Positions 1 through 64,000 of a DNA stretch of 64,000 nt are shown piece by piece. The position numbers were made by a program, and so were the translations under genes. Numbering within the stretch: the stretch's first letter is position 1; each line of letters begins with the position of its first letter. The stretch lies in the NCBI GenBank assembly GCA_013265495.1, contig MU057640.1, positions 629,303 through 693,302 of the forward strand. The letters run 5' to 3'. The stretch is from Vicugna vicugna (taxonomy: Eukaryota). Under the pieces are notes generated by a model. That model worked only from the letters and a program-made list of their open reading frames with translations. It was not told where the DNA came from and searched no databases.

Positions 1-1900
1 GATCAGGAACCAAGTAAGGATGCCCGCAATTTCTATTACTATTTGTCATTATTCTAGAGACATTAGCTAATGCAATTAGACAAGAGAAAGCGATGAGAAG
101 TGTAAGAATGATAACAAAGAAATTTTTTCTCTATTTCATAAACTTTAATAGTATATCTGGGGAACTCTAGAGAATCAATAGTAAAACTAACTCAAACATT
201 AAAGGTAGCAGGATATAAAATTACCACACAAAACTTAATAGCCTTCATATGCACAAATAATAACCAGTTAGATGACATTGTGGTAGAGAAACTCCACTTA
301 CAATAGCAACAAATAAGAAAAACTTAGAAATAAGCTGAACAGTAAATATGTAAAACCTATATGAAGAAAAATTTTAAGTGCTTTTGAAAAGACAGAAATA
401 TATTTGAGCAAATGGAAAGACAGTGTGATCTAGATAGAATGACTCAACATTGTAAAGATCAGTTCTTCCTAAGTTAATTTACACATTTGATTTGAACTCA
501 ATAAAAATACCAACACACTTTTGAATGGAACTAAACAAGTTCATATGGAAAACCAAATATGAAAGAATAGTTAAGAAAACACTGAAAAACAACAAATTAT
601 GAAGGAAGTCTAGCCCTACCAGATGTTAAAACATACTATAAAACCTCTTAAATTAAAACAGTATAGACACAGAGACCAATGGAATGGAATAGAAAACCCG
701 TAAATTGACCCAGTGACATGTAGACATTTAGCATAAAATAAAGGTTGCATTTAAAATTACTGGACCAAAGATGGACATTTTCATGATCAGTGCTGGGACA
801 GTAGGGTGACCATTTGGGAAAAGGTAAAATTAGGTCCATATCTCATGTACTATATCAGAACAGTCATCAAATGGACTGGGGTTATAAATATAAAAAATAA
901 AACCATATTAGCACTAGAAGAAAACATGGGTGACTTCCTCTTTAAACTAAATGTAAGGAAAGATTTTCTGTGACTTAAAATTCAGAAGCAGCAAAAGAAA
1001 ATAGTGACAAATCTGACCATGTAAACATTTGTATAGTAAAAAACCCAATAAAGTCAAAAGACAGCTGACAGGAGAAAATACTTGCAGCACACACAGTGCA
1101 GTATATGTGCAGATTAAGGTGGTAATGTATAATATATAAAGCACTCTTAAAATCTGAGGGACAAGGGACCATAAACCTGATAGCAAACGGGAAAAGGATG
1201 TGAAAAACAGTTCACAAAAGATATAAAAATAACCCTTAAACATTTGGGAAAAAGATGTTTAAACTCACAATTAAATTCAAATTTAAACAAAATTGAGATA
1301 TCACTTTTTACCCATAAAATTGGGGGTGGGGGGAAGGTGACAGTGCATCCTATGGATGAAGCTGTGGGAAAGCTGGCACCCTTATACACTGTCAGTGGGA
1401 TCACAAGATAGTACAACCCTCCTGCAGGGAAATTGAGCAATACCTAGCACAACTACTGTGCACTTACATTTTGACTCATCTACCTCACCTATAGGAATCA
1501 ACCCTAAAGATATAACCACACCACTATGAAAATACGTATGCATGAGGTTACTTAAGGTCACACTGTTGATAATTGCAAAATGCTGGAAATGACCTAAATG
1601 CTCATACACAGAGTGGCTGAATAAGTAAGGGCACTAGGAAGTTTTATGCAGCTATAAAACAACAACAACAAAACCAGGAGGTAGATCTTTATGAATTAAT
1701 ATGGAGAGATTTCCAGGAGAATTTGTTCAATAAAAACAAAAGCAAAGTAAAAACAGTATCTGTATCTATAGTATGCTGCCATTCTTATAAGACAGGCATA
1801 AGAAAATAGACATATGTCTGTTTACTTGTGTAAAAGAAACACAGGAAAGATAAACAAGAAACTAAAGAGCTTAGTTATCTACAGGGTGGGTAGGAATGGG
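1..1900 (+). mobile_element. Old, heavily decayed LINE-1 (L1M-type) ORF2/3' portion in DPF3 intron
   Basis: Bases 1-90 resemble the L1 RT segment (SGTRQGCP...LANAIRQEK-like); A-rich + strand with many stops and frameshifts; ORF2-like text continues to ~1.7 kb. Boundaries approximate. Confidence 0.8.
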
Positions 1901-2299
1901 GTACAAAGAATGGGGAAAGGGGTTGGATAGTAGGGATGGGTGGGGGAGGGGTGACACTTCTCTGAAAACGCCTTTTTGTGCAGCTCTGACTCTTAGAACC
2001 AAGATGTCATTTTACATGCCTGCCAATAGATAAATACAGAAATTCAACCAGGGTGTGGGAACCAAAAATGGACTTGACTGTAGTATAAATAGTAACATAA
2101 CCATACTTAAAGGTAGGGAAGGAAAGAACTCACCTAGGTAACTTAGGAAAGCAGTATTTGTGTATTTTAAGGCTAAAGACAGAAATAACTATGCAAGTAT
2201 TATCCTCTAGCTAGTAAATTTGTTTTTCACGGGCATGTGAGTTAGTCATCCTGAAACTACTTCATGTGTCTGCAGGTCTGAACTGATAACCGCATATTG

Positions 2300-2592
2300 G
2301 TTGTTTTTTTCATTTTTACAAAATTGAAATATAGTCAGTTTACAATGTTGTGTCAATTTCTGGTGCACAGTGTAATAGTTCAGGTATACATATACATACA
2401 TATATTCTTTTTCATTATGTTACTATAAAATATTGACTAAACCTCCCTGTTCTATACAGTAGAAACTTGTTTATCTATTTTATATACAGTAGTTAGTATC
2501 TTCAAATCTCAAACTCTCAGTTTTATCCCTTCCTACCACTTTCCCCCACTGGTAATAAGTTTGTTTCCTATATCTGTGAGTCAGTTTCTGGG
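2300..2592 (-). mobile_element. 5'-truncated L1 3' end nested in older L1
   Basis: T-rich start then attgaaatatagtcagtttacaatgttgtg...; flanked by imperfect TSD taaccgcatattg (2287-2299) / taactgtatattg (2593-2605). Confidence 0.75.
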
Positions 2593-2817
2593 TAACTGTA
2601 TATTGTGAATAATGAAAGCCAGGTTTCTCAATGTTAAAGAAAGAATAATCAAATAAAGGGGGGAGGCTAGACTGAACTCTGCTGTGTTGGGTTAGAATGG
2701 GGGGTATCAGTATGAAATTTATGTTTTTAAATATAATGTATTATGTATATATGTAGTTACATATTATTTATCTATAGCTATTTATATGTATACACACATA
2801 TGGATAGATTCAGAAAT

Positions 2818-2884
2818 TTATTTATTTTTATATTAAAGTATAGTTGATTTACAATGTTGTGTTAATTTCTGGTGTACAGCATAG
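2818..2884 (-). mobile_element. Very short (67 bp) L1 3'-end insertion
   Basis: ttattt...aaagtatagttgatttacaatgttgtgttaatttctggtgtacagcatag between direct repeats tcagaaat (2810-2817, 2885-2892). Confidence 0.7.
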
Positions 2885-4129
2885 TCAGAAATAAATACAG
2901 ATGTGTGCATGTGTACCTACACGTACATTTATTTGCTAACTCTGTTAGGAAGCTAGAAGAAATGACAACCCAGAAGCAATGAGGACTCATATCACCCAAA
3001 TATTGGTTTCTAAATACCATTCTCCAATAAAAGGAACCAGGGATTCTTGGAGAAATGGCTGATGCCAGGGCTGGAGCTGGGAAAATAAAAGAGGAAGCTG
3101 GAGCATTCTCTGGTACTAGAAAGTAAGGAAGTGCAAAAAAAAAAAAAATCATAGAGCATCTCTAAAGGGCAGAGAACCAACTTGAAGGAACTCCTAGTGG
3201 CCAATCTGGGACAGATTGAGCAACAAGGTAAATAATTATAGTATTGGATTATAGCCCAAAGAACAAAATAAATGTTCATACTAATGTGTTAAAAATTGAA
3301 TAAGAGAATGAATGACTGAATGCAGAAGAGGTGAACTCTTCCTTAGAGCAGAATTTCAGTTATTAAATGCAGAGCCTTAGAGGAAGAGGGACATCAGCAA
3401 TAGGCAAGTATCATCATTATGGTTACTGTAAGTAAGAATCATCAACTTGATATTAACATTAGTGGGCAAAAGTATGGTAAGAAATAGAATATTTGCTTGA
3501 CCTCAACATATCCTCTCTCCCCAGATTATTTGTTAAAATATTACAAAGGGAAAAAATCATAACTTTACACTGGAGAAACTGGGAGACACTACACTACTTT
3601 AACTATATGATCAGAGTAACATTACTACTATAGTAATATGACACATTGATATCCATGCCCCCTCGTACGATGCACTGAGAAGGCATAACATCTGTTTTGT
3701 AGTATTACTGCCAAAAATGCATACCCTCAATCTTCTTGTGGAAAGAAAGATCAGACAAACTCACACTGAGTCACATTCTACAAAATCACTGGCCTGGTCT
3801 CTTCAAAAGTCTCAGGATCATGAAAGACAAAGAAACCAAGAAACTGTTATGGATTCAAAGACACTAAGGAAACCTGACAACTAACTGCAGTGTAGGATCC
3901 TGGATTGAATCCTGGGGAAATCTGGTAAAATTCAAATGAGGCGAGGTCCGCAAGTTACTCAGTAGTGTCGTGCTAATGGTAACGGTGACTTCTTGTTTTT
4001 CATGATGGTACCACGGTAATATAAGATGTTCATATTAGGGGAAGCTCAGTAAAGAGTGTGTAGAAATTCTGTACCATTTTTGCAACTTTTCTCTAAGATA
4101 AAATTATTTCAATATAATCAATTAAAAAA

Positions 4130-5360
4130 TGATAGGATGTTTCCCTAGCGTCCTACAAAAGTGTCAGTTTAAAAAAAATGTATAAACTCAAGGATTTAAA
4201 CATACTTGATTTGTCTCAATCCATTACAGTTAAAATTGTCCCATCTTTGGGCAGTGGGAGCACAATCAGGTTGGATCCTGAGTCCTTTTGACATGACCTC
4301 AATAGTATTTGATAATTTCCTTGCTTTCCAATATGTAAAGATACTTAGACATTTCATATTCCAGACTTGGAGTCAGCCATTTCTCCAAGGACTCCTGGTT
4401 CCTTTTAGTGGACAATGGTCTTTAGAGGACATAATACGGGTGCTGGGAGGGTAATCTTTACTGAATTAGTCGCTGTTTGGAGACATTTTCAATGGACAGA
4501 GCTAGAAAATATGTTTTGGTTGTTTTAAAGATAAAATACACCATGAATTTATATTGATATTTCAGCTCATACCCTGAACTAACTATAGGGTTTTTACTTA
4601 ACTTTATCATTCTTACATCTGTATTTTCTTTTAACCATGTCAGAATTTTTGCTTTTCAATACTAATTTAATCACTCATTTGATGCACACAAAAAACAGTA
4701 TCAATTCCACTATTAATGGTAACAATATGATTGCTGGAAAGAAATATATGTGTGTGTATATATATGTGCATATTTGCACTTATTTTTGTCCTTAGGATAT
4801 ATTCAGCTTAGGATGTACAGTCAAACTACTTGTTTTAAAATCTCTTGGAAAAATTTCTTTCTGTGTGGTTATGCCACCAACTTACACATAATCAGGTTCA
4901 TTTATTTCATTTTTCTTTGGTTTCTTAGTGACAATTACAATGTGAACTTTGCTTTATAACCATGCAAAATACTTACTGGTTCCAGAATCAAATCTATAAA
5001 ATAAACAGTATATTCAAGGAAATCTATCCCTACCTCTTTCACACTTTGCTTATAGGGCCATTTAAAAAAATATATGGTTTACCTTTCTATTTTTGTTTAA
5101 ATGCAAACATGTGTATGCGCACATGAATCTGTGAGACAATGGATTCATTTCCTTAGAAAATGGTAAAAAGACATACGTGTTTTCTTCACTTTGCTTTTTC
5201 ACTGAATATCCTGGAGATTAGTCCACAGCACTATATAGACATCGTCTTCATTGCTTCCTCCAGTTGCACAGTTCTTCATTAGTTTATTCAACCCGTCCTT
5301 TATTGATGGACATTTGGGTTGATTCTGGTCTTTGGCTTTATAAATAGTGTTAATGCAGTT
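4130..5360 (-). mobile_element. Old L1 fragments, antisense
   Basis: 4300-4500 resembles the reverse complement of the L1 3' text at ~2990-3200 (cagccatttctccaagg...cctggttcctttta); 5190-5360 is typical antisense L1 (gatggacatttgggtt). Confidence 0.55.
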
Positions 5361-5879
5361 TTTCATTGACTTGGCAGAGCCTTAGAGGAGGAATCAAGGA
5401 GTGAAGCTGTTTGGGCAACAGGGTTCCTCTCACATAGCCAGGGATTTACCCTACGCAGCCCAGAATGGGATTCCCACTCTACGGGAACTACAGCCATAGG
5501 TGAATCCTGGTTCTTGAATACTTGGGAGTAAGAGATCCTCAAATTGTGTTTCTCATGGGAGTCAGCATGAGCTGGGGGTTCTTGCTGGTTTAGGCAGGCA
5601 ATTATCCTGAGAGGTAAATGGAAAAGAAGAGAGAGTGGAGCTAGACAATGATCAACCCATGAAAGATGCATTTAAACCCACAGATGCCTTGGTTTCCCTT
5701 TGGAAAAATCCAATCTAAGATATTCTATCTTCCTGTATTTTCTGTGTCATCACTAGAGGAGGAGTTATCAGTGTCCTCAGTGACATCAGTAATACTGTTT
5801 CTGACAAGTCTCTCCCCGTTTTCTGTCCCTATTCTAACTTGTTTCTCCTCACATTATCCCTAAATCACCTCACTTCAGC

Positions 5880-6750
5880 TCCAACAATAATGGTATGACT
5901 CTTTTGGAATAAAACACACTGTCCTGGCTTTCATCCTACCTTTCTACCTGCTGCTTCCTAGTCTTTTTTTTTGGTCTGTCTGTCCCTTAACTTTAGTGTT
6001 CCCCATGCATCTGTTCTTGGTCTTCTCCTCAGTAACTTTTTTGAGTCCTTGATTTTTGAGAAAATTCAATGAAAGCTATGGATTTACCCTTTCCTCAGAA
6101 AAATGTGTGTTTGTACTTACACATAAAGCTGTGTATATAATTTCAAAGAGTTCATGAACACCTCTCCATGAGTACAAGTTCAAAGGCATCAGCTCTCACA
6201 TACTCTGGGCTTCCTCTCTAGGACCTCCACTGCCATCAAATCACCAGTCCACATCTCAAGTCCAGGCCTCTCTCCTGATCTCCAGCTGCCTCCAGGGCAT
6301 CCTCACAAGGGGATCCGTAGATCTGCAGAATGTATTTATAGCTGAGGTGGCCTTCTGCTTCTCACAGGTCTGCTCCTCTGCCCACGTCTCAGTGGGTGGT
6401 GACATTATCTGGCTTGCTGACTGAGCCACAACCCAGGAGACAGTCTTGATTTTTTCCGATATCACTCTCTACATCTAAAGCAAACCCCTTTTCTTTCCCC
6501 CACGCCACAACCCTAGTTCTGCCCGCCATCATGAGTTATCTCTTACCTGAATGACCATCGTAGCCTCCTAAGTGGTCTTCTGGTTTCAAGAACCAGTCTC
6601 TCTCCACCCGAGTCTCTGTTCTTACACAGTAGCTAGTGAGACTTTTCTAAATTACAAGTCTGACCATGTTACTCCTCTGTTGCTAATTCTGAAAGCTTCC
6701 CATTGTCCCACTGGAAGGTCTTAATATGATTAAAAAAAAAAAAAAGTCTT
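5880..6750 (+). mobile_element. L2 LINE fragments
   Basis: L2-like pyrimidine-rich motifs (ctccagctgcctcc, caagtctgaccatgttactcctctg). Approximate. Confidence 0.55.
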
Positions 6751-7099
6751 TCAAGATCGCTCCTACCTCTTTGCTTGCTCATGGGGGTTTCCAACTTCTA
6801 TATCTACTTTTTCCAGGATCTCTGCACTGGTAGGAGCCAAGGTGAAATTTGATACAAAACTTAATTTTGCAGGCATCTTGTAAGCCATCCAAGCGAGTCC
6901 AAAGATCACTAATAGAACAGGGCTAAACCTGGAGAATGGGGACCAGATTACAAACAATTATTGAGTAGCTACTATGTGTGAGGAAATTCTGAAGGAGATG
7001 CGGAAATGAGTAAGACAAGTTTCTACCCCGAGGGCACTGCAATCCAAAAAAGGACCAGACAAAAGAGGCATTTTCCAAATGGACTGTGTGTGATGTCTG

Positions 7100-7950
7100 C
7101 CACATGCCAGGCTTTGCAGCATAAAGGAAAGTGCAATTAAGTGTCGTAAGAAAGAGAAGTACTATGAGGAAGCAAGAGGGGACAGAGACCTTCCATTTGA
7201 GGTGGATTAGTGAAATCTTTGTAGAAGAGAAGTGTTTGAAGACTTGAAGGGTAGGTATGGAATGGTCCAGAAGTGAAGGGGTCAGGGACTGGGAGAGACT
7301 CCAGGCAGAGGGAACTGCAGGAGCAAAGGTGCAAACTATGTCCTTGGAAGTTAGCCACAGCACTGGAGGGTCCTGTCTCAGATGCGCTCTAGCCCATGAG
7401 GAAGCTTTTGGGAGCCGAAAGGTGATCTCGTATTGCTTACATTTCTCTACAGTCACATAATGAAACCCTGAAAAGGTTCTGAAGTGTCAGGCTGTTACCA
7501 TCAAGTATGGTTGTTGTCCATTTCACAAATAGAAAGAGTGAGGTTCAGGGAAATTCAATTAAAATTTGCAAACATTTGAAGTATTTTCTACGCACTAGGC
7601 AATCATCACGGGGATACAGAAATGCATGAAACTGGTTTTCCATCCTAACAGAAGCAGAGTTATTGGCTATGAGAGTTCAGAAGAATTAGGAGTCCTTTTA
7701 AGCTTGGTTGTGAGGTGGTGGTCAAGGAGGGCTTCTTGGAGGAGCTATGATTTGAGCAGAACCCTGAAGTAGGGGTACAGTTTGCATTGTTCGGGAGACA
7801 GAGGGGGAAATTCCAGGTGTGGGCAAAGTGCAAGGCCTGATCAGGGGATGATAAGGACTCCAAATGGGGCCTGGAAAGGAGCATCCAGAGAGGTTGATCA
7901 ATGGAAATAAGGCCAGAGGAATAGGTGGGGGCCAGATGTTGGTTCTAAAT
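7100..7950 (-). mobile_element. L2 (and MIR) fragments
   Basis: Antisense L2 motifs (ccaggcagagggaactgc...caaagg; caaggagggcttcttggaggag; ggggccagat). Confidence 0.5.
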
Positions 7951-7993
7951 AATCCAGTCTTTCCTCCTTTCCACCTGCCCTGTATTCCACCAG

Positions 7994-8075
7994 GACCAGC
8001 TCCTCTTCTGCGACGACTGTGACCGCGGCTATCACATGTACTGTTTAAATCCCCCAGTGGCTGAGCCCCCGGAAG
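7994..8075 (+). CDS. DPF3: DPF3 (BAF45C) penultimate coding exon, PHD finger 2: [27 protein letters not shown](G)
   Basis: 82-nt exon after a polypyrimidine tract and ccag acceptor (7990-7993), donor G|gtaatg at 8075/8076; translation is the D4-family PHD2 motif, and [11 protein letters not shown] matches DPF3 as recalled. Confidence 0.97.
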
Positions 8076-8096
8076 GTAATGACGGTGAGGCCGACA

Positions 8097-8250
8097 ATAA
8101 CAACAGCTACCACTGCTACTTACTGAGCGCTCACTAAGGTGCAGGCCTTGTGCTAAGGGCTTTACATGTCTAATCTCACTTAATCACCATAACCCTACGA
8201 GGTAGGTATGACGACTACCATTTCACAGGTGAAGAAACTGAGGCACAGTG
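8097..8250 (-). mobile_element. MIR SINE in last DPF3 intron
   Basis: aataa...ttactgagcgctcacta...ccatttcacaggtgaagaaactgaggcacag, the antisense MIR core. Confidence 0.85.
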
Positions 8251-8621
8251 CAAGCAGCTGACATTTCATCTTGAGGGCCGAGGAGAGGCTTACCCCAGAC
8301 ATATGGCTGAGGTGCTGAGGGAGGTGTGAGATTCCAGGGAAACTGGTCCAGACCCGGTGATGCTGGTTAAGAGGCTCAACCAGGGAGGGAGGGTCTTTCC
8401 AACAGTTCAGCCAATCATCTTCCAGCCATCTAGACTTCCTGTTGTCTGAGCAGCATTACTCTCTGCTGAGCGACAGACTCCAGTGTGTTTTCAGGACCGG
8501 AACTCAGTCTCTGAATCGTGAAAGTCCAAATCAAACAGGGCTTACAAAAAGTTGAGGGCCACGGGATGGGGCTTGGGGGCTGGGGGAGGGGCTGCTTGTA
8601 ATGCCATCTCCTTTCTCGTAG

Positions 8622-8692
8622 GGAGCTGGAGCTGCCACTTATGCTGGGAACTACTCAAAGAAAAAGCCTCAGCCTTCGGCTGCCAGGCCTAG
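8622..8692 (+). CDS. DPF3: DPF3 last coding exon (DPF3b C-terminus): (G)SWSCHLCWELLKEKASAFGCQA*
   Basis: Acceptor ctcctttctcgtag ends at 8621; phase 1 joins the previous exon in frame (G+GG); stop TAG 8690-8692; completes PHD2. Confidence 0.97.
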
Positions 8693-9939
8693 GACCCCAG
8701 GTCACAGGATGTGACTTGAGTTGGAGAGGCTGAACCAGAGTCCAGTTCAAACCAGATCGAGCCCCTACTCTCATATATCCAGACAGGCCGCCTGTAAGGA
8801 ACATCAGGAACCACAGAGGGCGTGGACACGTGGAACCAAGAGGGCGAGGTAGCTACGTACCTCCTACATGCAGGTTTTGGTACTTCTGCCAGCCCCTCCT
8901 TGTTTCTGCCAGAAAGATGGTAAACTTTTGGAGAACTGCCCCAGCCACAGCCCTGTGGAACCCCTTCATGTTTATCCCAGCGCTCCGGCCACTGGTCGCA
9001 TTTTGTGAGCACCCATCAGTCTTTCGCGTGTAGTTTGGTGTTTTCTATCTATTGTGTTCCAAGAAATCTGCACAGCCTCGCTGCCCCCAGTTCGGTCTCT
9101 TCATCTTGAACTCAGCAGGGGAAGAAAAGGCTGTGGAGACGTTTTTATTTATTACAAGCCTCCCTGGGAACTTCTAGACTCGGAGTCTGGAGGCCATCTA
9201 GATGACGGAGTCCTGAAATCCCTCCTCATTCCTTGGTCTCTGTGAAGAGGAAGAGCTGCTTTCCGGACCCCCAGCAGATATCCCGTGGCGTCCACAGCCA
9301 GGGTGGTCTCTTGATGGGGCTGGGGTGGGGGAGCCCGGAGGTGTGGGTGGAAATGTTGTGAAGACAGTTCTGAGGGCCCACCACAGCCAGTCAGTATTTG
9401 CTGTCCATCGGAAGTGGCTTTGGCAGGACCAGACCTTCAGAGCTGGGGCATCCTCGAGGAGAGACAGGCCACAGCCTAGGGCTAAGACTCTACCTTCCAC
9501 CCAGCCTGGTTCTGGAGCTTTCCCTGGTGGGACTCAAGAACCCGGAAGGTGAGTGAAGGCTGCCAGGTCAAGAATCTGAATGCTGGTACCAAGGACTGCA
9601 GGTCCAAGAAACCCTTCAGTGTTGCTGTGACACCAATTCCTTTTCCCACGTAATTCCTTCCTTTCACGTAGCTTATGTCTGCCGTAGTCCACTGAGACCT
9701 GATTCTGGAAATTCCAGGATGAGGGAGAGATGGTTGTTCCCTAAGCAAATAATTGGGGTGATGTGATTGTTTGTGACCCGGGTGACAAGCAGGCAGAACC
9801 TTCAGCTCGAAGACTTCTCTTGTCACCTCAATTCCTCAATACATGCTGGATTCTCTTTTTGAAAAAACGTTTCGAGAAGACAGAAGTGGGGAGGCTCAGA
9901 TTCCGAGAAGTCTGTGTTGGAAGTCAGCCCCGTGGGCTG

Positions 9940-10400
9940 GAGCGAACCGGGCTGCCTTTGAATCACCGCAGCAGTGGCAACAGCAGCAGCACAAGAACGG
10001 ACACGTTTCTGGAAAAATCATTTGCCCAAAGGGCAGGTCTCGGTGAGCGGGACCCTCGCGCATGCTCGGCTTCCCTGAAATCAGCTCCTTCGCTGTGGTC
10101 CGCCGGCTTCCAACAAAGGCCCGGGTTATTTTTAGTCCTTCGGCTCCTGAAGAAGCCCCTGGAGGCGCAGAGGCTCGGGCCGGTGGGGCCGCTTCTGCCC
10201 GGCTGCTGCGTTCGGCCGCGACTTGGCAAGACCTTCCTTCCCGGCTAATTGCCCTCGGCCAGCGGACCCGGGGCAGCCTGGCGCGGAGCCGAGCCCTATC
10301 GGTCTCCCTCAGTCCTTTGCAGGGTGACCTGTGGCGGGAGATGGGGGCCACCCGCCCCCCTGCAGGGGCCTGTGGCCTCCGAGGGAGTTCCGAGCATGCA
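9940..10400. other. CpG-rich GC island-like segment
   Basis: Visibly dense CpGs (gcgggaccctcgcg, cggccgcg, ggcgcggagccg) against a CpG-poor background; obs/exp not computed. Confidence 0.55.
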
Positions 10401-11264
10401 TGATGATCTGTTTTAAAGGGCCCAGCCAGATGGGATTTTCATCTTCCTCATAAGCTATTTCCTTCCCCCTGCTGGTTGCTGAACTCTTTGGATTCTGGAG
10501 GCCCAGGGAGGGTTTGGGAAGTTGCCCTGTGGTCACGTCTTCCGTTTACTGGGGAGGGTCATGTTAGAGGGGCAGATTTCCTCTCCTGACTGCTCTGGCT
10601 CTCTGTCCTCCCACAGAGCCCAAAGTGGGCGTCCTCAAAGGCTGGTTATTGGTTTTGAAAAATCACTTTGATTTAATTTTAGGAAAAAAGTCATCAGAAT
10701 GTTCTCAAAAGCCACAAATGGCTTAAAAGTTTAAAAAAAAAAAAGTCAAATCTGAAACCAAAACGATAGCCCTACATGTGACAGACCCTCTTTGGAGTGT
10801 GTGCAGATCTGTTCTCCACCTCAAAGCAGATAATGGGGTGGCCCTCTCCTCTCTCCAGCCACACCTGCTGCCACAGAAGCCATGAGGGTGAGATTGGGTC
10901 TCTCAGACCTAGGAGGGAGATGTAACCTCCTGCAGGGGTGAGGGTGGCTGGTCTCTGGACTAGACATTGAGGAGGCCCAGAGTTCCCTTCCTAGTTTCAC
11001 TCCCTGCAGGATGGGCCCAACCCCTTCCTCTTTGGAGACCTCAGTTTCCCCATCTGGAAAGTGGGGACAGCAAAGCCAGCTTCTGGGATTGCAGTTGCAG
11101 GGTCCTGCAAGCAAACAAAAGTCAAAGTCACATTGTCACTTTCTGTATTGAAAAAAGAAAGGTGCTGGTCAACTTAAAATTGCTTTCTTTGAGCCCCAGA
11201 GAATGAGCCAGAATCACAGAGTGCACATGGATGGTCAGGGTTTTTGCCCCTGCCATTGAATTGA

Positions 11265-11340
11265 GCAGCTGTGTGACCTGAGGCAAGTCACTTAACATCT
11301 CTGTGCCTCAGCGTGCCCATCTGTGAAATGGAGATAAGAC
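11265..11340 (+). mobile_element. MIR fragment
   Basis: gctgtgtgacctgaggcaagtcacttaacatctctgtgcctcag...catctgtgaaatggagataa is the MIR core. Confidence 0.85.
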
Positions 11341-12868
11341 TTGTCCTGTTTGTCCCACGGTGACACTGGGAGTTTTAAGAATCATAATGTTATATAACTG
11401 GTCACTGGAGAGCGGGGCTTGTCAGGGAGGGACCCCAAATGATTTCTGTACCCTTTTTCTTATGTGAGTTAGCCAAGGTTAGACACCTTGGACTCTCCAT
11501 TTTGTCCAGAGGGGATTTTTATTTTAAGGGCAAGGCTGCCTGTGGTCAGGACCACTAGGTCAAGCTGTGACGAGAAAACCGTGGCTGTGCATGGGGCTGT
11601 GGTGGAAAGTGAGGGGTTTACCCTGGGGCTGGGACCCTCAGAATGGGCATACTTGAGCTACTCCCATCTATAAGGTCAGTGCAGCCCAGAATGGTGTGCT
11701 AACTTCTGGAGAGGGCTGTAATTCGGTTCAGTGTAACATTTGCTTAAAAACTTTGGTTTACCTGGAGATAATGATGCTCTTGCCTCAAATCCTGGGAACA
11801 GCCAGGGTGCCTTTGTTCTGTTTCACCCTGATATTGTGACTCCCGCCAACTAGAGAGGAGGTGAGGCTGCAGGATCCAAGCCGGAAGTTGAAACCCTCCA
11901 TTTCCTGTGAACATTGCTTTTGGGTCCTGCAGCAAATCCAGTGCAGGCACCGTGGTGAGGAATTGGAGACAAGGCTCCTGCTAGGAGATTTACCTTCTGG
12001 CTTTCCTTCTCAACCTCCCACTGACTCAGAGCCCCTAGGCAGGAGCCAGCAGGTCCCAAGGCTCCCCTGCTCCTGTCATTTCCCCGGGGCCAGGTAGGAA
12101 GCCCTGGCAGCCTGGGAGAGCAGCTGCTTCCCCAGGCTCAGCTCAGTCTGTCTGGAACCACGGAGGAAGGGAGGGGGAGAGGCCACATTCCTTCAGAGCT
12201 GGGGAAGATAACAGATTTTGAGGTTGGGGGAGGGTTTGGGTTTCATAGTGATGGTTTCATGATACCCTGGAGAGTTACACTCCTGGTGCATCTTAGTCTT
12301 TGTGCTCTGAACACAGTACAATTCCTTTTGGCCCTTTCCTTAAAAAGTTCAGATCTTTTAAGGAAGAAAAATGAGATGATGATGATTACTTTTCTTACGG
12401 GGGCAAGTTTAGGAGACAGACCTGTGCTCTTGAAGGATTACAGGCAACCTCAGGCTTCAAGACTCAGAGAAGAGGGACCCCTAGTTTCCTCTTTGAGTCC
12501 ATGTGTTGGGGGTGGGTGGGAAACGCAGGGGATTGTCTTCCCTGCCCTCCATGCGGTTCTCAGCATGCATGCAGGTCCTGGGACAGCAGCCTCCCTTCCT
12601 CTCTTGCCACCCTCTCCCCCCATACTCTCCCCTGCTGCCCACTGTGGCCCCTCCCCCAGGTGTGACTGTGTCCCTACCCAAGGGAGACTACAGCTCCCTG
12701 GGCCAAGGCCATGCTCACACTCCCAGTGCGCATGCCCAGACCACTGCGTCTGCCTGCTTTTCAGAGCTGGGTGTCAGTGTCACCTGTAATAGGGTCACAT
12801 CTCTGGAGAGGGAGGGAGAAAGGGGCAGCCCTGAGGAAGGAGTGGGCGGGTCAAAGATTTTTCACGTC

Positions 12869-12903
12869 AGGCAAAGTGAAATGAAGGCAAAGTGAAATGA
12901 AGG
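12869..12903 (+). repeat. 16-bp tandem duplication (aggcaaagtgaaatga x2 + agg)
   Basis: Exact direct repeat read from the sequence. Confidence 0.9.
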
Positions 12904-15900
12904 TGAGAGGAGGTCACTTGAGGAGGGGGCCAGAAACCTGGTTTCCACTGAGGAAGGAGTCCCAGATCTAAATAATTACAGGGCAAGGGAAGGAAGAATT
13001 ATCATAACCCATTTTTTCCCTCAGGCCTGAGATCCTGGCAACATGGTTGTTTTTTTTTTGTTTGTTTGTTTTTTAATTTTTTTCTCTCTAAGGCCCAGCC
13101 TTTGTCAGTTCAGGACACCAAGCCAGCTCCTCCTTTTTTTGAGGCCCCCTGGCCTCTGGCTCCCTGTTGGTTGGGGGGCTTCAGAGGGCAAAGCGGGCAG
13201 GAGTGGTGCCCCTCACCCAGCTAGGGTGGGAGGTACAGAGGGACTCCCAGCTGATCCCTGTGGGTTTCCCCACCCCCACAGGAAAAGTGTCCTCTGACTT
13301 GGCGAGGTAAGCTGCTGAGTCTGGGTGGAAGGAGGGGGCCTGGTGGGGAAAGAGGTGGCAGCCAAAGACGAGCTAGATCAAGGCCTGCAGCCCTGGAGGC
13401 AGAGAATTTCCTGGCACCACTTCCAGAGGGGTCAGGCCTGGGAGGCGCCCCCCAACCTGATCCCCAAGCCCAGGATGCCAGCAGCTGGGACACCAAGAGA
13501 AGGGAGAATCTGGCCAGTCCTCCCCATGACGTGGCCAAGTGGATGGGGTTCTTCCTCCCTCCCTGTGCTGTGTGCTTCCCTTTTTGGAATCTTACTCCCA
13601 CCCCCAAAGGATGCTTCTGGTTTTCCGATTAGCCCGGGTTCATCTGGATACCAGGTGAGGAATGGGGAGGAGGGCGGGAAGCCACAGGTACTTTTCTTTG
13701 CCTCAGGCTCCTACTCTCCCTACGCAAGCCCATGGCCCTGCTGGTTCCCTTGGGTCTAATGGGTCTGCGGTCAGAGGTTGGCTCTGCACTCGTCAATGGG
13801 TTGAGTCTCCCCTGCCTGTTCCTGAATATTGCCAGGGCTCAGGGGTCTGGTTACAAGTTTCTGTTGGGGCCGCAGCCACCAGCCCTGGGTGGAGAAACAG
13901 CAGGAGAGATGGGGTGGTTCAGGGCCTTTGCAGTGACCAGAGAAGAGTCTTTGACCCGAGGAAGCTGGGTCCCTTTCAAAGAAGGCTGGACACTTTCTGG
14001 TTTGTGAGGGGATGGCTGAGGTGGCTGTTTTGAGAGGGAGGCCAGAGGGACAGGAAGATGTCCTCGGTGCTGCCCGGGTGCCCTGGCTGTGGGAGGAGGC
14101 GCGTCCTCTGAGCATCTCAGCAGCTGCTCCTGGAAAGGCTCGGCTGCATGGTGCTTTCTTCAGGCTGCGGCCCAGGCTGCTGGGAAGAGATGCCCACGGA
14201 AGTTCCTCCAGGAAAGCGTGACGAGGAGGGGCCTGGGCCTGCCCCTTCACCGATTCGGTTTCCCAGAAGGAACAGGCCTCCCTGTGTGAGGGGAGAGCTT
14301 TGGAGGTGGGTGGGTTCCCAGAGAAGGCACTCTCTGGGCTCTGAATGAGCCCTGGCTGTGTCCCCTTGGATGGCTGAGACCTGAGGTAACTCCCCAGGGT
14401 CCTGGGAGGCTGTGAGGGGCAGGACGGGGGGTCAGAAGGCACAGGAATGCCCCTGGTCACAGTCTCTGTTCCCAACCCCCTCCCTTTCTTTGCTCCACTG
14501 CTTTGAAAGAGGGTCATTGCAGGCTTTTCCCCTCTGTGGCCCCACCAAGAGAAGGCAGTGTTTGTGCTGATGGTGACGTTTCCCGGGCAGGCCAGAGGAA
14601 GGCAGGAACCGGGACTGGCGGGCAGCCAGAACCCTCTTCGGCAGAGATACAATTACTAATCATGACCTCTAGCCCAGGCAGCGAGCAAAGTGGCCATTCA
14701 GGACGGCGCTGACCCAGTCTGGCCAAAAAGGCTGCTTGGTGGGGAAGCGAGGGGGGAAGCGGTCCCTGTAGGAAACAGGGGGACAGTGAACCCCCAGGAC
14801 CTCTATTCTCCCTCAGCAACACAGCCCCTCAGGTCTCCAGGACAGCCACTCACTGCATCCCATTTGCTTGCCTCTCTGCATCTCTGTACTTTCTCTCAAT
14901 GTCATCAGTATGGGTGATGAGGACAGATAGACAGACACATACACACACACACCCTCCTTTAATGAACTAAAACAAACTTTATATGTTGCTCCAGGTTGAG
15001 AGGGAGAACCTGTCGGTAACCAGGAGCCGCCAGACAAGATGCTGTCTTGCCCCGAGGTCCTCCCAGGCTGGCTTCCCAAGCTCCCAGCCCCTGCACAGCC
15101 ACAGGGAGCTGGAAAGGAAGCCTCGTGCTTGGAAAGCCATTGGCTGCAAGGACCCTTTCGTTTCTCCCCTTCACTTGCCTCTGCTTCTTTGGGGGAAGAT
15201 GTTTGGCAATAATTGGGGCTCTGGGGGGAGAAAGGCTTGATTCTGCGTTCTGTTGGAGGGATGCAGAGGTTTTATGGGTAGAATTGGGGTTGTCGGTTTT
15301 GTTGACTTTGCCCTTTTGTGATCATTCCCCACCGAGCCCCTGGTTCTCCTCTTCCTTGTCCTGCCTCTGCCTTCCTGCACCTTCCCCTCCTTTCCCTCCT
15401 GCCGTGCTGGGGCCTGTGGGATGGGGGTGGTTGTGGAACAGCAGTACAAAAGGAAAAGAAAAGATACCTCCTGCAGATTGTCACCCCCTAGTTGAAGAGG
15501 CCTAAATTTGGTTCTGGGGGAAAAAAAGGAAAGAAAAACTACTAGACAATATGTGAGTGAGAGCTTGAGAACAGAAAAATTATCTGAGAGCAGAGGAGGT
15601 GGGGACAGGTGGCCAGAAAGAGGTGAGGCTGGGAGGCTGAATCCTGGTTCACTGATGTATCTGGTCCACATGGCATTTGGGAAAGCAGAGAGTCACATGT
15701 CCGCAAGAAATGGTCAGATGCTCATGGAGCATTTGTGTCTCGGGCTGGGAAAGGGAGGGGTGTCTGTCCCAGCGGTCCACAACTCATCTGCTGTGTTTGC
15801 CCACTCAGGGCATCTTGCCTCCGGAGAAAAATGAACACATTTCTCAGCTGCCGTGAGGGATGGCTGGGCAGGCTGGTACCGGCTAAAACACCTGGTGGAG

Positions 15901-16605
15901 CACAGGCTACGTGCCAGGCAGTGTGCTAGATACCACAGGGGCAGGAGAAATAACCCCGACCCAACCTTCAAGTTGCTTTTCAGCCCTGTAATTACACTCT
16001 GTCAAGGCACCCTGATCATATGTCACGTGGCGTGTCATCAGGGAAGGCGTTTGTGTATCTAGTTCTCTCTGTTTAGGATGCATGCTCGTTGGTAGAAAAC
16101 GAGCCAGCTAAGGAATTCAGTTATTTCCAATCTCTGGGCCTTGGACAGAAGAGCACAGTTGACCTCGGCTTAGTTGGTTTTATGTGTCCCAAGCACTGGC
16201 TGCCCTCGGAAGATGAACATCCTTAACACGAAGGGGAGTGAGATGAAGGTACCTGGGTTGGCGTGTGTCACCCGTCAAAGAGACCCTGAGCCTGTGCCTC
16301 CGGTTGCTGACGCCTGGGGAGGCAGGCAGGCAGGTGTGATTGGCAGGGCCTCATCAGAGGTGGAAAATGACCCAGACAGTGGTCTCGTCCAGTCCCCACT
16401 AGAGGACGCAGAGATGGGGGTGGTGGGACAGATGCCTCATGCACGGGTTGGGTGGACAATCGTGGAGCCCCCAGCCAGGCTGTCTCAGCTGTGCAGGCAT
16501 TTCTGGCATATTGCGGCTGGGGTGGGGGAAGCCCAGTGTCAAAGGCATTTTCAGTAAACCTCCATGCCCTCCTTTGTCCAGGTGCTCGTCAGACCCTAGC
16601 TTCAT

Positions 16606-17271
16606 GCCCTGCTAGGCTCCTGTTTTTGTTTTTTTTTTTTTTTTCTGTACTGACAGTACCAGAATTTGGCCGTTTGTTCCAGCTCCCCTCTTTCTCTGCA
16701 CTTGTCACAGCCAGATTCCGGCTTCAAGCTATTCCCTGAAGAAGCCGCACTGAGCTCGCTTTCAGGCTGAGTGCCTGGGCTTGGGGGGAGGTACATGCCT
16801 GCCCCTGCTAGGTGTCAGCTCAGAGTTGGCCTAATGCTGCCGCCCTTGGCTTCTTTACGGGGGAGGCTCTGAGGAAGGCTNNNNNNNNNNNNNNNNNNNN
16901 NNNNNNNNNNNNNNNNNNNNNNNNNNNNNNNNNNNNNNNNNNNNNNNNNNNNNNNNNNNNNNNNNNNNNNNNNNNNNNNNNNNNNNNNNNNNNNNNNGCC
17001 CTGCTAGGCTCCTGTTTTTGTTTTTTTTTTTCTGTCTGTACTGACAGTACCAGAATTTGGCCGTTTGTTCCAGCTCCCCTCTTTCTCTGCACTTGTCACA
17101 GCCAGATTCCGGCTTCAAGCTATTCCCTGAAGAAGCCGCACTGAGCTCGCTTTCAGGCTGAGCGCCTGGGCTTGGGGGGAGGTACATGCCTGCCCCCGCT
17201 AGGTGTCAGCTCAGAGTTGGCCTAATGCTGCCGCCCTTGGCTTCTTTACGGGGGAGGCTCTGAGGAAGGCT
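16606..17271. other. Assembly gap (117 N, 16881-16997) with near-identical ~275-bp flanks
   Basis: 16606-16880 is repeated at 16998-17271 with two substitutions and a different T-tract. Confidence 0.95.
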
Positions 17272-19500
17272 CTTTCCTGGACAGCACAGATCTCCCAGCA
17301 GGAGGTTTTGGTGATCTTTGTGGAGAGTCAGGCTTTCGGGATGTGTGGCTGTGAGTCTGGTTTTAAAGTGCTGGAGAACCCGAAATGCGTTCTGGGGTTT
17401 GACCCACCCATCCACGTGAGAGCCTGTGGGCAAGGTTCCTCCGAATGACGCTGCTTCCCCAGTGACTGTGCTGGCAGGAGGGGGTGGGGGAAGGCCATCT
17501 GACTTGGATCCCATCCAGGCTAGACGGGCAGCGCTGCCCCCAGGCAGCCGGCCCTGGGCCCTGAATCCACAGGCCCCCCTCCCCGGCTCCATGAAGGGTG
17601 GGCTCTGCTGGCCCAGGGGCCGAGCTCTGAGACAGTCCCTCCTCTGCCTACACTCAAGTGCACACGCTCAGGCTGAGAGCGCCGTCAGCCCAGACCCCTC
17701 CCCAGCCCGGTGCTGACCCACTGGACCAGTTAGGGAATGGAGACTGTCCCGTCCACGTCCTACGGTCCATTGGCTCAAGAGCCAAGATGAGTCCTTAACC
17801 AGGTCTGTGGCCCCCTTTCTAAGTGTGTTTAGAATGAGGGCAGTTTTAAAGTCCAGTTTCGATAGCATTCCCCTTGGAGAGTCAAGAAATGGAACATCTC
17901 TGCCAGGAAACCAAAAGAAATTGATTTTCCCCCCCTAGCTGTCTAAAGCCCTGCTGTGTTTCTCCTCAGAGAGGGGCTGATGCTGGCGGCTTTGGTGGGG
18001 CTGCCTCACGCGGGAACCCCGCCGCTCCTCTGGGTGAGCTCTGGCCGCTGGGGCGGGAAGACTGAAGGGGCCCCTCTGGAGGCGAATGCCGGCCCCAGCA
18101 CCGCGGGAGGAAGCTCCAGGCCCGTGCAGGCTCGGTTTGGGTCAGTGTGAGGAGCCTGGGAAGAGCTTAGCTCAGCGCTCACACCGCCTGTCTCAGCTGG
18201 TGAAGAGACCCTGGGTGCCTCACAGCCTCAGGAATTTACTGTCCTTGGGCTGCGGTTGGAAAGGGGACGCCTGGAGATGTTACAGCGATCTCCAATTGCT
18301 GTGTCTCCATGAGTATCTCTAGACATGCAGAGAAGATGCAAACCGGGGGTCACCGCTTCCAGGTGTGGGCACAGAGAGGAGGCCATGTTCACAGTGCGTC
18401 CTGTCATTCCAAAGTACTTTCTTGTCTCTTGTACTCTCCCCACCTCAACTCCTTCTGAAACTCCGAGTCATAAAAGAATGGCCAAGAGAGTTGATCTCCA
18501 GCAAGAGCTATGCCTGCTAACGAGGGTCTTCCTTTTATGTGTCCTTGAACTCCCTCCCCACTGGACCTTGGGATCCAACACCACATCACCTCCTGCTGAC
18601 TGCACAGCTTAGGGCTGTCCAGCCCTGAGCTGCCTGCGTACTTCCGACAGTGTCCAGGACTGAGGCAGACCCAACTTTCGTGAGGGTAGAGAGAAGGACT
18701 CCAGATTTAGGAAGTTGTGTGTAATGGTCTGAGGAAGGCATCTCCACTGGCTTCTCTAAAAAGCCACCTCAGCAACAGACAGAAGCCCCTGACCCCCAGC
18801 CCACTGCCTCCTCCAGGCGTGATGTGGTTACAGTCTCAGTCCGTTGGTGTGTGTGCGCCACTCTGCCCTTCTGTCTTCCGGGGGTGCCCCTTTCTCCTGT
18901 GTGTCAAGTTCCAGCTCTTTTGTGGCTCCCGGTGTGAAATGTGCTGTGATGTTTCTGCCCCGTCTGAGGGATGTTTCGCGATCCCTCAGTGTTTCAGTAT
19001 TGGGGATGAGGCCAGGCCGCGTCTCCCACCATCCTAAGAGGATGCGCAGGTTCTGTGGCTTCCCAGAGAGCTGTGTGCTGTAAGTCTCCAGGAGGACCTT
19101 CAGTTGGAAACAGCCCACATCCAGATTTGGATCCGCTGATGAGGACTTGTCCAGAAGTGGAGTCCACTGCTTCATTCAGAGGGCTGGCTGGAAGGGCGGC
19201 CCGTGTTCCAGGACCCTTCCCTCTCCCCCTGCCTTTCTCCTGTCCTGGCCAGGTTCTGGAAGGGGCGCCCTGGAGAGGTCAAGACCTGTAACCACCTCGA
19301 GGTGGGCATCAAGCAGTCTTTATCTTGGGGACCCCTGGACATCTCAGCCCCTCCATGGAGCCCTTGCACATCTGCAAAGACTGAGTCACAGGCCCCATCC
19401 CTTCTTTGCTGTGGTTAGTATCTCGTTCTGTGGTTGGTTAGCAGTGTGGACGACCTACATAGCAAATCTTTTTGTCTGCAATTTAGAGAATGTGTAAACA

Positions 19501-19506
19501 AATAAA
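19501..19506 (+). terminator. DPF3: Candidate DPF3 polyadenylation signal AATAAA
   Basis: AATAAA preceded by TGTA (tgtgtaaaca) and followed by a T/GT-rich tract (cttttggttattcttc). Confidence 0.65.
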
Positions 19507-22500
19507 AGGCTTTAAAACTCTTGGGAACTTTTGGTTATTCTTCCTCCACCCCTCCACTGCACCTCCATCTTTACAAATCAATTGCAAATGTATAGAAATG
19601 AGAGTTGAGCCCTTTCATGTCGGGGTGTCCAGTGGGACCACATGCATGAGCACATGTGCACGTGTGCAGGTGTGCATGCACTCGGGTGCCCGTGTCAGGC
19701 TCCAAAGGGAGGCCGGAGCTTACATGTTTGCAAGGAGACCCCAAAAGCAACACACTCCAGGTCCCAGTTGCTCCTGGGGATGGAATTCTGACCTTGCCAT
19801 CCATGCAGGTTTCATGGGCACAGCAGGCAGCAGCACCACGAACTTCATCTGAGAAGATGGCAGGGCACTGCGAGGAGAACCCCTGCAGCTTCCAGCGGAG
19901 GGGAGGCCGATGATTCAGAGATGACTCACAGCTGAGGTGGGGGACGCAGTGGGTGAAAGAGAGACCTCAGGCTCAGGACCCATCTAGAAGCCAGCTGAGT
20001 CATTGCTCCTCCTGTCTCAGGTCAGAAACCACCTTCCATAAAAGGCAGGGAGCAGGAGGCTTCACGGAAGACACTTCTGCCCTGAGAGTCCCCGAGCCTG
20101 CTTAGCAACCACCATAAAGGAACAGCATCTGGGTGTGGGACTCCCTGACTGCGCGGGGTCTGCAAGCCAGGAGTCAGTATTCCCAAAACATATTGAAGTA
20201 AATAAAGCTTCTACTATGTGCTAGGCACTGGGGATACAGCAGAGGACGCAAGCCTCCACCCCCATGGGGCTTATAAACCATGTAAGTAATAACACGACAG
20301 AGGATGGACACAGTCAAGGGGGACATTTGGGGAGCCAGAACATGAGCATGGATTTCTGGTTTCAGTCAATCCATGTGCTTTAGTCTGAATCTACTTGCGT
20401 GTTTTTGGTAAGACATGGACATGGCAGTGGGGAAAGACCAGGTCACTCTCGGTCCCTCTGCTGATTAAATATTCCACTGTCCTTCAATAAGTCATTGTGT
20501 GCCTTGGCTGTTCCTTTTGGAAGTAGAGTATGGGGCGGTTTTTTTCCAATAGAGGAGCGGTTGATTGTGGCTGCAGACGTGGGCCATAGAGCAGGTGGGT
20601 GAGCCACCTCTGCTGAGGGAGGGCTGTACCCACCCACAGGCCAGAGCAGAAAGGCCAGGCTTTTGTCCAGCGTGGGGTGGGAGCTGGGTTGGCAATGCTG
20701 AGCTGCCCATTCTAGCAGTGTTGGGACCTCAGCTCACGACAAAGTTCAGGTAGAAAAGATGGTGCAAACACCCACGCACAGACCTGTCATCTGCATGGAG
20801 GTGTGTGGGGGATGCTGAGATGCTTCTGCTTTGACCTCGGGGAACCAGCTCTGCACCCAGTCTCAATCTACCAGTTGCTGAGAGGGGGCTTCAGGGGAGG
20901 CAGTGGGTCTCGGCCCCGGGGAAGTGACCTAGTACAGACCTGATATTCGTGTTGTTCTAGGGAGTCACAGGGGTGCAGGAGGGAGGGGAAGGCTGAAGGG
21001 ACCCAAATTATGTTCAAGCAAATTCAGAGCAGAATGGATTTCCTTTGTTCTTTCCCTGGGGAGAGGAAAAAGCGTGGGGGTGGGATGGTGACTAAGAAGA
21101 AGGGACCAGTGGGGTAACACCCCAAAGAGAATGGGGGTTAGAGAGACTCTAAGGGGGTGGTGCTGTGACAGAGATACCGTGTGGTTTTCCCCTCCTTGGG
21201 GGAGCAGAAAGGACACTGGAAGGGGAGGCAGAAGATCTCAGTCTCGTGTTATCCTGCTGAGTGACCTTGGACTCTTGTGGACACAGGCACGAGTTTCTAT
21301 AAAGCCAGCCCCAGACTCAGGCAGGCCTGGGTAGGGAGCTGACAGAGCAGGTGGGTATGCACGCAAGCTCCGGGCCTGCCCTTCTCCTGGCCTTGGTCTG
21401 AGGCCCTGGATGTCCAACAACGCCTGATTCCAAGCAGCCTCTTGGGATGACATGATTTAACAGCAGACACCGTGAAGCCGGGACTTTAGGTTGGTCTGCA
21501 ATGCTGGTTTTCCAAGTGCAGAGGCTCAGGCTTCCGGTAGGGACCTTGGGAGTGTCCAGAGGCCTTGAGGGATGGAGTGGAAAGAAGGTTCCCAAGCCCC
21601 AAACTTGAACTCAAACCGCTGACCAGCGCAGGTCTGATTTCATCTGTTTCGTGTCCTGCTCTTCTGCTGCTTTAAACATGCACACACACCCCAGTTGGAA
21701 AGCATCTTTGGGGCTACGTGGTGGGGGAGGCACTAGGGGTGGCCCCTGCAGCTGTGGAGGGCAGAGTGATGACAGAGGTCACCGTGGGCCCAGGACCCTC
21801 TGCTGGTACAAATGGGCACAGCCTCTGTTCCCAGCGTCCTCCAAAGGGGGCCTGACGGGCACCAGGCTTCTCCTTTGGGTTTCTTCTCTTAAGCAGAGTG
21901 GAGGAACGTCCTTTCTGACCAGGGGGTTTCACTTCCTCCTCTGGTGGGGGACCCTGCAGCACAAACAAGCCTCCCTCCCGACCTGTGCGCCCCTGCCCCA
22001 GCCCACGCTGGCGCTGGGCTGTCACCTCCTCCTTCATAAGCCTCAGCCCATTCGTGCTTCAGCAGGGCCAGAACAACAGCGTGTTCCCAAGACGGGTGGG
22101 TTGAGAACATTCTGGCTAAACTTTAGGTAATTAGCATTGTTAATGCTCGTTCTGTGATATTACAGCTGTGAGCCTCATTAAAGTGTTCTCCAGGGGGAGG
22201 CAAGCGGAGATTCAGGTGGCAGCTCTGCTCCCCACACAAGCGCCCGCCTGCCATCTCCAAGCCTCTGCTCAGGAGCCGGGTCCATCCCATCCCTCCTCCC
22301 GCTCCTGCTCCCCGTCTGCAGGCATCTGGGCCGGGCCTGCTGCTCTCCGCTGGGACTCGCTCCTTCTGCCCCCTCTCCAGCACAGAAAGCACTGCCGTCT
22401 ACTCACTCTCCTTTCTGCCAAAAGAGAAGCGTGCCCCCAGGAGGGAGCGGAACGGCTGCTGCTGGTCCTTGCGGCCCTAACCCAGCTCTGCAAGAAAGGG

Positions 22501-23559
22501 GTCTCGCAGGAGCAGAGAACTTGAGCCAGCCCTCCCGCGTCCCAGGGCTTTTCATCCAGAGCTGTTCCTTCCTCTATCCCCACCCCCACAGAGAAAACCC
22601 AAGGCTCCGTGTCCCCCACCCACACCCCACCTCCTGGCTGGATTTCCCTGCTTGTTTGACTGGCATCTGTTGCAGCAGCCCCTCCTCGGAAAGAAACCCG
22701 AGTCCCTCCGCCTTTAGTTTCTGGGATTCCTGATTCCCGGGAGGGGAGGCAGGGGATGGACTATTTGCCAAACAGAGAAACGTGAAACGCTCTTCAAGCC
22801 CCTTGAAACCTTGAGGAAAATAATGCCATCCTCTCTAGGGACTAAACACAGGCTCAACCCCAACAGAGGGAAAACGCAATTCCAGAGAGCCTCTCTGGGG
22901 GCTCGGGGTGCTGAGGAGGGCCCGACAGGGGTCCAGACCCTCAGGCCTCTGCTCCCCTCACACCTCTGGGTGCTCTGTGTCTGTGGAGATGCTCAGAGGG
23001 GTCATCTAAGCCAATCTGATTAGTGCAACTTGAACATGTGCTGTGGGCTGCAGCCTTGGAGGTTCCGTAGGGCTCTGTGTCAACAACAGAACCTCCCAGG
23101 GGGAACAGCATGCCAACTGAGGGGAACAGCCTGTGCCCAAGTGGCTCTAATTCAGGTTGGATGATGGATGCATGGTCCTGAATGCATGCAGTGGGGGAGA
23201 ACAGATTCAGAAGGCAGAAGGGCTAGTGCAGGGAAGCAGAATCTGGAGGGCGAAATCAGTGATCTGGCATTTGGGAGTGGGCCTTCCAAGTGGAGAGGAC
23301 AATGGGAACTGAGACCCCACCCCTCCCCTCCCCGCTTTATTCTAGGGACGCTGGGCTGGCCTGGGACCTGTGTCTTAGGCACTGGGACCCAGGCACAGAT
23401 CTAGAGCAAATTCTTTCTTGGAGCCCTGGTTGCCATCATGACGGCACAGAGGGCCTTCTTCCGAAGCTGAGAGCTGGTATCAGAGGCTCTCGGAGTCCTC
23501 ACCCTCTGAGATGAGGCTGAGGTCTTCCAGCAGCTCTCCTGCCATTGTGTTTGAGGTCT

Positions 23560-24120
23560 GGGCTTAGATCCTTGTCACCCTCATTCCCTCTTCTGACCCT
23601 CTGTGCATCCTTCGGAGGGCAGCACCTTAAGTTCTTGGCTCTTTAAACCTTAGTCTGCATCCTTTCCAGGTGGTTTCCTCATTCCACATGACCACTCAGA
23701 GCGTCTCCGATGTTCCATTCTGTCTCTGGTCAATCAGTGTGTCTGAACTGCGTTCTGTCTAGAATGCTCTGTCCTCCACACTCCCACCCTCTTGCCCTCA
23801 CACTCTCTCCACCAACAAACACTTTGAACACTCAACTCAGCCCCCTGCTCCTCATACAGCCTTTCCTGACTTGCCCAGGGAGCAGCCACTCCTTCCACAG
23901 AGCCCCCACCCTGTTTGGTACACACCTCTCTTACAGCACCCGGCACTCCCTCACCCATTTGTCAGCTTTCTCACTGGTCTCCCCCATCACACTGAGCTCT
24001 TCGAGGGCACAGATTGTGTCTTAGGCACTGTTGCATCCCAGGTACCCTGGTACATATTCAATGAGTGAATGAATAGACGGATGGATACTTGAGTGAGTGA
24101 GCAGATGAATGAATGAGCAA
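23560..24120 (+). mobile_element. L2 3' portion
   Basis: cagcccctgc...cctttcctgac; ends in the (tgaa)n-like L2 tail at 24060-24120. Confidence 0.6.
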
Positions 24121-24689
24121 ATCAGAAGCAATAAAGTAGGGTGCCTCCCAGACACAGGTCTTTTCCTTCCGGGGAAAGGCCCTGGCAAAACCAGCAGCAG
24201 ATCTGCCGGGGCCCTGGCCCCTGCTGGGTAAGGTGGCTCTGTCTGGTAGGAAAGGCTGGGCCTTTACCCATCTCTCTCTGCTGGGTCACTACAGCCCATT
24301 TCAAGCCTGAATCCTTCAAGTCCCACTGCATTATTAACAGGATCTGTATTAAGTGGGCCATGCTGTGTTCCTCTTAAAGGAAATCCACTCTGCACTTAAA
24401 GAAATAATAAATTATGAAAATGATCTCTATGCTTCTCTGGGGTAAAAAGACCAGCTTTCTCCTTAAGGAGCTCATAAAGGATCTTGAAAAAAACATTATT
24501 AGATTAGTCCCTAAATGGACAACCATAAGTTAAAGCTATTGATAAAGAGCCCTAAGAGTACAGGGCTTAAAACTGGGGGTTTATAGCTACGCTTTGATTT
24601 TAAAGGACTAGGTAAGGATCAAGGCCCGTCTTCCTACAACCAGATCTAACTTCAGAGAGAAGGTAGATACGGCTTCTGGGGTGATCTTT

Positions 24690-24757
24690 TTTCTTCCCCC
24701 ATTCTTTTTTTAATTGAATTATAGTCTGTTTCAAACTCCCAATTTATTCCTTCCCAC
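24690..24757 (-). mobile_element. Tiny internally deleted L1 3' end with TSD
   Basis: TSD ctggggtgatcttt (24676-24689) / ctgaggtgatcttt (24758-24771); interior joins two non-adjacent pieces of the L1 end seen at 2300-2592. Confidence 0.65.
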
Positions 24758-25084
24758 CTGAGGTGATCTTTCAGATGTGCTTTTGTTATGTCATAAAATC
24801 ATTAGCTATCTTCTAGTTATGACATTTGAAAATATACACTGTACTCCTGTATGCTTTTAATTATGTCTTGAGGCCAAAATTATTATCCCTGTGAATATAG
24901 TTCCAATTATGTAATGGAAATCAGGAAGAAAATAACATTTCAAGTACAAAAGTCATTGGCTTCTATCACTTGGAGACCCATCTGTTGACTGGAGGGAGGC
25001 ATGAGAAGAGCTCACGGCTGCCTCAGTGTACCCTGTGAAACTTGAACCTGCTGGTGGAGGCGGCGGGAGCAAGGCTGGCACTAC

Positions 25085-25210
25085 CACCCCCAGTGACTGT
25101 TGGCAGGCATGTTACCTTACCTCCAGGAGCCTCAGTTGCCTCATTTGTAAAATGGGGATAACAACACCTAGTTTGTAGAGTTGCTGTGAAGATTGGAGAC
25201 AATCACAGGT
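25085..25210 (+). mobile_element. MIR fragment
   Basis: gagcctcagttgcctcatttgtaaaatggggataacaacacc...gttgctgtgaagatt. Confidence 0.8.
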
Positions 25211-25519
25211 GTGTAGTTCTTCTCTTTCCTCCTACCACCCTCTCCCCCATCATTTGTGACAGACATGGCAATAGCTTCCATCTAGGAGAAAAGGCGAATA
25301 AGATCCTGTCCCTTAAGAAACTTCGGCGGCACAATAGGGCCAAGGATAGCACGTGGCTGGGGGGTCTGAGAGATGTGGCTTTGCCTCTGTCTCTTCATGG
25401 AGATACTTACATCTACCTTTTATCCTGCATTTGTAAGAAGATGAAATGAGACAACTCAGGTAAAGCTCTTGGCCCTGTACCCGGCACATGATAGGTTGCC
25501 CACTAAATAGTTGTACAGT

Positions 25520-25960
25520 CCCATAGGGTCAAGTTCATTCACAGATATGAGGTGAATGTGGCAAAGGCCACAGAGTTGTCAGATAATGTACTATGAGAGT
25601 TCAGAAGGAGAGGACTATCAATTGGTGAGAAAGCCAGGAAGGCTTCAGAGAGGAGGCGGCATTTTAGCTAATTTGGACATTAGGTGATGGGAGGAGGAAG
25701 GAGAGAAAGATTATTCCAGGCACGTGTGTGGAGACAAGAAAATGTGACTGGCAGTCCAGGCTGGCCAGCATGGATTGGAGTTTTAGGAGCTGAGGCAAGA
25801 ATGCCTGGGGCTGGCGCCTGACCTAGAAAGCTTTCAGTGAGGGAATGAAGTTGGGAGCTTCCTCGGAGAGCTGCTGAAGGTCCTCGAGCAGGGGGGTGTT
25901 GTGAACTGCGCTGAGAAGGCTGGATTTGAGGAGGGGGTGCGGGGCCCCTGGATCTGGGAC
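25520..25960 (-). mobile_element. L2 fragment
   Basis: caggaaggcttcagagaggaggcggcatttt...attccaggca, antisense L2 motifs. Confidence 0.5.
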
Positions 25961-28021
25961 CAGGGCCCTGCCGGTTACAGCCTGCCAATAACTGCAGGAG
26001 GACAGACCTGCCCGGCCAAGGCCAGATGCCAAGGGTGTGCAGGCGGGTGCACCCAAGCCAGGGGATTTCAGGTTGAGAAGGAGGGGCCAGAGCCCCTGTG
26101 CTGTCTGCCTTGTCTACTGAGGGACCAACTCCTCTTCCTCCTGTCCTTTCCTCCTCTTCTCTTGACCTCTTTTAGGCTGGGGGAGGGCTAGAGATGGGGA
26201 GAGGGGAGCTGTGTTGGGAAAAGAGCCCCTGCCGGGTGTAGTGAGTGGGGAGGAGGTAGGAGAGCCTAGAGTGCTGGAATGGCCAGTGCAGGTGGAGGGT
26301 CGGCCTGACCCTGCCCTCCTATGAATTTTTGGGGGTCTGCAGCCCAGGGCATGAGAGGTGCAGCTAGCATGGTGTGAGAGAGCTGGGCCCCGCATCCTAG
26401 ACTCAGAACTTGAACGTGGACAAGACCCCTGGATAACCTCTCTCTAGTCCATGGATGGGCTTCCAATTTGTCTATTAAACTGTATGTATGTGTCTGCCTG
26501 GTTTCCTCAGAATGTCAAAGGGATCTGTGACATCCCCAAAGCTTTAACACCCCTTGTCACTGCAGCTCCTTCATTTCCCAGATGAGGAAACTGAGGGACG
26601 GTGACTCACTGGGTCCCACAAGAAGTTAATTGCCATCCAGGGCAAATTACCTTTCTCCTAAAAAGGATGTCTGTCAGGAGAGCAGCGGTACTGGGAGCTG
26701 GCCCAGGAGTGGAAACAGCGGACAGAGGGACAGGGGAGGGGAAGAAAGGAAAGCCCAGAATTACCCAGGGATTAACCATCTGCGTGTTTTGTAGGGGCCA
26801 GTCCCCCCCCCCCCCCCCCAGGATACCTGATCCCCTTCTCCAGGTATTGTTCAAGTTCTTTCCCAGGGATGGACTGGACTGTGCTGGGCAAGTAGGGGTG
26901 GGGCTAAGGAGGGAGGAGGGGAGAGACTGAAGGCAGTACCAAGTTGAGTGTGTGTGTGTGTGTCTGTCTGGGTGTGTATGTCTGTGTGAGAAAGGGGTGG
27001 TGGGGGCACCCGAGGGCACAGAAGGTGGACAAACCTTCCTCGGCTGCCCTCCAGACTCAGAAGTCCTCCCAAGGCTCTGGGGCCGGGACCCGTGTGGAGG
27101 GAGGCCGAGGGCCTCCACCGAGATCTTCCTGGGGGCGGTTCCACAGAGTGGTTGCTGGCTGGTCTTCCGTCTTGTCTTAGTTCCAACCCTTATCCTCCCT
27201 CCTCAGTCCCACCGTCTCTCCCTTCCCCACGCTCGCCAGGCAGCCATTACTGGCTTTGAAATCGCAGACTCTGGCAGTAGGAAGGGACCTTAGGGACCAA
27301 AATGTGCTCTGATGGACCTGGGGGCTCCGCGAGATGAACAGGTGGGGAGGGGAGGGACTGAGGCCCCTCCCAACCCCCACCATGCGGGAGCAGCAGTTGT
27401 GACCGATTAGAGGTCCATTTACATTTTTGTTGGGGAAGGAATTTCTTGGTTAAAAACACGAATTCTAAGCTCCTTACCCCCTCCCGCCAACTTATAGAAG
27501 GGGAGACCGAGGTTCAGACTTGTGGAGGTGATAGGGGGTCCCAAGGCTGCGCTGTGTCTCAGGTCAGGCCTCCCAACCCTCAGGCCAATCGTCTGCTTTC
27601 CTCCTTCTCCCTGGGCTCAGCAAGGGATGGGCAGGCCTCGAAAAGAAGCATGGGCCTGGGTGGTTTTTGAGGTGAGGGAAAGGGTGACGTGGGAGCCCCA
27701 GAAAGAGTGCGGCTCTCCTGCTGGCAGAGCCTAGGGAAATCCGGGCCAAGGCGCCCCTGCCAGAATGCTGGATCCTTCCGCTCCCGCCCTCAGGGAAGCT
27801 AGCGGGGAGGGGTGGGGTGGAAGGGAGGCCCCGGTTTCCTCCCCAGGAGGTTTAGGCTCTTTGCTGCTCCAGCCCAGGGATGCTGAGCCCTTGTCAGCTT
27901 GGTGGGAAGCGCTGACAAGCTCGTCTCTGTTTTCCAAGGCTGAGTAGACAGTTGAAAACAGCCCCAGACGCTGAGTGGGGTGCTCCGAGCAGAAGTGGCT
28001 TCTGGGCAGCTGTGGAAGGCC

Positions 28022-28043
28022 TCATTTGCATATATGCTAATGA
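28022..28043. promoter_or_regulatory. Palindromic double octamer (candidate POU-factor site)
   Basis: tcATTTGCATatATGCTAATga: perfect octamer on the reverse strand plus a variant octamer, forming a 22-bp palindrome with one mismatched pair. Confidence 0.4.
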
Positions 28044-29029
28044 ACGCCTGGCTCCTCTCTTTCCTAGCATCATCCAGGCGGACCCAGGTGCTGTTGGAAG
28101 AGCCCCAGATCCTGCATCAAAATTAGCCTCTTGAATAGAGTTTTTGGTCTCCCAATGTGAAATTTCCTTTGAACTCCTTCCAAAACCCTGGGACCCTTCC
28201 CAATCCCCAGCTCTGCCCTCTTCCAGTCATGTTAGCTTCTCAAACCCTAGGAGCAGATTTGGAGACAGCCAGGGGTGGAGGGCAGAGTTCAACCCAGGCA
28301 GCCTCTGGGAAGTTCGAGGTGCTGAGCTTAGCTCCGCCACTGGCTCAGTGTCACCTGGAGTGAGCCACCTAACCTCTCTGCACCACAGTGTCCTTGATGG
28401 GTAAACAAAGAGAGGGGCAGAAGGTCCCTTTCAATTCCAGCTGTCTGCAAATGTTTGTGAATATCTGTGCATTAAGGCTCTTTGGTTGTGAATGCACATA
28501 TCAACTTAAGACCACTAAACTGAAAAACAGCGACATATTAGGAGGACACATGGGTGTCCCAAGAACACATGAGCGGCAATGGGGTGGGTTCAGAAGGGGA
28601 AGGGCAGTGGGGTGGGGAGAACCGTCTCGTCTGTCTCTTCCCTCAGCTTCTTTCTGGGCAACGGCTTTAATTGTGATTTTCTTGAGACCGATTATTCTCT
28701 GCTCCTCAGTGAGAATGAATGTCCCACAACTCCAAGTCCAGGGAAAGTAACCTACACAGACTTTGTCAAATGTCTGCCAGGTGTCTGATTCCAGATTCCT
28801 GGGAGAGACTCTCTGGCTTGAGAGATTGGTCTGGCTCGAGTCAGGTGATCACCGCTGGTCCCATCAGCCATGACCAGGAGGTTAGGCACATGGAGAGAAA
28901 ACATAGATGCCTGAGGCCCATAGTCTGACTCTGGGAGGTTTCCAAGTGCTGGGCAGAGACTCCAGGAGTCCATCACATCCTGCTAAGTGTAAGGTGCTGA
29001 ATATAGTGAGAACCACTGAACCTTTACAA

Positions 29030-29240
29030 TGAGACAGGCACTGGGCTAAACCTATTTCCTACAAGATTCAACAAACCAATGAATTAGATGCTATTATTAT
29101 CTATTTAATCCTCATAAATGTCCCTCCAACTGGGTTCCTTCGGTCTGCCCATTTCACAGGCGGGGAATCTGAAGATCGGTGAGGATAAGTAACTTGCCTG
29201 AGGTCATGCAGCTAATACCAGGCAGAGTTGGGATTCTCAC
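29030..29240 (-). mobile_element. MIR fragments
   Basis: cccatttcacaggcggggaatctgaag...taagtaacttgcctgaggtcatgcagcta...ggcagagttgggattc. Confidence 0.75.
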
Positions 29241-29560
29241 CTGTGTCTCTCTGAGCATCGTATTTATCTTCTTTAAATAATAACCTCTATTTAGTAGAAC
29301 TCTTGTGAAAATTAGTGATGTAACTATGACAAGTGCTTAGTGGAGTGTGGAGTAACCCCTTATTTAGGATGACGTGGCCCTTTGGCAAATGCTAGAAGCC
29401 CTGTAGGAACTGGGGATTCAGTGTCTTCAGTGGTAGGCAATTCTACCTCTAGTCAGTCCTGATTCTTGAAAAGTTCTTTACTACCTGAACTTTCGGACTG
29501 GACTGGAATTGGACGCTCCTTAACGTCTGTCTGCTGGCCCTAACCCTACCCGTTAGGGGC

Positions 29561-30068
29561 TGCAGTAGGCAGAGTTATGGCAACTCAAAAATGTTTACAT
29601 CCTTGTCCTCAGAATCTGTTATGTCACGTGACACAGGGGAATTGCAGAGGGAATTAAGGGAACAGATAGAATTAATGTTGCTAATCAGCTGACCTTAAAA
29701 TAGAGAGATTAAGCTGGATTATACAGACAGGCCAAACGTAATCACAAAGCTCCTTAAAAAGTAGAGTCAGAAGAATCAGTTTCAGAGTGATGTGATATGA
29801 GAAAGACTCAACCAGCCATTCTTGGCTTTGAGGACAGAGGAAGGAGCCTGAGTCAAGCAATGTGGGCAGCATCTAGAAACTGGAAAAGGCGAGATAGTGG
29901 ATTTTCTCCTAGTGCCTCTAGAAAGGAATGCAGCCCTACTGACACCTTGCTTTTAGGACCTCTGACCCTCAGAACCAAAAGATAATAAATCTGTGTGGTT
30001 TTAAGGCACTCTATCATAGCTATAGAAAAACTAATGGGAATGGAATAGAAAGTAGAAAAACTAATACA
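29561..30068 (+). mobile_element. MaLR solo LTR (MLT1-type, MLT1D-like)
   Basis: Starts tgcagtaggcaga; contains gcagcatctagaaactggaaaaggc...gattttctcctagtgcctctagaaaggaatgcagccct and ataataaatctgtgtggttttaag; ends ctaataca. Confidence 0.85.
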
Positions 30069-32259
30069 GGGCATGCCAAGGAAGCCAGATCCTTGAACCC
30101 AGCATTCTGTTCCCCTGAGTGTCTTCTCCTCTAGACTGTATGACCCTGGTTCCTTCAAGTGCTTCTCACATGAATGTTTGCGAGTTCAAGCCATATCAGA
30201 ACCAAGAAGAGATGATCAAGCTTAGCGATCGTGGTTCAATGGTGACTTTCCCTAGAGCCAGGCAACCCAAGCAGCATGGAACGAGTGGAGTCTACTCTGC
30301 AAGGGTTTGCGATTGTATGATGGTGGTGATGGTGGAGAAGAGCCGCTGCAGCTGCAATTGATCACTTCTCAGCCTCTTCCAACACCCTGCTAAATATCAG
30401 AGTAACCTTTAGAGAAGGCAAGAGGCCATCAATTAAATAAATAGATGCCTTGATGGAGAATAGAAGTGTAAACACAGGCACCAACTCATAATTTACTGAT
30501 GGTAAATCAGCCTATTCATTCAGTGAGCTGTTCTCCATCTGCAGTAGAGAAGAAGGAGGAAATCCATCACAATGGTGTGAGGACCTTCATGAGACCTGCC
30601 AAGCAACCAAACAGATTACAGAAAAAAGGCTGGACATCTTCTTCCTGGGGTTACATTTTTTTTTTTAAAAAAAGAGTTTGCCCATGAGTTTGTCTGGAGT
30701 GATTTATGTAATACCTTTGGTGATGTGGAGGGGATGAATTAGATGACCTTGGGACCGTTCATGCCACCTTCTAATTCTAGGCTCCAAAGGTTGTGATTTG
30801 GGCCTGCACATTCACACTCGTGATCCAACCACATACACAAGTTGCTTAATACCGAGAGAAAAACACACTGAAGCATTGTTCCAGTGACCTGAGGATGTGT
30901 ATGACATATTCAGCAAAATCGGGCCAGGGATTAATATTGCTAAGGTCAGCGTGGTCATTTTGGGCACACCATGGGTAATCTTTCATAATCTTTCATAAGG
31001 GCTCACTACTCTTCCGTATCTTAGTTCATCTATAATGGACTGGCAGAGAGAGATGGTTATTAGAAAATAAAATGCACTTAGAGTTCCCCCCATGAATCAT
31101 TTAGGGGAGACACCATGCTTAGCAGAGACTATGAAAATATGGCTGTTAAGGGTAACTCAGTCACTATTTCCGGATGGCTTTCAAGCATGACTACTGACCA
31201 CAGAAATGGGCCTGGATGTGCTGGAGGGATCCAGGGTGGAAGGGAGAACGTGCGGGCGGAGGCTGAGCCCAAGGGGGCGGCCTTCAGGAGTCACCCCGGG
31301 GTGGTACCCACACTGTGAGGCTCTCTTGCAGGAGAGGGGATCCCTTGCCTTACTTTCCTTCATATTCCCACTCTAGGCCAGAGGAGGAGAGGCCAGTTGA
31401 AGATGGAATTAATTTTGCAGACCTGAGGTTTGGGGCAATTAACTGGTAAATGTGTGAGCAGTTCAGGAGAGGGAGGAAGTGGTTTCCTCCCAGCACAGCC
31501 GGTGAGAGATGGTGTGATGTTATCAAGGCTTTGGGGTAACCAGCAAAAAGTGTTGTAATCCCCACTCTGCCCACACTCAGACTATCAGAGCCGTGATAGC
31601 CTAACGACTGGGGCCTCAGGAGCCCGAAGAAGGAGAGAACCGGTGCTCTCTGGGTCAACTATAAATAGAACTTGTTAAGATCTTTCTAGAAGGCTGGGGG
31701 AAAGCAATCAGCTAACTAAAGAACTGTCAGGAGTTTGCCCAAGGGCACCGTTGGACCTAGGCTTTTAGTTTCCTTAACAGTCGGTAACTAAGGGGGAGAC
31801 CTCCTGCTGGAGAGGGGATATGGAGGAAGAGGAAGACGGGGGCTGCACATGGGGCAGGAGGACCCTGCTTTGAATCTTTGCTCTGCCACGTTTCAGCTGT
31901 TCACTTTGCCTGCTCCAGGCTCCTCTGTCTGTAAAGTAAGGGTCAAATGCTTACCTCACAAAATCCTACCCTGTTATGTGAATTGGCAAATGGTTAATAA
32001 ACATACAGTGTCTTTTGGGGTTTGTGGGAAGACAAACTACTGTCCCAGGAAAGAGAGATCTTGGCTCTTGTCCCACCTCCACCACTAACCCGTTTCTCGA
32101 TTGCAGAGCAAGTCCCTGGGTGACTCAGCTGCCCTCTCCTGGAAGTTCTGATTCAAAAGAGGTAGGGTGGGTCCAGGAATTTATTTCTTGTCACCAGAGG
32201 TGTTCGGGAAACACTGGATTAGATTACTGTCTTTTGAGCTCATCAGATCGTGAGGGCTA

Positions 32260-32380
32260 TAGTGTGGAGGTAAAAATGCAGACTCCCAGCCCCTCCAGCA
32301 ACAAGGCCTGGGAAGCTGCGTTTCTAACCAGCACATGAGATGATTCATACGATCAGGCAGGTTTGGCACACACCAGTTGA
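32260..32380 (+). mobile_element. MER5-type hAT DNA transposon fragment
   Basis: aaaatgcagactcccagcccc...ggcctgggaagctgcgtttctaac...gatgattc...ggtttgg. Confidence 0.55.
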
Positions 32381-34784
32381 AATGATACTGAGGGTCAAAG
32401 TCTATGGCTGTTTCCACTCCTAGCTGCCGTTCAGCTAAGACGCACAGGTCTGGCCATCTTGCGGATCAAAATAGGAAACGCTTCCAACTGGCTGACGGTG
32501 GCAATAAACCCCGCCCCACCCCTGCTGTGCCTAGTGTCCCAAGCCAGCCTCCTGACTCCTCTCCCAGGGCCCTCTCCCACCTCTGCACAACCCAGTCACG
32601 AAAGGGTGACCCCCGACCCACAGGGGTCTCCAGGACACTGTCTCACTGAGATGGCCGAGCATCTCTTCTGACTGATGGGTACCTGCACCACGAGTGCTGT
32701 AAAACACTTCAGTGTCACCCCTGCTCACCCTTCTTAAAGCGATAATCAAGTCCTAAACTGTTACACTTTGTGAGGGGACGCAGAAACCAAGAACAACTCA
32801 TGAGTTTCTGAACTTCTCCCTGCTTTGATCTGGTCTTAGTAGCTAGCCCTTTTCTTGGTGGTGGTGGGCAGGCAGCATCTCATACCTTCTCAGAAGGTCT
32901 GTATCAGACTCTGGACTGCAAGCAGCGGCCCCTTGGCTTTATCCACAAGTAGTAGATTGTTCAGGGGCAATGGTGTTCCACCGGGAATCACAGCCTCTGA
33001 GATGCCCCCGTGACTATCCAACACCCTCTGTACAGTTCTGCCCAGATCATGGGGACTGGAGTGTCAGCAAGTCACCTGCCACAGTCACAGCTGAACCTGG
33101 TGGAGCCCATACTTGACGCCACTGCAAGCAGTTCCTGGATGTAAGCCCCTTTCATTAGATTTGAGATGGGGGACAGGCACCTCTCATCCTCCCTTTTGGA
33201 AGAGGTGAGGCTCACAGCACATCAATAATTTTTTTTTCTAAATTAATCTTCTCTACAAACTCTATTCTTTAATTTCTAAAAGCCAGACCATTTTATACCC
33301 TCAGTGTGGGTGTAAGTGAGAAGTTGGAGTTCTGTAACAAGTTTTGGGGGTCTTATCTTAAAAAATGTGCATCTTCTTCTGATACCAAATCAGAACGTCA
33401 CACCTATTGTGTCATGGTGCCTCAGGCAAAACTTTCAGTTTAACATCCTTTTGTATTTACTTTGGACTTGATGCAATTGCAGGTGGAGACAGAGACAGCT
33501 GAGGAACTTCTGATGCTTGAAATACAAACCTGTGTGCACCCCTGTCCATGCCATACATTTCTTGTTGTTGACAGTCTCTCGGGAACCAGCCAATTTGGCT
33601 GAGATCATCAGAAAGTCTCGTGGATGCACTTGGCCAGAGGACACACTGGTAACCTCTTAGTTATCCCTTGGAGAGCATTTTCAGAGAGAGCTCTGGATAC
33701 ACTTTATTTTTCTTCTTGGCTTCTTCCCTTCTCCATGGGAAGACTTGAGTAAGCCTAGCTCTATTGGAGTCAAGTGCAGTTGGATGGGAAAGAATCCCAT
33801 GGCTTTGTTGCAATTCATCCTTATTTTGGATATTTGTATGACTCTCACCTCGTGGGGCTGGGGAGGAGGAGGGGAACTAGTTTCCCAGGGCCTCTGTTGG
33901 AGGAGGAGAGAGGAGAAGCTGCCATCCAGGATTGCACCAGGGATTCCAAGGTGGGGCCGGCCTAGACAGGACCCCCATCCCTCGGGCTGGGTGTATCCAT
34001 TTGTTGTAGCTCTGGGCACGTTTTCCACCTATGGGTGTTTATTCTCTTCTGCAAACTGGTCTGCCACACAACAAGATCAGTGTGAGCTGGCACCCTCTGC
34101 TTGCAACCTCCACGCAGGTCAAAGGACAGGTAGGCACTAGATGAATGCTGAGTGAGTGACTGAAGCCAATCGACTCAATTAGAAGCAGTCTCCAGAGAAC
34201 CTCATTTACATTTAGTTCTGTTAACGCCGCAAGCGTGAGGGCCTTCTAGGTGTCAGCACCACCCAGAGGCGTGACACAGTTATTCTGGCCTGAAGCCAGA
34301 GGAGAGATCAAACGTAGTTCTCCAGCCAAACCTGGTTTAATATACTTATTATGAAAAACGTATGTTGGGGAAAAAAGGAGAGATGAGATAGAAAAAATCA
34401 CCCATAATTCCACCATCAAGATAATGACTATTAATATTTTCTTAAATTGCTCAACTTTCATGCATATTGTTTTAAATTATCGAATTCATTTTCATATGCA
34501 ATTTTGGTTCCATCGCTTCATTTCTAACATCATTTAAAAGTCTCTAAACATCATTTTGATTCCTTATGTAACTTTCCTCCTATTTATAAAAATAGTGGAT
34601 GCTTATTACAGAAAATCTGGAAAAATGGAAAAGTTTTGAGAAGAGGCTAATAACATCATAAAACTTCCATCCAGGCATAGCTATTATATTTCCGTCAAGG
34701 CTTTTTTTTCCTACAAATTTATTTCTATATATTTTACAATATTGACAATTGCATACTGTGTACAGTTTATTTAAATTTTTTAAA

Positions 34785-34867
34785 TTCTTATTTTTTATTG
34801 AAATGTAGTCAATTTACAATATTTCAGGTGTACTGTAAAGTGATTCAATTATATGTAAAGATACATA
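34785..34867 (-). mobile_element. Short L1 3'-end insertion with TSD
   Basis: ttattgaaatgtagtcaatttacaat... between ttaaattttttaaa repeats (34771-34784, 34868-34881). Confidence 0.6.
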
Positions 34868-34945
34868 TTAAATTTTTTAAAATTTTAATGATGTAATATG
34901 TACACATAGTTAAATAAAAATGGCAAGTATAGAAGAGTTTAGGAT

Positions 34946-35093
34946 TAGGGGGAGGATATAGCTTAACTGGTAAATTGCATGCTTAGCATGCGTGAGGTCC
35001 TGGGTTCAACCCCCAGTACCATCATTAAAAAAATAAACCTAATTATCCCCCCCAAAAAATAAAAAATTAAATAAATAAAATTTTTTTTTAAAA
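34946..35093 (+). mobile_element. tRNA-derived SINE, camelid Vic-1-like, full length
   Basis: ggggaggatatagcttaactggt (A box)...gggttcaacccc (B box), A-rich tail with aataaacctaatta; perfect 15-bp TSD agaagagtttaggat (34931-34945, 35094-35108). Confidence 0.88.
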
Positions 35094-35889
35094 AGAAGAG
35101 TTTAGGATGAAAAGCAGTCCTGTTTTCTCCCTCCTTCCACCCCTAGCCCTGATCCTCAGAGGCAGCTGCTTTTAGCCCTTCTGGTATTTTCTTCTGGTGG
35201 TTATGTCAGCCTGTATTTCCAGTTGACATGAGTCCACTGCTACTTCCTGCTTATCAATGTTTGACGTTATCTGCTAGAGTTCCTGCTCTCGTGGTGTGGC
35301 TTCTGTGTCCCTGTCTCCTCCGTGGCAGGAATTCCTCTCTTGTTTACTTTTTACTGTAAGCATTAAACGTCGATCCTTTTAATTTTGCTCTATCAACTGT
35401 ATACAGTTATGTTGACCCTTCATTTTCTATAGGGACTTTATTAAGTCCCCTACCTCACCCCAAAACACACACACACATCTTTTTTCATCTCTCTTCACCA
35501 TATTCCATCCATCAACTTCTGTCTGCAGTACCTTGGCTTTTTCCATGTTAACATTTACATGATGGTCCTGAACAATTAAATTTTCCAGCCCTCCTATAAA
35601 TTCATCTGGAAAAGTAAGAATTAGTAAACAGTGTGCATATCACGGGGGCTACGTCTACGGTTCCCTGCAGAGCCAGGTGGTGCTCCGAGGATGCATTTGC
35701 TGCTAGAACAGCTCTGTGTTTTGCCTAGGCTTTTGTGGTCCTTTTTCTTTGTCTTTACCAAATTCTCTATTTCACTCCAGCTTTTCCATCCAGACAGGTA
35801 ATCCAGCAAGTTTGTTGTTTTGGAAGTTTGTTGTTTGCTGTTCTGGAGGCTCTCCTCCAGGGGACCTCTGTCCTGCTCCAGTTTTTGCC

Positions 35890-37240
35890 TGTCTGATGGT
35901 TTTGTATAAATGGAACATACAGTATATACACTTCTGTGCCTGACTTCTCATTCTCAGTGTAATGCTTGTGAGATTCTCCCGGGTTGTTGTATTCATCAAC
36001 AGTGTGTTCTTTTTATTGCTGAGTAATATTCCACTATATGTAAGGGCCACAATTTGTTCATCCATTCACCTATTGGTGACCATTTGGGTTGTTAGTTTTG
36101 ATGAAGTGATGATGAGTGTTCATATTCAAGTACTTTTATTTCTCTTGGTTAAATACCTAGGAGTGGGACGGCTAGGTTATGTAGTAAGAGTGTGTTTAAC
36201 TTTATGAGAATCTGCCCTCCAAAGTTGGACTGTTTGTAACTCTTACCAGCAAAAAATGAGATTTCTGGTTGCTCCACGTCTTTGCAGTATATTTAGTATT
36301 ATGCACCTTTTTAATGTTAGACTTTCTGTGGGTGTGTAGTGGCATTTCATTGGTTTAATTTGCACTTCTCTGATGATTACTAATGTTGAGCATCTTTTCA
36401 TGTGCTTAATGACTGTTTACATAACTTCCTTTGTGAAGTGACTTCAATTTTTTGCCCACTTTTTAATTGGATTATCATCTGATTTAGTTCTAAGATTTTT
36501 TTTTTTTAGTCAAGTCTTTTGTGAGATAGCCCCATGTGTTTTTGAACCCTGTGTTTTCCCAACTTAATATTGTATTGTAAGCAATTCTTCATGCATTTAT
36601 TTTGTTTGAAAACATATTTATTATTTGTTAATATTCTGCCATACAAATGTATCATTTTTTATTAAATAGTTCTCTTTCTATTGGGCATTTCTTTTTCAAC
36701 TTTCATTTTGTGGTTGCCCTAATAACAGTATAATGCATAGCCTTCTGCAGAAATCTGGTTTGCTCCTTAGGGTAGATTCCTAGAAGCAGAGCAACAGGGT
36801 CACAAGTTAGAGCATATTAAGGGTTTTTTGATATTTGGCGGTAGCCACACTGGTTCCCAAAAGTTTGCATCAATTTCAAGTGCCACCAATTGCAGGCGAA
36901 AACCACACTTTATATCACTATTGCCGGCTCTGGATATCCTTATTTACAAAAAAAAAAAAAGTTGTTAATTTAATGGGTGGTAATGGTAGCTGGTTTTAAG
37001 CTGTATTTCTTTTGGGGGGAGGGGGCGGTAATTAGGTTTATGTATTTATTTTAATGGAGGTACTGGAGATTGAACCCAGGACCTGTACATGCTAAGCACA
37101 CGCTCTACCACTGAGCTATATACCCTCTCCCCTTAAGCTGCATTTCTTAAACTATTAGCGTGGCTGGATATCTTTCCAAGTGTTTGATTGTCATTTATTT
37201 TTCCTCCTCTGTGAATTGTTCATTCATATCCTTTGTTCTC
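35890..37240 (-). mobile_element. Old L1 (L1ME-like) antisense fragments
   Basis: tttttattgctgagtaatattcca, tttgcacttctctgatgattactaatgttgagcatcttttcatgtgc and similar L1 text. Confidence 0.75.
37012..37132 (-). mobile_element. tRNA-derived SINE, Vic-1-like
   Basis: Reverse strand reads ggggagagggtatatagctcagtggtagagcgtgtgcttagcatgtacaggtcctgggttcaatctccagtacc; TSD ttaagctg(t/c)atttctt at 36996-37011 and 37133-37148. Confidence 0.88.
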
Positions 37241-37869
37241 AAATGGGTTTCCGAGTCACATTTCCCATCTTTGTAAAGAGATTGCAGCAGATGAAAGTGT
37301 CCAGCATTGGAGTCAGGGGAGCAGAGAAACATGCAGGTAGCTGACCAGAAAGCCGGGCGCTGGCTCTGGGGGACACCTGGGACCTCCAGGGACCCAGCAC
37401 ACTCCTTCTTTCACACCGGTCAGTTTGTGAAAGTTTGCATTTATTTCTGTAAATAGCAAGGGGGCAACTCTGTCCCCAGAAAGCAGGGACAAAAGCTTGC
37501 CTTCTGAGAGTTAAATTGTAACTTTTTGCCTAATGGAGCACAACAGTGATATGCAAGGTCACCAGACAGGGTCAAAATGGCTCCCAGGCCAGCAAGTTTT
37601 GACAGTAACCGCAACAAAAGAATTGCCAGATCTAAATAATAAGTTTGTCCCCCAGGACGGGGGAGGGGTGGCATTTTCAGTAATCAAAATGAATGTCAAA
37701 ATGCCCCCAGGCCTGTGGGTAAAAAGGTCACATGGATCATAATCCTTAAATTTCACTGGACCCTGCCTCAAACTGATCATGCAGAATGTCTAACCCCTGC
37801 AAAGGGACCCCTGAATGTTTTGAGCCCAGGAGTGCCTCACATATTCTCACAGCAGTTCTCCCACATAGA

Positions 37870-38230
37870 GGTGGGGGTCCCCAGGGATGTATCCCATGAG
37901 CTCACGAATGACAGGCCCCCCACCCAGGTCTTTCTGGGAATCCCTAGGGCCGGTCCCACGTGTGCTCCCAGACGAAACACCCCTTGACAACATTTATGAG
38001 AGTCCCTGGGGAATTCCATGCATCAGATCACAAACAAGTCTTCCCCAAGTAGGTCTGGGGACTCCCCGGGGACTCTCACAGGGTCTCATGGACAAGAGTG
38101 CCCCCAGCATCACAGGAGTCCCCAGGTAGTGTCTCACCTGCACCCCAGCAGCTTCCCCTGCACAAACATCCCTGGGAGTCCCCAGGGAGGGTTGCACCTG
38201 AGTCACAAACAAGGCCTCCCCTTGCCAGCA
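37870..38230 (+). repeat. Degenerate ~60-bp tandem array, 6 units, each with a TCCCNNGGGA-type core
   Basis: Cores start at 37878, 37941, 38003, 38063, 38119 and 38179; a secondary motif like tcacaaacaag recurs downstream of the cores. Confidence 0.75.
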
Positions 38231-38590
38231 CAGCCACTGCTCCAGCTCTAGGCTCTGAGAGTTCTAGAGCCTCCCGTGGACATCAGATGGGGCACTGCCA
38301 ACTCCTGGGGGGATGACACCCCCCTCTAATGGAAGCCTTTGGAACCTTTGGGATGCCAGAGCTGCAGAATAATTTGAAGCACAGTTGGGGTAGAAGCCAT
38401 CTTTCTCCTCAGTTGGAGGGGCGGGCTGTGCCTCAGTGGCTGACGTGGTGTTAGTTGACCGTTCTTTCTATTTTTACTGCCAGTTCTGTTCTTAATGGGA
38501 TTCAGCTAGGAGTCTCGGTGGGCTGGGCCAGAGACACATCCAAAGGACGGAATTATGCCGATGACAGAAGTTTTGTTGCCGGGCTAAGTT

Positions 38591-38927
38591 TTTTTTTTTT
38601 TCCACATTTTTTTCTCTGTGAGTTATCATAACATTTTGTGTATATTTCCCTGTGCTATACAGTGTAATCTTGTTTATCTATTCTACAATTTTGAAACCCC
38701 AGTCTATCCCTTCCCACCCTCTACCCCCCTGGTAACCACAAGTCTGTATTCTCTGTCCATGAGTCTATTTCTGTCCTGTATTTATGCTTTGTTTTTGTTT
38801 GTTTGTTTGTTTTTGTTTTTGTTTTTTAGATTCCACATACGAGCGATCTCATATGGTATTTTTCTTTCTCTTTCTGGCTTACTTCACTTAGAGTGACATT
38901 CTCCAGGAGCATCCATGTTGCTGCAAA
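38591..38927 (-). mobile_element. Young 5'-truncated L1 3' end (lineage-specific)
   Basis: Poly-T tail at 38589-38601; perfect 18-bp TSD ttgttgccgggctaagtt (38573-38590, 38928-38945); L1 3' text ttagattccacata...acttcacttag...catccatgttgctgcaaa. Confidence 0.92.
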
Positions 38928-39679
38928 TTGTTGCCGGGCTAAGTTGATCACACCGCTGCTTCTACCCTCGAAGGATGAACCCTTTTCCAAGGAGAATCCT
39001 CAGGCCTCCTTGTGAATGGGTTTATGGTTCAGTTGCCAGTTTAAGGATAAAGGGATTTATTACAAGGTATGGCATCAATTTTACCAAAGAGTCAGGAAAC
39101 CACCTAACGACGGTTGAAGCAGAAACCCACTGCTGGGCCCACCTGGGCCACCTCATTATCCCTGAGGCAGGGACCAGGCCATGGAACGTCCCCCACAGCT
39201 TTCCCCCTTAAGCCCAGCACCTCTGTCACCAGTGCGGACCTCCCAGCATGTGGCTGCCCCTCACATTACTCACTTCTATCCTCTGACTGTCTGCTGGGCA
39301 CGTCTGTTGGGTGGAAAGTTGGTCACGTGGGGTCTAGGAATGGGTGTGGCTTTCAGTTCTCAGTCCCCACAGTGCAGGAGGGCATGTGAAAAAGGGACTT
39401 GCCGGAGGGCTTGGTGAGCCACGGGGGGCTTCTCACGGACACGTCCCACCAGCTTACCAGAAACACAGACACCGTAGAGGCTCGATTTACATGAAAACCA
39501 TGCTCAGGGACTGTGGGCCATCACAGCTACACACAATCTTGGGGCTGTTGTCCTGGTGCGAGGATTCAATCCGTCCATTCCTTGTGGCTATTATGTCTCT
39601 ATTGGGTGGATTAACCTCTTTAAGTCCCTTATTTTGGTATTAAATAGATAACATTACTTATTCTCTTATTCTCATTGGT

Positions 39680-40460
39680 TGACCACTTGATTCATTCATC
39701 AGATGTTTACTGAGTGCCTACCATGTGCCATGTTCTGTGATAGTATTGGGGGATATTATAAAGAATCTGATACAGTCTTCATTCTTAAGGATCTCCATAT
39801 GTCACAGAGAAGTGGGGCAAGGCATCAGGTCATTATGGGAGAGCTGTGAATGCTAGGGTAGAGGGAAGACCAAGGTGACCTGGGGGCGGGAGGTGGGTAC
39901 TGTGGCTGGATCATGATGAGTATATTGTTTCAGGAGAGGGAGAGCCCTGCAATGAGTCCTAAAGGTCAGAGAGGTGGAGATTGGAGAGGCCCTCCTGACC
40001 AAAACGCCACATGTCCAGAGGAACACTTAGGGAACACGAAGTCACGAAGAAAGGCTGAACATAGCATTCTGGGGTCGGGGTAGGGAGAGAGGAGAATGGA
40101 GGCATCGACAGGGGCCAGATCAGGAGGGATCTGAAATTCTGTGATCTGAAATTTAGATTTCATCCTGCAGAGAACTCAGATTTTATTCTGAAGATAGCTA
40201 CTGAAGAGTTTTAAATGGTAGAGTAATGGGCTCAGATTTGTCTCAGAAACATCAGACGGTCTCATGGCAGCCCTGTGGAGTATAGACTGGAGAGAGCCAG
40301 GGAGGGCAGGTTGAATACCTAGTCCAGGTGAAGAATTAGAGACTGGAACTAGTGACAAGGTGGAAGGGGAGAAGAGGTTGGATGGGGGAGATGTATAGAA
40401 TGTACACCCCCCAAGACACATCTTATCTCTCATGGGATGTTGGGGATGAGGCAAAAGGGA
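39680..40460 (-). mobile_element. L2 3' portion
   Basis: ttcattcatcagatgtttactgagtgcctaccatgtgcca (L2 end) followed by antisense L2 body motifs. Confidence 0.7.
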
Positions 40461-40479
40461 GAAGAGGTAGATGCTTCGA

Positions 40480-40735
40480 TGTGATGCTTTGAAACCCTCA
40501 GGACTGAAGGACTTATTCTTCAGGCTGCTGGGAGAATTGCCCTAGGCTGAAGATAGCTACCTAGTCCAAGTTCACATTGCTTTCCTGGGTAGCCTGCGTG
40601 TAATGACTGGTCAAAATTAGGGTCTAGAATCTACATCTCAGATCCACCTTGAGACAACTCTGAGGACCTTCCCAGCTTCAGAGCCCCCTGAGGGGTTGGC
40701 TGAAACCTTGGCTGAGACTTCACTGCAGCTTATTG
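40480..40735 (+). mobile_element. ERVL LTR fragment (LTR16-like)
   Basis: gacaactctgagg...cccagcttcagagccccctgaggggttggctga...gagacttcactgcagc resembles LTR16 as recalled. Confidence 0.55.
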
Positions 40736-41849
40736 GATCCTGATTAGACTGAACTTAATAGACTGAATACTCCTAAAAATCGCATCAGTTGGAATTAACT
40801 CTGAAGTCCCCACACCTTCTGTCTCTAAGTTTCTGGCATGTTCTGAAGCAAAACCTGCCTGAAATATGTTCATTATGTTGTGGGAATCCAGACCCATCCC
40901 TTGCCTCTCTGGCCACCAGTTCATTTCACCTCTTGGATGATGATTCTGTCTCATTTTGTGTTCTCCTGAACCACTGGCTCGATTGGTGGTGATTAGCAGA
41001 GGGTGGTCCATTTATGTGAAACACCTGCTTTCCACCTGTGTCCCTGTGAGCAATCAGCTTTGGACCCTATGCAGGAAGATAGTGGGTGTCCTTCATAGCT
41101 GAATGGGCTTCCAGAATTTTCTCCAGGAGTCAGATCCAAACTGGCACCATATGGGTGACCATCTGGATGTCATTTTGCCAGCATTGCAATGAAAACATCT
41201 GCCAGCTTGTCAAAGAGACCTGGGGAGGCCTGGGAGCACCACAGAGGATTGACAGAAACACTGGCCCAAGAAGGCTGAGCCAGAGTAGTTTCCATTTTGT
41301 GAGTTGGGATGTAATTCAACTGGCCTCCCTTCCCTTGTTCCTGAAACCAGCATACACCAATTCAGAAGATTGTATTTTTGCATCACTTCCACCAACCTAC
41401 TCAGAATAGAGTGAACAACTGTGTCAAAGGTTATTTTACCCAACCCAGGGTTGAAAAGCACATCTGGGCACATCAAAGTTCCCATGGTAAGGGAACGATG
41501 TGGGGTGGAAGCTACGATTATGCTCCTAGTTTTGCATCATAACCAAGTCATTCATCCAACACTAGTCTGGCTACATGACACGCTCATTAACAAACCTCAT
41601 TCCTTGGTTGGTGATAAGACTCACAGAACCAAGACACAACACGTTTGACTGGTTGGGTCTAGGGGGACTGCACCAGTCAAAAGTGTAGGGGAAACTTTGA
41701 GCTGCAGCTCAAGGTACTTCATTTGAAAACAGTTCTTAGTTCTGCACGTGTGACTCGCACGTGTGGTTCTCCCATCTCAGTCCCCAACTGTGCTCACCCC
41801 AAGTTATTGGCCCTTTGAGCCACTGAATGATTTTCAACCTCCTCCAGTA

Positions 41850-42560
41850 TTTTATTTCGTGAATTCAACCAGCCCATGCTTCTGAAGTGCTTTTTAAGTG
41901 TTACGTGCCGTAGTAGGTTAAGGGATACGAAGTTGACCACAACAGCACCCTTACCCTAAAGGAGCCCATAGACCGGCACGGGAGAGAGACGGACATACAC
42001 ACTGCAGCAAGTCCGTAAGGAGGGCCGTTGCCCCAGACTTGGGGGAAAGAGGGGTCAGAGAAGGAGAAACCTGAGCCGAGCTCTGAAGAAAGAGCAGAAT
42101 TTAGTCGAGCAGGGAGGAGAAGGGAAAGCATTCCAGGCAGAGGCAGCAGCATGTGCAAAGGCTGCTAGTGACAGAAAGCAGACCTGCTGGGGCACCCTGA
42201 GCTCTTCCAATACGACCGCAGCAGGGGCTCGTGGAGGGGACAGGAGTCACATGTGGCATTTGGGCAGCATTCTAGGGATGAGCGCTATGGAAGATCGAGC
42301 AGAGGCATGGGAGAATCAGACCTGAAATTTCTAGGAGATGATCCTGGCTGCGGTATGGAGACTGAACGGCTCTTAGAGGGCCCGGCCGGGCTGCCGTGGT
42401 GGGAGCCAGAAACAACTGGAGTGGGGGGGGCAGGGAGGGGCTGAGCTGGAGAGACACAAGGATAGAGGCTGTAGTTGATTGGACGTGGAGGAGGAGGATG
42501 GAGAAAATGAGACAAACTTCGTCTGGGGAAGTGGGTGGCTGGGGAAGTCGTGAAGGAAGA
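41850..42560 (-). mobile_element. L2 fragment
   Basis: gcattccaggcagaggcagcagcatgtgcaaagg, a classic antisense L2 motif at ~42128-42160. Confidence 0.65.
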
Positions 42561-45500
42561 CAAGGACCCTCAAGGAGGAGCAGGTGGGAGACCCTTTCCT
42601 CTTTCTGCAGCCTCAGAAGAAGAGGGCCTGGGCAGGAGGCTTCATCCCTAGGGGACACTGAGGACCCCGTCTCATCGGGAGGCTGCCCCTAGAAACCAGG
42701 CTGCTGCTGGGAAGCCTGAAGGTATCGGGTGGCCACGCTGGGCCCAGGACCCTGCCCACGCTGGGGTGCAGAATGAGGCCACCTGCCTGTGAACCAGAAA
42801 GAAGCATTTAGGAGTCCGCTGGGCCCCTGGGCTCTGCCTCATGCTCTGTACTTGCTCACCTGGGGCAGGTGGAACAGGGAGAGGGCAGGGCTTTAGTTCC
42901 TTTTGAGGGCCAGGCACGCACATAGTTCTGACTGGGTTAGCTGGGGACCCGAGTCCTGGCTTCTCGGTCTTGTAGGACTGAAGGCTGAAGAGCTGCTTGA
43001 AGGAGATCATATGCATAGATTATACCCACACAGGCTCTGCTGTCTCTGAAAAGCAATTTCAAAGCCACTTCATTCTCCACCAGCATTTGGCTAACGGTCT
43101 GATTATAGCCACACTAATAACCTTCAAACGCTCTCAGGAGCGGCCTTGGCTCTGAAAGGTGCCACCCCCCTTCCTCCTTGCCCTATTTCAGGCTCCTCTG
43201 GGACTGCAGTGACAACAGCTGTTTATTCCTCCCAGGGCCTGAGCTACTTGGAGGAGAGGCAGATGGCTGTAGGCTAATTCCTGGAGTGCACTTCAGGGGA
43301 CCATCAGCCCCACTCCCAGGCTGGCATCCCACACGGGGCTATAGGTCCAAGCATGAACAATTCCCATGAATATGGATGGATGCCGAGGATGGAGCCTGAC
43401 TGCTTCTGTCCTGCAGGGCAAAGCTGTCACCCTGGGTGGGGATGACATTTTTGCTGAGCTACGTACGGGGTCAGGGGGAAGGGTTGTGCCCTGAGCCCCA
43501 GTGCAAGACGTTTTAAGATTTCGGATGCTGGCCCCTTGGGAAAGATGTCACTCACAGGAGAGGCAGCACAGAGAGAGATGTGTTTCTGCTGCGTGGTCTC
43601 TCCACTCAGTTCATTTCTTTTGTGCCCTGACAGCACCCAGTTCGGAGCCTGAATGGTCGGGGTGCTGCAGGAGGGTTTTGTGATGGCTACGAATTTGGAT
43701 GGACGCGCATCAGGACGTCTTCCAGTCCTAAGGGGCTATGTGTCATGGCTCATGGATGAGCTAATGGTGCTCTTTCGGGTTGCTCTTTGTCTTTCTTTTT
43801 TACTGTCCCAACCTCTGTGGTTCAGCTTGTGCCCCACTCATCGACTTCGTGAACCCACTCCGATGACTCCAGCCCACATTGTAACTTTACATTCTGAAGA
43901 GCTCAGTTACTGCTGTGATTGGCGATTTTCATATATTCCCTTCGTTGTTTGCTGCCATGCTCACTTGGTATCTGCATGGGTCTCATCCGTGCACCAAGAC
44001 TGTGAACACTTTGTGCTCAGGGACAATGCCCTTTACTGTCCATCACTGGTCTCCTGTGGCACGTGGTTTGTGCTGAGCAGCCCGCACTCTAAGGGATGAG
44101 TCTCCAGGGCATCAGTGGTCATTGTCACTGGATATCGTTATCCTAGGGCAATGGGAATGCCTCGTCCTCATCCCAAGAGAGATGCCACTGAAGACTGGTC
44201 CATGGGCTTCCCTGTAGTGTCTCTGGGCATCAGGGCTGGATGTTTCCTCTTCTCTTGTCCTTCCCTTCCATAGCTCCACAGTAGGTTCTGTAGGAAGGAG
44301 GACACATTCTAAATTGGGTGTGTTATTTAGATAACTGGCTTCCCACCTGGTGTAGCAGCCAGAATGGACCGCTGTACTCTGTCCTAATTTTGATGGTCTT
44401 CTGCTAAAGATGGTACGTGTGGCACGATGACAATGACGGCCAGGGGCAATGACTACCCATTTGGAGGCCCTGAAACACTCAGAGGCTTCCATAATTTGAT
44501 GCCTTTACTCAGATCGTTTCTTTTTCCTGAAAGATCCCTCAGCCTCCCTTTCATCAGTGTCCACTTGACAAATGCCTATTTACCCCTTAAGCCTCAGCTC
44601 AAATGTCACCAGTCTTCTGTAGTTCCTTCTAATCTCCGGCCCCCAAAATTCCAAAATGTTTTATAATTCCTTTCACTTCAGTGCTTTTCACATGAAGCCA
44701 CATCCATTTAAGTGCCCATCCCACTGGCAGACTCCTGCGGACCCTCTCGGGGCACAGATTCTGCCTTTATGTCCTCAGCACCAGCCTGACACGTCGTGAA
44801 CACAAGATGCACATTTGTGCAGTTGAAATGCGTGAAGTCTGATGCCAGCAGGGTGCCATCAAGATGTTTTCATCAGGAAATGAATATATTTGGATAGCTT
44901 TTGGTTGGGCACAGGGATGTGACTGCAAACAGCCATGGACTGGACCTCAGCAAAGGCAGAGGCAGGAAGAACAGAACGAAGCAGAATTGATAGGACTCGA
45001 AGTCAAGGGAAGCGTGGGGGCTGAAGGAGGGGAGCATCGGAGTCTGATGCCCAGGCGCCAGGAGGCGGGGTCCGGGGGTGTCACAGAGGGAGGCATTTCA
45101 CTTGGGAGGAGGAGGAGGACATGGATTTGTCTCAGAAGACAGTGAAGGGCCTCCCAAGCCAGAGAAAAATTCAAAGAGCTTTCCTTCTCCAATTTAGTAA
45201 AATGAGTGTCTTTCAAATGAGGGAAATTAAGTTCTAATGGTCAGAGCGGTAGATTGGCTATTTGTGTCCTGGGCTGAAGAGAGACATAGACAAGCTATGA
45301 GTCAGAATCCGGGTGTAAGGGAAGGTTAGTTAATGTCAACCACTTGCTGTAAGGGCCGGCGGTTTAGAGGTCAAGAGTTCTGACCCCTGGAGGCAGAGGA
45401 GAGGTTTTATCCTGTGCCAATTCCCAGGCCACTCATATAGCCTCTGTGCTTTGCTTAAAGGTGACACATTCCAATTTCTTCTATTTCAAGCAAGATATGA

Positions 45501-48140
45501 TTCGAGTTTTGAAAGCAATGTCTATCAGTTACTGGGGCTGATGGCCTGGGTTAAATTGCCACTAATCCGAGCTGTTCCTGTGTCTCTCAGCCCTTGAAAT
45601 AGCTCAGTGACATGAGGAAGTGGCTTTCTCCCATGGGGGCTGTGCTAGGCTCCTTCAAAGGACACGAGGAGACATAAGTCACCTTCCAGCCTTGGGTGGT
45701 GGGTGGTGCTTCGGACGGCACGTGTGCCTGGAGCTCCAGCGTCATGGTCCAGACAGGTGTGTAGTGTGACAATGCTTCTCCTTGGGTGTGTTTTTATTAC
45801 AGACACGGGCACCCTGACCCAGCTTTCTTCAAATTTCTTCAAATTGTGCTCGTCTAGATGTTGGATGACATTTCAGCTATTGCCCTGTCATGGTAGAAAA
45901 CGGAGCTGCACCAAATGCGTGTGCTTTTCAGAGGTGAGGCCAAAAGGGGCCAATGGTCCAGGGAGAAAGGGTGGGAGAGACAGAGGTAAGTGGTAGATGT
46001 TAAGAGCTGGCGAACACTACAAGAATGCAGAACTCCAACCGTGTTTAAGCGCAGTGAATTCTCTTCTTTAAGATGAGATTTTGTTCAGATGTCTGGAATT
46101 TGCTCACAGTAGACCACCCTTTCAAACTCTGCTTAGAAAATTTTCATATAGATGTGAATTTCATATGCCTATGAGTATAGAATTCTGGGCAAGAGAAAAT
46201 TATTGATAGCATTGGCATTGCTCCTGAGTCGGAGAGAGTTCAAGGCTCTGTTGTTAGCGTCAAATAATACCTCTGTCCGTTACAGCCCCGTGTTGGGAAC
46301 TTCAGTGCAGATATGCACGAAGATGACCTTAATAAACAAAGTGGGAAGGCAGCCTCGTGAGCCCGGGGGCCTCTATCAACAGCCTCTCTCTTCAGATCAC
46401 ACCAACGTTTTGAGAAATAAAAGGGAGGCGTTCCCTAAGAGAGGTCGGTGCTGTCACAGAGCCCACGTATTTCTTTCACCTGAAAGGCGTAAGGCATCTC
46501 TGGGCTTTAGGCTCTCAAACCAGGGCCCAGATTTAGAATTTGGTGTAAATTAATATCACGAACAAAATATGTTTGATTTCAGATCTCCACCGAAAACCAT
46601 TCATTCTTCCCGAAGCATAGTGGACAGCAGGTTGGGGGGTCTGGGGGCCTGAAACAGGGCAGGTGGGTCCACGCTGCTGAGAAGCCCTGACTGACAGTGA
46701 GGGAAGAGGAGAGGCAGGTTCCCGCTCTCCCAGCCTGCCTGCATCACAGGACCACAGCACGGTCTAAGGACAGCCCTGTGTCACAAACTATATTGGTACG
46801 GATACTCACTCTGATGACATTTCTTCCAATGAAATGACATTTGCTTTTTCTGGTCCAAATGGTTAAAACAGACAAAAGGGTTTGTGCTTCGAGGTGCAGA
46901 AGGCACCCTATGAAATGCCAGACGTGTCCTCATCTGTCTGCTGCTTTAGTGGTGCATTAAAGGAATGGTACTATTGTGTTGTAGACCGGGGTCCTTTTGC
47001 TGTGAATTATCATCATTTATTTTATTTCTATTACAGATTACAGGATGATGCCATCTTCCACTCTGATCGAAACCTGTGTAATAGTCAATTCTCACCTCTC
47101 CCTTTCCATCCCCTGTATTTGTGGAGTCACCAAGGGGCTTTACTCCAGCCCTCCACACTCTGTATGCTCCAGTCATGGGGGCCACTCGCTGCTCCCTAAA
47201 CGGGTCAGCAGTTTTCAAGCTACCCCCTCCTACTCATTTCCTTTTAGGTAGAATAAGTTGCTCCTTGCTGTGTACATTTTATTTGTACCTATGTCCCTGT
47301 GCCTTGTGTTCCAATTGGTTGGTTACACGTCTGTATCTTCGAGTAGAAGGCATGGTCTTCAAGGACAAGAACCCCTTTTAGTCAACCCTGTAGGCTGAGC
47401 AGCTAGCACCACACCTGTTACATGGCCAGTCTCAGTAAATATTCATAAAGGTAGATTTCCCAGGACGTGCCTTCCATCAGAACTGCCCCCGGGTCGTTTA
47501 TCAGGTCAGCCACCAAATCCTGCCTCATTCCCACCTAACTGCTTTGAGGGAGATGCGCTCCTATCTTCTGCCCGTCTCTCCTTTCTCTGTGGGGCCAACT
47601 GCTGGCCAGTCATTCCTATTCTGCCATCACGTGCGGCTGAGCTCTGAAGGGGGCAGGAGGGGGCAGCAGGGGCCAGGGATGGGACAGAACACTGTGTGAG
47701 GGAACTGACAGAAGTTCTGTGGGCTCACCAGCTGGTACCCTGTGGGAGAGTCAAAGGGAAAGTTTGTTTTTTCCTGCCCAAAGCTCGGAATCCCAAGTAC
47801 AATCACGAGTCTTAGTGCTAAAGGCTTAGGAGTGAAAATGTCAAGGTCACCTCTGCTTCCTGCCTGACCAGGGAGGGACTCTGTGGATGCTGTGTGTGTT
47901 TTGGTGTGTGTGTCTGTGTGTGTGTTGCCAGCTACTGGGTATGTCCAGACAGCTAATAACATGTTTCTGCAGCACAGTGAGAGGAAGAGCCACTGATCCA
48001 TTTTGTAATTTATCTTTTGGTTTGATCCCAGAATTTCCCCTTTGTTTCTGACTTGATGCTGTCATCTGCAGGCTCAGTGAGTTCACTTTGGCAAAGTCTT
48101 ACATGAATAGAAGCATTTACTCAACAGATTAGCTCATAGT

Positions 48141-48196
48141 CATGTGCATGTATGTGTGTGTGTGTGTGTGCGCGCACACGCGCGCGCGCATACATG
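48141..48196. repeat. 56-bp alternating purine-pyrimidine tract, (TG)n/(CG)n
   Basis: Uninterrupted YR alternation read from the sequence. Confidence 0.9.
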
Positions 48197-48519
48197 GAGC
48201 ATCCTTAATCCTTAAATCAGGGACTTTCCTTCTGGGAAGGGAACCCAAGATTGGTTGTTTTATGAGGGTGGCAAGCAGACAGCGAGCAGAGGGGGCTGGA
48301 GTTGGTTTAGGAAAATTCTGGGAACAGCCATATTGCAGTGTGTGGACCTTTGCCATAGGGAAGATGGTGGGCATCTTTGGTTGAAAAAGAGGCGGAGAGG
48401 AGTTACACATCTTTTCTGGATTTCAATCAAACCCTCTTCTCTTACAATTCTCAGGCTGAATGAAAACACAGGAAGCTTCTAGTCCAGTGGTTCTCATCTG
48501 ACTGTGTATCAAAATCTTA

Positions 48520-49581
48520 CAATTTTTTTCCAATTTCACTGAGATTTAATTGGCATATAATATTGTATTAAAGGTGTACAACATAATGATTTGATATATG
48601 TTTATACTGTGAAATGATCACCACAGTAAGTTTAGTTAATATCCATCACCTCTAACAGTTACAAATTTTTTCTCATGGTGAGAAATTATTTATCTTATAA
48701 TGGGAAGTTTGTACCTTTTGACAACCTTCACCCATTTCCCCTACTACTTACTCCTGCCTCTGGGAACCACCAATCTGTTCTCTGTTTCTATGAGTTTGGG
48801 TTTTTTGTTTGTTTGTTTTTTAGATTCCACACATAAGTGAAATCACACGGTATTCATCTTTACCTGACTTATTTCACTTAGTGTAATGTTCTCAAGGTCC
48901 ATCCATGTTGTCTAAAATGGTAGGATTTCCTTCTTTTTATGGCTGAATAATATTCCATTGTATATATACACCCTATCTTCTTTATCCATCCATTCACTGA
49001 TGGGCCTTTAAGTTGTTTCCATGTCTTGGCTATTGTAAATCATTCTGCTATGAACATGAGGGTGTATATACCTCTTCAAGACAGTGATTTCATTTCCTAT
49101 GGATATACACCCTGAAGTGGAATTTTTAGATCATATGGTAGTTCTATTAATTTATTGTGGAAACTCCATGTCATTTTCTGCGGTGGCTGCACCAATTTAC
49201 ATTCCCACAAGCAGTGCACAAGGGCTCCCTTTTCTCCACATCCTCACTAGCACTCGTTATCTCTTGTCTTTTTGATAACAGCCATTCTAACAGGTGTGAG
49301 GTGATATCTCACTGTGGTTTTGACTTGATTTCCCTTGTAATTAGTGATGTTGAGTACCTTTTCCTGTGCTTGTTGGCCATTTGTATGTTTTCTTTGGAAA
49401 AATGTCTGTTCAGTGCTCTGTCCATTTTTTAATTGGATGATTCAGTTTTCTGCTGTTGAGTTATATGAGTTCTTTATTTATTTTGCATATTAGCCACTTA
49501 TCACATATATAATTTGCAAATATATCCTCCCATTCTATAGGGGGCCTTTTCATTTGGTTGATAGTTTCCTTTGCTGTGCAG
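48520..49581 (-). mobile_element. L1 (L1MA-like) 3' ~1 kb, apparently splitting a MER5-type element
   Basis: Continuous antisense L1 3' text; MER5-like pieces cagtggttctc (48485) on the left and aaaatggagattcctggg...ggtggggcctgg (49599-49663) on the right. Confidence 0.8.
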
Positions 49582-51010
49582 ATAGGATTACTTTTTCAAA
49601 AATGGAGATTCCTGGGGTTCTTCTCCAAACTCCTCATTTGAAACTTCCAGAGGTGGGGCCTGGCACTCTTTAACATTTGCCCCAGGTGGGCTGGGCTGCC
49701 ATGAGATGCCTAAGGCCACACAGCTAGTGGTGGCAAATCGGAGACTAGAATATGAGTCTTCTGACTCCGTCCAAGGCATTGCCTCTTACAGCCCGAATGT
49801 CCCTGGGGCTTAAAGCTTTGGGAAACAAGGCTCATATTGGATGCAGGAGAGTATGTTGAGTGGATCTCTTATCTTGCAGACCACTAATCCACATAATTTA
49901 ATTACTTTCCTACAAAGGGGCTTGAATTCTTTGAGCGAGCAGAGATGGCTGAAATGGACCACTTGCTCTGGGATGACCTGGCACTTGCTGACCCTGTCTT
50001 TGACAGGAGGCAGGATTTCAAACTCCTCTGTGTCTACCTTCACCTGCTCTTTCTGGGGACTAGCCCTATTCTCTTGGCGACATAGGAAAACAGGCTTAGA
50101 TTTCTTCCTGTTCTGTAGCTGTTTCATTTCCCTCCCTTCTTCTTTCCTTTTCTCTCCCCTTTTTCCTCTTCCTCCCCTCTCTGCCCACCACCCCCAGTGG
50201 CTTTATTGGACATACCACGCAAGTCACTCATTTAAAGTGCACAGGTCAATAGTTTTTTAGTATATACACAGAGTTGTGCAAACACCAGCACAATCAATTT
50301 TAGAACATTTCATTACCCCTAACGGAAACCCCATATCCATTAGCAGTGATTCCCCCTTCCCTCTAGTCCTAGGCAATCACTAATCTACTTCCTATCGCTA
50401 TAGATTGGCCTGTTCTGCAAATTTCATCTAAATACATGAAGGTGACTGACTTCCTTCACTTAGCATGTTTTCAAGGCTCATTCATGTTGTCTTATGTGTC
50501 AGTACTTCATTCCTTCTTATAGCCAAATGATATTCCACTATATGGATATATCACATTTTGTTTATGCAATTATCAATTGATGGACATTTGAATTTTTCCA
50601 TTTTTTGTTATTATAAATAATGCTTCTAAGAACATTAGTTCTTCAAATTTTTTGAGAGCCATATGTTTTCATTTCTCCTGGGTATATACCTAGGAGTGGA
50701 ATTGCTGGGCTATATGGTAACTCTGTGTGTATCCTTTTGAGGAATTGTCTGATTTTTCCAAAGTGGCTGCAACATTTTACATTCCTTTCAACAGCATATG
50801 AGAGCTCCAACTTCTCCACATCCTCACCAACACTTATTATTATCCATCTTTTTAATTATAACTATAGCCATCTTAGTGGCTATGAAGTGGGATCTCATTG
50901 TGTTTCTTGATTTGCATTTTTCTGATGGCTGATGAAATTGAGTTTTTCTTTTTATGTATTTGTTGACCATTTGTATATCTTCTTTGGAGAAATGTCTGTA
51001 TAGATTCTTT

Positions 51011-51513
51011 CTTTTTAAGAAAAAGATGATATTTTATTGTAATACTCTGTGGCCACAATATTCTTTAGATTCCAGAGAAAATTGGTTAAGGTGAAACTCC
51101 TTTGAAAATTCCATACTTTACCGTCAATATGGTCTTTACATCTATTCTAACTAAATTTCAGACAATTTCTCACTAATTAGGTTTAATCTTTATTCCAACA
51201 AATTAATAAAGTAGTTAAATGGTCTCTCTCTCCATTTCTAGCTACTATTGATTCTTTTCAGTTAAAAGCTGTCCTGGCCCGCATATCGAGGCAAACTTTG
51301 GGACCTTATCAGATTTCAAATAGCCTCTGGCCCTGGGACCACACAGGCTCAGTATAGGTAACAGTGACCCAAAGCTACAGAAAATAACATGCTTCAACAC
51401 TGAATCATTTTCAGGTCTGTGCTGTGTTACTAGACAAGTTTCTATTATAAGCAATACCTTGCTCTTCCCAGGTCAAATTATCACCCCACTCAGTTCAAAG
51501 TTGACGATTTTCA
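51011..51513 (-). pseudogene. Probable 5'-truncated processed retrocopy (3'-UTR-only fragment of an unidentified mRNA)
   Basis: Non-repeat-like ~500 bp between 13-bp TSD gtatagattcttt (50998-51010, 51514-51526); minus-strand AATAAA at 51038-51033, ~16 nt before a short decayed A tail. Confidence 0.7.
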
Positions 51514-51683
51514 GTATAGATTCTTTGTCCATCTTTTAATTATGTTGTCTTTTAATTACTGAGTTTTAAGAGTTCTAATATTGTAGATACAAGTGCCTCT
51601 CAGTCATATGATTCTCCAATACTTTTCTTAATCTGGGGGTTGTCTTTGCATTTTCTTGATAGTGTCCTTTGAAGCATAAAAAT

Positions 51684-52538
51684 GTTTTTTTTAATACTAG
51701 AAACCCAGTTGTAAATCATTTTATTTGAGTTATTTGATCTTTCAGATTATTTATACTTTTAGATTACCTGGGGCCACTGTTCTACATCAAAGCAGGTGCT
51801 AGAAAGTTGGTTGAAGAAGAGATGTCTGCTTCATGTGGATTTGACTTTTGTAATCTTGCTTTTTCTGATATTCTGATAGTAATAATAGCTACTGTTTATA
51901 TATTTTTATGCCAGGTACTTTGATAAGCATATTTTTCTTTGACTATTTCTTTAATTGAAGTATAGTTCATTTATGATATTGTGTTAGTTTTCAGATGTAC
52001 AGCATAGTGATGTAGTATCTTTGCAGATTATATTTCATTACAGACTACTACAGGATAATGGGTATAAATCCCTGTGCTATACAGTATATCCTTGTTGCTT
52101 ACCTATGTTCTATGTAGTAGTTTGTGTCTGTTAATCCCATACCCCTAATTTATCCCTCGCCCCTTCCATCTCCCCTTTGGTAACCACAAGTTTGTATTCC
52201 ATGTCTTTGACTCTATTTCTGTTTTGCATATACATTCATTTGTATTATTTTTTCTAGATTCCACATATAAGTGATAACATGGAGTATTTGTCTTTCTCTG
52301 ACTGACTAATTTCACTAAGCATAATATTCTCTAGGACCATCCACATTGCTGCAAATGGCAGTATTTTCATATTTTTTATGGCTGAGTAGTATTCCACTAC
52401 ATATTTTTTATATATATATATATGTGTGTATATATTTATATATATATATATAAATACACACACCACATCTTCTTAATATAAGTGTTTATTGATGGACACT
52501 TGGGTTGCTTCCAAGTCTTAGCTATTCTAAATAATGTA
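51684..52538 (-). mobile_element. Younger L1 3' end (51940-52535) plus ~250 bp probable 3'-transduced flank (51693-51935)
   Basis: On the minus strand: L1 end, unique and MIR-like sequence, AATAAA (51725-51720), A8 tail (51692-51685); imperfect TSD aagcataaa (51672-51680) / aagcacaaa (52539-52547). Confidence 0.6.
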
Positions 52539-53124
52539 AAGCACAAAGTTCTAAATTTTGATGAAATCCAATTTATCTATTATTTTTTGTTTGTTTTTGT
52601 TTTTATGTTGTTGCTTGTATCTTTGGTGTTATATGTAATAAATGATTGCCAATCCAATTGAATGAAGATTTATCTAAGAATTTTATAGTATTGGTATCTT
52701 TGATCCATTTTGAATTAATTTTTGTATATGGTGTGAGGTAGGGATCCAACTTCATTCTTCAATTTCATTTAGTTGTTCCAGCACCATCTGTCACAAAGAT
52801 GATTTTTTTCCCTCATTAAATTGTTTTGGCACTTTTGTTAAAAATCAATTGACCACAAATGTATGGATTTATTTTTAGACTCTCAATTCTACTCCATTGA
52901 TCTAATGTCTTTCCTTATAGCAGTACCACACTGTCTTGATCACTGGGGCTTTCTAGCAAGTTTTACAATTGGGATACTTCTACTTTCTAGGTCTCCCCTT
53001 TTAGCACACACAGCAAAGGCTGAGAGTGGCTTGAGTGGAAGAGCCTGACGAGGTGGGCTGGGGATGTGTAGGGAGAAGTAGAGCTGTGGAAGGAGATAAG
53101 TTAGCAGGATTCAGGTGACCTAGT

Positions 53125-53215
53125 CTTTAACCCTTGTCCTGCCATAGATCTGTGTAACCTTAAGGAAGTCATTTGATATACCTGTGCCTTGGCTTCCTAT
53201 TCTGTAGAATGGAGT
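53125..53215 (+). mobile_element. MIR fragment
   Basis: ctgtgtaaccttaaggaagtcattt...ctgtgccttggcttcctattctgtagaatgg. Confidence 0.7.
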
Positions 53216-54119
53216 CTCTGGGCTAGTTGATTGTTAAAGGAATTTTCAATTCCTAGAGGCATGAGAGTCTAAGTTTCCAAAGGCAAAGTCAATCCTAGGA
53301 CCCCCCGATTTTATAGCTAAGCATTCATTAGACTTTCACTCACTTGGAACTTAGGTATGAGACAGAAAATGTAGATGATGACTCTGGATTATCTTGTCAT
53401 ATTTTGATAGCACACGTAGCTATCAATGAATCATTGACCATGGTGGTGTCTAAAGGACTCAGGACGCAACTGGAAGAGCTCTTACTTGGCCCCAAATGGG
53501 GCATTTTGGACATTAATAGGGAAAATAATGATGGATCAAAATACACTACGTAGAGTTAAATTCATGAGTCCATAATGATGCTGTAAAAACTCCAAGTATT
53601 TGGAACTTCTGGACCTTGAGATCTCTAACAGAGAAGCGCCAGGTCATCCCTTTACTCAGCCTGGGTTACATGGCCGCATCACCACCCCATAGATCCCTGT
53701 GTCCCTGGGGACTGTTCCAGCACTTCCCTTCCAGGTAGCTTTTATGATTTTGTTATTGTGTTAATCTATTTGGAGGAGGCATGGGTGCACTCCAGAGTTA
53801 CTGAGTTATTGGTAAGGGGTCTATAAAGCTCTACTTGCTAACTGCATAAATAATGCCTCACTTCGGTGTGTACAATTGCTTCCCTTTGTTTTCCAAGGAA
53901 GTTGCTTCTGTTAGATGAAGAATCATGCATCCTCTTCAGTGTGTGTGGGTTTTGTGATCATGTGCTTTCTCAAATGGGGCTCATGGACTTTGGAGGATTA
54001 AAAAGATAGCTTTTTACTGAAGAAGTTGTGGCCAATGGGCTGGAAGGGTGGATGGTAGCTCTGATCTTCCTCCTCGCCTCCCTGCTCTGGGCCTCAGTTT
54101 CTTTATGTATAGAAACAAA

Positions 54120-54475
54120 ACACTGAGGAATGTACTGCTGATATAGGCAACAATGTGCATTGTGCTAAGTGAGAGAAGCCAGACTCAAGACGCCAATACT
54201 GTATGATCTTCTTTGCGTGTCTTTCTGGAAAAGGCAGAACTGGAGGCTCAGAAAACAGATCAATAGCTGCCCGGAATGGGGGTGGGGAGGGGGGAGGGGA
54301 TTAACCATAATGGGGCTAGAGGGAACTTTTGGAGGTGATGGAATTACTCTCTCTATATCTTGATTTTTGGTGATGGTTACATCACTGTGTAAGTTGGTCA
54401 AAATTTATAACACTATATCTAAAAAGGGTGAATATTACTGTGTGTAAATTATACCCCAATAAACAAGCAAAACAT
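54120..54475 (+). mobile_element. Old L1 3' end (L1MB/ME-like)
   Basis: gctaagtgagagaagccagactcaa...ggaacttttggaggtgatggaa...tgtaaattataccccaataaa. Confidence 0.8.
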
Positions 54476-54479
54476 AAAA

Positions 54480-54512
54480 CACACACACATACACACACAC
54501 ACACACACTCAC
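54480..54512. repeat. (CA)n microsatellite
   Basis: Read directly from the sequence. Confidence 0.9.
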
Positions 54513-56928
54513 AAGCGGACTAGAAAATCTCTCAGGTCCTCTCTGTGCTAATACTGAGTTTCTGTACTGCGGGTGCCATCACGGGCAGGGCAGCAGCAAG
54601 AGGTAGCCAGGGCTGCCTCTCGTTTTGAAACTTTCTTTCCCTATTTGCTCCTGCCCTCCCCCAACTCAGAAGAGTCTTCCCATGATGAAATGGGAGAAAG
54701 AGGGAAAAGCAGTTTCCTTTACTTGGTTGGCCATTTTAGGGACGAAACCCTCCCTCCATGCAGGCTGGCGTGGGCCTGAGGGATGTTCTCCCGGGACAGA
54801 GACCTTGTCCAGCTGCTCGTCCCAGCTCCGAGGACTGAGTAACTGGCCCCAAAACGGAATATTTTTGAACAAGAACTCAGACTCCAATCCCAAGGAAGCA
54901 GCTACAAAGGCTTGTCGGATAAACAAGAATGCAGATGGAGCGCTAAGACGCCCGCCCCAGTTTCCATCCAGGGTCTGCAGGAGGCGCCCCCAGCCTCTGC
55001 CCTGCTATTAACGAGGTCTAACGTGGGGTTACTGATTGAGGCCGTCCAGGTTACACACAGTGAGGGAACCAGGCCTTCGCTGGGAAGGAGAGAGCAAGGG
55101 CTTGTCACAGGCAGAGAGAGACCATCACCTGCACAGGCAAACAAAACCCACACCTCCGGGCTGGCAGGAAGGGCTGGGGAAAGCTGCCTGGCAGGGATCT
55201 GCAGAATCTTCCACCTTCACTGTCTTCCACCTTTTTACCGCCTCCCAGGGCCTCTCTTAGCTGCAGTAACAGCTAATACCAGCCCCCATTCCGTGAGCAC
55301 TTACTAGGTCCCAGGCCCAGGCTAAACCCTCTAAGTTAATTCACAACAAGTAGAAGATTTTGAAATCCTTACCCTGTTTTACAATTGAGGAACATAGCAC
55401 TCAGCCCGAGGTGTGCGGCCCAGGCACTGCAGTCAGGGGCTGTTCCTGTTTCATCTGCTGAAGTAAGTCGGATCCGGCTGGACAGGCTGCAGGGCTCTGA
55501 GAGGACTGAGCCTGTGCCTTACAGGGCCGGAGCCCAACAGAGAGCTCTGTTCCAGATGGAGGTACTTTACCCTCCCCAAGCCCCTGTAAAACAAGCCAGA
55601 GCCTGCAGCCTTTCCGTGGCCAGGGGGCCCTGCCCCTCGATGTGCAGGGTCTGGGACAGATCCCATCACCCCCACTGCAGGTGCTGGAGGGCTGGGTGCA
55701 GGGAGAGTGGCGCGGGGCAGGTGTCGGAAGTCCCAGTGAGAGGAGCTAGGAGTTCACAAGGATGCTTCTGCTCAGGAAGGCAGGTTGGGGGAAAGCATGC
55801 TGGCAGAGCTCTGTGGCCCAGTGGGGAATCAGTGCGCTTCCTGGATGCTTCTCCAAACCGCAGAGTTTGGAAGCTGCTACATCCCAGGAACAGTCCAAGG
55901 ATCAGAGACACCTGTCAGAGGCCCTGAGAAACTGGGAGCTGTCACCAAGGAAAGGGACAGCCTCATGCCCTTTATGCCAGAATTCCCCAAAAGGATGTGG
56001 GGAGAGAGGAAGCAGTCAAGAGGGATGTAAGACAATTGTGGGTGGGCACAGCTTAGTGTTATAACCAATATCTCGAAATCTCCACTGCCACCTTGGACCT
56101 GAAACAGATCTCGGTGCTTGGCAGTCAGCGGGATCATGTGATAATGACAGCTTGCTAAACAAAGATCCTGGAAATATGCCAGATGGCTCAGCTGGGAGGG
56201 AGGAGTTCCAGGTTCCCTGGTGGTGGCCACAATCGAGGAGGACAGGGAAGTATGGCTCTTTTGCGGTGGGGCCAGGACCTGACAGTGGGATATGACACAG
56301 ACCTGACACTTCAGGGGCTGTCGCAGGTGTGGCCTTAGTCTTGACCTTGTGAGACAGGAAGTCTTGCTCTGGGAGATGGCCCAGAGGTTGGGAGACAAGC
56401 TGGTTCCTTTGCAGATGTGACTGAAGACCCATTCCCACACTCCTGAGATGGTTTCTACTTTCGGGAGCAGAACCTCTGCTGCTGAAGCAAACCGCTAGGT
56501 GCCGGCCTCACCGTTGATAGGAGTGCAGTACCGTGGTTCCTTTTGACCTTGTTCTCCATCTCCTCTCATCAGCCTGGCTTCCAGGCTCTCAGAGCCCTGC
56601 TGCTTTGGCGTGAGTGGAAGATGAGGTTGTCTGTCGCTCAGGAAACCAAGGCTCCCTGTAAGGATCACTGTCAGTGTGCAGCAGACTTCCACCTTGGGAC
56701 TTGATTTACAAGTGTCTGGCCACTGCTGACACTCACCCGGCCACTGGGTTTTGTGACTGAGCACAGACCGTGGGGCACAGAGACCACCCAGCTAAGGAGA
56801 CCTCAGCAGAGTTAGGGGCTTCAGCCTTCTGGAGACACTGCCACCCCAACTTACTGGGATGTGTCTCCTACCCCAGAGCTTCCCCGAGCTGTTCAGCATC
56901 CAGCTTGGGAGTGAAGGGAAAATAGGCC

Positions 56929-56987
<59 letters not shown>

Positions 56988-56996
56988 TGTGTGTGT
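56929..56996. repeat. (GT)n microsatellite, ~34 units with two interruptions
   Basis: Read directly from the sequence. Confidence 0.95.
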
Positions 56997-57104
56997 TATA
57001 ATGGGGCACAGTGGGGAGTCGGGAAGAGTGGTAGATTGTTTCTTCTAGTGGCAAATCCTGCCCAGCAAACCCCCAAACCAAGGAGCCACACAGAGTTAGT
57101 TGGA

Positions 57105-60100
57105 TAACAGTGGGTTCAAGTTATTTATTTTCAGATGGTACCAGCATGTTTGGTTCTGGGGTCCGATCCCCAAATTCCAGAAAAATAAACTAATGAGAAC
57201 CACATGCACTATGAGAAGGCCATTCCGATGTGTCTGTGATCATGCGGTGAGTGGGCAGAGAATGCAGACCAGGAGCCCTCGGCGTTGTGCGGGGCCTCTC
57301 TCCTGGGACTGCTGACAGCAGCTGGCTCTGAGCCCTCATGGGGACTGGGGAGAGGGCCGAGGCCGGGTCGTTTGGACCCTGTCCGTTTATGGCCCCGGGC
57401 CCTTTATTGCTACATTTGCTACTTTGCTACTTTATGGCCCCTGGGTTGTGCCTAGGGGATGCCTTACCAGTGGGTGGTACTAATGAGTAGGCTGCTGGCG
57501 TCTGCCGTTGCCATGGTTACATAAGCACAGACCTCTCTTCAGCGGGTCCCATGGTGAGTTCTTGGGAATTCATTTGGCCACTATCCGATTGTGCCGCACA
57601 TGGTCCTCGCTACATACACAGCTCAGTCAGCCCCTTTGGAGGCTGGTGGCATATTACCTTCCCCCCTCAGGGCTTTCCAGCTCCTGAACTTTGCTGGAAC
57701 ACCTCCCTTTAATACAAAGACCAACAGCCCTCCATCCTTTCCAGCTTCCGGGAAGGCTTCCTAGGGGTGGCTTTTGAAGCCCATGCATTTGGAGCCTAAT
57801 GAGAGGAGTGCATTTTAGGAAAAACATCAACTTCTACCACCAGCCAAGAGGCCAGATGGGTGGCAGTCTCCTGCTTCATGCCCTGTTGGTGAGGTAGTTT
57901 GAACACACCAGGAACCCTGCTACAGGAAAAGCCCCCGGAGCACATCCCAGTGTGTTCACTGGTCTAAGAAGCAAGTCAGAGTGGTGAGAGGTCCCTCCCG
58001 AGTGCTGGCCTGTATCTGACTCCTTGGCAGTGGTGGGCCTGGAGCACGGTCCGGCTGACTGCACTGGTGGGCTGGGCCCTGCTGCATCCCAGGGTACAGC
58101 AACACCCTTCCAGTAGAAGAAAGCATCCCTTCCTGGAAGGCAGGAGCCCTCACCCCAGTACAGAGAGCTCCCGCTGCTCCGGTCAGGCCCTCTGGCTGCT
58201 GCGGGGTGGGCATTTACACGTGCCAACCTGCAAGCTTTACTCTTCCCATGTCGGCAAAGTTTATTTCAGTCAGATGCTTGATGCCTGGTACCTGGTGTCT
58301 GACCAGATGGGTGGGTGATCACTTCTAAGACTGCCCTGATGCTTCGGCCATGGGGCTGCCTACATGATATTTGCCCTGTGAGCCCTCGTTGGGAAGAGTC
58401 CCACATCCAGAGACTGTGCCCAGTCAAGGGAGCTAAGGCAGGACAGGGCAAAACAAGCAAAGTTTCTTTTGCTACAGAATTGCCTTCTAAAGTCTAATCT
58501 GGTCTGAACTTTTGCCTGTGTCAACCAGGCCAATGGACAACTGGCCAAGACCAGATTTTTCAAGTGTACGTGCATTCTAAGGTCTGCATGGTAGATTGAC
58601 CTTGGACAGGTCAACTTGGGTAGAGCAATCTTGTTCCACTCCCCTGCTGCTGGGTGAGATCTACTGGGGAGCACGCGGTGGGGATCATAGGACCAAGCAT
58701 GCCTTGGCTGGGAGGCAGGATGAGGGGCTTATTGCTCTGGGTTTGAATCCATCTGAAGCATCCTTACGTCTATAAAGCCTGGTGGATGTCCCCAGAGGTG
58801 TCTGGAAGCCTTCAGCAGGCTCCATCTCAGGGCTACAGCCCACCTGGCTCTGGAGGATCCACCCTCCAGGGTGGGTCATGCCTCAGGAGCTACAGCCAAG
58901 AGGTCACAGAAGTCCTGGCCAGGGAAACCACCCCTGCTCTGGCTGCAGCCCTGAGGAAGGACAGGAGGGCTCCAGGCCCTTGCTCAGGGTAACTGAAAGC
59001 ACAGAGGCTCCTGCCATTCTGGAACTGCCTTTGCCCCCATGCCCTGTACCTCACTGTCAGCACAGCCCGGGCACCTGAGCAGGGAGCGGCTGCCTGCGGG
59101 CAATGTTGGGTGCAGAGGAAATTGATCTGTGACTTTGTTCTGAAACAGGAGGTCTATGTGAAAAACAAGGGATTAAAAAAAAGGTGGGATGAGGAGGAGG
59201 GGTTCAGAAGATCCCACAACATGGGAAAGGGCTTCACCTAACTCATTCACTCAACTAGGATCTGCCAAGTGTCACCGAGAGCAGGGCTCTGTGCTGAGAT
59301 CGTGTGTGGCAAGAGGGTGAGGGAGTGTCTGCAGGGAATCTGGGTTAATAGCGCCCCCTTTGGAGACACTCTGAGGGCTCAACATAGTATCTCATGTCCA
59401 CTGTACTTCAAAGTGAGAGCAACTACTGCCATGGGGAAACTGAGGCTCGGGGGTCAAGAACCCACCAGGGTACCAGGGGAATCACGACTCCTCCTGACCA
59501 CGGTGGCCCTGTGTGAGGGACAGAAGTGGACAGCCTGGGGACAGTGCCCTGTGCAGTCAGACATACGACAGGGCAGGAAGGAGGGCTTGGAAAGATGGTC
59601 CTAGGGGAGCACCCAGGAGGCAGCGCCTGCAAACAAGCTTATGAACCTCGACAGCTGGTGCATTTGCCCAGATGAGTAAAGAAATACCAGTGATCGCTGT
59701 TTTGCTTCTGCGTTTGCTGTTTATACACTCCCAAGGGAGGTTTTTCACCTCTGGCCAAAAAGAGATCAAAGGAGGATGGTCATAGCAAGTGAATGGAGTG
59801 GGAGGGTGAGTGTCTGAATTCAAAAGCAGGCTGCTTATACCGCTCTGTCCAAGGGCCTATGGGGGTCACAGCGATGACAGTGACAACAAGGAGAGTAATC
59901 GCTACCATTTGCTAAGCACCTACGACACGTCAGGCACCTGCCTCGGTTCTGTACATCGCTCCCTGGCAGCCAAGTTGGCGGAGGGTCATTTTGACACATA
60001 CACAAGGGGAGACAGTGGGTCTTATGCAGGTGTCCGCAGGTTTAGCTCTGTGTCTGCGCTTCCCTGTGATGACTGACATCGTGGAGGGGATGCCTTGGCT

Positions 60101-61148
60101 GGGCTGTCATCAGAGAGCCACCGGGCCCTGGCCTAGCCCCTGGGCAGCAGATTCCACCAGCTTCTGGCACAACTGAGACGTGGCCGTGGGGGCGCCTCTG
60201 TCTGGGCCCCTCCCAGCTTCCACGGGGGGCTGCCAGAGGGGAGCATCCCAATGGCCCCTAAGGTCATGGCCACTTTTATTTTGAGTAAGACATGGGGGAG
60301 CACACCAAGGAGAGAGGGGGCAACAACAGAATAAATTACGAACTGGTAAAAATTTTAAAAGATGGTCAGAACCCTCACGGCTATTAAACCACCAACTCTT
60401 TCATCTCCATCACTGCTTCCTCTCCTGTTGGGCCCTTGAGACATTTGACGGGCGCCGAGGGCAGCCGCCAATGCCTGAGGAGTCCTCTTTGAAAGGTGGC
60501 CTCAGAGGGGGTTGGAAGAATTTGAGGTGCTGCAATCCATGAAGTGGCTCAGTGCTGACGATGTGATGGGGGCGTGTGGAGTGAGGGTGGCTTGGTCCTG
60601 GCTCCTTATACCCAGTGGCCGCAGAGATGGGGGGAGGCAGGAGGCGGTTGGGACACTGTGGTGTAACTAGGGTGGGTGCTGGGGGTGCTCCGGAGAGGTG
60701 GTGGGGAGGTGGGCATAATACTGGATGTACTCAGGGCCGGCTGGTCCCTCTTGAGTTTGCTGGAAGGCGTGATCCCCCAGACAGCAGGAGGAGTGATGAC
60801 AGTCAGAAAATACCCTCAGGTGATAGTCACAACAGATGCCCCACGGGTTTTCTCCCCAGAACGAGCCAGGGACCAGGACCTCTGAGAGCGGGGTGTCAGT
60901 ACACAACTGTACAAGGAAGAGAGGCTTGTACACAGGGGCCTCTGCCAGGCTGACCCCAGGCTCTGTGGACTCTCTTTCTGGCCTCCCTCTGGTTCACCCA
61001 CCACGTCTCCCCACCGACGCCCATCACGACCCTCACTCTTTCTCTTTCACAGTGACCAGATCTCCCCGCAAGGCAACTCTGTCCGCGGAAGTGGAGCGCC
61101 GCCGCCTGCCCGCGTGGTCCTCGGGCCCGGGCCCTGCGGGGGGGACCG
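57105..61148 (-). other. RGS6: RGS6 3' UTR (~4 kb)
   Basis: Follows the RGS6 stop; minus-strand AATAAA at 60280-60275, 58265-58260, 57408-57403 and 57129-57124; the distal one gives a ~4.1-kb terminal exon, in line with my recollection of human. Confidence 0.6.
57124..57129 (-). terminator. RGS6: Candidate distal RGS6 poly(A) signal
   Basis: Minus strand reads ctgaaAATAAAtaacttgaaccc with downstream GT-rich ctctgtgtggctccttggtttgg. Confidence 0.55.
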
Positions 61149-61199
61149 TCAGGAGGACTGCATCAGGCCGGTGAGGCGCTTGCCCGCCAGCGACTTTCC
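61149..61199 (-). CDS. RGS6: RGS6 terminal (alpha) coding exon: GKSLAGKRLTGLMQSS*
   Basis: Minus strand: UG/pyrimidine-rich tract ...gctgtctctgcag|GGA AAG TCG CTG GCG GGC AAG CGC CTC ACC GGC CTG ATG CAG TCC TCC TGA, the RGS6 alpha C-terminus as recalled; convergent DPF3-RGS6 arrangement matches known synteny. Confidence 0.95.
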   Translation of the reverse strand, partial: GKSLAGKRLTGLMQSS

Positions 61200-64000
61200 C
61201 TGCAGAGACAGCGACACAGGGGCACCACAGGCGCACACACACACAGAGGACAGAGACAGAGAGCCAGACAGGTGGATTAATTGTTGCACCAGCCCCCGAG
61301 GTCAAACGACTTAGCTTACCGACCCCTTTGATCTCTAGGTTTGAGAGCCTGAACCACGGACAGCTGAACAGCCAGGGCTCTGGGGCAGGTTAGGAGGTGC
61401 GACTCTTTCTGGGGTGTGGGAATTTTACTTACCCCAAACTAGGCATTTCAGCCCTTAGGTAGAGCATCTCTTAATACCCGTGGACTGTCCCTGAACTTGA
61501 TTTTTGCCAGGTGAGGAGGAGAAAGTAGCTTGGGGACTAGCGAGGTCACGGAGTGTGGATTGCTCCAAACAGATGGTAGTTAAGGATCTGGGTGACTCGG
61601 GACTGAGGAATTAACTGGTCCTAAGAATATGGATGACCCAGGAATCCCATTTGAAATGCAGGACTGAGCCCTCCTTGGGTCCTCCTGATGACTGTTTTGG
61701 GACTGGGAAGGTACAGGGGGCATCCGCTGAGACCTGGAGCCCGGAGTGGGTGAGCAGGTGTGGCTGCAGGACCCAGAGCAGCACGCTCCTATGTTCTTGG
61801 TCCCCATCTGTGGTACCCAGAGGATCAGGAAGTCTTAGAAACCCTTCACTTACAAACTATGTAGCCATTGTTTTGAAAAGAAAAAGGATAAACTCGACCG
61901 TGAGGCCCGGTCCCGAAGGCAGAGAGGTCCTGAGAGAGACTAGTTGGTCACTTGCCGGGGAGGAGGTGGCTTAGGAGCCTCTGATGTGGGACTGGGCACC
62001 AAAAAGAGGATGAGCAAGGGTCAGTCCTCTGCTTATTTCCCTGGTCATCGTCTGCACCCGTCCCCTGCTCGCCTGCTTCAGAAATCCATAGCATCGGACA
62101 GGGATCTAGAGGAGAGTGTGGCTGGACCCAAGCAGCTTGATCACCGTGTCTGAGAAAACACTCAGAGCCCACCCTGTTATTGACTGGGTCAGCGACACCA
62201 GTGCCATCTGCCTAAGGCAGCCCGCGGTCGCTCATCAGAGCTGCAGGGTGAGGTTGCAGGGGCCAGCTATTCCCCACATTCATTTCCAAATGGGGTGTGA
62301 GGGCTCATCTTGTTTACTGGGCTTGGCTGCGTATAAGCTGGATGTAATTAAAAAAAATTGATCAGGTTTGTGTAGCCTGGCAGGGTACTCAATAAACCTG
62401 CTGATTGATGAATTGATGGATAATGGGCATATCCAACAAACAGGCAACATGGGCTGTGAGTTCGCTGGATGCAGGACGATACGTCATCTGGCTTAGCTCT
62501 CCACGGAGGGACATACCAGTTTGACTTTGAGAATCCCGATGGCAGGGACCAGAGCTTGTTCAGAAATGGAATTGCTTGGGGCAGTTGGGAAGTCTGCATC
62601 TACTTCCCCTTTGCTCTGTTTTTCCCCTTTCTTTCACCCTTCATTTTCAATAGTGAGACGAAACTTCATTTTTTTCCTCCCCATCTTAAAACACACACGC
62701 ATGCACATGTGCACACAAAATCTCCCCATCAGCAACCTTATCTGAATCTTCAGATACACTAAACTTAGCCTGCAGCCGGATACATGTATACTGGGCTAAG
62801 GATTTTTTAATCAGGTTTTTTAATCTTAATCTTAGAAGGTTTCTGCAAATCACTAAAAGCAGGATGGCTACTCCTCTGGGTGGAGTGGTTTAGGTACAAC
62901 CCTAGTTCTAAAGTGCACAGTGACTGCCTTTCCCCTACAGAGCGGGAGGTATCTGTTATCCAGGTGGTCCACCTGGGAATGTCCTTCTCCACGCACGCCT
63001 GAAGGCAGGTGGCATGGGGAAATGCGGAGATGATGAGTCTGGGGGCCTCCTGGTCCATGGGCTCTACCAAACCTCCCCCAGCGATTTTCATCCGTGTCCA
63101 TCCCTGCTCACATGAAAGGCGCCAAGGATGGTTGCTTTCCTCTTGGATGCTGCTTATTGCTGTGGAAACCACACACCAAACCCCAGCTCCTCCCCCCTCC
63201 TCCCATCCCTCCTCCACCAGGGCCACAAGTTACATACCGTGTACCCAAATATCTACATTCCAGGTTTGCCATACATGGCATCTGGGGCTCTGATTTAGCG
63301 GGTGGACATGCAAAAAAGGAATCACTACAGCTTCTGAACAGCAGTCTGTTGCCAGGGCGTGTGTTCAAAGCCCAGAGACAAAGAAGGTGAAGTTTACCAG
63401 GCATCCAAACCCTCATTACGGCTTCATCCCCATTAGTGAGGTCATTTTGGCTGGAGAAGGGGCTGTGGTGGAGGGAGGGTAGTGATTCTATTTCTGGATG
63501 ATTGTGGGTCTGTCTGTTTTAGGTGAATTTGGCCCTGAGGATCCCCACCCTCCACACCTCCCAGTTCTACAGAGCTGGCTGGGCAAGGCTGGGCTGGGAG
63601 GTGCTAATTAATCTTTTCCTGCCTAAATCCTGGAGTTCAGCCTCACAGCTCTGGACTCCAAAGACGGGTCAGAGGCCAGCCCATCAATCCTTCCCCTCCC
63701 CTTCCCCCAGCTGCTTCCATTTCTCAGGGCTTCCTGGATGGAGGTGCAGCTGACCAGCCTGGAGAATGTGCCCTGAGATTGGTCCCGTCCTCTCAGCCAT
63801 CCAGGTGCTGCTCCTCGGCATTTTGGTCTCCCTCTCCCTGCTCCTGCACTCCTGCATTTACCAAATGCCAGTTCTGCTGCTAAAGGAGGTCATGAGAGTT
63901 CAGGTCGGCTGAGGGGCCAACTCAGCCCAGCTGCAATCTGTCCACCAGGCAGTGACCTCCCGGGTGAGGCTGGAAGGTGGTTCCTCATGTAGGACGCAGG

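What the first reader, a model, noticed from the sequence alone, without database searches (positions are those of the whole stretch)
37870..38230. Decayed ~60-bp array that keeps an overlapping kappaB/EBF site in every unit: candidate homotypic enhancer
Seen: six cores at 37878 TCCCCAGGGA, 37941 TCCCTAGGGC, 38003 TCCCTGGGGA, 38063 TCCCCGGGGA, 38119 TCCCCAGGTA and 38179 TCCCCAGGGA, spaced 63/62/60/56/60 bp. Four are perfect TCCCNNGGGA, while the spacers have diverged strongly. The cores overlap kappaB-like words (GGGAATCCC 37936, GGGGAATTCC 38008, GGGGACTCCCC 38057, GGGAGTCCCC 38174). Spacers hold E-boxes (CACGTG 37957, CACCTG ~38135 and ~38195) and an AP-1 TGAGTCA (38199). Known: TCCCNNGGGA is the EBF/COE motif; EBF, E-proteins and NF-kB co-operate in B cells; DPF3 has been described as an EBF2-regulated BAF subunit in brown fat. 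Inference: an ancient minisatellite whose motif cores were retained, acting as an enhancer for DPF3 or RGS6. It sits near the middle of the intergenic gap.
Basis: partly seen in the sequence, partly recalled or inferred. Interest (0 to 1): 0.7.

Follow-up and report, generated by a model that had tools for sequence, protein, structure and literature searches.

The report
Fossil minisatellite rich in EBF sites
Between the ends of the DPF3 and RGS6 genes of a camelid-like mammal lies a very old, worn row of about seven 60-base repeats in which a binding word for EBF transcription factors has survived better than the rest, a plausible but unproven gene switch.

Summary
The array is real: all quoted motifs lie at the stated places, and 4 of the window's 7 perfect TCCCNNGGGA words fall within 311 bp. 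It is larger and more repeat-like than described: spacers are homologous too, a seventh unit (37817-37871) and a partial eighth flank it, and both have lost the core. In the six inner units the 8 EBF-specified positions vary little (2 of 48 letters) while the two free positions vary (4 of 12). The core excess passes a max-window test (p about 0.004-0.006) but weakens when the edge units are included (p 0.02-0.11). Strict kappaB words occur in 4 of 6 units and overlap the EBF word, so co-binding is unlikely; E-boxes are at background rate. No second copy was found, but an old transposon origin could not be tested. Mouse brown-fat EBF2 binds Dpf3 intron 1, with no peak in the interval I recall as the Rgs6-Dpf3 gap. 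Best reading: a homotypic EBF-type site cluster made by ancient tandem duplication (0.4); close rival: inherited internal repeats of an old mobile element (0.33).

The parts
37817..38232 (.). Decayed tandem array of seven units of 55-63 bp (u0-u6)
   Evidence: the repeat finder family D1; unit and spacer homology against shuffles; profile of the units hits seven places here and nowhere else in the window below E 0.1 (the units match their own profile by construction)
37817..37871 (+).
   Evidence: (tested as 37813-37872)
37878..37887 (.). Perfect EBF word, unit 1; strict kappaB-type word overlapping at 37873-37882
37941..37950 (.). EBF word with one mismatch, unit 2; no strict 10-bp kappaB word
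38003..38012 (.). Perfect EBF word, unit 3; kappaB-type word on its right half at 38008-38017
38063..38072 (.). Perfect EBF word with central CpG, unit 4; kappaB-type words at 38057-38067
38119..38128 (.). EBF word with one mismatch, unit 5; no strict kappaB word
38179..38188 (.). Perfect EBF word, unit 6; kappaB-type word at 38174-38183; single AP-1 word at 38199-38205 in its spacer
38255..38290 (+). Partial eighth unit, offset by about 20 extra bases, core decayed (38261-38270); right end approximate
7994..8074 (+). Context only: DPF3 PHD-finger exon; DPF3 stop near 8690
61149..61199 (-). Context only: last coding exon read as the RGS6 C-terminus (gene identity recalled, not tested with a tool)

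Best explanation
A ~60-bp unit carrying one COE/EBF-type site was tandemly multiplied to at least seven copies very long ago, stopped being homogenised, and decayed. The inner copies kept the two CCC/GGG half-sites because the host gains from EBF-family dimers (EBF1-4) binding there. It most likely works like a homotypic site cluster: several EBF dimers, one per core, open the chromatin and act as a distal enhancer or landing pad in EBF-expressing cells (B cells, fat, neurons, sensory epithelia). The kappaB words are largely a by-product of shared GGGA/TCCC half-sites and could only compete with EBF on the same bases. Shown: the array, the motif content and a moderate excess of core conservation. 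Inferred: binding, selection by the host, enhancer activity. Not shown at all: the target gene.
For: Four perfect and two one-mismatch matches to the published EBF1 word TCCCNNGGGA (PMC4312928) within 311 bp, far beyond chance. In the six inner units, minority letters are 2 of 48 at the EBF-specified positions, 4 of 12 at the two free positions and 4 of 24 in the kappaB-only 5' part. Column identity is 0.75 in the 16-nt core block and 0.43 in spacers. Max-window permutation: 125 of 20000 (10 nt) and 72 of 20000 (16 nt). Uniform-decay simulations: 0 of 899 (star) and 1 of 1009 (trimer). Gamma-rate simulations (10-nt window): 5-26 of about 1620-1750. With MAFFT on data and null alike: 14, 6 and 4 of 295 for windows of 10, 12 and 16 nt. 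No second copy at 80% or more in the one genome run that laid. Context only: Dpf3 is a direct EBF2 target and its authors expect further unidentified EBF2 enhancers (PMC5411707); Dpf3 is listed as changed, higher in the knockout, in Ebf1-knockout cochlea (PMC12951292 supplement).
Against: Adding the edge units, which lost their cores, weakens the excess. Seven units: permutation 306 and 1061 of 10000; uniform simulations 3 and 15 of 467; gamma simulations 100 and 298 of 1424. Eight units: permutation 177 and 805 of 10000. The six-unit tests are biased because those units were picked by their cores. The variable centre is also what CpG decay would give (CA, TA, TG, CG, CA, CA), and the array is CpG-depleted (o/e 0.14). 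No EBF2 peak on mouse chr12 84.46-84.60 Mb among 28,172 table rows and no fat H3K27ac peak starting or ending in 84.50-84.56 Mb, while the known Dpf3 peaks near 84.81 and 84.83 Mb are found. That is one tissue and one species, the interval is recalled, and the mouse may lack the element. Spacing is neither unusually regular (P 0.07-0.75 under assumed indel rates) nor helically phased. No orthologue outside camelid-like runs could be examined.
Confidence: 0.4

Rival explanations
1. The array is the internal repeat region of an old mobile element, for example U3-type enhancer repeats of an ancient LTR. The core-versus-spacer pattern was set inside that element before insertion, and this copy has decayed neutrally since. 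EBF could still bind, without benefit to the host.
For: The units are more diverged from each other (column identity 0.52, about 0.35 changes per site per lineage in matched simulations) than old interspersed-repeat pairs in the same window (65-69% identity), yet the row is contiguous and its length spread fits a shorter neutral period equally well. The array is CpG-depleted. The neighbourhood holds many repeat-like pieces. LTRs with degenerate internal repeats are common (own knowledge), and EBF1 and NF-kB bind many activated LTRs in B-cell lines (PMC6280761 passages).
Against: No element ends found: TG...CA pairs with flanking duplications gave seven 4-bp, one 5-bp and no 6-bp candidates, which I judge chance-level. 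No second copy in the window, none at 80% or more in run X13 (blind to old families), and no true relative among 142 pattern-selected loci. My recalled lead LTR41/LTR41B is described as a CTCF/cohesin carrier, with no EBF mention in the passages seen.
Confidence: 0.33
2. A locally born, functionless minisatellite relic. The apparent core retention comes from picking the best-preserved word, uneven mutation rates, CpG decay at the centre and the self-complementary nature of the core.
For: With seven units and gamma-distributed rates the core excess is not significant (100 and 298 of 1424). Spacers also hold invariant columns. The edge units lost the core. E-boxes are at background. The cores are short palindromes, and units 3 and 4 form a 21-nt inverted pair. 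No mouse brown-fat peak.
Against: Under uniform decay the core excess stays unlikely even with seven or eight units (3 of 467; 4 of 681 for 10 nt). The conserved positions coincide with the published EBF word while its free positions vary. Folding is only weakly beyond shuffles (z -1.9), and most centres are non-palindromic, which argues against palindrome correction.
Confidence: 0.2
3. The retained word is read by another factor (NF-kB p50/p52 dimers, AP-2, or a zinc-finger protein), and the EBF match is incidental.
For: Strict kappaB words in 4 of 6 units against a window rate of 0.17 per kb. The EBF1 DNA-binding domain resembles the Rel-homology domain (PMC4312928 section 7).
Against: The EBF-specific right half (GGGA) is better kept than the kappaB-only 5' part (2 of 48 against 4 of 24 minority letters), and units 2 and 5 lack a strict kappaB word.
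Confidence: 0.07

Closest known systems
Tandem-repeat enhancer IFNB1-MRE in FOCAD (homotypic PU.1/SPI cluster; PMC13373173, passages read)
   Same: A tandem repeat whose units carry sites for one factor; across mammals the motif cluster is kept while unit size and consensus differ.
   Different: The MRE is a live VNTR (192-bp units, over 95% identical, 10-80 motifs, seen by Tandem Repeats Finder) with proven activity. This array has about 60-bp units at about 50% column identity, six cores, is invisible to Tandem Repeats Finder, and has no functional data.
Dpf3 +20-kb intronic EBF2 enhancer of mouse brown fat (PMC5411707, passages and peak tables)
   Same: EBF motifs at the DPF3 locus.
   Different: That enhancer is in intron 1 near the promoter, is bound, and was tested by CRISPR. 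This element is 29 kb past the DPF3 stop codon, and the matching mouse interval (recalled coordinates) has no EBF2 peak.
LTR-borne transcription-factor sites of ancient eutherian ERV/MaLR/Gypsy LTRs (e.g. LTR41/LTR41B with CTCF; PMC4248313, PMC6979391, PMC13175892 passages)
   Same: Old, CpG-depleted, motif-bearing sequence in a repeat-rich intergenic gap.
   Different: No LTR ends, target-site duplication or dispersed copies were shown here; LTR41 is reported with CTCF/cohesin/ZNF143, not EBF; no library comparison was possible.

Membership tests
Degenerate minisatellite (tandem array, unit 10-100 bp) | Head-to-tail units homologous over their whole length | tested here: met
   Units 40.2 against shuffles 16.1 +/- 1.4; spacers alone 22.2 against 12.5 +/- 1.2; 0 of 300 each
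Active VNTR | High unit identity and copy-number variation between individuals | tested here: not met
   Not found by Tandem Repeats Finder; 14 of 24 listed runs hold 95-100% of the sampled words; the one genome run that laid (X13; X10 gave no record) spans the array in one contig with no indel or joint
Homotypic EBF/COE site cluster | Several matches to TCCCNNGGGA within a few hundred bases, beyond chance | tested here: met
   4 perfect and 2 one-mismatch words in 311 bp; 0 of 5000 Markov copies with 3 or more perfect words
Homotypic EBF/COE site cluster | Sites better conserved than spacers | tested here: inconclusive
   Among paralogous units only: p 0.004-0.006 for six units, 0.02-0.11 for seven or eight units, not significant under strong rate variation; no orthologue alignment available
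EBF-dependent enhancer | EBF occupancy and active chromatin marks in a tissue | tested here: inconclusive
   No EBF2 or H3K27ac peak in the recalled mouse interval in fat; orthology of the element unverified; the B-cell and cochlea supplements searched were expression tables, not peak lists
EBF-dependent enhancer | Core-dependent activation of a reporter or target gene | not testable with these tools
   Needs bench work
Composite kappaB/EBF element | A strict kappaB word in each unit that can be occupied together with EBF | tested here: not met
   4 of 6 units, each overlapping the EBF word by 5-6 bp; steric exclusion is inference
LTR or other interspersed repeat | Match to a family consensus or profile | not testable with these tools
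   No Dfam/RepeatMasker library; no whole genome held
LTR or other interspersed repeat | Dispersed copies in the genome | tested here: inconclusive
   None at 80% or more in run X13, none in the window; both are blind to old families
LTR or other interspersed repeat | TG...CA ends with target-site duplication | tested here: inconclusive
   Seven 4-bp, one 5-bp, no 6-bp candidates; little power after long decay
Structured RNA or coding repeat | Rfam match, strong folding or an open frame across the units | tested here: not met
   Rfam over 34000-42000 gives only two tRNA-like heads outside the array; fold z -1.9; no frame spans the array, longest frame inside it 89 codons

The most novel reading that the evidence does not exclude
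A minisatellite frozen early in mammalian history that selection has whittled down to a row of EBF sites, each overlapped by a kappaB word so that EBF and NF-kB exclude each other. It would act as a switchable distal enhancer of DPF3, one of the missing EBF-regulated Dpf3 enhancers, and be an example of enhancers that began as tandem repeats but are now invisible to repeat finders.
Probability: 0.12. Interest if true: 0.65.

Novelty: new member of a known kind. Interest (0 to 1): 0.33.

Why it matters
Homotypic clusters built by tandem repeats are a known route to strong enhancers, but the proven case I read about is a young, high-identity VNTR. A cluster this decayed, with the sites outlasting the spacers, would show the late stage of that route and suggest a scan for fossil arrays that repeat finders miss. 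At this locus it would offer a candidate for the extra EBF-regulated DPF3 enhancers that the brown-fat study predicted. If it is an old LTR fragment instead, it is ordinary, though it would name a family that spreads EBF sites.

Tried and rejected
Whole-genome search: none held, so dispersed copies could not be counted. Across all 142, the best similarity was L039 (nhmmer E 0.008), which on reading is an unrelated low-complexity CCC/GGG repeat beside an ankyrin-like stretch. A tighter two-core pattern gave 0 viral loci. Sequencing runs: X10 laid nothing; X15 and X19 (RNA by guess, small shares) gave short pieces only, so no claim of transcription is made. X19's 203-bp piece has 0 changes in unit 6 and 4 in the next 144 bp, which is not significant (P 0.25). 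The LTR41/LTR41B-EBF1 lead from memory: 0 papers with both terms, CTCF in the passages seen, no core words in that paper's supplements. Further paper searches for a transposon with tandem EBF sites or for this intergenic element gave nothing relevant; most subscription papers are not searched. Coding repeat, structured RNA and helical phasing were rejected. A higher-order trimer structure is hinted by lags 176-178 but not clear in the pairwise scores. The bacterial promoter scan was uninformative. Earlier notes of this scan held nothing on this element. Not seen: the supplementary figure PDF of PMC5411707, which may show browser tracks around Dpf3.

Full report
Observation. Four of the seven perfect TCCCNNGGGA words in the 64-kb window lie between 37878 and 38188, with two one-mismatch words between them. 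In 5000 Markov copies of the 431-bp array none had three perfect words and none had six words within one mismatch. A 60-bp periodicity count ranks the array first of 1060 windows. Tandem Repeats Finder misses it even at score 30. The word is the published EBF1 site (PMC4312928, passages and section 7 read).

Anatomy. The feature is a true tandem array, not just spaced motifs. With the 16-nt core block removed, the spacers still align far better than shuffles (22.2 against 12.5 +/- 1.2, 0 of 300). A seventh unit lies to the left (35.2 against 22.1 +/- 1.6, 0 of 300) and a partial eighth to the right after about 20 extra bases (1 of 300); both have decayed cores. Stretches further out scored weakly (23, 9 and 85 of 300). 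So the site is kept in 6 of 7-8 units, not all. A strict kappaB word is present in units 1, 3, 4 and 6 only and overlaps the EBF word by 5-6 bp. Since an EBF dimer clamps the whole motif, the two could hardly be bound together (inference). The three E-boxes match the 2.7 expected from the window rate; the AP-1 word is single. The centre dinucleotides are CA, TA, TG, CG, CA and CA, all related by transitions and typical of CpG decay; the array is CpG-poor (o/e 0.14). No reading frame spans the array, Rfam finds nothing in it, and folding is only weakly beyond shuffles.

Context. The exon at 7994-8074 is DPF3, with its stop near 8690. A minus-strand last exon ending at 61149 reads as the RGS6 tail by recall. 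The array is 29.1 and 22.9 kb from these stops, so it is 3' of both genes and, by recalled gene sizes, hundreds of kb from either promoter. Earlier notes on this genome call it a South American camelid (not checked here). Fourteen of 24 listed runs hold 95-100% of the sampled words (three may be the window's source). Of four runs laid at 80% likeness, the one genome run that gave records spans the array in a single contig with no indel and no second locus; its differences are at 37807 and 38456, outside the units. The array therefore looks stable and has no young copies in that run; old copies would be missed.

Are the cores really retained? For the six inner units, column identity is 0.75 in the core block and 0.43 in spacers. 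Allowing for choice of the best window, permutation gives 125 of 20000 (10 nt) and 72 of 20000 (16 nt). Uniform-decay simulations reach the 10-nt value in 0 of 899 and 1 of 1009 cases, and gamma-rate simulations in 5-26 of about 1620-1750. With MAFFT applied to data and null alike, the counts are 14, 6 and 4 of 295. The 8 EBF-specified positions show 2 minority letters of 48, the 2 free positions 4 of 12, and the kappaB-only part 4 of 24. Against this, those six units were chosen by their cores. With the edge units added, permutation gives 306 and 1061 of 10000 (seven units) and 177 and 805 (eight). Uniform simulations then give 3 and 15 of 467, and gamma simulations 100 and 298 of 1424. The excess is real under uniform decay and only suggestive under uneven rates. 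Spacing is not unusually regular and not helically phased (indel rates assumed). This comparison is among paralogous units, so it cannot say whether selection acted in the host or in an earlier mobile element.

Origin. The units are more diverged than old repeat pairs in this window (65-69% identity), which fits either long host constraint on an ancient local array or divergence inside a mobile element before insertion. I found no element ends beyond what I judge chance, no second copy in the window, and no relative among 142 pattern-selected loci from viral and metagenome contigs. No repeat library and no whole genome were available, so this is open. A recalled link of LTR41B to EBF1 did not survive: no paper holds both terms, and the passages read tie LTR41/41B to CTCF and cohesin (PMC4248313, PMC6979391, PMC13175892). 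Passages of PMC3649963, PMC3431495 and PMC5753468 named no EBF-bearing family. PMC6280761 reports EBF1 and NF-kB on many diverse activated LTRs.

Function. Dpf3 is a direct EBF2 target in mouse brown fat through an intron-1 site at +20 kb, and the authors expect more EBF2 enhancers (PMC5411707 passages). In that paper's mm9 peak table the peaks at chr12:84,807,325, 84,808,048 and 84,827,151 are found, which fits my recalled Dpf3 position. No chr12 peak starts or ends in 84.46-84.60 Mb, the interval I recall as holding the Rgs6-Dpf3 gap, and no H3K27ac peak starts or ends in 84.50-84.56 Mb. This argues against the brown-fat version of the idea, but covers one tissue, and the mouse orthologue was not located. 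Supplements of two EBF1 papers were expression tables: Dpf3 is listed as higher in Ebf1-knockout cochlea (PMC12951292) and neither gene appears in the pro-B tables (PMC5830932).

Mechanism and rivals. Best (0.4): a homotypic EBF-type cluster made by ancient duplication and kept by host selection, working like a distal landing pad, target unknown. Close rival (0.33): inherited internal repeats of an old mobile element, neutral since insertion. Then a functionless local relic (0.2) and another reader such as NF-kB, AP-2 or a zinc-finger protein (0.07).

Comparison and novelty. It resembles the tandem-repeat enhancer of IFNB1 (PMC13373173, passages), but it is not an active VNTR and is not shown to be an enhancer. 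Ten paper searches found no description of this element or of a repeat family with tandem EBF sites; the library lacks most subscription papers. Verdict: a real, apparently undescribed new member of a known kind, with unproven function; interest 0.33.

Noticed in passing
window 16606-16880 and 16998-17271: A 275-bp direct pair at 98% identity, 392 bp apart: a very young local duplication or twin SINE insertion.
   Followed up: no
window 38573-38945: Insertion with an exact 18-bp target-site duplication and T-rich left end, 340 bp right of the array; looks like an L1 3' fragment (family recalled).
   Followed up: partly
window 37556-37730: Three nuclear-receptor-like half-sites (two AGGTCA, one GGGTCA) in 175 bp of unique-looking DNA just left of the array; a GC box at 38419 and a TGACG half-site at 38441 to its right. 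Could mark a larger regulatory region; not tested beyond window rates.
   Followed up: partly
window 34952-35024 (+) and 37055-37125 (-): Two tRNA-like heads (Rfam RF00005) followed by A-rich tails, most likely tRNA-derived SINEs rather than tRNA genes.
   Followed up: partly
window 53699-53714: A lone perfect EBF word with good flanks on both strands, about 7.4 kb from the RGS6-like stop.
   Followed up: no
window 39030-39350 and 40530-40760: Stretches that resemble old MaLR and ERVL LTRs (MLT1-like, LTR16-like) by recall only.
   Followed up: no
window 10001-10500: CpG-island-like patch (GC 0.62, o/e 0.67) about 1.3 kb past the DPF3 stop codon.
   Followed up: no
L030-L032, L064, L071, L078, L082-L085, L142: Several metagenome loci, many from contigs with neighbouring Ga03254xx names, carry long GC-rich arrays with 10-34 TCCCYRGGG-type words; they show no similarity to the window's array.
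   Followed up: no
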